A stretch of 64,000 nucleotides of DNA from Heterodontus francisci. Its lineage: Eukaryota. The translations under genes and the position numbers were made by a program. Below, piece by piece: positions 1 to 64,000 of the stretch (positions are counted from its first letter, which is position 1; every line of letters starts with the position of its first letter). The notes under the pieces were generated by a model. The model saw nothing but the letters and a program-made list of their open reading frames with translations, was not told where the DNA came from and did no database searches. The DNA lies in the NCBI RefSeq assembly GCF_036365525.1, contig NC_090375.1, positions 199,011,864 through 199,075,863 of the forward strand. Direction: 5' to 3'.

Positions 1-85
1 GTACTTAGGTCTAAATCTCTTAGCAACTAAAATAAATAAAAAGTTTACATGAAATTACAACCATTTTATTGCAATATAAATTTCT

Positions 86-770
86 TCAGAAAGATGTACC
101 TCTGCAGTAGACCTCTGTGATATCTGGGGTAAAAAGGGTTAAATTTTGAGGGCAGGTTGCATAGACCTTCCCTTCCCTTGAATAAAGAAGATTAAGGGAT
201 GATCTGATCAAGGTGTTCAAGATGATTAAACATTGAAGAGGTAGATAGAGAGAAACTACTTCCTCTGGTGGGGGGAGTCCAGAACACGAGGACATAAGAC
301 TTGCAGGTTGATAGGTAAATTGGCCATTATAAATTGTCACTAGTATAGGTAGGTGGTAGGGAAATATAGGGACAGGGTGGGGATGTTTGGTAGGAATATG
401 GATTAGTGTAGGATTAGTATAAATGGGTGGTTGATGGTCGGCACAGACTCGGTGGGCCGAAGGGCCTGTTTCAGTGCTGTATCTCTAATCTAATAACCTG
501 AGACAGGCCGTTCAGGGGGTGATGTCAGGAAGCACTTCTTCACACAAAGGGGAGTGGAAATCTAGAACTCTCTCCCCTTAAAAGCTGTTGAAGCTGGGGG
601 TCAAGTGAAAATTTCAAAACTTCGATCAATAGGTTTTTGTTCGGCAAGTGTATTAAGGGATCGGGAACCAATGCACGCAGATGGGGGTTAAGATACACAT
701 CAGCTGTGATCTAATTGAATGGTGGAAGAGTTCTGTAAGGCTGAATAGCCTCCTCCTGTTCCTATCAACT
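86..770 (+). mobile_element. CR1/HER1 LINE 3' fragment, interrupted by an HE1 SINE
   Basis: CR1 C-terminal signature (agattaagggatgatctgatcaaggtgttcaagatgatt; cacttcttcacacaaagggg; gaatggtggaagag...ctgaatagcctcctcctgttcctat 3' end). Confidence 0.75.
297..494 (+). mobile_element. HE1-type V-SINE, 5'-truncated
   Basis: Near-identical to the 3' half of the SINE copies at 11293, 22391, 24528, 43394 and 63507; ends ctgtatctctaatctaat. Confidence 0.85.
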
Positions 771-819
771 AAACTACATTCATGGACCAGATTCCGATTA
801 AATAGCCACAGGCCTTGGC

Positions 820-1143
820 GAGTGTGCAGAGGAGGTTTACCAGAATGTTACTAGGCATGAGGGACTTCAGTTATGTGGAGGGACTGGAGAAGCGGGGGGT
901 TGATCTCCTCAGGGCAGAGAAGACTACGGGGAGATTTCATATTCAAAATCATGAAGAGTTTTTATAGGGTAGATGGGGAGAAACTGTTTCCAATGCAGTG
1001 ACCAGAGGACACAGATTTGAGAGAATTAGCAACAGAACCAGAGGGGAGATGAGGAGAAGTTATCTTCCAGCAGTGAGTTGTTAATCTGGAAGCAGATTCA
1101 AGAATAACTTTCAAAAGGGAATTGGATAAATACTTCAAAAGGA
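820..1143 (+). mobile_element. Degenerate CR1 LINE 3' fragment
   Basis: gtgcagaggaggtttaccagaatg (VQRRFTRM-like), gggagaaactgtttcca. Confidence 0.7.
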
Positions 1144-1344
1144 GAAACCGCACGTTCTATGACTCTATCACGAAAGTAACCGCCAATCTTATTCTGCATC
1201 CGTCGGTGCAACTCATCACAAAATTACTTCGGAAAAGAATTAAATTTGACACAAATCCCACCGAAAAACTCGAGTTTCCGATGAATGAGAGGGCGCTGCC
1301 TGTTTGCAAACTCTCATTATCAGAGTCTCTGTGAGTGGACTGAC

Positions 1345-1429
1345 CGTGTGCTTGGACCTGGATACCGGTGATGATGAGAAGACAAGCGATCCTGAGCAGG
1401 AGGAAGTGTGAGTGCGAGCGTGGAGCCAT
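1345..1429 (-). CDS. First coding exon (signal peptide MAPRSHSHFLLLRIACLLIITGIQVQAH+G) of an unidentified secreted or membrane protein gene; the rest lies left of the window
   Basis: Strong Kozak context (GGCG ATG G), hydrophobic signal-peptide core ending VQA, phase-1 donor G|GTCAGT at 1345/1344, inside a CpG-rich island. Confidence 0.7.
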
Positions 1430-1485
1430 CGCCGAGAGACTGGCACAGTGGAGAGCGGATCAGACCAGGTTGCCCAGGGTAGACC

Positions 1486-1518
1486 CACACACACACACAG
1501 ACAGAGAGAGAGAGAGAG
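1486..1518. repeat. Compound (CA)n/(GA)n microsatellite just upstream of the ATG
   Basis: cacacacacacacag acagagagagagagagag. Confidence 0.9.
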
Positions 1519-2194
1519 CACTCAGCAGGTGAATACTCCACTGAATCCACACACACCACAGGCGAGGAGAGACAGAACCGACGAGAGAACGAGGACTGGA
1601 AGCGGAGGGGAGGCTCGGCAGCGGTTTTATCCACACGACATTGTGCAGGGAGGGTGAATGTTGGAGTGATGTGAAAACTCACACCGCTCCGACAATAAAC
1701 AGGCGACCGATGGTGTGAAGCTCGGGAGGAAGTGAAGGAAGGCGAGCGGATCAAATCCCCTAACTTGTCACGCCGTTAGATGAATAAAACCCAGCTCAGG
1801 AACAGCCAGTACTGGGAATCCGATCCAACTTTGTTCCGAGCGTCATCTGATTTCCGTTTTGTTCTCAATGGGGGGGTTACCCCCCTCCCCGCGGTCTCTC
1901 GAAGTTCAGTTCACGGAATTTCCAAATACCTGGAAACTTTGAAGAGGCTCGGGCTCAGGATTCAGGGATTTGCACAAAGTGTCTGCCAGTGTCCGGGAAT
2001 GCCCGTTACAACAACAACTTGCATTGATATAGAACCTTTAATGTAATAAGACGTCCCAAAACGCCCGGGAGCAAAATCTGTGCTGCTGGTCCAAACTTGG
2101 TCCTCATAAAGTGAGCAACAGCCTCCACCATACAAGGAATAGACACTTGCTGGGGGCCAGGGTTTACTGTGAACTCAATATATATAATTTAATG

Positions 2195-2322
2195 TAAAAA
2201 CAGAAAGTGCTGGAAATACTCAACAGGTCGGGCAGCATCTGTGGAGAGAGAAGCGGAGTTAACGGTTCAGGTCTGTGACCTTTCATCAGCAACGTTAACT
2301 CCGCTTCTCTCTTCACAGATTT
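2195..2322. mobile_element. Penelope-like element terminal repeat (pLTR), inverted pair with a hammerhead motif on the minus strand
   Basis: atctgtggagagagaagcggagttaac ... gttaactccgcttctctcttcacagat inverted repeat; minus strand CTGATGA-aaggtcacagacct-GAACCGTTAACT. Confidence 0.75.
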
Positions 2323-3039
2323 GCAGAATTGTTACAGCACAGAAGGACATTCATCCCGTTCTCTCTGCGCCGGTTCTCCCAAAGTGTAGTAGGTGAAATA
2401 ACAGATAAATAATCCTGGTTTCAGCGCCTTAATGGAAATGATTGTCCCACTTTGGGGATTTCTCCGCTGATGAATTGAAAAAGTGTTAGACTGGTGCACA
2501 ATTTCCCCAATAATAACTCTTTCAAACTAAACGTGTGACCATGATGAGTTGAGATCCCTATTTGGACATTGAGTTCAGGGGTGTGAGTACACGCTGTCCC
2601 CATGTAGTGATCGATCACTGATCAGCAGATCCATGCGAAGTGTCGAGTGACCGAGAGAAAGGCGGCTCTCCCGTTCCAATGACCTTTTATGGAACAAGGC
2701 CCAGTGATCAGGAGATGTCAGGAATGGGAGGAGTGAGACTTCTGCTATTTCCTACAATCAACCCACACGGAACTCTTCAGAGAACAGCGAATATTCTGCA
2801 TTTTGTGTTTGATTCGAGCCGACTTCAGCTTCGCCTCACAGACTCTCGATCTTCCTGTCTGGTGGTGGTGGTGGGGAGAAAAGTCTGGCTGGAATTATTA
2901 CAGGTGCCGTCAACCAAAGAATGAAAACCAGCAAATCTTTATTAATTATATCTTCACCGTCCTGTAGCACCTTAGGAGGCAGGCAGTCCGCAGGCTGCTC
3001 TTCCCAGTGTCCTGGCAAGTTCATCCATCAACCAGCGCT

Positions 3040-3292
3040 GCTCACTCTCTGGGAGCTTGCTATGCCAAATTGCATTACATCAGTAACTATACTTCTAGAG
3101 TTTTGATGAAGGGTCACTGACCTGAAACGTTATCTCTGCTTCTCTCTCCACAGATGCTGCCAGACCTGCTGAGTATTTCCAGCATTTCTTGCTTTTATTT
3201 CAGATTTCCAGCCTCTGCAGTATTACTTCATTGGCCGAGAAGCTTTTGGGACATCCTAAAGTTGTGAAAGGCTCTATATAAATACAAATTCT
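3040..3292 (+). mobile_element. DeuSINE-like (SacSINE1/AmnSINE1-type) 3' part, interrupted by a Penelope pLTR (~3100-3223)
   Basis: tgggagcttgctatgccaaattg...tacttcattggc...ttttgggacatcc...gtgaaaggctctatataaatacaaatt tail; the insert matches the pLTR at 56382-56510. Confidence 0.65.
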
Positions 3293-3802
3293 AAGTAGCC
3301 ATATCCCAAGCCATTCTACACGACTCTTCCCACAAGCTCTCAGGCACTTGCCAACTTTGTTACTGTTGGTTTTTGAGCCAGTCCATAATACCAGGGCTAG
3401 TAATTCCAGAGTAGATCAGACCATTTGGCCAAGCGTGACTGCCCCAGGTAATAGTGTAAGTGTTGTACTATGAGACTGATGTTATCAAGTAGTGACTTGA
3501 TGAAAACTAATACTGGAAGTAAACAAGAGAAAAGAAAGAAATTAATCTAGTCAGAGCAAGGTGGCTGGGTCTGATAGCAGGGGCTTGGTTATCTTCACAG
3601 AATACCGGCTAGGGACTAGATCCACATTGAGACTACTGATGCAGTGATACTGTCGATATAAGCTCAATGGGAAAACTCCGGGAGTGGAGGAGTAGAGAGA
3701 TCTCGCAGTCAACATGTCTTGAAACTGAGCGCAGACAGATACAGTATAAAAAAGCCAACTGCAGTTTGCATTTTAAAAATGGGAGCTTTAAGAGTAAAAT
3801 AG

Positions 3803-4372
3803 CATTGCTGAAAAAAAGAGACATGCTGTCAAAGCTTTTCATCTTGCACTCATCAGGGCAGACACAAGAATGCCAAATTTCAAAGGGAGCAACCATTTAT
3901 ACTGCATGAGGGAAGGGTGCTGATTGGTTGGTAAGTCGACTCTGATTGGCTGAGGTGTTGCCATGGAGAATGCAGGGAACTATTGCCCCTCACACTTCTG
4001 TTAATTGAAAAAAGGCTCAAAGCCTTCCTTTTGCCTGCGGAGGACAGGATTCTGCATATGGATATATGTAGCTTCCAGCAAGCATAAGTGAGCCACATTA
4101 TGAGCTTGACTGATAAATTGGTTGTTAGTGCAATTCTTAGCACACTCGGGATTGTTCAGTAATTGCTGACCAATCGCGGAATCACATCAAAACATTCGAC
4201 AGCATATTCTGAGTTTTGCAAGTGCAGGCCGGTTGAGTAAGATCAGTACTCTGCCTATTGTGAGCAGCCAAATGGATATGCCGTTTGATACCATCTGCCA
4301 GTCACTGGACGTTGATGAATGTAAGACAAAAAGCTTTGACAGCATGTCTCTTTTTTCAGCAATACTCAAGTT
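3803..4372 (-). mobile_element. Second Penelope-like family: GIY-YIG C-terminus plus pLTR, with an inverted pLTR at the 5' junction
   Basis: Minus strand encodes CDSAIGQ..LNNPECAK...HLCLLEATYIHMQNPVLRRQK-like sequence; the terminal repeat tgctgaaaaaaagagacatgctgtcaaagctttt is mirrored at 4312-4372. Confidence 0.7.
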
Positions 4373-4409
4373 CTGTATTAGTGAAACAGAAATAATAAAT
4401 TTGTCTAAA

Positions 4410-4920
4410 GCATTTTTTAGGCCACCTTTTGAGATTGTATGCCGATTTGGATGCCTTGTATTCAAAGAATATGAAAGACAGAGAGAACGTATTATGTTGA
4501 TTCACCAAGATGACACTAGGGATGGGAAACTAGTTATGTGGAGTGACTTAAGATACCTGGATTTTTTCCATTGGCACAGAAAATAGATTTTTTAAATTAT
4601 GGGGAATGACTAATACCCCACCCAGAGGCAAGAGTAATAAGCAGCCTTGAAATATGAAATTCTTACCAAGAGTGAGAAGAGTGATTAAGAAAAAGTCTTT
4701 ACATAGATGGTCATTAAAGCATGGAATGCATTACCAAATGGAATAGTCGAGGCAGACAACATTTCATTTTTTAAAAGCAAACTGGGATAAATATTTAAAG
4801 CAGAGATATAGGGCTATGGGAAGAGTGGGGCAGTGGGATTAGTTTGGAATTGATAGCAGGCTATGGGGAGAGCATGGAGCACTGGGATAGTTTGAGATTA
4901 AGACAGGGCTAAGGGGTGAT
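4410..4920 (+). mobile_element. Old CR1 3' fragment
   Basis: ttaggccaccttttgagattgtatgccgatttgg (RPxLEYCxQFW-like), catggaatgcattacca; ~50-bp tandem duplication of the 3' UTR at ~4810-4915. Confidence 0.55.
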
Positions 4921-6199
4921 TTAATTCTGGAGTCATATTAAAGTTTTCCCTGGTTGAATGTGAAATGTCTGTCACACAGATGTGTAAGTGAGCAGTGAAT
5001 ATTATCAGGAGCAAACTGTTCTGTGCAAAGAGTATGGGTGGGTGATCTTATTGACAGAGTATTTGAGCTGAGCTAAACATTCACAGGGTATTTTTAATAG
5101 GATATTATTGATATGATTGGAAGACTCGCCTCTGCAACTATCTGCTGCATTACTTCCACATGAAATCATGTTTGGTTCTGATAACACTTGATTCAGGAGT
5201 TCCTCAGTGTGATGACCTGAAGTGGTGCATTACGGTGACATCATCCAGCGATGAAGAAAGCTGGAGTTACTCCAATCTTCACTTCCCAGAAACAGCTCAC
5301 TGAACACAGACCCAAATCTGACGCACTCCCGTTATAGTCCCTTTCTCGACTGGAAGTGGGGCAGTATTCACATTTAGATTAATAATTAGCATTAGCCAAG
5401 CCAATTGACAGGTGCCCCCTGGACTCCATGTGATGGTTTCATTTTTCATGATTTGAACAAATTCAACATATGAACCCAATAAATTAGTACCCCAATGGTT
5501 ACAGTAACACTCCTCAACCAACCAGCTACTCAATGCTAACTAATGTAAAAGGGCCACAAGGACAAGAAAAGACCATCCCTATCCATTGGGCTGACCCCAA
5601 CTGTCATGGAGCTCATGCTCTATTTTTGTCTTTCATCCTTCAATAGCTCTGTCTGCCAAAAAAATATTGATCACTTTCTTGAAACGTAGAACTTGCTCCA
5701 CTTCCACTACTGGATTAGATTTCATATTCACCTCCTGTATGTGGCTAAGTTTTATTTTAACTATTTCTTGCATAAACTGAATCTATGCCCATTTGTTATA
5801 CAGCTTATGTAAATGAGCATATTTGTGGAATCCAGTTAACCACTTCCCCTGAAAGTCTTGAACACCGCAGGAAAGATCAACTCTAAGCTGCCTTCATCCA
5901 GTGTAAGCATCCCTAGTGCCTATACTTTTTATTTGCCTCAAAGCACAGATGTTGAATCACATTTACTAACTTAGTGCCCTTCTTTCTGCACCTTTCAAGG
6001 CCTGGACCCTCCCCTCCCTATGGTTCAGTGCCTAGAACAACACACAATACTCAAGGAAGTGGAGAACCACTTTGCCCTTTCCAACTACCTTCCCTGCCTC
6101 AAACTTCCCTTTCTGCTCAAACATTATTGAATGCATCATCATCTCACAACTCCATTTCAACCTCTCCCCAAAACACACCATTGAAATCCCTTCCTATTC

Positions 6200-6910
6200 A
6201 GTTTCTGCTTTTCTCTCAGTACTGAGAACACCTTGGTCAAAGTTACAGATGACATCTTCTGTGATTAACTCATCATGGTGCATTATCCACCTTGACTTCT
6301 CTGTACAGTTCAGCATAGTTGACCATTCCAATCTCCTTCAGTAAGTCTCCTCTGTTGCCTCGCTCCATGGGAGTGCTTTTTAGGTGGTTCCACTCTTGCC
6401 CATCAAATCGGAGTCAGTGCATCTACATCTTCATCAATATCTATTTCAGACCCAACATCTTGTCCATCACCAAAGCTACTTACTTCCTGAAACATTGCCC
6501 TCTTCCAACTACCTCTCCCAAAACTTCACCAAAATCTTTATCCATGCTTTTTTCATGACAATCACGACATCACCCACCTTATTGGTCTCGCATTCTTTAC
6601 CTTCCATAGGCTATAACTTGCCCAAACCTCAGTTGCCTATATCCTGACCTACACTAGGTATGGATTGTCCAACACCTCCATCTTCACTGGTCAAGCAACA
6701 GATTAAATTTAAAAGCATCTTTAAATTGCTCCATGGCCTTTCCCCAAGCTATCTTTGCAATATCCTCCCCCGTATATTTGATCCTCAACTGATCCTCTGT
6801 ATATACCCCTCCCCTTCACCCCACAATTAGTAATTCATTTCCTTTATCAAGATCTCCCTCCTAAACCTCTATCTTTCTTCTCCTCTCCCTACCTTAAAAC
6901 CCATCTTCCC
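6200..6910 (+). mobile_element. Ancient L2-type LINE remnant
   Basis: cttgacttctctgtacagttcagcatagttgaccattcc (LDLSAAFDTVDH-like), catcaccaaagctacttacttcc, ctccatggcct; pyrimidine-rich. Confidence 0.5.
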
Positions 6911-9584
6911 CTCTTTCAGAACATTGGTGATCTTCGCTTCTCGTGATAGGACAGTTCTTCAACCTCACTAACTTTGCTAAATATCTTGGCTCGACAATAC
7001 AACTCAGTGATTGCTCCCTTCCTCAAGCTGAACCTCATCAGGCATCACTCCTCAACAAGATTCAAGCAGTTATACCCACTACAGAAGATCCTTGTCTCAT
7101 GACTACTCCGTGACCTCCCCACATTGTCTCTGCAGCCTCCTCCTCCATGGTGTGATTATCCACTCAGTTCACCATACACCCATTTTCTGTGGCTTATTAA
7201 CAATAACTTGCATTAATTTAGCATCTTTAACATGGCTGAATATCCCAATGTGCTTCACAGAGCCATGCAGAAAATTAAGGAACAATTAAAAGGAGTAAAC
7301 AAAAGTTTGGTCAAAGAGGTGTGAGTTTAAAGGAGGAGAGGGAGGTAGAGAGTTTTCAAGAAGGAATTCTAGAGAATGGGACTTAGTAGTTGAAAATGTA
7401 GTCACCAATGGTGGGCTAACAGACCCCAATGCACTAGTGGCTAGAGAGTCATAGGGAGAGGTTGGGGAGAATCATCAGACTGGAAGAGGTTACTTTCCTC
7501 CCTCGCTTCTCACCCAAGCTCCAATCCTCACAAACTCCGGTTTCCATCTCTGGTCTACTGTTGCTGTTCAGCACTTTACCCATGAGAGGAGTGGTGGGCT
7601 GGGGGGTGGGGGGTTGTTGCAATAATGATCAACTGTTTATCTTTTGTTGCTCTTGACTTCCTGGGAGAGAAAAAAGTCGCCCATGTGGTGAAGGAAAATG
7701 TGCCAGGACATCAGGTTGGCAAAAAGTTACAGGAAAGTGATAATGCGTCGAGGCTGAATGGGGAGTGTGTGCGTGTGGCCAATGCTAGAAATGTGAGAAA
7801 GGGAAGTAAGGATGCTGGAACTCAGAAAAAGAAACAGGGAATTCACAGCTGGTCAATCTGCATCTGAAAGGGAAAGAGGGATTAGGGAATCCTTCATCAG
7901 AAGAAATATCATGTGTTGCCAGAAAATCTGTGCAAAGGTCCACAGAGCTCCAAGTGAACCATCCTGTGGTCAGGTGAACTCAAAGGAGCTGTTCCAGTCC
8001 AATGAGTGTGTGAATAAGACCAGTGATAGTTAACAGCCCAGAGGTCAGAAAGCAAGCCCCTCATCTTCTAGGATTGTATGTTACTGGGCCATTTGATTTC
8101 TGTGAAGTTATAGACAGTCAACTCCAAGTGGACAGGTGTCATAGAATAAAACCACAGGATCCTAACTGGAAATAGGCAGTTGGAAGATTCTAAATAATAG
8201 CTTAAAATATACTTTGATAGTTGTGAAGGATTTCCTAAAGAAGCAACTGAATCAGTGATTTGGAATGGGCCACCCAGGGTGGAGATTTACACTCAGTAGA
8301 GAGTGGTGTTACCATGATACCTGAAGGCTGAAAGCCAACATTCCTCCAATAACTGTGGCCATAGATGAGGGTATCTGTCCAATAGTACCCTTGCCAGTCA
8401 CTGACTGACTCTGTGCCCAGAAGATTACACCCCATGTTCAGTGTCAAGGGAGGCAGTGCCAAGTATTGACAGACCAAATAAATTTAGGAATACACTAATC
8501 TTTTCTTCACATTTGTTGTGCAGACTCTTTGGAAAAGAACAAAAATCTGTTTTGAAATTTGCTTTGTATTAAGTTCAACTAACTAGCAAAGCAAGACTTA
8601 TGTCACATCGCTTTATATATCATCTCAGCTGAAAGCATGCGTCTGATAGGCTTTTCATTAAAAGACCCTTGTATTTTCAAACCAAGCCTCTGTTCTGCAA
8701 GAAAGTGAGCTGTGAGCTGGATTTCAACTTGAAGCAGAGATTAAAATGATCCTGTGTGGTGCCCTGTTCAGAGTTTCGATCACTCATTTCTTACATTGAA
8801 CTTAAATAGTAAGTTTAGAAGGGTGGATATTTATTTTTCAGGCAGTCAATATTTCATGAGCTTTCTCTACGCTACAAGCTAGAATGATGAGGCAGGGCTG
8901 CCTCCTGACACATGCCCATGTTTGGTGTTGGCGCAGTGAGATTTCTTTCACTGTAGGGCACTTAAATGCTGCTTTTTTGAAATTATCTTTATGTTCAATT
9001 GATGCATAACTCAACATGAAAACTCCAACCTTCACTACTGAAAGTTTTTTTTTAAAACTCTGGTCTCTTGGTCTCCCATCTTTAAGTTTTGGGATGAATG
9101 AAAAGGAGTTGAATGGCCTGCCTCATCCATAATTATCTTGTGATCTTGTAGTGAATATATATAGAAATATATATGAAAAGCATTTTTAAAAAGTGTGTTA
9201 ATGACTGTCATTTCTGAGTTATCCAAAGTACCTGGTATCTGCGCGCGCATCTCTGTATATGGGCATACAGATGTGTAAATTTTCAGTAAGACAGAAATGC
9301 ATACATAAGCATTTATTGCAATAAATAAATCACAGCTGAGCACATACACAAAATCAAATAATTCAAACTAGGGGAATGTACAAATACATGAATCAGATCT
9401 GGGTGTTCAGGATAACCAAATAAATCAGACCTGGGTGTCGGGATACATAAATAAAGCAGCCCTTTCAGAACTGGTTACTTAGTTCTTTTCCATTCCTGCT
9501 TTAAGATGGTGCCACAGTCTCAAAAACCTCGAACTATTGTAGCTGTTGCTATTGTCATTAACAAGAAACTCCACAAGCGAAAAG

Positions 9585-9995
9585 AGTTGGGTTGGCATCC
9601 TTCCGTCTATGAAAGATGACGGACACGCAGCAAACAATCCATTTAGGTGGGGTGTCTTCTCTTGGTGCACCTTTGCTGATGGCTCTGAAGGTCAATCCTT
9701 GAGAGGCGGTTTCTGCCACAAGTGCTGCACGTGAAGCTGCCAAGTGATGCCGTGAGTTGTTGCTTTTGATGTAGGCGCTTGTTGACAAGCTGCTGTAGCT
9801 ACTGGTCATCATGGTAGTGCACACCAGTCCACAAGATGTGTCACCATTTCCCTCTTTCATCAGCTCGTGTCTCCTAAGTGCGATAGTCGACATTTAGGGC
9901 CTTCATGTCACATTTGCAAACATCCTTGAAGTTGGGTACCCTACTGGTCATCTGGCCCCAGTTACATCACCATACAGAAGGTCCTTGGGTATTCG
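9585..9995 (-). mobile_element. RTE-clade LINE 3' end
   Basis: Minus strand encodes FTCSTCG...SHQQRCT zinc-finger C-terminus; the same 3' end occurs on + at 28055-28265. Confidence 0.65.
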
Positions 9996-10139
9996 ATCCA
10001 CCGAAACGAAAAGACAGGCTAATATTTTCTGCCTATATCTTGTGATCGAGTGTGATCCTTCTGATACAGTTTAAGCTCTTTTCACGACACTTTACCTTCT
10101 GTTCACAGATATACGGCAGTCTCCACAGCAGACTGGCTC

Positions 10140-10455
10140 TCTTTATACAAAACGGAGAAATACTGCGGATGCTAGAAATCTGAAAAAAAAACATGAAAAT
10201 GCTGGAAATACTCCACAGCTCTGATGAAAGGTCATTAACCTGAAATGTTAACTCTGTTTCTCCCTCCACAGATGCAAATCCTGGGCACACTAACCCATAC
10301 ACAACATGTACAAGGAGGCATGAAATACAGAAAATACTGGAAATACTCAGCAGGTCTGGCAGCACCTGTGGAGAGAGAAACAGAGTTAATGTCTCAGGTT
10401 GATGACCCTTTGTCAGACCTGCTGAGTATTTCCAGCATTTTCTGTTTTTTGTGTT
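10140..10455. mobile_element. Cluster of inverted Penelope pLTR fragments with hammerhead motif at 10221-10253
   Basis: CTGATGA aaggtcattaacct GAAATGTTAACT; inverted tgctggaaatactc/gagtatttccagca pairs. Confidence 0.75.
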
Positions 10456-10825
10456 TCTTGCAGACGTTGTGTGCCCAGGATTAACATTCAACCCCCAAGC
10501 ACTGGGGGTGCCCACCAAACTTTCCCACCCCTTCCTGAAGGAAAATACCACACTGCTAGACCAATGTCTACAGGCTAAAGCTACTTAGCCCAATTTATTT
10601 ACAGGTTAAATGATAGGGATGGCAAAAGACACACCAAGACACTGGAACAAATTAAGTTCACAAACTAATAAGACTTGAATTAGACTACAAGAAATGAAAA
10701 ACACATCTTAGAATGGTCTCCCTAACTGAGGCAGAAAAGCAATAGTTGGATGAAATTGTTAAGCTAACGAGATGTTGTGGTGATTTTCATTCATGCCAGG
10801 GAGGGAGGATCGGGGGAAGGGACAT

Positions 10826-11975
10826 CTTCTTTGGCAGGAAGAATAAAAAAGAAGCATATTATCTAAATGGTGAGAGATTGCAGAGCTCTGAGATGCAGAG
10901 GGATCTGGGTGTCCTAGTGCATGAGTCGCAAAAGTTTAGTATGCAGGTACAGCACGTAGTTAGGAAAGCTAATTGGATGTTATCATTTATCATGAGGGGC
11001 ATTGAATACAAAAGTAGAGAGGTTATGCTTCAGCTGTACAGGTCATTGGTAAGAAGACCACATCTGGAGTACTGTGTACAGTACTGGTCTCCTTATTTAA
11101 GGAAGGTTGTAAATGCGTTGGAGGGAGTACAGAGAAGGTTTACTAGACTAATACCTGGAATGAGTGGCCTGTCTTACGAGGAAAGATTGGATAGGCTCGG
11201 CTTGAATCTCCTGGAATTTAGAAGAGTAAGAGGCGACTTGATTGAAACATATGAGATCCTGAGGGGTCTTGACAGGGTGGATGTGGGAAGGATTAGATTA
11301 GAGATACAGCACTGAAACAGGCCCTTCGGCCCACCGAGTCTGTGCCGAACATCAACCACCCATTTATACTAATCCTACACTAATCCCATATTCCTACCAA
11401 ACATCCCCACCTGTCCCTATATTTCCCTACCACCTACCTATACTAGTGACAATTTATACCGGCCAATTTACCTATCAACCTGCAAGTCTTTTGGCTTGTG
11501 GGAGGAAACCGGAGCACCCGGAGAAAACCCACGCAGACACAGGGAGAACTTGCAAACTCCACACAGGCAGTACCCGGAATCGAACCCGGGTCCCTGGAGC
11601 TGTGAGGCTGTGGTGCTAACCACTGCGCCACTGTGCCGCCCTATGTGCCGCTCATATGTTTCCCCTTGTGGGAGAATCTCGAAGTAGGTGTCACTGTTTA
11701 AAAATAAGGGGTCGCCCATTTAAGACAGAGATGAGGAGAATTTTTTTCTCTCAGAGGGTCGTGAATCTTTGGAATTCTCTTCCTCAAAAAGCAGTGGAAA
11801 CAGAGTCTTTGAATATTTTTAAGGCAGAGGTAGATCTATCCTTGATAAACAAGGGGATGGAAGGTTATCGGGGGTAGGTGGAAATGTGGAGTAATCAGTT
11901 CAGCCATGAACTTGTTTAATGGCAGAGCAGGCTCGAAGGGTCGAGTGGCCTAGTCCTACTCCTAATTTGTATGTT
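10826..11975 (+). mobile_element. CR1 LINE 3' portion (RT C-terminus and 3' UTR), interrupted by an HE1 SINE
   Basis: ORF 10746-11315 RDLGVLVH...HLEYCVQYWSPY...RRVRGDLIETY resumes in ORF 11656-11877. Confidence 0.9.
11293..11641 (-). mobile_element. Full-length HE1-type V-SINE
   Basis: tRNA head (TGGCGCAGTGG A box, GGTTCGATTCC B box), V-domain ctgtgtggagtttgcaagttctccctgtgtctgcgtgggtttt, CR1-like tail. Confidence 0.9.
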
Positions 11976-12369
11976 TGTATGTATGTTCGTATGCTTCACC
12001 TGCCCAGACATATTGGCAGGAAGTCCGATTGATATTCGTGGCTGGTCTTTGTAAAGAAGGACCAATGAGTTACCAATGCTAATCTCCCACTTGCTGTGTG
12101 GGAGGGCAGGAAATCTGGTACAACAGCACCTTAAAGCGGCCGGGCGGAAGCGTTGGTGAGCGGGAGTGGTGATTCAGGAGCTGGGAAATCTATGGACTAT
12201 CCACAGCAGCAAGCAGATGAAATGATGGAATTTCCAAAGCTGCTTCCTACTTTCATCAATAAATTAGCAAACTACAACCCAATAGATTTCACACCTTTTG
12301 GAGGTGAGGCTTTTAAGTGCGTGGCAATTCTTTTATACAATTCCCCTATGCACAGTCCTATGCAATTTC

Positions 12370-12750
12370 TACAGGTCTCGTCACATCCTCAGAACTACCC
12401 AAAGCTCTTTACAGCTGATAAAATACTTTTGAAGTGTAATCACTGCTGTAATGTAGGGAAACACGGCAGCCAATTTGCACACAGCAAGCTCCCATAAACA
12501 GCAATGAAATAAATGACCAGATCATCCATTTTAGGTATTGGATTAGGGATAAATATTAGCCAGGAAGACCGGGAGAACACCTTTGCTCTTCAAATAATGC
12601 CATAAGATTACTTTTTTATGCCCACGAGAGGGCAGATAAGACAGCATCTCTGCAAGCGCAGCATTCCCTCAGTATTGCACTGAAGGGTCCGCCTTAGGCC
12701 GGCAGTGGCTCCTGAAACAACTGCCTTCTGACTCAGAGCCAAGAGTTCAA
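12370..12750 (-). mobile_element. DeuSINE-like SINE
   Basis: gaagtgtaatcactgctgtaatgtagggaaacacggcagccaatttgcacacagcaagctcccataaacagcaatg; tRNA-like head near 12725-12750. Confidence 0.7.
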
Positions 12751-13044
12751 CATACTGATTTAGATCGAGACTGTGGAAGATCTATGGGAGTTATGGTACA
12801 AACTATAAATTCCACATATTCATTTTGATGCAGTCTTGTTTGGAGTTACAAGGAATATTGCCCAAACCCAAATGGCTGTGTTGTAGAAATAAATTTGCTT
12901 CCATTTAATGGTTGTTGTCCTCAGAATAAACAATCTAACAATGTCCATTACAGGCAATTCCCACTTTTCCTCCCATCACATACAGTTTCTTCTGGCAAAA
13001 GTTTTTGCCCAGTCAGGATGATATGAACCACTTGCAACAGTGGT

Positions 13045-13893
13045 TGCAATAGATAGGCTAGCAGAATGGGCAGACAGGTGGCAGACAGAATTTAATACTG
13101 ACAAGTCTGAGGTGATGCATTTTGGCAGAAGGAATAGGAAGAGGCAATATATACTTAATGGCATAGTTCTGAAGAGTGTGCAGGAACAGAGGAACCTGCG
13201 GGTGGATGTACATCGATTGTTGAAGGTGGCAGGACATATTGAGAGAGTGGTTAGTAAAGCATATGGCATCTTGGGCTTCATAAATAGAGGCATTAAGTAC
13301 AAAAGCAGGGAAGTTATGTTGAGGCTTTTTAAAGCTCTGGTTAGGCCCCAACTGGAGTATTGCATCCAGTTCTGGTCACCACACTTCAGGAAGGATGTGA
13401 GGGTCCTTGAGAGGGTGCAGAGGAGATTTACCCGAATGGTTCCAGGAACGGAGGATTTTAGTCACAAGGTTAGGTTGGAAAAGCTGGGGTTGTTCTCCTT
13501 AGAACAAAAGAATTGAGGGAAGATTTAACAGAAGAGTACCAGCTTAGATAAATTAGACAAGAAAAAAAACTGTTCCCATTAACAAATAGTACAAGGACTA
13601 GGGACACATTTTGAAAGTTTTGGGTAAAAGCTGCAGGGGGAATATGAGGAAGCACTTTTTTTTAACGCAGTGGGTGGTAATGACCTGGAACTCACTGCCC
13701 ACAAGGGTGGAGGAAACAGAGACGATCAATGACTTCAAGAGGATGTTGGATGACCATTTGAGAGAAATAGACTAGCAGGACTATGGGGAAAATCAAGCAG
13801 CGGAGTGGGACTGACTGGTTAGCTCTGTGAAGAGCTGGCATGGACTCGATGAGCTGAATGGCCTCCTTCTGTACCATAAATGACTATCACTCT
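13045..13893 (+). mobile_element. CR1 LINE 3' portion
   Basis: ORF 13040-13516 WADRWQTEFN...LVRPQLEYCIQFWSPH. Confidence 0.9.
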
Positions 13894-14195
13894 AAAGTTA
13901 TCATAAAATTTGCTTCAGCTTAACTTTCTCTATCAAAAAGATAGGACACTGGGAACATCTGGGAAAGTCCAGCTAATACTTTACATTTACAGTCATTAAG
14001 GTCAGGTTAAAGGCAAAGTAAAAATGTATTCTGTTCTGAAAGGGCAATGGGCTGAGAAACAAACAGTCTAGGCTACATGCTCCATAGGACCTGCAGTGTG
14101 TTCAGCCAGAGAAACACAAGCAGGCAGTCTCTGAATGAAAGCTTTCAACTGAACTGACAGAGTGAAGAAGCAATGGAGTCTGGAGCCGGTAGTGA

Positions 14196-17100
14196 TTTTT
14201 TAAAAATTCATTCATGGGATGTGGGCATCGCTGGCCAGGCCAGCATTTATTGCCCATCCCTAATTGCCCTTGAGAAGGTGGTGGTGAGCTGCATTTGAAC
14301 CGCTACAGTCCATGTGGAGTAGGTACACCCACAGTGCTGTTAGGAAGGGAGTTCCAGGATTTTGACCCAGCGACAGTGAAGGAACAGAGATACAGTTCCA
14401 AGTCAGGATGGTGTGTGACTTGGAAGGGAACTTGCAGGTGGTGGTGTTCCCATGTATTTGCTGCCCTTGTCCTTCTAGTTGGTAGAGGTCACGGGTTTGG
14501 AAGGTGCTGTCTAAGGAGCCTTGGTGCATTGCTGCAGTGCATCTTGTACACACTGCTGCCACTGTGCGTCAGTGGTGGAGGGAGTGAATGTTTATAGATA
14601 GGGTGCCAATCAAGCGGGCTGCTTTGTCCTGGATGGTGTCGAGCTTCTTGAGTGTTGTTGGAGCTGCACCCATCCAGGCAAGTGGAGAGTATTCCATCAC
14701 ACTCCTGACTTGTGCCTTATCGATGGTGGACAGGCTTTGGGGAGTCAGGAGGTGAGTTACTCGCCTCAGGATTCCTAGCCTCTGACCTGCTCTTGTAGCC
14801 ATGGTATTTATATGGCTACTCCAGTTCAGGTTCTGGTCAACGGTAACCCCTAGGATGTTGATAGTGGGGGATTCAGCGATGGTAATGCTGTTGAATGTCA
14901 AGGGGAGATGGTTAGATTCTCTCTTGTTGGAGATGGTCATTGTCTGGCACTTGTGTGGCGCAAATGTTACTTGCCACTTATCAGCCCAAGCCTGGATATT
15001 GTCCAGGTCTTGCTGCATTTCTACACGGACTGCTTCAGTATCTGAGGAGTCACGAATGGTGCTGAACATTGTGCAATCATCAGCAAACATCCCCACTTCT
15101 GACCTTATGATTGAAGGAAGGTCATTGATGAAGCAGCTGAAGATGGTTGGGCCTAGGACACTACCCTGAGGAACTCCTGCAGTGATGTCCTGGAGCTCAG
15201 ATGATTGAACTCCAACAACCACAACCATCTTCCTTTGCGCTAGGTATGACTCCAGCCAGCGGAGGATTTTCTCCCTCATTCCCATTGACCTCAGTTTTGC
15301 TCGGGCTCCTTGATGCCATACTCGGTCAAATGCTGCCTTGATGTCAAGGGCAGTCACTCTCACCTCACCTCTTAAGTTCAGCTCTTTTGTCCATGTTTGA
15401 ACCAAGGCTGTAATGAGGTCAGGAGCTGAGTGGCCCTGGTGAAACCCAAACTGAGCATCACTGAGCAGGTTATTGCTAAGCAAGTGCTGCTTGATGGCAC
15501 TGTTGATGACACCTTCCATCACTTTACTGATGATTGAGAGTAGGCTGATGGAGCGGTAATTGGCCAGGTTGGATTTGTCCTGCTTTTTATGTACAGGACA
15601 TACCTGGGCAATTTTCCACATTGCAGGGTAGATGCCAGTGTTGTAGCTATACTGGAACAGCTTGGCTAGCGGCGCGGCAAGTTCTGGAGCACAGGTCTTC
15701 AGTACTATTGCTGGAATATTGTCAGGGCCCATAGCTTTTGCAGTATCCCGTGCCTTCAGTCATTTCTTGATATCACGCAGACTGAATCGAATTGGCTGAG
15801 GTCTGTCATCTGTGATGATGGGGACATCAGGAGGAGGCCGAGATGGATCATCAACTCGGCACTTCTGGCTGAAGATTGGTGCAAATGCTTCAGCCTTATC
15901 TTTCGCACTGATGTGCTGGGCTCCCCCATCATTGAGGATGGGGATATTTGTGGAGCCACCTCCTCCAGTTAGTTGTTTAATTGTCCACCACCATTCACGG
16001 CTGGATGTGGCAGGACTGCAGAGCTTAGGTCTGATCCGTTTGTTATGGGATCGCTTAGTTCTGTCTATCGCATGCTGCTTACGCAATTTGGCACGCAGAT
16101 AGTCCTGGCTTGTAGCTTCACCAGGTTGACACCTCATTTTGAGGTATGCCTGGTGCTGTTCCTGGCATGTCCTCCTGCACTCTTCATTGAACCAGGGTTG
16201 GTCTCCTGGCTTGATGGTAATGGTAGAGTGGGGGATATGCCAGGCCATGAGGTTACAGATTGTGGTTGAGTACAATTCTGCTGCTGCTGATGGCCCACAG
16301 CGCCTCATGGATGCCCAGTTTTGGGTTCTGTTCGATCTGTTCGAAATCTATCCCATTTAGCATGGTGATAGTGCCACACAACACGATGGATGGTATCCTC
16401 AATGTGAAGGCGGGACTTAGTCTCCACAAGTACTGTGCGGTGGTCACTCCTACCAATACAGTCATGGACAGAAGCATCAGCAGCAGGCAGATTGGTGAGG
16501 ACGAGGTCAAGTATGTTTTTCCCTCGTGTTGGTTCCCCCACCACCTGCCGCAGACCCAGTCTAGCAGCCATGTCCTTCAGTACTCGACCAGCTCGGTCAG
16601 TAGTGGCGCTACCGAGCCACTCTTGGTGATGGACATTGAAGTCCCCCACCCAGAGTACATTTTGTGCCCTTGCCACCCTCAGTGCTTCCTCCAAGTGGTG
16701 TTCAACATGGTGGAGTGCTGAGTCATCAGCTGAGGGAGGGCGGTAGGTGGTAATCAGTAGGAGGTTACCTTGCCCATGTTTGACCTGATGCCATGAGACT
16801 TCATGGGGTCCGGAGTCGATGTTGAGGACTCCCAGGGCAACTCCCATCCTATTGTATACCACTGTGCCACCACCTCTGGTGGGTCTGTCCTGCCGGTGGG
16901 ACAGGACATACCGGGGGATGGTGATGGCAGTGTCTGGGACATTGTCTGTAAGGTATGATTCCGCGAGTATGACTATGTCAGGCTGTTGCTTGACTAGTCT
17001 GTGGGACAGCTCTCCCAACTTTGGCACAAGCCCCCAGATGTTAGTAAGGAGGACTTTGCAGGGTCGACAGGGCTGGGTTTGCCGTTGTCGTTTCCGGTGC

Positions 17101-17487
17101 CTAGGTCGATGCCAGGTGGTCCGTCCGGTTTCATTCCTTTTTTATTAACTTTGTAGCGGTTAGGTACAACTAAGTGGCTTGCTAGGCCATCTCAGAGGGC
17201 GTGTAAGAGTCAACCACATTGCTGTGGGTCTGGAGTCACATGTAGGCCAGACCAGGTAAGGACAGCAGATTTCCTTCCCTAAAGGACATTAGTGAACCAG
17301 ATGGGTTTTTACAACAATCTACAATGGTTTCATGGCCATCATTAGACTAGCTTTTAATTCCAGATTTATTAATTAAATTCAAATTCCACCTTCTGCTGTG
17401 GTGGGATTCGTACCCAGTCCCCAGAGAAATTCCCTGGGTCTCTGGGTTACTAGTCCAGTGATAATACCACTAAGCCACTGCCTACCC
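14196..17487 (-). mobile_element. Full-length ORF1-less APE-RT LINE (CR1/L2 group) with a tRNA-derived 5' head; disrupted by a few stops and frameshifts
   Basis: APE motifs (LTNIWGL, PDIVILAES, YRPP, GDFNVH, LDLVLTN, SDH) in 16305-17027; RT motifs (YRSISLL, QFGF, LDIKAAFD, GVPQGSVLGP, FADD) in 14569-15732; 3' end (ATGA)n-T5-A6; A/B boxes at 17403-17477. Confidence 0.9.
17403..17477 (-). promoter_or_regulatory. Internal Pol III (type 2) promoter at the LINE 5' end
   Basis: A box TGGCTTAGTGG (17477-17467); B box GGGTACGAATCCC (17415-17403, one mismatch to GGTTCGAATCC); second copy has TGGCATAGTGG and GGTTCAAATTCC at 45628-45701. Confidence 0.75.
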
Positions 17488-17579
17488 TAAACTGTGTACT
17501 GCTCTTAACACTGTACAATCACTGTTGTGTCCTCACCATTCCCTATGGAGTTTCGCATCATTGTTATATGGAATTATAT

Positions 17580-17953
17580 TGAGAATGGTCGCAGTGGTTC
17601 TGCTACTATGTTCGTAATTGAGAGGGAAGAAGGAGTTCGAATCCCACCTTAGCAACTGCACAATTTAAATTCAATTATTTAAATAAATTGGGAATAAAAA
17701 GCTCATCTCAGTAATGACGATGATGAAACTACTGGATTGTTGTATAAACCCATCTGGTTCACTAACATCCTTCAGTGAGGGAATCCTGCTGTACTTGCCC
17801 AGTCTAGCCTATACATGACACCAGGCCCACACCGATGTGGTTGACTCTTAACTCCTAGCAAGCCGCTCAGTTGTTCAAGAAGGTGACTGAGCATCACTTT
17901 CTCAAAGACAATTAGGGACGGGCAATAAAGTGCCCACATCACATGAATGAATA
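17580..17953 (+). mobile_element. tRNA-SINE made of the 5' ~300 nt and 3' tail of the adjacent LINE family
   Basis: A-like TGGTCGCAGTGG, B box GTTCGAATCCC, body aacccatctggttcactaa...tagcaagccgctcagttg joined to ttcaagaagg...caattagggacgggcaataaa...catgaatgaat. Confidence 0.8.
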
Positions 17954-17954
17954 A

Positions 17955-19210
17955 GTCTACAGCACAAACAGACAATTCAGCCCAACTAGTCCATGCTGGC
18001 GTTTATGCCCAATACGAGCCTCCTGCCACTCCTCCATCTCACCCCATCAGCATATCTTTCTATTCCTTTCTCCCTCGTGTACTTATTCACCTTCCATTTA
18101 AATGCATCTATGCCATTCACCTCAACAATTCTGTGTGGTAGCGAGTTCCATTTATTCTCACCACTCTCTGGGTAAAGAAGTTTCTTCCGAATTCCTTATT
18201 GAATTTATTACGATGATATTCATAGCCCATGGTTTTAGTCTCTTTCCCACCCACCCCACAAGTGGAAACATCTCATGTTTATGTAAAAAAAAAAGACAAA
18301 TTATGCCATATTGCAAATTGTCTCTTTAGAGGTCTCTCCCTCTATTGAGGGGTCTGGACAGAATAGATAGAGAAAAACTGTTCACATTGGCAGAAGTGTC
18401 AAGAACCAGAGGACATTGATTTAAGACAATTGGCATCAGCAATATAAGGAAAAACTTTGTTTTTAAATGCAACGCATGGTTAGGATCTGGAATGGACTAC
18501 CTGAGAGTGTGGTGGAGGGAGATTCAATCATGGTTTCAATAGAGAATTGGATAATTATCTAAAGCAAAAAAATTTGCAGGGCGGCAGGCAAAAGGCAGGG
18601 AGTGGGACTAGGTGAGTTGCTCTTCCAGAGAGCCGGCATGGACATGGCAGGCCGAATGGCCTCCTTCTGTGCTGTAACCATTCTATGATTCTATGTCAAA
18701 ATGAGGCCTTGTCTTCCTGGTCATAGAAAGTTCCAGCACTGAAACAGACCATCCAGCCCATTAAGACTGCATCAGTCGACGTGAGTCACCACAGCTAATA
18801 CCACCCTTCTCTTTGCTTGTTGGAACAGTTAATATTCCATTTTTCCAAGCAATTATAGAATTCCTCTTTAAAAAGAATTTATAGACTTGACAATACAGAA
18901 TTGCCATGAACTTCACTCCCTGTGTAAATAAATATTCCTGCTCTCTTTTTTATAATTCATTTGCGATTATCTTAAATGTATGCCCTCTTGTTAGCACCTC
19001 CCTACCCAGTGGAAAAATATTGACTTTATGGAAACCTTCACTGTCATAAAGACCTCAACAGGTCACTGCTTAACCTACTAAGCTTTAATTTAAAAGAAAT
19101 GCCCCAACTGCTCACGTTTCTCTTCATGACTGTAATCCCTCATCCATACCAATATCCCACTGAGATTATGATGCAAGTTTTCCATTTCTTTAATATCCTT
19201 CCTGTAAAAG
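17955..19210. mobile_element. Three degenerate CR1 3'-end fragments in mixed orientation
   Basis: CR1 3' motifs (ggccgaatggcctccttctgtgctgtaaccattctatgattct on +; cagcac..aaacagacc..tcagccca on -). Confidence 0.6.
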
Positions 19211-20269
19211 GAATGCACAAAGCTTGTACAAGTTCAACATTATCTCCTTGCTTGTGTGTTCTAGATACAAAAATCGAAGATATATAAACTTACAGTGCAA
19301 GACAAGTTTCCTTCCCCTATTTTTATTACCAAAGTAGCTTATTGCACATTTGTGCATAGAACTGTATTGGTGGACATGTTATTTTTAATTTATCCCTCAA
19401 ATTAATAAGGCTCTCATTATATTGAAAATCAGGTGCAGATTTATTAAGCCCACAGTACATGTAATAGAACTTAAATATCCACTTAAGACAGAACTTAACA
19501 TAGCCTGCGGGTTCGGTTGAGGGATACAGGTATGTCACAGTTCTGAGCTTAATATACAGCTTGATCAAACCTGATGGAACAAATGTGTAGGATTCAAAAC
19601 ACTGCCTTTATACTTTCTTACGCCCTCTACATGGCAACTACAAAAAAGTTGTTACGACCCCATAGTAAATTTTAATGAGCTTGGCCCTTTACTTTTCCCG
19701 ACTTAGATTTATTTTTCTGTGCAACTCCCTTAATTTGTTATCTTATCGATAGCTTTACTCTTGTTGCATGTGATTGCAATTCCACCAGGTGAAACTGTTC
19801 ATTACAAGTCTTTAATCCAGCAGGGGCAGCCAAAAGCATGGTTGAAAAGCATGTTTTTCTCATGATGTTTTAAAGGAAGTGGAGAGTTTAGGGAGGAACT
19901 TCCAGAGAGTAGTAACAAGATGAGCTGAAGGCTGTTCCAGCGATTGTAGACCAGCAGGAGGGAGCATACAGAGAAGTTGCATGGGATAGCACTAACGGAG
20001 TGCATTGTGTTGTTGGCATTGGCATGATGGGCCAAATGGCCTCTTTCTATGCTGTATCTAGGTATCATTCTATTTTATAAACCACTCAAACCCCTGCTTC
20101 TACAGCAACTCCACTTAAAAAAGATGATGTACAACCAGGTTTTTCCTTTGCAAAACTAACTGTTTTTTCCTGCTTTTGTCATCAAATATTTAAAGTTCTC
20201 TGAAGTACATGAATCAATATGCAATGGCACGTCTGCCAATTGTGTTTACTAATCTTATTATTGCTTTAA

Positions 20270-20294
20270 AGGTCAGTCTTAGTTCAACAGGTCA
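20270..20294 (+). promoter_or_regulatory. Composite DR5+DR2 nuclear-receptor (RAR/RXR-type) response element
   Basis: AGGTCA-gtctt-AGTTCA-ac-AGGTCA; forkhead site TGTTTAC at 20243-20249; non-repetitive context. Confidence 0.6.
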
Positions 20295-20469
20295 GTGCCT
20301 GCTGCATCTGAATTGGCTTATACTGCACCGTCTAACCGGCAAAGGCTAAAGGTTACTATTACGACAATACATCAATCGCAGTATAACATTAGCAGACATT
20401 AGGAGAGTGTGATTAACCCTTTCCTTACAGTATCAGCCATCTATTTGCCCATCCTGTTCACTTATCGAA

Positions 20470-20878
20470 AAACAACTTGCATTTGTCTAGCACCTTTAAT
20501 GTAATAAAGTATCCCAAGGTGTTTCTTAGGAGTGTTATCAAACAAATTTTGACACCAAGCCACCTAAGCAGACATTAGGATAAGTGACCAAAAGCTGGGT
20601 CAAAGAGTAGGTTTTAAGGAGCTTCTTAAAAGAGGAAAGAGAGGTAGAAAGGCAGAGAGATTTAGGGAGGGAATTCCAGAGTTTAAGCCCTTGGCAGCTG
20701 AAGGCATAGCCGCCAATGGCAGAGGTATTAAAATTAGGTATGTGTAAGAGGCCAGAATTGGAGGAGCACAGATATCTGAGAGGGTAGTGGGGCTGGAAGA
20801 GATTACAGGAAGAGAGAGAGGGCAAGGCCATGGAGGGGTTTGTAAACAGGGATGAGAATTTTAAAATTGAGGCATTGA
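20470..20878 (-). mobile_element. L2 LINE 3' end
   Basis: ORF 20538-20918 ...IGGYAFSCQGLKLWNSLPKSL...SSFKKLLKTY; tail taaaggtgctagacaaatgcaagttgtt. Confidence 0.8.
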
Positions 20879-21802
20879 CTGTTTTACAATTATTGTCACA
20901 ATTTGCTGTCATCGGCAAGTTTCGATATTATTCCCTCAGCTCCTAAGTTCGAATCTCACCATGGCAAGTTGTAAATTGATTTCAATAAATCTGAATTTAT
21001 GGGACTAGGAAAAAATAATTGTTATGAAAGTGCTTCCATTTTTTGTTAAATTTTTGAGGACTTGTGTTTTAAAACTGAACGATTCCATGAATGCTTTTAT
21101 TTTACAAAGTTCACTGAAAGGACACTTGAGATGTTGTTTGAAAACAACTTTAGCTGGAAATCATGTGCTTTTAAGCTCGGTAAACAACAGAAAACTTGGT
21201 GACCTGGGGAAGATGTTTACAGAGAAGTGGCATGTCAAGATTTATGAGTATCAGGAAGTTCTGACATGCTGTTTGGTTTCGCTTCTGAGATGTTGTTTTG
21301 GTTCAGTGAGGTGTGGACTGTGTTTGAAAAGCAGTTGAAGATCAATCTGCCAAAGAATAAACCCCAAGATCATCTTTCCTGAACCTCTATAAGAGGCCCT
21401 GAGAGGTCCAGTGTGTCAGCTCCTCTTTCCTCCTGTTTTTGAAAAAACCCTGCGAAACCAGAGTGTGATAGCAGAAACCCCTGGTGCCACATTTCTCCTG
21501 GAAAGCCTACTAGATTAATTCTCAACATCTCCATAATGAACTGCTTCTGAAAAGATCCCAGTGTCCCGTTTCTGTATACCCGGATGCCAGACCAAAAGAC
21601 AACTGACATCCTTCCATATCTTCTCTTTTTTCTTCAAGAATTAGCAAGTATTTGGCCAAAGCATTCTTTTTTGTCTTTTCTCGTGGCAGATCTCTGCAGA
21701 GAGAATTTATTTTTTCTGTGTGTGTGTGTGAGTTTGTGTGTGGCGGATTTTAAAAGGGAACTTTCATATTTCAATCTGTGTGTCAATGCTTTGCTTCATT
21801 AA

Positions 21803-22390
21803 GCTCAGGGTTATGCTTCTGGACTGAACAGAGGTGTTCTGCAAAGCAGTCACCCAGTCTGCATTCGGTTTTCCCAATGTAGACTAGACCACATTGTGAG
21901 CAGTGAATACAGTACACTAAATTGAAAGAAGTACAAGTAAATCGCTGTTTCATTTGGAGGGTTGGGGCCTTGGACAGTGAGAAGGGAGGAGGTACAAAGG
22001 CAGGTATTGCATCTCCTGCGCTTGCAAGGAAAGGTGCCGGAGGAAAAGGAGGGGTTGTTGGGGTTGACTGAGAACTGGACCAGGGTGTCGCAGAGAGTAT
22101 GGTCCCCTCGGAATGCTGAAAGAGGAGGGGCTGGTGTATTTGGTGATGGCGTCAAGATAGGTGAATTGATGGCACAAATGGAAGTAAACAGGTATGATCG
22201 TGTTGTCATTACGGAGATAAAAACAGAAAGTGCTGGAGATGCTCAGCAGGTCGGGTAGCATCTGTGGAGAGAGAAGCAGAGTTATCATTTTGGGTTTGTG
22301 ACCTTTCATCCGAACACCGAAAGGTTAACTCGGCTTCTGTCTCCACGGGTGCTGCCTCACGTGCTGAGTATTTCCAGCTCTTTCTGTTCC
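21803..22390 (-). mobile_element. Penelope GIY-YIG fragment, short CR1 endonuclease piece and inverted pLTR pair
   Basis: ORF 21850-22209 GTFPCKRRRCNTC homologous to 55600-55800; KIGELMAQMEVNRYDRVVITE CR1 piece at ~22150-22218. Confidence 0.75.
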
Positions 22391-22725
22391 GGGGCGGCGC
22401 AGTGGTTAGCACCGCAGCCTCACAGCTCCAGCGACCTGGGTTCGGTTCTGGGTACTGCCTGTGTGGAGTTTGCAAGTTCTCCCTGTGACCGCGTGGGTTT
22501 CTGCCGGGTGCTCCGGTTTCCTCCCACAGCCAAAGACTTGCAGGTTGATAGGTAAATTGGCCATTGTAAATTGCCCCTAGTATAGGTAGGTGGTAGGAGA
22601 ATTGTGGGGATGTAAGGGAATATGGGATTGACGTAGGATTAATATAAATGGGTGGTTGTTGGTCAGCACAGACTCGGTGGGCCGAAGGGCCTGTTTCAGT
22701 GCTGTATCTCTCTATGATTCTATGA
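22391..22725 (+). mobile_element. HE1-type V-SINE
   Basis: ggcggcgcagtggttagcaccgcagcctcacagctcc head through ctgtatctctctatgattctatg tail. Confidence 0.9.
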
Positions 22726-23359
22726 TTACTCGATAAGTCTTGTTTTATAATAAGCTGATAATTTTGTTGTTTATTAAAGAAACCTGGTTGGTGTATTTTA
22801 TTCTGGGATAAAGAGTAGAGTATATGGTTGACCGCATCGGTAACTGGGTAAACATTTAAATATATGTTGTGACCTATGGAGAAGTGGAACTAGAAAAGAC
22901 AGTGTACTCCTCCCACCTCGGTTGTAACATAATCAAAACCAACCAGATGTTGTTACAACTCAACTGGGGTCACGAATGCCCTTCAAAGAAAGGAACTTTT
23001 CATCCCTACCAGGCATGGCATCTACGTGACTCTATTCACACACTGCGGGTGAATGTTGATGCCCTCAGGGTAATTAGGGATGTGCGATAAATACTGTTCA
23101 TGTCCAAACAAACAAATTGAGATCGAACAAAGATTAACTGGTTAGCCATTTCATTGCTGGCACAGAATGAGTGCCCCCCCCCCCCCCACACCCCTGCCTG
23201 TTGCCTCCAATTTAGCAGTAGCTTTGTGCACATTTGCCACTGCACTAGACAGAGGGACAGAGACATGGTCTACAATCACTTTTATCGATGCAAGGCAAAT
23301 TAAATACGTTTTCTGAAGAAAATGTTTTGGAACACAGTGAAGAGCAATTTGAGACAGGA

Positions 23360-23990
23360 CAGGCTGGATTTTGTGGAGGAGGTGGGGCTCCCGGCGCCAG
23401 GCCGAAAAGGTGGGGGGAATTCCGCCTCAACCTATTCGTGACCCCCGGAGCGATCCTCTGGTGTTTTGAAGCCTAAATGGCCGGCAACAGGATCTTTGTC
23501 CCTTTGAAGACAGGCATCCCGCTTCCAAGAGCTGCCGGCCAATCATAGGGCCAGCAGTTAAGCAGCATCAGCAGCGCCACTGGGAGTGGTGGCCACTGCC
23601 AGAACTGCAGAGGCCTTGGACCCAGGCTCAGCACTGGAACCTCAGACTCCAGGTTAGTGGCACGCGGTTGCCGGGGTTAGTTCTGAAGGCCTCAGCCGGA
23701 GGGGTGGTGGGGGTGGGGTGAGGGGGTGGCGGGAGGATGGGCGTGAAGTCCAGGGGGAGAGTGATCAATGGAGTTGTAGGTTTTGCCAGTGGGAGTCCGT
23801 CAAGTGCCACAGATTGCCCATGAAGGAGGTATCCCCGCCCCCAGGCACACAGGGAGGGCGCATCACTTTACAAGGCGCCCTCCCTGCGTTCTGGAGGAAA
23901 TCCCCCCCCCACCAGCCCTGTGAGATCTCAGCGGTGGTGGGAAGAGGCCCTGAAGTGGCCATTAATAGGCACTTAAAGGCCTCAGTTGGC
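23360..23990. mobile_element. GC-rich non-autonomous DNA transposon (probably Harbinger-related), one end lost
   Basis: Starts ggctggattttg; homologous to 30348-31102 (ggccaatca, agcagcgccac, ccttaagtggc...gccacttaa palindrome). Confidence 0.55.
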
Positions 23991-24071
23991 CTCTGGTATC
24001 GTTTAGTGTGCATAAATCTGGTGCTGCGCCTCTGAGAGTGAGAGGTGGCTCATTGAAGATGAATAAACCTG

Positions 24072-24090
24072 TGGTGCCATCTAGTGGCCA
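24072..24090 (-). promoter_or_regulatory. CTCF-binding motif
   Basis: Minus strand TGGCCACTAGATGGCACCA matches the CCASYAGRKGGCRSY core at all positions. Confidence 0.6.
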
Positions 24091-24527
24091 CAGCATCAGT
24101 TCCAAAATCCAGCTCCGAGCCTCCAGTTTCTCTACTGCAAATGCATCGAATTCTGGAAGAGTTAATTTCATCTGTCGACCCTTTACTAAGTGACTGAATG
24201 CTCAGACACTCTGCCTAGGGTCTCGGCCATCACAGTTCTGCACTCATTGCCACAACTGCTCGACAGCAACTCATCTGGGGAAGGGGGTGAGTAAAGTCTG
24301 CAGGATAAACTGGAGGGAAGATGAACTTTCAAAGCAATGTTATAAGCACCCTTTTCTCTCAGCCCAAAAGGAATATTTGATCAGACCCCAATGTGATATC
24401 ACATGGGTTGAACAGATGGACCCCACTGCTCGACAGTGTTTTGGTGTTACAACAGGACGAAATGATATTCAGAGGGGAATAGGCAATGAGACCTGGGTGT
24501 TCTCTTCCACCAGTCGCTGAAGGTAAA

Positions 24528-24835
24528 GCCCACCGAGTCTGTGCCGACCATCAACCACCCACTTATACTAATCCTACACTAATCCAATATTCCTACCACA
24601 TCCCCACCTTCCCTCAATTTCCCTACCACCTACCTATACTAGGGGCAATTTATAATGGCCAATTTACCTATCAAACTGCAAGTCTTTGGCTGTGGGAGGA
24701 AACTGGAGCACCCGACGAAAACCCACGCGGTCACAGGGAGAACTTGCAAACTCCACACAGACAGTATCCAGAATTGAACCCGGGTCGCTGGAGCTGTGAG
24801 GCTGCGGTGCTAACCACTGCGTCACTGTGCCGCCC
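24528..24835 (-). mobile_element. HE1-type V-SINE, tail truncated
   Basis: High identity to the other HE1 copies. Confidence 0.9.
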
Positions 24836-25335
24836 ATTCTTCACCCAGAGAGTGGTGAGCCTGTGGAATTCGCTACCACAGAAAGCAGTTGAGGCCAAAA
24901 CATTGTATGTTTTCAAGAAGGAGTTAGATATAGCTCTTGGGGCAAAAGGGATCAAAGGATACGGGGCGATAGTGGGAACAGGTTACTGAGTTTGATGATT
25001 AGCCATGATCATAATGAATGGTGGAGCAGGTTCGAAGGGCTGAATGTCCTACTCCTATTTTCTATGTTTCTATGTTTCAGTTTATATCTGGGGTGATATT
25101 CATAAGCACTTCTTCACAAAGAATAGTAGAAATCTGGAACACTCTTCCCCTAAAGTTGTTGACCCTGGGGGCCAATTGAACATTTCAAAATGAAGATTGA
25201 CAGGTTTTTAATAAGGCAAGGGTATTAAAGGTGTGCAGAACAAAGCACTTAAATGGAGTTAAGATTCAGATTAGTCATGATTTAACTGAATGGCAGAACA
25301 GGCTAGAGGGGCTAAATGGCCTCCTCCTGTTGCTT
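24836..25335 (+). mobile_element. Two tandem CR1 3'-end fragments
   Basis: FFTQRVVSLWNSLPQKAVEA; (ttctatgt)n tail near 25060; second end ggctaaatggcctcctcctgtt. Confidence 0.8.
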
Positions 25336-25949
25336 TGTGAACTAGGTCAGCAGTGTACTCTGAATGTTCAGAGGGGAAGTGAAAAAGCAAGTCGTCAAAA
25401 TAAGTGAGGAATGCTAGTGTGAGGATGCCAATCAAGTCTAGTTTTGGTTATAACTTCAGGAGTTGGCTGTGTTGGTTTTCAGGAGGTAATAACACTTCAA
25501 TCAAATGAACCAAAATAACTTTATAATCTCCATTTCTCAGGCATATCAATTGAAAATAAAGGAATGTTCCTGATTATCTGAAGACACTCTGATCTATATA
25601 TTACCACCCCCCTTGCCACATATCTGAACATGTTTAAAAAGTGACTGTGCTTCTGCAAGATTGAGACATCAAGTAACAATTTTAATATACCCACTGAAAT
25701 AGCTCCTCATGTCATACCTCAGCCTGTTGTTTCTCTTAACCAAGTATCAGAAAATTTATATCCAGCTTCCCTCAGTTAATTATTGATAAAGTCATAAATC
25801 GACAGGTTGCATTCTCCAATGGGGGGCAGCAAGGTTTATTTGGATGGACTCTGAATCCCACCACAATTCCTCCAAGTGTTGCTTCAAGGAACACAACAGT
25901 CGTGCCCCAAATGAGTTTAACTGGTACCAAATATAACAGAGGAATTGGC

Positions 25950-27500
25950 AATTTGCTGGTGCTATTGGGAAGGGTTTAAACTAACTTGACAGGGATGTGG
26001 AAACCAGGAGGAAATATCTGTGAGGAATACCAAGGTGCACAGAATATTGGGAGGGAGTGATATAGCACTAGAGTAGGGAATAGTAAGTTATTAGGTGGGG
26101 ACAGAGTAAGGGAGGATGTAACAAAGTCTAAATCAGGATTAATGCGCATGTATGTGAATGCACAGAGTGTGGTTAATAAGATTGGTGAGTTACAGGTGCA
26201 GATTGACATGTGGAATTATGATGCTGTGGCTATAACAGAGATCTGGCTCAAATAAGGGCAGGACTGAGTACTAAATATTCCTGGATACAAGGTGTTCAGG
26301 AAAAATAGGAAAAGAAGAAAAGTGGGAGGAGTGGCAGTATTAAGGAGAGTATTACAATGCTGGAGAAAGAGGGGATTTCCCAGAGGGGTCAAGGACAGAA
26401 TCTATTTGTCTAGAGCTAAGGAACAAAAAAAGGTGCAATTACAACCCCTAGTGGAAAGGATGTAGAGAAACAAATTTGCAAGGAAATTATACAGAAATGC
26501 AAGAACGATAGATTAGTTACATTGGGGAACTTTAATTATCCAAATATAGACTGGGACAGTAGTAGTGTAAAAGGCAGTGTGGGCAAGGGTTCATAGACTG
26601 TGTTCAAGAAAATTTTCTACAGCAGTATGTTTCTACTCCGAGAGGGGAGACACTGCTGGATTTGGTAGGAGAACATTTAGGGGACAGTGATCATTGTATT
26701 GCAAGGTTCAGGTTGGGTATGGAAAAGGACAAAGAACAATCTAGAGTAAGAATAATTAACTGGGGAAAAGCCAACTTCAATGGAGTAAGAATGGATCTGG
26801 ACCAAATAAATTGGAATCAAAGTTTGGCATGAAAAATGGTAACTGAACAATGGGCTACCTTCAAAGAAGAGATAGTTTGGGCATAGTCAAGGTATATTCC
26901 CTTGAAGGGAAATGTAGGTCAAAGAAATCCAGAACTCTCGACGACAAAAGAGATAGAGATTAAAAAGAAGAAAAAGAATGCTTATGACAGATGTCAGGTG
27001 GATAATACAATGGAGAATCAGGCTGAATATAAAGGTTCTGAGGGGAAGTGAAAAAGCAAATAGAGAAGCAAAGAGGGAGTATGAAAAAAGAGACTGGCAG
27101 CTAACATAAAAGGGAATTCCAAAGTCTTCCATAGGCATATAAATCATAAAAAATGTGGTAAAAGGAAGAGTAGGATAATTGGGGACCAAAAAGGGGATTT
27201 ACAGATGGAGGCAGGGGGAATAGCCGAGGTGCTAAGTGAATACTGTGCATCTGTCTTTACTGAGGAAGATGATGCTACCCAGGCCATAGTGAAAGAGGAG
27301 CTAATTAGTACACTAGAAGGATTTAAAATTGATAGGGAGATGGTATTGGATAGGCTGTCTATACTTGAGCTTGATAAAGCACCAGGACCAGATGCGATGC
27401 ATCTGAGGATACTGAGGGGAGAGTGGAAATTGTATAACTGGCCATAATTTTCCAGTCTTCCTTAGACTCAGGGGTGGTGCCAGAGGACTGGAGAATTAGG
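25950..27500 (+). mobile_element. Degenerate CR1 (ORF1 end, APE and RT N-terminus)
   Basis: tatgtgaatgcacagagtgtggttaataag (NAxS..NK), GNFNYPNIDW, SDH, KAPGPD motifs with many stops. Confidence 0.85.
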
Positions 27501-28054
27501 CTGTCCCATTGCTATTTGTGATCTGCAACAGTCCAAAGACCGCTGACTGTGGTTGGGTTTACTCCAGTAGGATCCGTGCTCCAAGAGCTCAAATATATGT
27601 CACCAGGCAAAAGCTAACTTATTGGCACCAATATTTCATTCACATCCTCAGGCAGCTGTTGAGATAATCGGTTGTCCTTTCTGGTGACTGAGCAGCGAAT
27701 GCAGCTGCTCAATAAATACAAAAATTAAGAAAATGAGAACACTCGCAAACCCCAGTTTTCACCTGTGACCATCTTCCTTGATGGGTTCCAGGAAAACAGA
27801 GAATTCTTTGGATCAATGCAAAGTCCAGTTGCCAGTTTGAATTGAGCATACAAAAAACTATCCTTGTTTAGTTATCAATGCATCGTTCAGAAACACAGTT
27901 GGTTAGAGGAATTATGAAGACTGGGGGATGGACATCAAAGCCAACACAATGGAAATGTAAACTCTCCTGTCTGTACCGTGGACTGTGAGCATTTATTTGA
28001 ATCTGGAAAGTTAATGCATCCCAAAACCACAATCCCACACTTATGCTAATTGCA

Positions 28055-28265
28055 TCGTGCAGCTTGGCAACAGGAGCCAATACCGAAAACAACTCCTCCA
28101 AGCGTCACCTGGCAGTTTCATGTGTGGCACTTGTGGCAGAACCTGCCTCTCAAGGATTGGCCTTCACAGCCATCAGCAAAAGGTGAACCAAGAGAAGACA
28201 CCCCACCGAAATGGATTGTTTGCTGCATGTCCATCATCTTTCTAGATGGAAGGATGCCAACCATT
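28055..28265 (+). mobile_element. RTE LINE 3' end
   Basis: GSFMCGTCGRTCLSRIGLHSHQQK; same family as 9585-9995. Confidence 0.7.
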
Positions 28266-29764
28266 CTCGTCATGACGGTACAGATAAGCAAACGGAATAA
28301 TCATAGCTCTACAGTGTATTTCTAGCACCTTTTTTGAAAAAAACCCTGCAAATTCCCAGCATGGATACTCCTTTAACTGACGGCAGCAGAATGACTGAGG
28401 GTGGAGGGGTGGAGGGGTGGGGGGGGGTGGGGCGGGGGGAGGGGAGGGGTAAAGCCTCCATGAGCATCTCAACAATACCTCTCACAGGTTGAATTTTAAA
28501 CTATTACTTCCAAAATACCTCGATGGTACTGAAGTTCTCCTCCACCATTTTCCTTTTCTTCATGACCACCTGTGTGCATAGTAGTTGGAGGGTTCAGGGA
28601 TGGAAGCGGAGGTGGAAAGTGGTGACCTGGAGCTGCTCCCTTCACACACCTGGAGGACACGAACACACCTACTTTTGTGGCAATCTGGGCCCTGCCGGTC
28701 AGCTGCTACTGTTACAACAACCGGCTAAGGGAGCAAATCCGAAAAAGTCTGGAGCGGTGTCCCATTATGCGGTTGGTGTTTCCCTCAAGTTAGCACCTTC
28801 CGACAACTCCTGCAACTGAATAGGCCCCAGACGTATAGGCTTTTGTCTTTCCTCTGGCCACCAGCCTACGAGGTTGGGGGGGGGAGGGGTGCGGGTGGAT
28901 GCAGATGCTCGGCAAGTCTGCACCTCCTAAAACCACACCTAGGCTACACAGCAAAGAAAGAAAGGTAACTGTTTGGCTTGGAAGCTAGAATGTGAGAACT
29001 ATGTGGTTTTCACACTGACAGAGCTCGGGGGAAACCTGCACTGCCTCCCGGAACTGCACCAGCGTCTTGTTCAAGCTGTTAACAAGCAAACCACAAGTGC
29101 AGTGTTGAGATTTCAGTTGCTGATATGAAGCTACATATGTCTTTCCTTGTCAAAGAAACTAATGCAGAGAGGTCACCCTGAAGGATCATTTACCAAATTA
29201 GATAGGATATTTGGGTCTTAGAGGCTAAGGGGGACTCATAGCTTGAAGGGAAAGCATGCAGCCATGGGTCAGAAATCTTTTGAAGATCTGAATCTAGAAT
29301 AAAACTGATGCAGCCATTAATGAGCAGATATGTTAGAATTCTGGGTTTTCCATTGATAACTCTTTTGGTTCACTGGCATTAGTCTGTCCTGTTAGTGGAT
29401 CCCATATGCAAGGATAGGTTTACCAGGTAGAATGGCCATAGTAAGCTTTTCTTACTATAAAATATATTAACACTAATAGCCATTCGGCAATTGCAATACA
29501 AAAGTCAGACCTGGACTATAGTATATATCATAGGTATACAGTAAATCAGTCAAAGAGACGGACCTGGTTATGAATAGGGTTGTTATGGATGGATTGGGAA
29601 GAGATAAGATTTTGAAGACTAAAGAAAACATACAGCATTTATATTGAAAATTGGGAATGTAATGAACAACTCAAGACATTAGTTGACATTTGTAATGAAT
29701 TATACCAGTTACCCTCACCATTAAATAAGCTTACATAACAGCATATACAAATGTTATGACATTT

Positions 29765-29900
29765 GGCAGTGTGGGTAAACCTACACCAGATGGACTGCCG
29801 CAGTTCAAGGTGGCAGCTCACCACTACCTTCACAAGGGCAGTTAGGGACAGGAAACAAACTCTGGCCTTGCCAGAGATGCTCACATCCAGTGAAACAAAA
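29765..29900 (+). mobile_element. 3'-tail fragment of the tRNA-headed LINE family
   Basis: gtgtgggtaaacctacacc..gcagttcaaggtggcagctcaccactaccttc..agggcagttaggga, homologous to 60608-60735. Confidence 0.7.
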
Positions 29901-30347
29901 AACATTGTATCATATTTGTCCTACATTGCTAACCCATGTACAACACACTCGAGTTCCTTGGGGACTTTGAGCTAGTCTTGGTGAGGCTAGTGTAAGTAGT
30001 CAAAATGACATGCTTATGACCTCCTGAAGAGTCCTTAGTGCGTGAATTATAATTGGTACCTATCATATGCAATGCATGTAAGGAGCTGTGTATTAACTCT
30101 TGGATTTGATATAATAAAGAGCATTACGAAGGAGTTTGTGTTTCCTAGTCCTCATATTTATAATGAGCAAAAGGATGCACAACATCATATAATATCTCCA
30201 TGCAAGGGATACATAACAATATCCTACAAAACCCCAATGTTATATCTTACATTCCAGAATTGAGTCACCCTGCTCAATATCTACTTATACAATAATGTAA
30301 TCCCAGGAATGGAACAATGCATCGCAATTGGAACATGAACTGGATAT

Positions 30348-31102
30348 GAGCCGGAATTTTGTGGTGGGCGGACGGGTGCTGGCCTCCGACGTAAAGGTCG
30401 GCGGGGAACCCGCTTCCGCCTCACCTGGGGATCTGTTCCGTATTTTACAGGTCCCCAAGCTTTAATTGTCCTGAGGCGGGACTTCCACCCGCTTGAGGGA
30501 GGAAGTCCCGCCTCATTGAGCCGCTGGCCAATCAGTGGGCTGGCAGCTCGTAGTCCCAGCAGCGCCACCTGGAGTGGTGGTCACTGCTGGGACTGCAGTT
30601 CAACATGCACAGAAGATGCCTGGGAGCTGGGAAAGCAGGTAAGTTTTGGTCGCCTCGCCAGGGGTAATCGGTCGGGCCCTGGTGAGGCAAAGGTGGTCAT
30701 TTGTGGGGAAGGGGGGGGGGGCGTGTTGGGTCTTGGGGGTGGTTGGGGTAATGAGGCGACCCTCCATCGGGCACAGGGTACCCGATCATGAGGGCCACCC
30801 CGGGACGCTCGACAGCTGCCTAGTTTTCCCAGGGTGGCTTTTCCCAGCTCCAGGATGCCCACTTGCCATGCGTAAAATCTGCGTGGAGGCAGGTGAAGGC
30901 CCTTAAGTGGCTGTTAGGGGCCACTTAAGGGTCTTGATTGGCCTGAGATGGGCTGGCCGTTTATCGCCACCCCCCCCCCGTCCTACGAAAAGGGCGGCAG
31001 AGGCGGAAGAGGGTCGGGAAAGCCACCCGGAGCCTCCCGCTCCATTTTAAGCCATCCCCTCGCCACCATCCTGCTTGTTGGGGTGGCATAACATTCCAGC
31101 CC
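30348..31102. mobile_element. GC-rich MITE-like DNA transposon (probably Harbinger-related)
   Basis: Imperfect TIRs gagccggaatttt...aacattccagccc; internal palindrome cccttaagtggc...gccacttaaggg (~30900-30931). Confidence 0.65.
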
Positions 31103-33130
31103 TGGTGTCTTTCACATATGGCATTACACGTGTGGCCACAATCTTTTAGTAGGCACTAAAATAAAAGCAAAATACTGAAGATGCTGGAAATCTGAAATTA
31201 AAACAAAGTGCTGGAAATGCTCAGCTGATCTGGGGGACAGACTCTGCAGCAAAGAGCGAGAGTCCAGACAGCTGCATTGCCTGCCCGTTTCAGGACATCT
31301 GCTCAGGACTGGAGAGGAACTTGTCATGGGAGGGGGAGGATCCAGTGGTCATGGTCCACGTAAGTACCAATGACATAGGACTAGGAAAAAGAATGAGGAG
31401 CTAGGCACTAAATTAAAAAGCAGAACCTCAAAGGTAATAATCTCTGGATTATTACCTGAGCCACATGCAAATTGGCATAGGGTAAATAAGATTAGAGAGA
31501 TGAAGGTGTGGCTCAAAGACTGGTGTGGGAGAAGTGGATTTCAGTTTGTGGGGCACTGGCACCAATACTAGAGAAAGTGGAGGCTGTACTGTTGGGACGG
31601 ACTTCACCAGAACTGTGCTGGGACCAGTGTTCTATTGAGTCATAACTAAGGCAGTAGAGAGGTCTTTAAACTAAATAGAGGGATGAACAAAGCAGCCCAA
31701 ATAGAAATTCATACATAAGACTTGATAGCCATTACAGAGACGTGACTGCAAGGAGACCAAAGCTGGGACCTGAATATCCAAGGGCACATGACAGGAAGGA
31801 AAGGAAGCTGGGAAAAGGTGGTGAGGTAGCTCTGTTAATTAAAGAGGACATTAGTACTGTATTGAGATAACTTTAACTCTAAAGATCAAGATGTAGAATC
31901 ACTTTGGGTAGAACTAAGAAACAGCAAGAGGCAGAAAACATTGTTGGAGTTGTTTATAGGCCAACAAACAACACTAGAAGGCAACATTTCGAAAAATTCT
32001 GTGAGTGCTTGATGGCCTGATATTGCATTACCATTCCACACCAAGGTCACTGTATCCAGATACAATTTGGTCAATACTCTCCTCCTTTTGTCCATGGTAA
32101 TGTAAATCACAGTATAAATCAGGAAATTAGAGGTGCGCGTAACAAGAGTAATTCAGTAATCATGGGGGAGTTCATTCTACATATAGACTGGGTAAACTTT
32201 ATTAGTACTAATGTTGTGGAGGGCGAATTCTTGGAATGTATGCGAGATGGTTTTCTAGAGCAGTGCGTTGAGGAACAAATGACAGAATAGGCTATTTTAG
32301 ATCTAGTTTTGTGCAATGAAAAAGGGCTAATTAATAATCTTGTTGTAAAGGAGCCTTTTAGGAAAGAGTGACCATAATGTGATAGCATTTTACATTAAGT
32401 TTGAAAGTGATGTCGTTCAATCAGAAATTAGGGTCTTAAATCTCAGCAAAAGGAAACTATGATGGTATGAGGGGCAAGTTGGTATGGCAGATTGGGAAAC
32501 TATGTTAAAAGAACTAATATATAGTTTACAACAAAAATACATTCCTTTAATGCTCAAAAGCCCAGCAAAGAAAGTGTTCCAACCATGGCTAACAAAAGAA
32601 ATCAAGGATTTTATTGCAGCAAAAAGAAATGTAGAAAGTTGACAAAAAAGGCAAGCCTGAGGATTGGGTGCATTTCAGAATTCTGCAAAGGAGAAGCAAG
32701 GAAAAGATTAAGAAAGGGAAACTAGAAAATGAGTGTAAACTAGTGAGAAACATAAAAATGGACTGTAAAAGCTTCTATAAGTATGCAACAAGGAAAAGAT
32801 TAGCAAAAACGAATATGAGTCCATTACTAGCAAAAATAAATGTGGGTCCATTACAAGCAGAGTCAGGAGAATTTATAGTGGGGAATAAAGAAATGGCAGA
32901 GAAACTAAACAAATACTTCATATCTGTTTTCATGGTGGAAAATACTAAAAACCTCCCAGAAATAATGGAGAATCAAGGTACTAGTGTATCCAAGGAACTG
33001 CCGGATAACAATACTAGTAAAAAAAAAAGCACTAGAGAAATTAATGGGACTTAAAGTAGATAAATCCCCTGTACCTGATGATCTACATCCCAGAGTGTTG
33101 AAAGAGGTGGCTGTAAAGATAGTAGACTTT
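31103..33130 (+). mobile_element. Degenerate CR1 (SGNH-esterase ORF1 end and ORF2 5' half) with Penelope pLTR and NXT insertions
   Basis: VVMVHVSTNDIG and WDGLH (ORF1); DLIAITET, YRPTN, SDHN, DKSPVPDDLHPRVLKE (ORF2). Confidence 0.85.
31972..32098 (-). pseudogene. NXT2: 127-bp fragment of an NTF2-related export protein (NXT1/NXT2) coding sequence inserted in a CR1
   Basis: [42 protein letters not shown] closely matches vertebrate NXT as I recall it ([32 protein letters not shown]..LPSS); NXT1 versus NXT2 not resolvable. Confidence 0.85.
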
Positions 33131-33149
33131 ACTAGACCTGGTATTGTGC

Positions 33150-35380
33150 AACAAGATTGGATTAGATAATGACCTCATAATTAAGGCACTGCTAGGTAGC
33201 AGCAATCATAATATGACTGATATTTTACATTCAGTTTGAGGGAGAGAAGAGTGGGTCCAAGACTAGTATTTTACACTTAAATAAGGGCAATTCTGAGGGC
33301 ATGAAAGCAGAGCTAGCTAAAGTGAACTGGCAAATCAGGTTAAGGGATAGGTCAATAGAGATGCAGTGGCAGACATTTAAGAGGATATTTCAGAATAGAC
33401 AGAATGGATAAATTTCAATGAGAAAGAAAAATTCCAAGGGTGGGATCTGACATCTGTGGTTAACTAAAACCGTTAAAGATAGTATCAAACTTAAAGAAAA
33501 AGCCTATAATTGTGGAAAGATGGGAAGCAGGTTAGAAGATTGGACAGAATATAGAAAACAGCAAAGAATGTCTAAAAGATTTATAAGGAAGGTAAAATTA
33601 GAGTATGAGAAAAAGCTAGCAAGAAATATAAAAGCAAACAGTAAGAGTGTCTATAGGTATTTAATAAAGAAAAAAGTTAACAAAGTGAGCATTGATCTTA
33701 TAGAAAGTGAGTCTGGGGAATTAATAATGGATAATAAGGAGATGGCAAATGAATTGAACAGATATTTTGCATTGATCTTCACTATTGAGGATACAAGTAA
33801 CATCCCAGTATTAGCTGTAAATCATGAAATGGAAGGGAGGGAGGAACTCAAGAAAATTATAATCATCAGGGAAGTGGTACTGAACAAATTGTTGGAGCTG
33901 CAGGCTGACAAGTCCCTGGGTCCTGATGGTCTTTATCCTAGGGTGTTAAAAAAAATGGCTAGTGAGATAGTTGATGTGTTAGTTTTAATTTTCCAAAATT
34001 TCCTAGATTCGCGGAAGGCTTTGTTAGATTGGAAAATAGTGAATATAACTCCTTTATTCAAAAAGGAAGGGATACAGAAAGCAGGAAACTACAGGCCAGT
34101 TAATTTAACATCTGTCTTACGGAAAATGTTAAAAGGTATTATTAAAGACATTATAGCAGGGCATTTAGAAAAATTCAAGGCAACCAGGCAGAGTCAACAT
34201 GGTTTTGTGAAAGGGAAATCATGTTTGACTAATTTATTGGAGTTCTTTGAGGGAGTTACTTGTGCTGTGGTTGAAGGGGAACCAGTGGATGTGTTGTACT
34301 TAGATTTCCAGAAGGCATTTGATAAGGTGTCACATCAAAGGTTATTGCAGAAAATAAAAGCTCATGGTGTTGGGGATAACATATTGTCATGGATCGAAGA
34401 TTGGTTAGCTATCAGAAAACAGAGATTAGGCATAAATGGGTCATTTTCTGGTTGGCAAGATGCAGTGAGTGGTGTGCCACAGAGATCTGTGCTGGGGCCT
34501 CAACTTTTTACAATATATGTAAATGACTTAGATGAAGGGAGCTAAATATGGTTGCTAAATTTGCTGACGATACAAAGATAGGTTGGAAAGTAACTTGTAA
34601 AGAGCACATAGAGGGGCTACAAAGGGTTATAGATAGGTTAAGTGAGTGGGCAAAGACCTGGAAAATGGAGTAAATGTGGGAAAGTGTGAAATTGTTCACT
34701 TTGGCAGGAAGAATAAAAAAGCTTATTATCTAAATGGTGACAGATTGCAGAGCTCTGAGATGCAGAGGAATCTGGGTGTCCTAGTGCATGAATATCAAAA
34801 GGTTAGTATGCAGGTACAGCCCGTAATTAGGAAAGCTAATAGAATGTTAACGTTTATCGAGAGGGGAATTGAATACAAAAGTAGGGAGGTCATGCTTCAG
34901 CTATACAGGGCATTGGTGAGACCACATCTGGAGTACTGTGTACAGTACTGGTCTCCTTATTTAAGGAAGGATGTAAATGCATTGGAGGCAGTACAAAGAA
35001 GGTTTACTAGACTAATACCTAGAATGGGCAGGCTGTCTTATGAGGAAAGATTGGACAGGCTAGGCTTGTATCTGCTGGAATTTAGAAGAGTAAGAGGCGA
35101 CTTGATTGAAACATATAAGATCCTGAGAGGTCTTGACAGCGTGGATGTGGAAAGGATGTTTCCCCTTGTGGGAGAATCTAGAACTAGGGGTCACTGTTTA
35201 AAAATAAGGGGTCACCCATTTAAGACGGAGATGAGGATAAATCTTTTCTCTCAGAGGGTCATGAGTCTTTGGAATTCTCTTCCTCAAAAGGCAGTGGAAG
35301 CTGCGTCTTTGAATATTTTTAAGGCAGAGGCAGATAGATTCTTGATAACCAAGAGGGTAGAAGGTTATTGGGGGTATGTG
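33150..35380 (+). mobile_element. CR1 ORF2 (RT), 5'-truncated and disrupted
   Basis: ORFs 33520-34545 and 34646-35407: NYRPVNLTS, QHGF, YLDFQKAFDKV, GVPQRSVLGP, FADD. Confidence 0.95.
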
Positions 35381-36149
35381 GTCCAAGTTCACAGACCTGA
35401 AAGTTAACTCCACTTCTCTCTCCATAGATGCTGCCTGACCTGCTGAGTTACCCCAGCACTTGCTGCTTTGCTGCCACATACTTACCCTGCTGTGTCCCAA
35501 TGTCCTGTGAAGTTGAGATCCTCTTCTCCCACTCAAGTGCAACATTCCTTCTTGTAGGCGTGCTGCACCTGGGTGAATAATCTTAAATTTGCACATTCTA
35601 GGACGTGAGACTTAAGTAGACCATAAAAGGTATTACAGAGGTTTACAGAGAACACACTGACACAAATGGGAATGCATGGGTGTCACAGCAATGTAAATAC
35701 ATCTTTCACTAAATGTTCCTCACCAACATGTGTGTCCTTTTCTCTGTGTGAATGATGTGTGCCAGCATGTAGCGCCAATGTCACATCCCTTTGCACCACT
35801 GGTCCTTCAGAAGAGCCAACATATGCAATAACATCATTGCCATGCCACCATTACTCATGAGCGTCTCCACGGATGCAGTGACATAGACATGGGCTCAGTC
35901 AGCTGCTGCCTCTAATGGTTTATACAGGGATACTGCAGATGTGGACTGGTGCACAGCAGGTGAGCGAGGGTGATGTGTGGCTTGCAGAGCTCATGTCAGT
36001 TCCGATGGAGCAGATAGCCTTTGTCTGATAAGCCATTTCCATACATCCCGAGCTCGCTGTTAATCCTGCGTACAGAACCCGGGTGCCATCTGCCCTCCAT
36101 GTGTCTTTCATATTGTAGGTCCTCAGCGTCCTCATAGTCCGAGGAGGAA

Positions 36150-37250
36150 TCCTGTTAACGTCTCTCCTCATCATGTCAGGTCTATTGGGTGTGTAGTTGT
36201 GCAGAGCAGCAAAGAAAGGAGCTGGCCTTTTCAGTTCATAGTACAGGGCATCACCCTATCCATACAGACATTGGAGGTGCTCTTTCAGCATGCCGATCTC
36301 CTGCTCAATGGTGGCTCTTGTAGCTCAATGGCTGGTGTTGTATCTCTCCTCTGCAGCAGTGGTGGGGTCTCTCATCGGTGTCGGGAGCCTTGTCTGCAAA
36401 GGATAACCCTTATCTCCAAGAAGCCATCCCTCCATCTGAGCCAGTTCAGTGAACAGCGGTGGCAGCTGGGACTGGCGCAAGACCCAGGTGTCATGGCAGC
36501 TGCCTGAGAAGCGGTCTCAGATTCGCTGCTCCGGTGTTCACATACCAGCTTCACCTAGATTGAGAGGACTCCTTTAATAGTGACATCTGCAGGTGGTAGC
36601 CTGGCGGGAGGCCTGATGGCCACATGAGTGCAGTCTATGAACATTATAACCTATGGTTCTCCAGCAATGGTGCCAGAACCAATGGCCCTCTGGGCCTGGC
36701 TGTGAGAGTCCGTCCTGAAACGGACGTCCTCACTGGCCCTCCGGTGCAGGGCTTTGGTGAACTCCTTGTTGCAGCGGTGCACTGCTGACTGTGTGATCCC
36801 ACAAAGTGGTGGGCCCCTAAAAGGCTGTAGAGGTGTCAGGCTTGAGAACAGCTGCCACTATGAGGAACAAAGGCATAGGATGTCCACTGGAGCCTATGGG
36901 CTGCAGGTCATCCTTGAAGAGGCCACAGAGTCGTGTCACCACCACCATCTCTATATGTGCAATCTTCTCTGACACTGGTGCTCTGACATCCGATGGTATT
37001 TCATGTGGGGCCTGTAGATGCACGGCAACCATAACGGCGGGCTCCCTTTGGGGGCTGCTGCTTACGACTGGGGACCTCTACGTGGATCGCACTTGCCTGT
37101 TGATATTTTCTCTGGTGCATACAGATCCTCACGTGCAGAGGATCACACAATGGGAATCCATGTGATAAATAAAGTTCAACCATGCATGTATCTGAAGGTT
37201 CCTAACAGGGCATGGATTGGGGTTGACAGGTACATCAGCTGTTTTCCTGG
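36150..37250 (-). mobile_element. PIF/Harbinger transposase pseudogene (HARBI1-like DDE)
   Basis: Minus strand MSEHQCQRRL (~36990), IDCTHVAIRPP (~36640), [13 protein letters not shown] (~36430), CSALHNY (~36210). Confidence 0.85.
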
Positions 37251-37492
37251 ATCAACTATGTGGCGTGCCATGGCATTGCCCATCTTGGCCATCACTCAGA
37301 GTGGCACAGCATGACCACATCTCAAGATCCTACCAGTTGAATCGATTGTCCCCATCATCCATAAAACCTTAATGCTCCTGCCCTTTCTGGCACCCTTCCC
37401 ACAGACAGGGTGCCTAGTGTGCCAGTGCCCCCTCACAAACACAGAGCGTACACTGTTAACGGAGGGATGGTACACGGATGGTACACTTGAAC

Positions 37493-38036
37493 ATAGACTT
37501 GTAGGCCTCACGAAGGATGATAATGCAAATAAAGATATTCAGAGACCATTCAAAACTTGAATTAACAGAAATTCCCCATTGTGTGACAATGACTTGGCCA
37601 TCAAGCTGCCTGCAGAGACAATGTACAGAGGGTAGGGTCATATCTGCTGTAATCTGATTACTATATACCAATCAAGAAGTGACAATGTACAGAAGATGAT
37701 GAGGTTAAACCTGACCAAAGGATTAAGGTGGACTAAACCCAATATGGAAGGAAGGAACCCTCAGAGGAGTCCATAAATGACAGGTGCTGGGACAACTCGG
37801 GGCGCACTGATTCAAGAAACCAACTTACAGTCATCAGAACACCTCAAGAAAGAAGATGGCACCACAGCAGCTCGGAAGGACACCCTATATTCTGCTGTAT
37901 AACTACTGCCGTTGGTTAAGTATTGCTTGTACATTCTTGCTGTACTTAATAAACTCTCTAGCTCAAGAAACCAGAGTTTGTACCTTGTGGGTCAAAAGTT
38001 AGTCAACATCCCACCAAAACACACAAAAATCTTACA
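37493..38036 (+). repeat. 5' LTR, first ~340 bp missing
   Basis: Roughly 90% similar by eye to 44487-45035; AATAAA at 37948; ends CTTACA. Confidence 0.9.
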
Positions 38037-38039
38037 AAT

Positions 38040-38057
38040 TGGCACCCCAGATGGGAC
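38040..38057 (+). other. Primer-binding site, tRNA-Arg(CCT)
   Basis: TGGCACCCCAGATGGGAC lies 3 nt after the LTR; complementary to the ...GTCCCATCTGGGGTG-CCA 3' end I recall for vertebrate tRNA-Arg(CCT). Confidence 0.8.
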
Positions 38058-38213
38058 AAGGTGACTAGTTAAAACCAAACTTCTGGTTTTTGTTGAGATA
38101 GAGTCTCAGACATTTGCCTGGCCAGCGTTTGATCTAGGAGGGGGAACCTGTGTCAGGCGCATGCCAGTACATTTTAATGATTGGCAGTAGTTGTCTTCTT
38201 TCAAAGCATAACC

Positions 38214-39950
38214 ATGAAAGACAAACCCGTGTTTAAGGCTTTTCAAGCCAAGCTAGATAGAGTTAAAACACAAGACGTACAGGTCCTGCTCACAGAATGT
38301 TTTAATAAAACTAAGGAGTGTGTTCCTTTTGAGGACATAGTTAAGTTTATTCAGGAATGGGTTAATGAAAAGAAGTTGAAGGTAGATAGAGCCTTCAAGC
38401 TCATCTCTTACACGGCATCATATTGTACACAGAGGGATGACCAGTTAGTCCAAGGAAAGGACAAATTAATACAGGACCAAAAGGGTCAGATTGATGCATC
38501 AATCCAGGGTCAGCTGGTGAGTGCATCAGCAGTAATTCAGCAGCAGTTTGTGACTGCTGTAAGGCAGGGAATGATATGCAGTCTTTTGAAAATTCCAAGC
38601 GAGGCTTAGATATTAAGAGTGAGGAGAATAAAAAACATAGCCGGCGGTTAGAAGACTCACGTGGTGCTCTGAGGGAAGCCTTTCAGCAGTCCCACCGGGA
38701 GACAGACCACCGACAGTGCCGTCTGAAAATCAAGGAGTTGGAGAGTAAATTTGGGGAAACAGCAAGCACTTGTATCTGCTGTTCCCCTCGGTAATCCAGA
38801 GTATGCTGATCGCTCAGAGGTTGAGTGGGGTTCCTTAGAGGTGATAGCCTCAAAGTACCACTCGGGTGAAGACCCACAGGGTCCAGGACCTCCCCCCCCC
38901 CCCCCCGCCCCCCGCAACCCCAACCTTCCTGTTAATGTGGTGGTGGAAACTCGTGTTTTAAATTAAGCAGGACAGCAGACTGGGACTAACACCAGATCCC
39001 AGCCCCTAAGCCCCAATGATTTACAAGCCTGCATCCACGCGTTGGGCTCTATTAAAATTGGGACCAGTCCAGTCGAATTCAGAAATCACATCCAGACTTG
39101 GAGAAATCATCACTCCGAACTTGAGGATGCTGATGTTAAACGTATAATCCTGTCAGCGATTGATCAAGGTGTCCAACAGGGTCATCCTTTTGCTGCATTT
39201 AATGTACAGACCACTTTAAATGACCTTTTGGGGCAAACTCAGTTGGGGATAGATAACATAGATCTGGGTGCTAAACTGCAGCAGACAAAACAGGGCCCCA
39301 CGAGCCCCCTGCCACGTTTGGTCAACATTTATACACTGTTTATAAAATGATGCAAGGCTGCCCCAGTGTCAATAATTTGGATGGGAAGGTTGAGGCCCCA
39401 TTGAAGAAACAATTTCTGAACAACTTATAGCCTACCCTACGAGCCGCAATAGGTCAGTGTTGGCCATGTTACTCAGTGGGCTCAGTTGCTCCGGAGTGCT
39501 GAAAGCACTTGGACGTTTGCCAAAAGCCAAACCACCACAGAGGATAACCCTGTCTGAACTGTAGAAGGACCCAAAATTACCCCTTCAGCCCCTCCATTTA
39601 GAAGCATGGGGCCATGTCGCAGTTGTGGCTGAACAGGGCCTATAGCTCGGGACAGTCGAGCCCTTAAACGACAGCAACTTCTGGGGGCTGGAAGCCAGCG
39701 ATCTAATGCTGGGTGGACTGACCTTTTTCCCTATTCACCTGGGGGACCAAATGCCCTTGAAGCTAAGATGGACACCTCAGCAAATAATTTGGAACAGCTA
39801 GAAACCTGGATAAATTGTCCACCATAATGCAGAACTTCATCTCCACACAACAGGGCGGCGGCCCAGTGGCACAAACGTCTTTCCACCCACTCCAAGAGCA
39901 GGGAAATAACCTGCTCTGATGGGATCAGGCCCCTCATTTATCATTTGAAG
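38214..39950 (+). pseudogene. Retroviral gag, frameshifted
   Basis: ORF pieces 38181-38609, 38751-38966 (proline-rich), 39042-39350; degenerate knuckle GPCRSCG*TGPIARDS near 39610-39660. Confidence 0.65.
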
Positions 39951-39959
39951 TGGCGTTCA

Positions 39960-42900
39960 GACGAGATACGAACAGAAGTCCAGTGATTCCTGTGTTGCTG
40001 CCTGGGGGCCAACAGCAAATGATGCTTGTGGACACTGGATCCTCCGTGACCATCATTCACTCACCACACCCTGAATGCCAGGCTGCAGTGAAGAAGGGTT
40101 GCTTTTCGATTACGGGGTAACCTGAGCTCAAGCTTTGGTGTATCCAGGATCGGCTATTGACCTCTTGGTTGAACAAATTATCATATCAGTCAAAGAAGCT
40201 TTGTTTATGTGTATGAGGGATGAATGTGGAAGTTTGGGTCGCGATGTTTTAAACCAAACAGGAGCTATTGTTGATTATAATCAGAGTTGTATTTGGTTTG
40301 GGACAGGAGGAAGTGAATTGATCAAAGTATTGGACGTTCATTCAGTATTTGCGATTAAAAAGGCTTGCCTGTTTGTGCTTCCTACACACTCTGACCAGCA
40401 GGTAATGTCAATCATTGAGCAGCATGCCCCAGTGTTTGTTAGATCCAAACATGACTGTGGACACTTAGAGGGCGAGGAACATATTAATGGCCCTCCCTAC
40501 CACCCTTGTAAGCAATATCCTATCCTCAGGCATAGTTTTCCTTGTGTACAAGAAGTTGTCCACTCCCTTCTTGAGCAGGGCATGTTGTGCATGGGTACTT
40601 TTACGACCAATTCCCCAATTTGGCCTGTTTGGAAACCCGATGGCTCGTGGAGACTAACCATTGATTACAGAGCCTTAAACAAAGTGAGTCCGAGGCAAGA
40701 TCACATGGTCAGCAAGGCACCAACACTCTGATCCAGTCTCCCTCCCAGGGCACAATTCTATTCTACTTTGGACAATGCTAATGGGTTTTGGAGCATCCCC
40801 GTTGCTGAAGATCAGTATAAGTTTGCATTTACTTTTAAAGGTCAGGGGTACACGTGAACGTGCCTTTCTTAAGGCTTCCACAAATCTCCATCGATTTTTC
40901 ATGCGCGAATGGTTCAGATCCTGAAAGAATTTTCTAAGCCCGAGTGTCTTTTACAGTATGTTAACGACTTTTTATTAGCCACAGAGGCTTTAGATGATCA
41001 TCTGGATCTCTTGGACGAGCTCCTCACCCTGCCAGAGAAAGCCGGTCTCAAAGTCAACCCGAGACGACTCAACTGGTCAGAAAGGAAGTTAACTTCCTGG
41101 GTTGCAATGTCTCAGCTATGGTTTTCAGCTCTGACCAACACAAAGTAGAGATTATTCTACGACTCCCCCTACTGGTTTCAAAAACCTCCCTACGGTCACT
41201 ACTTGCTAAACCACTGTATGATCTATTGAAGGAGGACAATGATGACATTACCGAGGCATGGTCTGCTGAACACACCGCCTCAGTAGAGAAACTCAAACAA
41301 GCGGTCCGACAGGCAACCCACCTGCTAGCCTCTGATCCAACCCAGCCCTTTCACTTAGAGATAGGAGCAACAGACTGAAGCCTTAAGCAGTACACAGCCA
41401 AGAAAGAGGTGGAAGACTCCAGCCTATTGCCTATGCATCTTGCATCCTGCAGGGGGCAGAAAATACCTATTCTGCCTGTGAGCACCATCTGCTGGCCACC
41501 TTTTGGGCTGTGAAACACTGACATTACTGGACTTCAGAACGTAATCTTGCATTCTCCGCACACACTATTGAACCTTTTAGTCAAACCCGGTGATACTCTT
41601 GCCTCTTCAAAGTAAATGGACTCTTGAACTCTTACAAAGAGACTTAGATATTACCCCAAGGCAAACCACCCCGTTGGCATTAATGCTAGTCTACCAAGGT
41701 CACCCATACCAGTGCCGGATCTCGTTGGTCACCCAATGCTGCAAACTCCCATCCTAGACGCCCAGAAAGCCTATGTCGATGGATCATCATATCATTTGGA
41801 TGCATCCCCTCTCACCGGATGTGCTGTTGTCTTACCAGATCAGACCCTGCAGTTCAAGGTCCTCAACCCACTCGTCACAACAAGCGAGCACATTGCATTC
41901 GTGGTAGCTGTCAAAATTACTGCATCTACCCCCACAAATATGTAGTTGGATAGTAGTTATGTGTGCAATGCGGCCCTTGCTCTCCCTCTATCAAAAAATC
42001 TCGTACCGCTCCTCAGATAGTAAAGCACTCTTGCATGCAGATCTAATCCACACCCTGCAGAACCGTAGTGCCCCTTGTCACATTGGTAAGGTTAACACCC
42101 ACAGGAAAGACTCCTCAGCCCACACCCGAGGCAACAATCTTGCTGATCGGGTGGCAAAGGAAGTTGCCTTGATCGGGGAGCCTGTACCCGAGTGGATAAC
42201 CTCATCCTCCCTTCCTGTCGGTATGGTGGTTACTGCCCTGCTCAATTTAACTGACCTCCAGAAATCACACCCACTCTACTCCCAGGTCATAGAGCGGCAC
42301 CTACAGGGTGCCTGTCTGCTTGGGCTGTGCAGACCAGCTTACAAGATCAGGGCTCTACTCCCCTCCTGATGGCTAAAAACACACAGGGTGAGTGGGTTGT
42401 TTGCATACCCCCCCGCCCCCCCCCCTTTGTGATGAGATGATATACCTCTCCCATTCTCGCCCCACTGGTAGACACTGTTCCACTCAGACTACTTTAAATA
42501 ACTCTCACAGGTTGGATGGTGGCCCAACATGATCTCGCATGTTGAACGGTACATTAACAGGATGCTTGCCATGCCTTCAGATGAACCCACCACCACCCCC
42601 CACCCCCCCAATACCAATCGTGCCTTTTTATGTTCGCAACTACCCTGAGGGTCCCTGGACACACATTCAGATTGACTTCATTTGCCCTTTAACCAAATTA
42701 TCAGATAACTACTCTTATATACTAGTAGTCATTGATCAATTCACTAAATGGATTGAAGCCTTTCCATGTGGCAGTCATACAGCTCTGACTGCTGCCAAAA
42801 CCCTATTGAGTGAGGTGTTCTGCAGATGGGGACAGCCCCTACAAGTGAATGGTGATCAGGGTTTACATTTTACGAGTGAATTTTTTTCCTCCTTACAGAA

Positions 42901-43714
42901 ATTGTTAGACATTAAACATAAATTGCACATTTCTCATCATCCACAATCATCAGGGATTGTGGAAAGGGGTAACAGAACACTGAAAACAAGGCTTTCTAAA
43001 TTTTGAGCAGAGCACCCAACCCAATGGGTTAACATGTTTCTGCTTTGCCTAATGGTTATTAGATCAACTCCACATAGGACCACTGGAATTTCACCATACC
43101 AGGCAATGACTGGTAGGCTGATGAGAATTCCAGGGCACCTGGCTTTGACAGGCACCACTCCACTAACCCGACAACCATGCAATCAAAAGTGGTTGGACAA
43201 TTTGGTAGATTACATGGGTGAGATTAATCGGACTGTGGCGAGGAGTTCAGGGGTATCAAAGAAACTATTTCAGAAGCAATTTGACAAAAGGGTCCAACCT
43301 TTCAAATATCAGATTGGTGACAAGAGAATGATTCAAAATTATAGCCCGAAGGAACATTCCTTTGAACCAAAATGGAAAGGTCCATTTAAGATTTGCCAAA
43401 GACTTGCCGGTTGATAGGTAAATTGGCCATTATAAATTGCCCCTAGTATAGGTAGGTGGTAGGGAAACATAGGGACAGGTGGGGATGAGGTAGGAATATG
43501 GAATTAATGTAGGATTAGTATAAATGGGTGGTTGATGGTCGGCACAGACTCGGTGGGCCGAAGGGCCTGTTTCAGTGCTGTATCTCTAAAAAAAAAGATT
43601 GTGGACAAATTAAATCCAGCTGTTTATTTGATCAGCATTCCCCTGGATAAGAGGTTGACCCTACTTGAACTTAAATGGTACCACATTAATCAGATGAAAA
43701 CTGTGAGAGAATAA
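39960..43714 (+). pseudogene. Retroviral pro-pol (protease, RT, tether, RNase H, integrase), disrupted
   Basis: MLVDTGSSVT (40022); NSPIWPVWKPDGSWRLTIDYRALNK; LDNANGFWSIP; LQYVNDFLL; PIAYAS..L.GAE..YSACE; AYVDGSS...GNNLADRVAK; IQIDFI, HHPQSSGIVER, WKGPF, KWYHINQMK. Confidence 0.9.
43394..43594 (+). mobile_element. 5'-truncated HE1 SINE inserted in the integrase
   Basis: TSD AAGATT (43388-43393 and 43595-43600); removal restores GPFKIVDKLNPAVY. Confidence 0.95.
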
Positions 43715-44096
43715 ATATTACTGTTAACAATGACCTCAAGGATCAGTTACATCAATATATGTCAGTAGATTTGGTTATGACATTCCCTCTTTTCCCAAAC
43801 ATCTGACGACCTATCCCAAAGAATCAATACATCCAACAAACACTTAAGTTCTGCAACAACAAAATGGGGAGATTAAAAAGGCGATCCCTGAGATAGGGGA
43901 TGACAGCCACTGGTAGGTCATAGGGTTAAAGATTGAAATACAGTCTTGGATCAGGATTATTAACCATGTCTTAGTAATTGCTCAATTGGTGATAATTCTG
44001 ATTTTGGTATGTGCCTCAAGCCACATCAGTGGAATGATAAAGAAATTGAGGATTGGACAGGAGACCATGAAAGAATATGTCCTCCTTAAGAGATAA
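43715..44096 (+). pseudogene. env C-terminal remnant (membrane-proximal region, TM anchor, cytoplasmic tail)
   Basis: Frame from 43863: NGEIKKAIPEIGDDSHW*VIGLKIEIQSWIRIINHVLVIAQLVIILILVCASSHISGMIKKLRIGQETMKEYVLLKR*. Confidence 0.6.
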
Positions 44097-44144
44097 TTTA
44101 TAAGGGATCAATGCCATCCGGCATTTCACCCCCATTGTGGGGAC

Positions 44145-45035
44145 TGTAGGAACTAAAGGGTTAACTTCTTCCATGCTTTATTTGTTGGATGAATCAATAT
44201 AAGTTATGATCTGATAAAACTCACATGAGATGCTATGGTTTAAATTAGAATGATTTCAAATGATGTTGCGGTTATGCTCAGGAATAGTTATACTTTGTGT
44301 AATATATCTTAATGTATTAGATTAGAACAAAGTTGTGGACTTTGTGTTTAGAATCATGTTAAATGTATATTGGCATACTGTAATTGGGAAATGGTGTTTA
44401 TTATAAAGCATAGCAGAAGCAGCGTTGCTATGAGACTGGATGTCCATTCTGCATTTCAACTAAGACAGACCCAGTCACAATAAGGGATAGACTTGTAGGC
44501 CTCACAAAAGATGATAATGCAAATAAAGATATTCAGAGACCATTCAAGACTGGAATTGACAGCAAACATTCCCCATTGTGTGAAATGACTTGGGCCATCA
44601 AGCTGTCTGCAGAGACAATGTATAGAGGGTAGGGTCATATCTGCCGTAATCTGATTATTATAAACTAATCAAGAAGGGACAATGTACAGAAGGTGAGGTT
44701 AAACCTGACCAAAGGGTTAAGGTGGATTTTAACCCATTATGGAAGGAAGGAACCCTCGGAGGGAGCCATAAGTGGCAGGTTCTGGGACAACTCGGGGCGC
44801 ACCAATTCAAGAAGAAACCAAACAGAACATCTCAAGAAAGAAGATGGCGCCACAGTAGCTTGGAAGGCAAGGACTGAGGACACCCTATATCCTGCTGTTT
44901 TACTACTTCTGTTGGTTAAGTATTGCTTGTATATTCTTGCTGTACTTAAACTATCAATCTTGATTAAGAAACCAGAGTTTGTACCTTGTGGGTCAAAAGC
45001 TAGTCAACATCCCACCTAAACAGAAAAATCTTAGA
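44145..45035 (+). repeat. 3' LTR (~890 bp)
   Basis: Starts TGTAGG after gtggggac (PPT-like); ends CTTAGA (CA mutated); shares its distal 550 bp with the 5' LTR. Confidence 0.8.
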
Positions 45036-45712
45036 ATGTCACGAGGCTTCATGGGGTCCAGAGTCAATGTGGAGGACTCCCAGGGTAACTCCCCCCTGAC
45101 TATATACCACTGATGGGTCTGTCCCGTCAGTGGACAGGACATACCCAGGGATGGTGATGGTGGTGTCTGGGACATTGTCCGTAAGTTATGATTCCGTGAG
45201 TATGACTATGTCAGGCTGTTGCTTGACTTGTCAGTGGAACATCTCTCCCAATTTTGACACAAGCCCCCAGATGTTAGTAAGGAGGATTTTGAAGGGTCAA
45301 CAGGGCTGGGTGTGCCATTGTCATTGCTGGGCCTAGGTCAATGCCGGATGGTCAGTCATGTTTTGTTCTTTTTAGACTTTTATCTAGCAGTTTGGTACAA
45401 CTGAGTGGCTTGCTAGGCCATTTCAGAGGGCATTTGAAGAGTCATCCGCATTGCTGTGGGCCTGGAGTCACACGGAGGTCAGACCAGGGAAGAATGGCAG
45501 GTTTCCTTCTCCAAAATGGCATCAGTGAACCAGATGGGTTTTTAGGACAATTTGATGATGGCTTTATGACACCATTACTGAATTCCAGATTTATTAATTG
45601 AATTTAAATTCCACCAGCTGCCATGGTGGAATTTGAACCAATGTCAAGAGCATTAGCCTGGGCCTCCGGAATGCTAGTCCAGTGACATTACCACTATGCC
45701 ACCACCTCCCCC
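45036..45712 (-). mobile_element. 5' part of the tRNA-headed LINE (head, body and APE start), cut by the ERV
   Basis: Colinear with 16790-17487, including A/B boxes and KQQPDIVILTES. Confidence 0.85.
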
Positions 45713-46371
45713 AACCAGGTTAAAGAATTACTTGTTTTGGGGAAACATTTTCAGTGCTTTGCTCATTAACATTTAAGCACATTATTTTTAGGTTGTATGA
45801 ACAGTGACCCTTTTAAACAGGTGAAACACACGCTTTACAAAAAGGTCAAAGAAGGAGAAGGACAGGTAAATAGGTGGGAGGAAGAGAAAGCAAATCACTT
45901 TGGCAAAAGCCAATTTTGGCCCCCCCCCACAAAAAAATTATTGCTATAAACCAGTGATTCACAAACTGGTGTCCATGGATCTCTGGCGGTTCACAGAGAC
46001 TGTCCAAGGGGTCCGTGATGCAGGGCAGGCCAATATGTAGGTGATCTCCCAGGGTGCCATGGTCAAGAGTAAGTGAGCAAGTAGTGGTTGAAGGCGTGTT
46101 CTGCTCTCTCCAGGCTCTTGGTCTCACTGTGGTGTGCTTTCCCAAATTCTCCTGCTCTTCCCAGCTCCCCTGGTACTTTCTCCATGCTTTGCTCTCCCTG
46201 GGCTCCTGTCAATGACAGGCAGGCTCTACAGTGAGAAGTAGGTACACCCATCTGATATCTGTAAGTAAATACCTGTTTTCTTAAAAACATTATTGAAACA
46301 CTCTTTACATGTAAGACTTTTATAAGTATTATGTATAGTATCATAAGTTAGCTGGGGTGGGAAGGTGTGTG

Positions 46372-47900
46372 GTCATAAGAAATAGGAGTAGACCATATGG
46401 CCCTTTGAGCCTGCCCCATCATTCAATATCATCATTGCTGATCTGCCTCAACTCCACTTTCTTGCCCGCTCCCCATATCCCCCGAGAGGCCAAATATTTG
46501 TCGACCGGAGCCTTAAATATATTCAACAATGGAGAATTCACAACCCTCCGGGGTAGACAATTCCAAAGATTTGCAACCCTGAGTGAAGAAATAGCTCTTC
46601 AGTTCAAAATGATCAGTCCTTTATCCCGAGTCTGTGCCCATGTTCTAGATTCCCCGATCTCAGTGCCTACCCTGTCAAGCCCCTTCAGAATCTTGCATCT
46701 CCTCTCATCTTCTAAACTCCAGAGAATATAGGCCCAATTTACTCAGCCTCGTCATAGCAGGAGACCATGTTTCATCCCAGGAACCAATCTCATGAACTTT
46801 TGCTGTATCCCCTCCAAGGCAAGTACATCCTTTCTTAGATATGGAGGCCAAAATTAGCCACACTACTGCAGGTGTGTTCTCACTAAAGCCCTGCACAATT
46901 GTAGCAAGACTTCCTTATTCTTGTACTCCCCTCCCCTTGCAATAAAGGCCAACATGCCATTTGCCTCCCGAATTGTTTGTTGTATCTGCATGCCAACTTT
47001 GTGTTACACCCAAGTATCTGAACATCAACATTTAAAAGTTTCGTGCCTTTTAAAATATTCTGCTTTTCTATTTTTACCACCAAAGTGAATAACCTCACAC
47101 TGACACATTATACTCCATTTACCACCTTGTTGACCACTCACTGAACCTGTCTCTATTGCTTTGCAGCCTGTGTCCTCCTCACAGCTTACATTCCCACCTA
47201 GCTTTGTATCATCAGAATACTTGGAAATATTACTCGCTGTCTCTTCATTGAAGTCATTAGTTTAGATTGTAAATAGCTGAGGCCCAGCACTGATACTTGC
47301 CAGACTCCACTAATTACAGTCTGCCAACTTGAACATGCTCCATTTATCCCTATGCTTTGCTTCCTGAGCCTCACTTCTTTAACCAGAGTGGTGAGAACGT
47401 GGGACTCACTACCACAGGGAGTGGTTGAAGTGAATAGAATAGGTGCATTTAGGAGACAGTTAGATAATGAGGGAGAAGGGAATAGGAGGATTATTATGTT
47501 GAGAGAGAGTTAGGTGAGGAAGAATTGGAGGAGGCTCAAGTGGAACATAAACAGCAACATGGACTGGTTAGGCTGAATGGCCTATTTCTGTGCTGTAGAT
47601 ATTATGTAATTCTAGGCATCTGCTGTGGTGGGAGAATCTTGAATGAGGGCATAATCCTAAAATTAGAGCATGGTCATTCAGCATTTCTTCATACAAAGGG
47701 TATTGGAAATCTGGAGCTCCCTCTCCCTGAATGTTGTGGAAGCTGAGAGTCAATTGCAAATTTCAAGCCTGTGATCAACAGACCTTTTATTAGGCAAGGA
47801 TCATCAGGGGATTATGGAGCAAAGGCAGGTATATGGAATTGAGGTATAGATCAGCCATGATATACTTGTATGATGGAACAGGCTCAGGGGGCTGAAAGGA
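46372..47900. mobile_element. CR1 fragments (minus 46372-47365; two plus-strand 3' ends at 47370-47900)
   Basis: LSKLGLYSLEFRR on minus; cataagaaataggag tail; ttctttaaccagagtggtgagaac on plus. Confidence 0.75.
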
Positions 47901-48611
47901 TCAAGAGGAGCCAATCTAATAGTATCAATCAACAATTGTAAGGTTAGAATGAAACTAGAACACTAGAAAGATTAAGACTGTCAGGATGATTCAGTAAATG
48001 TATAGGTATCAGAGAGGTATAGGCGATTGGCTGAGCCCTGTGGGCTAGCAAGGTCCTGCTCTGTTTGCTGTTCTGTGCTGAGTAAGTAAATCTCACCCAA
48101 GGCCCTGGTAAGGTTACAATTGTCCAGTGTCTGAGTTAGGGTGTGTGGAATCCACTTGGATTTAATTTGAGTTCATTGAGCTCTCTGTATAATTCCCCTT
48201 GATCACAGCAGGTAATATAACTCAGGTCTGTTGGGCCTATCTAAATAGGTATGTGTAGTATGATTACATTCAATGTCTTCTACATAACGGGGTAATCACA
48301 AAACATTGCCTGACTTTGGGGTTGGGTATAGTTCATGCAAGTGGCCAGCAACCGAGGGAGTGCGCTGTTTTAGTTAGTGTGTAGAAAGCTCAAATTAAGA
48401 AAGATGATGTGAACAATTTATGTATAGCGTGAACTATTCAACCAAGTATTGAATTAGTGGAGGTGTCGGTTAAAAGGGGGGCTCCCCAATTCCCGCCTTC
48501 ATTTCACACGTTGTGGGTCATTTTTGTTGAGTGTACAATTTAAGGCTGTACGTTTTATAGCCATTTATTGAAAGAAGTAAAAGCAGAGAAAGAGAGACCA
48601 TGACTAGTGAA

Positions 48612-51047
48612 TAAACAAAGAGCAAAGAAAATTACAGCACAGGAACAGGCCCTTCGGCCCTCCAAGCCTGCGCCGACCCAGATCCTCTCTCTAAACATGT
48701 CGCCTATTTTCTAAGGGTCTGTATCTCTTTGCTTCCTGCCCATTCATGTATCTGTCTAGATACATCTTAAAATACGCTATTGTGCCCACGTCTACCACTT
48801 CCGCTGGCAACGCGTTCCAGGCACCCACCACCCTCTGCGTAAAGAACTTTCCACGCATATCCCCCCTAAACTTTTCCCCTCTCACTTTGAACTCGTGACC
48901 CCTAGTATTTGAATCCCCCACTCTGGGAAAAAGCTTCTTGCTATTCACCCTGTCTATACCTCTCATGATTTTGTACACCTCAATCAGATCCCCCCTCAAC
49001 CTCCGTCTTTCTAATGAAAATAATCCTAATCTACTCAACCTCTCTTCATAGCTAGCACCCTCCATACCAGGCAACATCCTGGTGAACCTCCTCTGCACCC
49101 TCTCCAAAGCATCCACATCCTTTTGGTAATGTGACGATCAGAACTGCATGCAGTATTCCAAATGTGGCCGAACCAATGTCTTATACAACTGTAACATGAC
49201 CTGCCAACTCTTGTACTCAATACCCCGTCCGATGAAGGAAAGCATGCCGTATGCCTTCTTGACCACTCTATTGACCTGCGTTGCCACCTTCAGGGAACAA
49301 TGGACCTGAACACCCAAATCTCTCTGTACATCAATTTTCCCCAGGACTTTTCCATTTACTGTATAGTTCACTCTTGAATTGGATCTTCCAAAATGCATCA
49401 CCTCGTATTTGCCCTGATTGAACTCCATCTGCCATTTCTCTGCCCAACTCTCCAATCTATCTATATTCTGCTGTATTCTCTGACAGTCCCCTTCACTATC
49501 TGCTACTCCACCAATCTTAGTGTTGTCTGCAAACTTGCTAATCAGACCACCTATACTTTCCTCAAAATCATTTATGTATATCACAAACAACAGTGGTCCC
49601 AGCACGGATCCCTGTGGAACACCACTGGTCACATGTCTCCATTTTGAGAAACTCCCTTCCACTGCTACTCTCTGTCTCCTGTTGCCCAGCCAGTTCTTTA
49701 TCCATCTAGCCAGTACACCCTGGACTCCATGCGACTTCACTTTCTCCATCAGCCTACCATGGGGAACCTTATCAAACGCCTTACTGAAGTCCATGTATAT
49801 GACATCTACAGCCCTTCCCTCATCAATCAACTTTGTCACTTCCTCAAAGAATTCTATTAAGTTGGTAAGACATGACCTTCCCTGCACAAAACCATGTTGC
49901 CTATCACTGATAAGCCCATTTTCTTCCAAATGGGAATAGATCCTATCCCTCAGTATCTTCTCCAGCAGCTTCCCTACCATTGACGTCAGGCTCACCGGTC
50001 TATAATTACCTGGATTATCCCTGCTACCCTTCTTAAACAAGGGGACAACATTAGCAATTCTCCAGTCCTCCGGGACCTCACCCGTGTTTAAGGATGCTGC
50101 AAAGATATCTGTTAAGGCCCCAGCTATTTCCTCTCTCGCTTCCCTCAGTAACCTGGGATAGATCCCATCCGGACCTGGGGACTTGTCCACCTTAATGCCT
50201 TTTAGAATACCCAACACTTCCTCCCTCCTTATGCCGACTTGACCTAGAGTAATCAAACATCTATCCCTAACCTCAACATCCGTCATGTCCCTCTCCTCGG
50301 TGAATACCGATGCAAAGTACTCGTTTGGAATCTCACCCATTTTCTCTGACTCCACGCATAACTTTCCTCCTTTGTCCTTGAGTGGGCCAATCCTTTCTCT
50401 AGTTACCCTCTTGCTCCTTATATATGAATAAAAGGCTTTGGGATTTTCCTTAACCCTGTTTGCTAAAGATATTTCATGACCCCTTTTAGCCCTCTTAATT
50501 CCTCGTTTCAGATTGCGCCTACATTCCCGATATTCTTTCAAAGCTTCGTCTTTGTTCAGCCGCCTAGACCTAATGTATGCTTCCTTTTTCCTCTTAGCTA
50601 GTCTCACAATTTCACCTGTCATCCATGGTTGCCTAATCTTGCCATTTCTATCCCTCATTTTCACAGGAACATGTCTCTCCTGCACGCTAATCAACCTCTC
50701 TTTAAAAGCCTCCCACATATCAAATGTGGATTTACCTTCAAACAGCTGCTCCCAATCTACATTCCCCAGCTCCTGCCGAATTTTGCTACAGTTGGCCTTC
50801 CCCCAATTTAACACTCTTCCTTTAGGACCACTCTCGTCTTTGTCCATGAGTATTCTAAAACTTACGAAATTGTGATCACTATTCCCAAAGTAGTCCCCTA
50901 CTGAAACTTCAACCACCTGGCCGGGCTCATTCCCCAACACCAGGTCCAGTATGGCCCCTTCCCGAGTTGGACTATTTACATACTGCTCTAGAAAACCCTC
51001 CTGGATGCTCCTTACAAATTCTGCTCCATCTAGACCTCTAACACTAA
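48612..51047 (-). mobile_element. Young 5'-truncated CR1 LINE (ORF2)
   Basis: 646-aa ORF 49138-51078 and in-frame 48691-49116 separated by one TGA; all RT motifs present, but FADD reads FADN. Confidence 0.95.
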
Positions 51048-51094
51048 GAGTGTTCTGGCGATTAAGCAAAAGGTACAAAAACTAAACAGTGATA

Positions 51095-51662
51095 AAGCAA
51101 ATAACTTGCATTTATTTACCATAAACATCCCAAATCACTTCACAGAAGTGTTATAAAATGTAACATGGAGCCACAGCAGATATTAGGACAGGTGACCAAA
51201 TGTTTGATCAAAGAGGTAGGTTTTAAAGGACTAATTAAAAGTAGTGAGAATTGGAAAGGATTAGGGAGGGAATTTGGACCTTAGGGGCCAGGAGGCTGAA
51301 GGCATGGCCACCGACGGTAGAGCGATGAAGTATCTTCCCAGTGAAGACTTTAAAATAAACTACTGCATGGTACAACTCTCTGACTGAATTGGAAGTTACT
51401 CAGTACGGAGGACACTGCTCAACAAACAGTGCAGCAGTTCTTGTGATGAGGCATTAAACCGAGGCTTTCTCTAAATATTCATGGCACTACTGCAAGACCA
51501 AGCGGCAACACTGAAAACAAATGATCTGATCTTTTAATCGCAGTCTTTGTGGGATCTTGCAGTGCACAAATTGGAAGCTACTTTACCTAGAACAATGACT
51601 GCACTTCACTAGCTCGAAGCGCATTAGGACGTCCCGAGACGGCTGCATAAATGCGAGTTCTT
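51095..51662. mobile_element. L2 3' end (minus, ~51095-51330) and DeuSINE-like SINE (plus, ~51390-51662)
   Basis: Homologous to 20470-20720 and 12370-12750 respectively. Confidence 0.65.
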
Positions 51663-51699
51663 TGTATGTTTCATTCAGAATCTGCGAGCGTTATAGCTG

Positions 51700-51847
51700 G
51701 ACGGAAAGGAATAATTTCAGTAAACTTGCTCCCGGATACAGGTCGGACCATCGTCAACGATAGTGGAAGATACCATTCACGTCATTTCCTTAGGCATGTA
51801 TTTCATTGGCTCCTCAAACGCATTCAGACCAGTATAAACCCGGAGAC
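51700..51847 (+). promoter_or_regulatory. V-segment promoter
   Basis: CRE-like TTCACGTCAT (51776-51785), Ets-like CATTTCCT (51783-51790), reverse CCAAT (51805-51809); CpG-retaining unique sequence. Confidence 0.45.
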
Positions 51848-51890
51848 ATGAAGATCCATTTAATGGTCATGTTTGTGGCGTCTTTCTCCT
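51848..51890 (+). CDS. TRGV: Leader exon of TCR gamma V segment (MKIHLMVMFVASFS+T)
   Basis: Hydrophobic leader; phase-1 donor T|GTGGGT; 82-nt intron ending ttttaaacAG; splices in frame to the V exon. Confidence 0.85.
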
Positions 51891-51972
51891 GTGGGTACCT
51901 TAGGTTTGATTCATTTTAAAACATAACATATTCTCCTACAATTTGAAGTAACAGTCATGTTCTTTTAAACAG

Positions 51973-52285
51973 GTGCTTGTTTTGCTCAATCCTTGACTCA
52001 GCCCATGATATCCATCACCAAAGCTCCGACAAAAACGGCCCGATTTCGGTGTATGGTTCAGGGGGTAGATTTCACGAGTGCTACAGTTCACTGGTACCGA
52101 CACACTCCGAGCCGAGGCTTCCACCGCATTCTCTACATTCAGACAGACTCTCGCACTCTTTACGACGATGGTTTCGCCAAAAGATTCACAGCCGAAAACT
52201 TGAAACAAGAGAAGACGAGTCTACTTGACATACCAGCCATTGAGGAGAACGACACTGGAGTTTATTACTGCGCTATCTGGGCTAG
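51973..52285 (+). CDS. TRGV: T-cell receptor gamma-type variable segment, open and apparently functional
   Basis: (C)ACFAQSLTQPMISITKAPTKTARFRC...VHWYRH...DTGVYYCAIWA: first Cys, conserved Trp and second Cys; HWY and YYCAxW are TRGV hallmarks. Confidence 0.9.
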
Positions 52286-52324
52286 CACAGTGACACGTAT
52301 CTGTGGGGGACCCTTACAAATACT
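52286..52324 (+). other. Recombination signal sequence, 23-bp spacer
   Basis: CACAGTG (52286-52292), 23 nt, ACAAATACT (52316-52324). Confidence 0.95.
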
Positions 52325-53124
52325 CCTCACCCAGCCGTCTTCTGTCAGATGGCTTGTGGGGCGAATGAACACGTTGTTACCCGCTACACAGAATTCAATT
52401 TAGAATCCATTTGCACAACTGTTCTTCAATGACTCAGATTAAAGCAATCTGAAAGATTTAGGCTCCTGTCTGAATTCTCTAATCCTTTCACCAATACAGA
52501 TTCAAAAGAGTTTAAATGCTCCGATACACGATAATAAGCGTTTGTGCAGGGGCAAGTACTTAGGGAATAACATATCGGGAACAAGTGACCCAATGTTAAT
52601 GCCGTGAATTTCTTGAAAGATTAAGTGCATAAATGTCAAGCTCTGGAGATACTCGGGTAAGAGCAGCTGAAGGCAAAGGTTTGCCTATAAAACTACGGTT
52701 TAATGCAAAGATGGTCACGGGTTTATATTTGGAAAGAAAGTAAAGGTCAAATGTTTAGTATTTCTCGCACTGGGCCTTAAAAAGATTGCACCCCTACAAA
52801 CAATAATTCCAACAAAATTAGATGAAAGATATTCCCCCGCCAGCACACAGAGGGGTGTCAGGAATATATCTGCTATATGACAGATTAACTAAAATTGAGT
52901 ATTAATCCGGCTGCCCTGATTCGGTTTTTTATTACACTGAACTCTCAGAATAAAACCGTGTCGAGTTTTCTACGTTCAATTCGGCTGACAGGTTAAGATC
53001 GGTGAGTCTAACTTGATTTTTATTAAATCAAGCGTTTTCCTGGAGAAGCGCTGTGTGTTTTGCACGAGTCACTTTTACATCTTCACTAAATCTCACCGTT
53101 TGGATACAAACGGAAAGCGTTAGT

Positions 53125-53525
53125 GGCTGAACTCCGGAAAATCCTTGGCATCAGGTGGCAGGACCGTATCTCCAACGCAGAAGTCCTGAGGCGGCCAACA
53201 GCAAATACACCCTGCTGAGCCAGCCGGTCCTTGAGATGGCTTGGCCATGTGAGCCACATGGAAGATGACAGAATCCCCAAGGACACATTGTATAGCAAGC
53301 TCGTCACTGGTATCAGACCCACCGGGCCGTCCATGTCTCCGCTAAAAAGGCGTCTGCAAATGCGACATGAAGTCCTGTGACATTGACCACAAGTCTTGGG
53401 AGTCAGTTGCCAGCGATCGCCAGAGCTGGCGGACAGCCATAAAGGCGGGGCTGAAGAGTGGCGAGTCGAAGAGACTTAGCAGTTGGCAGGAAAAATGACA
53501 GAAGTGCAAGGAGAGAGCCAACTGT
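53125..53525 (+). mobile_element. RTE (BovB-like) LINE fragment
   Basis: LRKILGIRWQDRISNAEVLRR; LRWLGHVSHMEDDRIPKDTLY. Confidence 0.8.
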
Positions 53526-56510
53526 GTTCACTGGAACACTGCAGCAATCCCAGGACAGAGATGTGAGCATGAGAACAGGGCGGGGTGTTGAAATGGCCAG
53601 CAACCGGAAGCTCGGGGTCATGCTTACAGACTGAGCAGAGGTGTTCCGCTAAGCGATCACCCAGTCTACGTTTGGTCTCCCCAATGTACACACTGGACCT
53701 TTCTCTCCAGAAGCACTGCCTCACCTTATTTCAAAGCTGTTCTACTCCGCAGCTTCATTTCATCCTTTGTCCTATCCGACACATTAACAAAAAACTTTTT
53801 TTCTTCCTTTCAGGTGTTAAGGAATGCAAGCACCAGCAGCTGATGGGGACTAATTCTCCTCCAGATCCTTCTTCCCCTTCACATCCTTCTGACCCCACCC
53901 CTTCTGATCTGACCCCTTGCCGTGTATTCACTATCCCCTCTGACCTTCCCCTCTCTGATGCTGAATGTTCTGTACTCAACAAAGGACTCAGTTTTATCCC
54001 CTTATGCTCCCACCTCAATATATTTCACGCTCGGCATGATGTTGAGCTCTTCTTCCAGTGCCTTTGCCTCTGGGCTCACTTCTTTGAACAGGTGTCCTCC
54101 CCCAGACCAGCAGACCCATTCACCCACCTCCAGCATTCCCCATCTACCTGGACCCCTCCATCAGCCATCTCAATTTCTCTCCCCCACTCACTCACTCTAA
54201 CCTGTCCCCCTCTGAACTTGCTGCACTCTGTTCTCCCAGGTCTAACCCTGACATTGTCATCAAACCTGCAGATAAGGATAGTGATGTTGTTGTCTGGTGT
54301 ACCAAGCTCTACATTGCAGAGGCTCAGCGCCAACTCTCAGACACTTCTTCCTACTTCCCCCTGGACCATGACCCCACCACCGAACATCAAGCTACTGTCC
54401 ACAGAACTGTCACTGACCTCATCTCCTCTGGAGATCTTCCCTCTACAGCTTCCAACCTCATAGCCCGCAACCCCGGACAGCCCGCTTCTACCTCCTTCCT
54501 AAAATCCACAGACAGGACTGTCCCAGCAGACCCATTGTTTCAGCCTGCTCCTGCCCCACTGAACTTATTTCTTCCTATCTTGACTCTATCTTTTCTCCAC
54601 TGGTCCAGTCTCTTCCCACCTACATCCGTGACTCTTCTGACACCCCACGTCATTTTGACAATTTCCAGTTTCCTGGCCCTAACTGCCTCCTCATCACTAT
54701 GGACGTCCAATCTCTCTACACCTCCAACCCCCCACCAGGACGGTTTGAGGGCTCTCCGCTTCTTCCTTGAACAGAGGCCCAACCAGTCCCCATCCACCAC
54801 CACCCTCCTCCGCCTGGCTGAACCTGTTTTCACATTGAACAACTTGTCCTTCCACTCCACTCACTTCCTTCAAGTAAAAGGTGTTGCTATGGGTACCTGT
54901 ATGGGTGCTAGTTATGCCTGTCTTTTTGTGGGATATGTCGAACATTCCTTGTTCCAGGCCTACTCAGGCCCCCTCCTCCAACTGTTTTTCCGGTACATTG
55001 ATGACTGTATTGGTGCCATTTCCTGCTCCTGCCCAGAACTCAAAAATTTTATCAACTTTGCTTCTAATTTCTCACCTTTACATGGTCCATCTCCGACACT
55101 TCCCTTCCCTTCCTTGACCTCTATCTCCATCTCTGGGGATAGGCTGTCTACTAATATTCATTATAAGCCCACCAACTCCCACAGCTACCTCGACTACACT
55201 TCTTCACACCCTGCCTCCTGTAAGGATTCCATTCCGTTCTCCCAGACACATCTACTCTGATGATGCTACCTTCCATGACAGCGCTTCTGATATGTCTTCC
55301 TTTTTTCTCAACCAAGGATTCCCTTGCTGTGGTTGGCAAGGCCCTCAACCGTGTCCGGCCTATTTCCCACACCTCTACCCTCACTCCTTCCCCTCCCTCC
55401 CAGAACCACGACAGGGTTCCCCCTGTCCTCACTTTCCATCCCACCAGCCTCCAGATCCAAAGGATCATCCTCCGCCATTTCCGCCACATCCAGCGTGATG
55501 CCACTACCACAGGCATCTTCCCCTGTCAGCATTCCGAAGGGATCATTCCCTCTGCGAGACCCTCATCCACTCCTCCATTACCCCCACCACCTCATCCCCT
55601 TCCCACATCACCTTCCCCTGCAATCGCAGGAGGTGTAATACCTGCCCATTTACCTCCTCTCTCCTCACTACCCAAGGCCCCAAACACTCCTTTCAGGTGA
55701 AGCAGTGATTTACTTGTACTTCTTTCAATTTAGCATACTGAATTCACTGCTCACAATGTGTTCTCCTTTACATTGGGGAGAGCAAACGCAGATTGGGTGA
55801 TCACTTTGCGGAACACCTCTGCTCAGTCCATAAGCATGACCCCGAGCTTCCGGTTGCTTGCCATTTCAACACCCCCCCCACCCCCTTCTCTCATCTCTGT
55901 CCTGGGATTGCTGCAGTGTTCCAGTGAACATCAACGCAAGCTCGAGGAACAGCGTCTCATTTACCGATTAGGCACACTACAGCCTGCCGGACTGAACATT
56001 GAGTTCAATAATTTCAGAGCAAACTTTTTTATGTTTAGTTATTTTTTCTTTTTTTCTTTCTTCTTTTTTATTTGGTTATTTTATTTTAGCTTTTTAAAGT
56101 GTGTTTAGTTTTTTTCTACTGTGCCTACCCACTGTTTCTGTTTTTCTTAATGTTTGTGGTTGGAGTGCTTTGTGCTTTACAGTCTATTCACACCCTTCCT
56201 GTACTAACACTTTGTCTTTCAGCACACCATTAACATACTGTTTGCCTTTGCTCCATGACCTTCTGGTCAGTTATTCTCTGTCACCTTGTCCTATCAACAC
56301 CTCTTTTGTTATGTCTTGCCCCACCCCCCCACACACACTTTACTTGCTTAAAATCTTTTACATTTCTAATATTTGCCAGTTCTGATGAAGGGTCACTGTT
56401 CTGAAACGTTAACTCTGCTTCTCTCTCCACAGATGCTACCAGACCTGCTGAGTATTTCCAGCATTTCTTGTTTTTATTTCAGATTTCCAGCATCTGCAGT
56501 ATTTTGCTTC
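53526..56510 (+). mobile_element. Penelope-like element (RT and GIY-YIG) with inverted 5' piece (53526-53690, minus) and 3' pLTR
   Basis: VLNKGLSFIP; KPADK; FYLLPKIH; KGVAMGTCMG; FFRYIDDCIG; YIGE.KRRLGD; pLTR hammerhead at 56382-56414. Confidence 0.9.
56378..56414 (+). ncRNA. Minimal type I hammerhead ribozyme motif in Penelope pLTR
   Basis: AGTT-CTGATGA-stem II-GAAA-CG-TT-AACT; stem I AGTT/AACT; palindromic AACGTT stem III. Confidence 0.65.
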
Positions 56511-57461
56511 TAATTTCTCGTTACATGATTTGGTATCTGTTCTCCAAATCTCAGCGTTTTCGACATTTAATGTTAATTTAATTGCAAATCGTCGAGTTCG
56601 CCGTTAGCCCAGAGTAAAGTGTTAAAAGTGAAATGCCACAGATCTGAAACGTTAAATCTGCTTCTCTCTCCACAGATGCTGCCGGGCCTGCTGAGTATTT
56701 CCAGCACTTTTTGTTTTTATTATAGTCAAGTGTTGGAGAATTGGCAATCTGGAGAGTTCTGATGCATTTGCACTAATAGAAAACAAAGCAGCCAGTTTGA
56801 TGGTCCACAGTCGTGCTTATTTCTTCATTCAGATGCTGAGGTTGTAATTTAAACAGGGAGTCCAGGACTGGTTGAAGTTAGAGATGCCGCCAGGAGGAGC
56901 CAGACTTGCGCCGTTTAAAGTTGAGTTTACCGAGAAAGTCAACCCAATGTCAACTCATAGAGTTTTTAAAAATGTGCATTAAAAACGTTTAAATTAACTC
57001 AAAGACGGTTTAAAAAGTGCAGAAACGGTTCTCCCTCCCACCCCACGTTCCAATTTCGTAAAATGTACCTGCTGATTAGGAGCTGTACAAATGGACAAAA
57101 CTTTCCCCGGAGCAGAGTTGGAGCCAAACTGTCTAAACAGGTTCATGTCTGATGAAACATGACACTGCAGTTGAGGCCGTTAATGCCAATTTAACATTAA
57201 TCACTTGTTAATACTATTAACATATCAGAGCTACCAATCGTACACTGAGCAAATACAATAAGGAATGAGCAAATATGAAGATCAATGCAGACCGCGAGGA
57301 GCAGAAAAACCATGTTGAGGTTCAATACTCCTTCACCTGGTGGATTGGTCCAGGAGGAGGAGGGGCGGACTGTACTTTGGGTCAAACAGGCACCTAACTA
57401 ATCAGAATGGGTCCAGTGGACATTGCTGTCAATGGGTACCAGAGTGAAGGTGCCCGATTTA

Positions 57462-60400
57462 TCATAGAATCATAACAGCACAGAATGAGGCCATTCGGCC
57501 CGTCATGTTTCTGCCGGTTCTCTACAAGAGCAACTCACCTACTTCCACTCGCCTGCCTTTTCTCTGTAACCTTGCATTTCTTTCCTCATCAGATAATTGT
57601 CCAGTTCTCTTTTGAAAGCCTCAGTTGAATCTGCCTCCACCACATACTCAGGCAATGCATTCCAGATCCAAACCATTCGATGTGTAAAAAAGGGTTTTCC
57701 TCATGTTGCTGTGGCTTCTTTTGCCAATCACATTAAATCGGTGTCCTCTGCTTCTGGATCCTTCTGCCAATGGGAACAGTTTCTCCCTATCTACTGTATC
57801 TAGACCTCTCATGATTTTGAACACTTCTATCAAATCTGCTCTCAATCTTCTTCAAGGAGAACAGCCCCAGCCTCTCCAACCTATCCACATAACAAAATGT
57901 CCTCATCCCTGGAACCATTGTGCCAAAGTTGGGAGAGCTGTCCCACAGCCTAGTCAAGCAACAGCCTGACATAGTCATACTCACGGAATCATACCTTATA
58001 GACAATGTTCCAGACACTGCCATCACCATCCCCGGGTATGTCCTGTCCCACCGGCAGGACAGACCCACCAGAGGTGGTGGCACAGTGGTATACAATAGGA
58101 CGGGAGTTGCCCTGGGAGTCCTCAACATCAACTGTGGACCCCGTGAAGTCTCATGGCATCAGGTCAAACATGGGCAAAGTAACCTCCTACTGATTACCAC
58201 CTACCGCCCTCCCTGAGCTGATGACTCAGTACTCCTCCATGTTGAACACCACTTGGAGGAAGCACTGAGGTGGCAAGGGCACAAAATGTACTCTGGGTGG
58301 GGCACTTCAATATCCATCACCAAGAGTGGCTCGGTAACACCACTGCTAACCGAGCTGGCCGAGTCCTAAAGGACATTGCTGCTAGACTGGGTCTGCGGCA
58401 GGTGGTGGGGGAACCAACACGAGGGAAAAACATACTTGACCTCGTCCTCACCAATCTGTGTCTGCAGATGCTTCTGTCCATGACAGTATTGGTAGGAGGG
58501 ACCACCGCACAGTACTTGTGGAGACTAAGTCCCGCTTTCACATTGAGGATACCGTCCATCGTGTTGTGTGGCACTATCACCGTGCTAAATGGGATAGATT
58601 TTGAACAGATCTATCAATGCAAAACTGAGCATCCATGAGGCGCTGTGGGCCAACAGCAGCAGCAGAATTGTACTCGACCACAATCTGTAACCTCATGGCC
58701 CGGCATATCCCCCACTCTACCATTACCATCAAGCCAGGAGACCAACGCTGGTTCAATGAAGAGTGCAGGAGGGCATGCCAGGAGCAGCACCAGGCATCCC
58801 TCAAAATGAGGTGTCAACCTGGTGAAGCTACAACCCAGGACTACTTGCATGCCAAACTACATAAGCAGCATGTAATAGACAGAGCTAAGCGATCCCATAA
58901 CCAACGGATCAGATCTAAGCTCTGCAGTCCTGCCACATCCAGCCGTGAATGGTCGTGGACAATTAAACAACTAACTGGAGGAGGTGGCTCCACAAATATC
59001 CCCATCCTCAATGATTGGGGAGCCCAGCACATTAGTGCGAAAGATAAGGCTGAAGCATTTGCACCAATCTTCAGCCAGATGTGTCGAGTTGATGATCTAT
59101 CTCGGCCCCCTCCTGAAGTCCACAGCATCACAGATGCCAGACTTCAACCAATTTGAGTCACTCCGCGTGATAGCAAGAAACGACTGAAGGCACTGGATAC
59201 TGCAAAAGCTATGGGCCCTGACAATATTCCGGCAATAGTACTGAAGACCTGTGCTCCAGAACTTGCTGCGCCCTAGCCAAGCTGTTCCAGTACAGCTACA
59301 ACACTGGCATCTACCCTGCAATGTGGAAAGTTGCCCAGGTATGTCTTGTATACAAAAAGCAGGACAAGTCCAACCTGGCCAATTACCGCCCCATCAGTCT
59401 ACTCTCAATCATCAGGAAAGTGAGGGAAGGTGTCATTAACAGTGCTATCAAGCGGCACTTGCTTAGCAATAACCTGCTCAGTGACGTTCAGTTTGGGTTC
59501 CGCCAGAGCCACTCAGCTCCTGACCTCATTACAGCCTTGGTTCAAACATGGACAAACGAGCTGAACTCAAGAGGTGAGGTGAGAGTGACTGCCCTTGACA
59601 TCAAGGCAGCATTTGACCGAGTATGGCATCAAGGAGCCCGAGCAAAACTGAGGTCAATGGGAATCAGGGGGAAAACCCTCCGCTGGCTGGAGTCATACCT
59701 AGCGCAAAGGAAGGTGGTTGTTGGAGGTCAATCATCAGAGCTTCAGGACATCACTGTAGGAGTTTCTCAGGATAGTGTCCTAAACCCATCCATCTTCAGC
59801 TGCTTCATCAATGACCGTCCTTCAATCATAAGGTCAGAAGTGGGGATATTCGCTGATGCTTGCACAATGTTCAGCACCATTCATGACTCCTCAGATACTG
59901 AAGCAGTTCGTGTAGAAATGCAGCAAGGCCTGGACAATATCCAGGCTTGGGCTGATAAGTGGCAAGTAACATTTGCACCACACAAGTGCCAGACAATGAC
60001 CATCTCCAACAAGAGAGAATCTAACCATCTCCCCTTGACATTCAACAGCATTACCATCGCTGAATCCCCCACTATCAACGTCCTAGGGGTTACCATTGAC
60101 CAGAAACTGAACTGGAGTAGCCATATAAATACCGTGGCTACAAGAGCAGGTCAGAGGCTAGGAATCCTGAGGTGAGTAACTCACCTCCTGACTCCCCAAA
60201 GCCTGTCCACCATCTACAGGGCACAAGTCAGGAGTGTGATGGAATACTCTCCACTTGCCTGGATGGGTGCAGCTCCAACAACACTCAAGAAGCTCGACAC
60301 CATCCAGGACAAAGCAGCCCGCTTGATTTGCACCCCATCTACAAACATTCACTCCCTCCACCACCGACGCACAGTGGCAGCAGTGTGTACCATCTACAAG

Positions 60401-60862
60401 ATGCACTGCAGCAATGCATCAAGGCTCCTTAGACAGCACTTTCCAAACCCGCGACCTCTACCAACTAGAAGGACAAGGGCAGCAAATGCATGGGAATACC
60501 ACAAGCTGCAAGTTCCCCTCCATGTCACACACCATCCTGACCTGGAACTATATCACCGTTCCTTCACTGTCACTGTGTCAAAATCCTGGAACTCCCTTCC
60601 TAACAGCACTGTGGGTATACCTACCTCACATGGATTGCAGCGGTTCAAGAAGGCAGCTCACCATCGCCTTCTCAAGGGCAATTAGGGATGGGCAATAAAT
60701 GCTGGCCTGGCTAGTGACACCTACATCCCATGAATGAATTTAAAAAAAACATTCTGGTGAATCTTTTCTGCACCCTCTGTAATGTCTTCACATCCTTCCT
60801 AAAGTGTGGTGCCCAGAACTGGGCACAATACTTCAGGTGAGGCAAAACCAGTGCTTCATACA
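57462..60862 (-). mobile_element. CR1 3' fragment (57462-57919 and 60754-60862) split by the LINE insertion
   Basis: ORF 57648-57845 RADLIEVFKIMRGLD; continuity across TSD CATT. Confidence 0.8.
57920..60749 (+). mobile_element. Second copy of the APE-RT LINE family, 5'-truncated at the APE start
   Basis: ORFs 57920-60685 colinear with 14196-17027; (ATGA)n-T3-A8 tail; TSD CATT (57916-57919 and 60750-60753). Confidence 0.9.
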
Positions 60863-62585
60863 GCCTCCAAGGTAGGGGAGTGCAATTTTCCAGAACTTCA
60901 GCTTGAATTATTAACTAATTGACCAACTATATAAAAAAAAGTTGTACAGAGATGGCAGAGCCAGTGGTGTGCTGCAACTGCAGCATGTGGGAATCTGTGG
61001 AATGCACAGCAATCCCTGACAGCCATGTCTGCAGTAAGTGTCTGCAGCTTGCACGACTTCAGCTCAGAATTGCTGAGCTGGAGACTGAGTTGCAGACGTT
61101 GCGGAGCATCAAGGAGGGGGAGATATACCAGGACGCTTTGTTCCAGGAGGCAATCACACCCCTTAGAGTAGGGAGACCACTAGAGATGGCCAATGATCAG
61201 GGACAAGAGTGTGTGACTGTGAATGAGGCAGGTAGGGGAATCAGCATGTAGTGATGGAGGAGCCTCAGCCTCTGACCTTGTCCAACAGGTACGAACGAGG
61301 TCCTTGTTACCTGTGTGGATGAAGAGAAGAACTGCAAGGTTGATGAGTGGACTGACCATAACACCATGGTGAAAGATGCCATTCCATTGGGGGGAGTGAA
61401 GAGGAATGTGGCAGTGATAGGAGACAGTATAGTCTGGGGGATAGATACTGTTCTCTTAGCCATGACCAGGAGCTCCGACGGCTGTGTTGCCTGCCCAGTG
61501 CCAGGGTTAAGGACATCTTCTTGTGGCTGGAGAGGAACCTGGAGTGCAAGGGGAAGGATCCAGTTGTCGTGGTCCATGTGGGAACCAATGACATAGGTAG
61601 AACCAGAATTGATGTTCTGATTAGAGAATGAGGAGTTAGGGTCCAAACTAAAATGTAGAACCCCAAAGGTAATCATCTCCGGATTATTACCTGAGCCACA
61701 CGCAAATTGGCATAGGGTCAAGCAGAATAGAGAACTAAATGCATGGCTCAAAGAGTGGTGTGGGAAAAAGGGGTTTTGATTCTTGGGGCACTGGCATCAG
61801 TACTCAGGGAAGAGGGAGCTATTCTGTTGGGATGGACTTCACTTGAACGGGGCTGGAACCAGTATTCTGGCCAATCGCATAACTAGGGCTGTGGATGGGC
61901 TTTAAACTAACAGAGGGGTGTTGGGGGTGGTGGGGAGGGGTCAGGGAATTGGAGCAGGATGTGGGTAACTCCCAACAGAATGGGACAGGAAGGGACAGAG
62001 TTTAACAAAAATTGTACATAGGCAGATCAGGTCATTGCAGGGAATAGAGGTGAAAAAAATGAAATTAGAGTTCCTTTTATCTGAATGTATGAAGCATCTG
62101 TAATAAGATAAATGAACTAATGGCACGAATAGAGGTAAATGATCTAGATCTAATTGCCATTACCGAGCTATGGTTACAAGGAGATCAAGGTTGGGAAATG
62201 AATATTCTGGGGTACACAATATTTCGGAGATACAGACAGAATGATAGTAAAGGATGGCATAAGGACATTAATAAGAAGGGATCTGGCCTCAGAAGCTCAT
62301 GATGTAGGATAGGTTTGGGTGGAAATTACGAACATCAGGAGTCATTAAACACTGGTGGGATTAGTTTACAGGCCCCTTAACAGTAGTTATATTATTGGAC
62401 AGAACATTAAATGGAAAATTATTGGAGCATGTAAAAAAGTTAATGTATTAATTGTAGGGGCTTTAATCTGCATGTAGACTGCGACAATCAAATTGGCAAC
62501 TGTGGTCTAGAAGATGAATTTGTAGAATGCTTTCATGACAGTTTCTTGGAGCAATATGTTTTAGAACCAACTAGGGATAAAGCTA

Positions 62586-62771
62586 GAAATGCTGGAAATA
62601 CTCAGCAGGTCTGGCAGCATCTGTGGAGAGTGAAGCAGAAAGATGAAAGGTCACTGACCTGAAACGTTAACTCTGCTTCTCTCTCCACAGATGCTGCCCG
62701 ACCTGCTGAGTATTTCCAGCATTTCTTGTTTATTTCAGATTTCCTGCATCAGCAGTATTTTGCTTTTATTT
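62586..62771. mobile_element. 186-bp palindromic Penelope pLTR insertion with 14-bp TSD
   Basis: TAGGGATAAAGCTA at 62572-62585 and 62772-62785; inverted arms around GATGA-aaggtcactgacct-GAAACGTTAACT. Confidence 0.85.
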
Positions 62772-63506
62772 TAGGGATAAAGCTATCTTAGATCGCGTAT
62801 TGTGTAATGAAGCAGGTTTAATAAGCAATGTCATAGTAAAAGAACCACTGGGCAATAGTGATCATAATACCATTGAATTTCATGTTAAGTTTGAAAGTGA
62901 TACATTTCAATGACAAACAAGAATCTTAAACTTAAGCAAAGACAATTGCGAAGGTATGAGGGGAGAGCTGGCTAAGGATGATTGGATAAATAGACTGGAA
63001 GGTATGGTGGTAAATGAACAGTGAGAAACAGTTAAAGAAACAATTCAAAGTGTTCAACAAAAGTACATTCCATTCAAAAACAAAAACTCATTGAGAAAGA
63101 CCCATCCATGGCTCACTCAGGAATCTAAGGAGAATATTAGACTAAAAGAAGAGGCTTACAATGTTGCAAAAATAGTATCAAGTCTGAGGATTGGGACTGT
63201 TTTAGAAACTAGCAAAGGGCCACCAAAAAGTTGATAAAAAAGGAAAAAAAAAAGAATGAGAATAATCTAGCCAGTGATATAAAACAGATTATAAGAGCTT
63301 TTATAAGTATATAAAAAGGAAGAGAGTAGCTAAAGTAGATGCTGGTCCCTGAGAGACAGGATACATCATCATGGGGAATAAAGAAATGGCAGAGTCATTG
63401 AACAAATATTTTGTGTCTGTCTTCACAGTAGAAGATACAAATTCCATACCAGAAATAGGCAGTAACCTAGGGGCTAAAAAGAGTGAGGAAATTAAGGATA
63501 TTGATA

Positions 63507-63854
63507 TTTTTTTATTTTAAGATACAGCACTGAAACAGGCCCTACGGCTCACCGAGTCTGTGCCAACCAACAACCACCCATTTATACTAATTCTACATTA
63601 ACCCCATATTCTCTACCACATCCCCACCATTCTCCTACCACCTATCTACACTAGGGGCAATTTTTTTTTAACAGTGGCCAATTTACCTATCAACCTGCAA
63701 GTCTTTGGCTGTGGGAGGAAACCGGAGCACCCAACGGAAACCCACGCAGACACAGGGAGAACTTGCAAACTCTGCACAGGCAGTACCCAGAACTAAACCC
63801 GGGTCGCTGGAGCTGTGAGGCTGCGGTGCTAACCACTGCGCCACTGTGCCGCCC
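63507..63854 (-). mobile_element. Full-length HE1-type V-SINE
   Basis: Same head, V-domain and tail as the other copies; A-rich tail. Confidence 0.9.
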
Positions 63855-64000
63855 AGCCAAGAAAAAGTATTAGAGAAACTTGAGGGGCTAAAAACTGACA
63901 AGGACAAGGGACCAGATCAAGAAAAACATGCCTACATCCTAGGGTTCTAAAAGACATAGCTGCAGAGATAGTGGATGCACTGGCAACGATTTTCCAGAAT

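Follow-up and report, generated by a model that had tools for sequence, protein, structure and literature searches.

The window, a 64,000-nucleotide stretch of the Heterodontus francisci genome, contains a broken APE-RT LINE of ~3.3 kb (copy 1; sense strand, 3292 nt), two less complete copies of the same element, a tail-only fragment, and a partner SINE (Table 1). Copy 1 is a decayed member of a hugely amplified family of shark LINEs that carry APE and RT in a single open reading frame (ORF). The family is probably L2-type, a label that rests on the tie drawn in the literature between shark SINE tails and L2-2_CM (PMC5499810). Given its length of 3.3 kb and its APE-RT coding sequence, we regard copy 1 as a LINE carrying a SINE module, not as a SINE. 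By eye, no convincing target-site duplication flanks it. Closer shark copies among the matches included several from Heterodontus and also P0016, which was 83% identical.

Table 1. Features of the LINE copies and the partner SINE, with positions in the window
Feature	Position	Strand	Comment
Copy 1: tRNA-SINE-type head	17395..17487	minus	box A 17477-17467, box B 17414-17404
Copy 1: SINE body common to partner SINE	17166..17394	minus	ends at element position 322
Copy 1: LINE-specific linker (…ACCTAACCGCTACAAAGTTAATAAAAAAGG)	17141..17165	minus	kept in copy 2, spanned by independent contig
Copy 1: Arg-rich, CpG-rich N-terminal stretch and APE endonuclease	16305..17140	minus	frame 2; Pfam Exo_endo_phos_2, 4e-15
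Copy 1: inter-domain piece	15760..16308	minus	frame 1 after frameshift; in-frame stop at end
Copy 1: reverse transcriptase domain	14569..15732	minus	Pfam RVT_1, 4e-37; relatives 32-47% identity
Copy 1: C-terminal piece	14260..14562	minus	after stop codon
Copy 1: 3′ tail common to SINE	14207..14283	minus	predicted stem-loop around AATAAA, then ATGAATGAAT
Copy 1: copy-specific T5A6 end	14196..14206	minus	first T is part of shared ...GAAT
Partner SINE	17586..17953	plus	LINE 5′ module and LINE 3′ tail; head-to-head with copy 1
Copy 2, older headed 5′ fragment	45036..45711	minus	cut at 45035
Copy 3, 5′-truncated	57918..60749	plus	94% identical to copy 1
Tail-only fragment of LINE or SINE	29766..29894	plus	

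The original prediction described a frame of ~950 codons that lacked ORF1 and followed a head and ~400 nt of non-coding body. An APE-RT frame is present, but in copy 1 it is broken by one frameshift and three stop codons. APE and RT do lie in one frame directly after the SINE module, although this arrangement is normal for the clade and not an anomaly. In relatives, leaders of 85-440 nt precede single ORFs of 1040-1150 amino acids that contain both APE and RT, and ZfL2-2, an L2 element with ORF2 only, is retrotransposition-competent (PMC4176376). The non-coding 5′ module is shorter than had been thought, measuring 345 nt in total. Two stop codons at the end of the linker open the APE reading frame. 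No in-frame ATG precedes the copy 1 endonuclease, and an ATG found at element position 354 belongs to frame 3.

We examined the head for promoter elements. As predicted, it contains a tRNA-like A box, TGGCTTAGTGG, which is an exact fit to TRGCNNAGTGG. The B box, GGTACGAATCC, has one mismatch, and the family-majority letter at 17411 turns it into GGTTCGAATCC, which is exact. The boxes are 52 nt apart, a tRNA-like spacing, and the element begins 10 nt upstream of box A. This putative A/B promoter, if intact, would itself recruit Pol III. The head is not itself a tRNA: ARAGORN found no tRNA genes, Rfam returned no tRNA match even at E≤10, and the predicted fold lacks a cloverleaf. Its start also lies ~3 nt upstream of the expected tRNA +1. 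The first 345 nt hold three canonical poly(A) hexamers, including an AATAAA (element position 118) and an ATTAAA (position 130), which would be awkward for a Pol II mRNA, and the module is not a CpG island.

To judge whether the head belongs to the LINE, we compared copies 1 and 2, the only 5′-complete copies examined (n = 2). Both are headed. They are 79.6% identical over element positions 1-700, their flanks are unrelated, and they share both the 5′ start and the junction between the SINE module and APE, consistent with the proposal that the head is native and not a chance SINE insertion. A contig assembled from a DNA run bridges the same junction, and both copies share with the partner SINE a common start 10 nt before box A. 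These comparisons support a head that is native to the replicating LINE lineage. We searched for the rest of copy 2 past an inserted retrovirus-like element and did not find it.

Comparison with the neighboring SINE showed what the non-coding module consists of. The 5′ untranslated region of the LINE is the head-plus-body module of the partner tRNA-derived SINE, and this SINE consists of the first 322 nt of the LINE fused to its last ~70-105 nt. In alignments of the SINE with the LINE, element positions 75-322 matched at 81%, followed by positions 3205-3245 at 88%. The SINE-type joint, which connects 17166-17205 to 14268-14273, was present in thousands of contigs, and the acceptor end ...AGTTGT was common to the joins of the LINE and two SINE variants. 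The tail that both elements share is predicted to form a stem-loop of -28.4 kcal/mol, with a z-score of only -1.39.

At the extreme 3′ end, the predicted T5 is present (14206-14202), but it is specific to copy 1 and so is no built-in terminator of the family. The run is missing from copy 3, from the tail fragment at 29766, from the neighboring SINE, and from the family at large, in which ...ATGAATGAAT closes the 3′ end and an A-rich tail comes next. As the run is unconserved, we dropped T5 as a family Pol III terminator. Without a family T-run, Pol III termination would fall in tails or flanking DNA, as in most SINEs.

We next considered the T content of the sense strand. Copy 1 contains no T4 or longer run in 3281 nt, as had been noted by eye, and the terminal T5 is the sole such run in the full 3292 nt. 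The same strand has 15 runs of four or more A (~14 had been counted), eight of C, and seven of G. Mononucleotide shuffles predicted 5.1 T4 runs (P = 0.006), dinucleotide shuffles 2.0 (P = 0.12), and synonymous-codon shuffles 2.7 (P = 0.03-0.04). Taken alone, the absence of TTTT is thus weak. The only TTTT of copy 3 starts at 58599 and corresponds to TTTCG in copy 1; it is a private C-to-T change, in agreement with the original reading of CpG decay after insertion. A CR1 element at 48612-51078 has 12 sense-strand T4 runs, close to the ten or so first reported.

A stronger signal, far in excess of chance, emerged when we compared shorter and degenerate T clusters in the 2.7-2.9 kb of copy 1 coding sequence with synonymous-codon shuffles. 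Seven runs of three or more T were seen where 15.0-15.6 were expected (P<1/3000), and TTT spanning a codon boundary, expected 12.7 times, was never found. Pentamers with at least four T, which include canonical and non-canonical Pol III terminators, numbered two against an expected 13.1 (observed/expected, 0.15). Only 10 codon junctions read T|T, compared to the 27-29 expected; this exceeds what terminator avoidance needs, and another force on UU is therefore possible. Runs of A, C, and G were not depleted. We rejected composition as the only cause, since although zero T4 runs are unremarkable at P = 0.12, the T-cluster deficit survives synonymous shuffling as well as the controls described below. 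Avoidance of splice signals was also rejected because pyrimidine tracts are undepleted, and avoidance of premature polyadenylation because poly(A) hexamers and GU-rich stretches are undepleted.

To determine if the depletion is a general property of such elements, we examined 68 intact relatives, none of which has a 5′ A/B-box head. In these headless relatives the observed/expected ratio for T-rich pentamers was 0.99±0.13, with a minimum of 0.69, and pentamer density was at least 12.9 per kb, compared to 0.73 per kb in copy 1. All 68 have at least three T4 runs. Two other LINEs in the window likewise showed no T-cluster depletion. Thus, the depletion is strong, holds up against 70 other LINE ORFs, and is specific to T, to the sense strand, and to the copy 1 LINE family.

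The T clusters that remain are informative. Copies 1 and 3 share five T3 runs, all isolated (no T within 2 nt), and one TTGTT; the remaining T clusters are private mutations. Among the 40 family-majority letters with the best support, not one gives rise to a T4. In assays of human Pol III, an isolated T3 is nearly inactive as a terminator, while T3VT, TVT3, and T2VT2 terminate partially (PMC3141230). As all five shared T3 runs fall in the nearly inactive class, the surviving clusters are of the harmless kind.

A SINE promoter module combined with near-complete clearing of T-rich stop signals suggests that the full-length RNA may be made by Pol III. Judged from the sequence, Pol III transcription is the best explanation for a headed, T-purged LINE, and we give it slightly less than an even chance. 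With TFIIIC and TFIIIB bound through the two internal boxes, Pol III would start ~10 nt upstream of box A, just as on the SINE. Because the 3.3-kb sense strand is purged of T4 and degenerate T-rich terminators, the polymerase could read through to the end and stop either in the tails, which are A/T-rich and variable, or in flanking DNA. The RT encoded by the LINE would recognize the shared 3′ tail with its predicted stem-loop and copy the RNA into new sites. Any lineage that gained a T cluster would be limited to truncated RNA and have no full-length descendants, and the loss of such lineages would maintain the purge. The uncapped RNA itself could act as mRNA, or the protein could come from occasional Pol II transcripts and work in trans, as it does on the SINE. 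We consider it distinctly unlikely that the full-length Pol III RNA is both retrotransposition template and mRNA, with translation starting at a non-AUG codon after a SINE module that serves as a cap-independent leader.

Several points count against Pol III transcription. No AUG lies in frame ahead of the endonuclease, and tRNA models do not recognize the head. The terminal T5 is unconserved, the absence of TTTT is weak when taken alone, and the T|T deficit goes further than terminator avoidance requires. Pol III RNAs are uncapped and make poor mRNAs, and we know of no natural Pol III unit of ~3 kb. It is possible, if somewhat unlikely, that the element is an ordinary Pol II LINE that obtained a SINE-derived 5′ untranslated region through template switching or copy-choice and whose purge has some other cause. 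The head would then be a passenger or act indirectly, as a TFIIIC-bound boundary or anti-silencing element, and the purge might be due to a UU-directed RNA nuclease, an RNA-binding factor, or RT bias. To our knowledge, all LINEs studied to date are Pol II transcripts. The element also needs translation, AATAAA in its family copies is followed by an A-rich tail at the end, T|T junctions are depleted beyond terminator avoidance, and the ORF is covered by RNA-library contigs (which are 3′-biased and in which starts, strand, and level are unreadable). However, a Pol II LINE would have no reason for a purge that is T- and strand-specific and is absent in 68 relatives and two co-resident LINEs, or for the survival of exactly those T3 runs that are inert as Pol III terminators (PMC3141230). 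The three poly(A) hexamers and the lack of a CpG island in the 5′ module also argue against it, and an intact A/B promoter would draw Pol III regardless.

Two further possibilities concern the head. Headed copies could be recurrent dead-end chimeras, made when RT, having copied a headless LINE RNA as far as its 5′ end, jumps to the 3′ end of a tailless SINE-module RNA, while the master element remains headless. Although template jumping is an accepted path to SINE birth (PMC5499810, PMC5786205) and the LINE and two SINE variants share their acceptor end, copies that have diverged by 20% agree exactly, with each other and with the bridging contig, in junction and 25-nt linker, both 5′-complete copies in the window are headed, and among the matches listed no loose end leads to other upstream sequence. 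As the T purge would also go unexplained, we think recurrent chimeras very unlikely. The precise and shared 5′ ends would fit a head that functions as a 5′-end processing signal, with the LINE co-transcribed from host promoters and its RNA freed by tRNA-processing enzymes, much as ribozymes define the 5′ ends of R2, RTE, and L1Tc (PMC5786205). We give this almost no weight, since the head is not tRNA-like by ARAGORN or Rfam (E≤10) and has no cloverleaf, copies start ~3 nt upstream of the would-be tRNA +1, and here too the purge is unexplained.

In the textbook division, LINEs are Pol II mRNAs, whereas SINEs are parasites made by Pol III that have nothing but the tail in common with the LINE. 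If Pol III does transcribe the shark LINE, the element would break this division and show that Pol III can drive an autonomous retrotransposon from whose 2.9 kb of coding sequence terminators have been purged. With a SINE nested in a LINE, it would directly model how SINE bodies and heads arise and help account for the huge load that the LINE/SINE pair places on shark genomes. The element would further allow a natural test of the maximum length of a Pol III unit and of whether uncapped RNA can feed a retrotransposon. If the Pol III RNA is also the mRNA, this would make the element the first protein-coding Pol III unit to occur naturally in an animal genome, and the SINE and LINE would be one lineage, the SINE being the internal-deletion form of the LINE. 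Should Pol II prove to make the mRNA, the purge of T clusters would still be a strong constraint on the sequence, and an unexplained one.

Full-text literature searches found no published Pol III-driven or SINE-headed LINE, and known systems each resemble the shark LINE in part. In the Deu-SINEs SacSINE1 and LmeSINE1 with their partner LINE L2-2_CM (PMC5499810), a tRNA-headed SINE of cartilaginous fish carries the tail of an L2 LINE, much as the partner SINE here has the same tail as the LINE. Compared by description, SacSINE1 and L2-2_CM share only the tail, whereas here the LINE 5′ end also has the SINE head and body. In ingi/RIME, L1Tc/NARTc, and the bipartite RTE and Vingi derivatives, the short partner combines the LINE 5′ and 3′ ends, as here, and RTE and Vingi were the only clades for which a systematic Repbase survey recorded LINE 5′ parts within SINE bodies (PMC5786205). 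The 5′ modules of these elements are Pol II promoters or ribozymes, in contrast to the A/B-box head of the shark LINE. The stringent-type L2 elements ZfL2-2 and UnaL2 likewise have a single APE-RT ORF and SINE partners, and their RT-recognized 3′ stem-loop tail resembles the one predicted for the shark LINE (PMC4176376), but they have conventional 5′ untranslated regions, and neither a SINE-type head nor a T purge has been reported for them.

Among Pol III transcripts, tRNA-derived SINEs (Pol III type 2) share with the shark LINE the A and B boxes, a start ~10 nt before box A, and the absence of internal T4. They terminate in variable downstream DNA, and the same would be expected of the LINE. 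At roughly ten times their length, the LINE also codes for an endonuclease and a reverse transcriptase of its own. Sequence from a Pol III-derived RNA is likewise joined to the 5′ side of LINE sequence in U6/L1 and other template-switch chimeras (PMC6789731). These chimeras are one-off and dead-on-arrival, with variable junctions, whereas in the shark LINE a single fixed junction is found in diverged copies.

Copy 1, the LINE at the center of the original prediction, is a non-LTR retrotransposon that begins with a SINE-type head and passes through a body and linker (together, the 5′ module) into its coding frame (table below). The order of head, non-coding body, and APE was as first described; the body of ~400 nt was not, the whole 5′ module being 345 nt. 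In the head, box A (TGGCTTAGTGG) is exact and box B (GGTACGAATCC), 52 nt beyond box A, has one mismatch. The head gave no tRNA match in ARAGORN, nor in Rfam at a cutoff relaxed to E≤10, and "tRNA-like" therefore refers to the A and B boxes only. Such boxes without a recognizable tRNA occur in many old SINEs. Since its frame is broken by one frameshift and three in-frame stops, copy 1 is dead. The missing ORF1, initially taken as an anomaly, is ordinary: the relatives, headless LINE loci fetched as controls, carry one ORF (1040-1150 aa) that encodes both APE and RT and follows a short leader, and ZfL2-2, an ORF2-only element, is capable of retrotransposition (PMC4176376). The label L2, taken from the literature, is probable, and the label Deu tentative.

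Parts of copy 1 and other features, in window positions except where element positions (counted from the 5′ end of copy 1) are stated
Feature	Position	Strand	Description
Copy 1	14196-17487	minus	3292 nt
SINE-type head	element positions 1-93	minus	A and B boxes
Body	ends at element position 322	minus	
Linker	after body		25 nt; terminates in AATAAAAAAGG
Arg-rich stretch and APE endonuclease	directly after linker		Pfam, 4e-15
Inter-domain piece	between APE endonuclease and reverse transcriptase		
Reverse transcriptase	after inter-domain piece		RVT_1, 4e-37
C-terminal piece, then tail	3′ of reverse transcriptase		tail ~75 nt
Copy 2	45036-45711	minus	older headed 5′ fragment
Copy 3	57918-60749	plus	5′-truncated
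Partner SINE	17586-17953	plus	head-to-head with copy 1
Tail-only fragment	29766-29894	plus	
Other LINE	33520-35407	plus	
CR1	48612-51078	minus	
Three consecutive long ORFs	53585-55700	plus	292, 241, 146 aa
Another tRNA-type SINE	~11400-11660	minus	GGCACAGTGGCGCAGTGGTTAGCAC...GGGTTCGATTCC

Copy 2 is 79.6% identical to copy 1 over element positions 1-700, starts at the same first nucleotide (GGGTAGGCAGTGGC vs GGGGAGGTGGTGGC), and has the same linker and junction within unrelated flanks. The junction is spanned in yet another copy by a contig from a DNA run, and box B becomes exact when the letter at 17411 is replaced by that of the family majority. These comparisons indicate that, as predicted, the LINE lineage itself carries the head, which is not a chance SINE insertion. 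Copy 2 ends abruptly at 45036 (boundary 45035/45036); the rest of this LINE was not found on the far side of the break (window 37440-37500), so its 3′ part is lost. Each of five organisms (runs X1-X16) holds 54-80% of the exact 31-mers of the stretch, and near-identical family copies thus occur across several samples or species. Gene models of Heterodontus francisci (horn shark) include exonised fragments with 74-79% amino acid identity.

The sense strand of copy 1 bears out the claim of no internal T4+ run among many A4+ runs: its only T4+ run is the terminal T5, compared to 15 A4+, eight C4+, and seven G4+ runs. Statistically, the absence of T4 alone is modest. Mononucleotide, dinucleotide, and synonymous-codon shuffles gave expectations of 5.1, 2.0, and 2.7 runs, with P for zero of 0.006, 0.12, and 0.03-0.04, respectively. 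Wider T-cluster measures, for which 2.7-2.9 kb of the coding part was compared with synonymous shuffles, were decisive for depletion. We counted seven T3+ runs (15.0-15.6 expected; P<1/3000), all seven accounted for by in-frame TTT codons; no TTT across a codon boundary (12.7 expected); 10 T-T codon junctions (27-29 expected); and two pentamers with at least four T (13.1 expected). A, C, and G runs and clusters were at expected levels in the coding sequence, and copy 1 showed no depletion of pyrimidine tracts, poly(A) hexamers, or GU-rich stretches.

T clusters were not depleted in the two other LINEs of the window, which served as controls. The plus-strand LINE has eight T4 runs and a pentamer ratio of 1.12; the CR1, rightly described as rich in T4 runs, has 12 on its sense strand and a ratio of 0.97. 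Their RTs are 35% and 31% identical to that of copy 1, respectively. Both have sense strands with very little C (12-14%) and normal T-run content. Nor was depletion found in headless relatives. We obtained 80 such loci from metagenome contigs (32-47% RT identity), 68 with an intact ORF of at least 1.5 kb. Among these 68, T3 z-scores ranged from -2.5 to +3.1 (copy 1, about -3.2), every locus had at least three T4 runs (copy 1 coding sequence, 0), the T-T junction ratio was 0.95±0.17 with a minimum of 0.55 (copy 1, 0.34), the observed/expected pentamer ratio was 0.99±0.13 with a minimum of 0.69 (copy 1, 0.15), and pentamer density was at least 12.9 per kb (copy 1, 0.73). None of the relatives carries a tRNA or A/B-box pair at its 5′ end. 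An exact pair (TAGCTCAGTGG...GGTTCGAACCC) 3′ of one relative on a metagenome contig (L015:6405-6459) does not lie at the 5′ end of that relative and is probably an adjoining tRNA gene or SINE.

At 94% identity, copies 1 and 3 have in common five T3 runs, all V-V-TTT-V-V, and one TTGTT, with no other T clusters. The remaining clusters are private changes, including, as first proposed, the copy 3 TTTT, which arose from the TTTCG that copy 1 reads. Since assays of human Pol III found almost no terminator activity for an isolated T3 and partial termination at T3VT, TVT3, and T2VT2 (PMC3141230), the surviving runs belong almost entirely to a class harmless to Pol III. The terminal T5 is specific to copy 1 and is not the element feature it was thought to be. 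Copy 3 reads GAATTTAAAAAAAA, the tail fragment and the SINE lack a T run at this site, and family copies in sequencing runs diverge from the reference after ...ATGAATGAAT, into A-rich tails.

The partner SINE matches LINE positions 75-322 (81%) and then continues into the LINE tail (88%). In thousands of contigs from four sequencing runs, 17166-17205 is joined directly to 14268-14273, giving SINE forms that consist of the LINE 5′ module and its last ~70 nt. The tail piece of the partner SINE is longer, and there are therefore at least two SINE junction variants. One 5′-module end (...AGTTGT) is the break point in all SINE variants and in the LINE. Two origins would fit these joints: either the headed LINE gave rise to the SINEs by internal deletion, or a single module RNA had a 3′ end onto which template jumps occurred, producing LINE and SINEs alike. 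This LINE/SINE pair shares 5′ module and tail, whereas for SacSINE1 elements of sharks and L2-2_CM only homology of the tail has been described (PMC5499810). In a systematic survey, LINE 5′ parts in SINE bodies were confined to the RTE and Vingi clades (PMC5786205).

No in-frame ATG precedes the endonuclease in the interval from the SINE-module stops to where conserved APE sequence begins (window 17027-17140, minus strand). The sole nearby ATG, at element position 354, is in another frame and opens 47 codons overlapping the APE frame; in relatives, Met lies at a median of 6.5 codons past the upstream stop. The 5′ module contains three canonical poly(A) hexamers, AATAAA at 118, ATTAAA at 130, and AATAAA at 342 (window 17145-17370, minus strand).

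The architecture, shared 5′ end, SINE nesting, and specific T purge, all observed directly, are best accommodated, if tentatively, by a retrotransposition RNA made full-length by Pol III. The polymerase would initiate at the internal A/B promoter and read through the full unit, selection would keep that unit clear of canonical and degenerate terminators, and the LINE RT would recognize the tail. Somewhat less probable is a Pol II LINE whose head is a passenger or boundary-type element; this leaves the constraint on UU and T clusters unexplained. That headed copies are recurrent dead-end chimeras seems unlikely, and we give very little credence to the head being a tRNA-type 5′ processing signal. 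Pol III transcripts are reportedly translated only poorly (Gunnery and Mathews 1995). An attractive variant of full-length Pol III transcription is a split model in which Pol III would supply templates, and occasional Pol II transcripts the protein, acting in trans as on the SINE.

Elsewhere in the window, the three consecutive ORFs had no Pfam match; the strand that carries them is very rich in C (37%). In the additional tRNA-type SINE, box B is exact, and a TTTT occurs internally, ~120 nt in.
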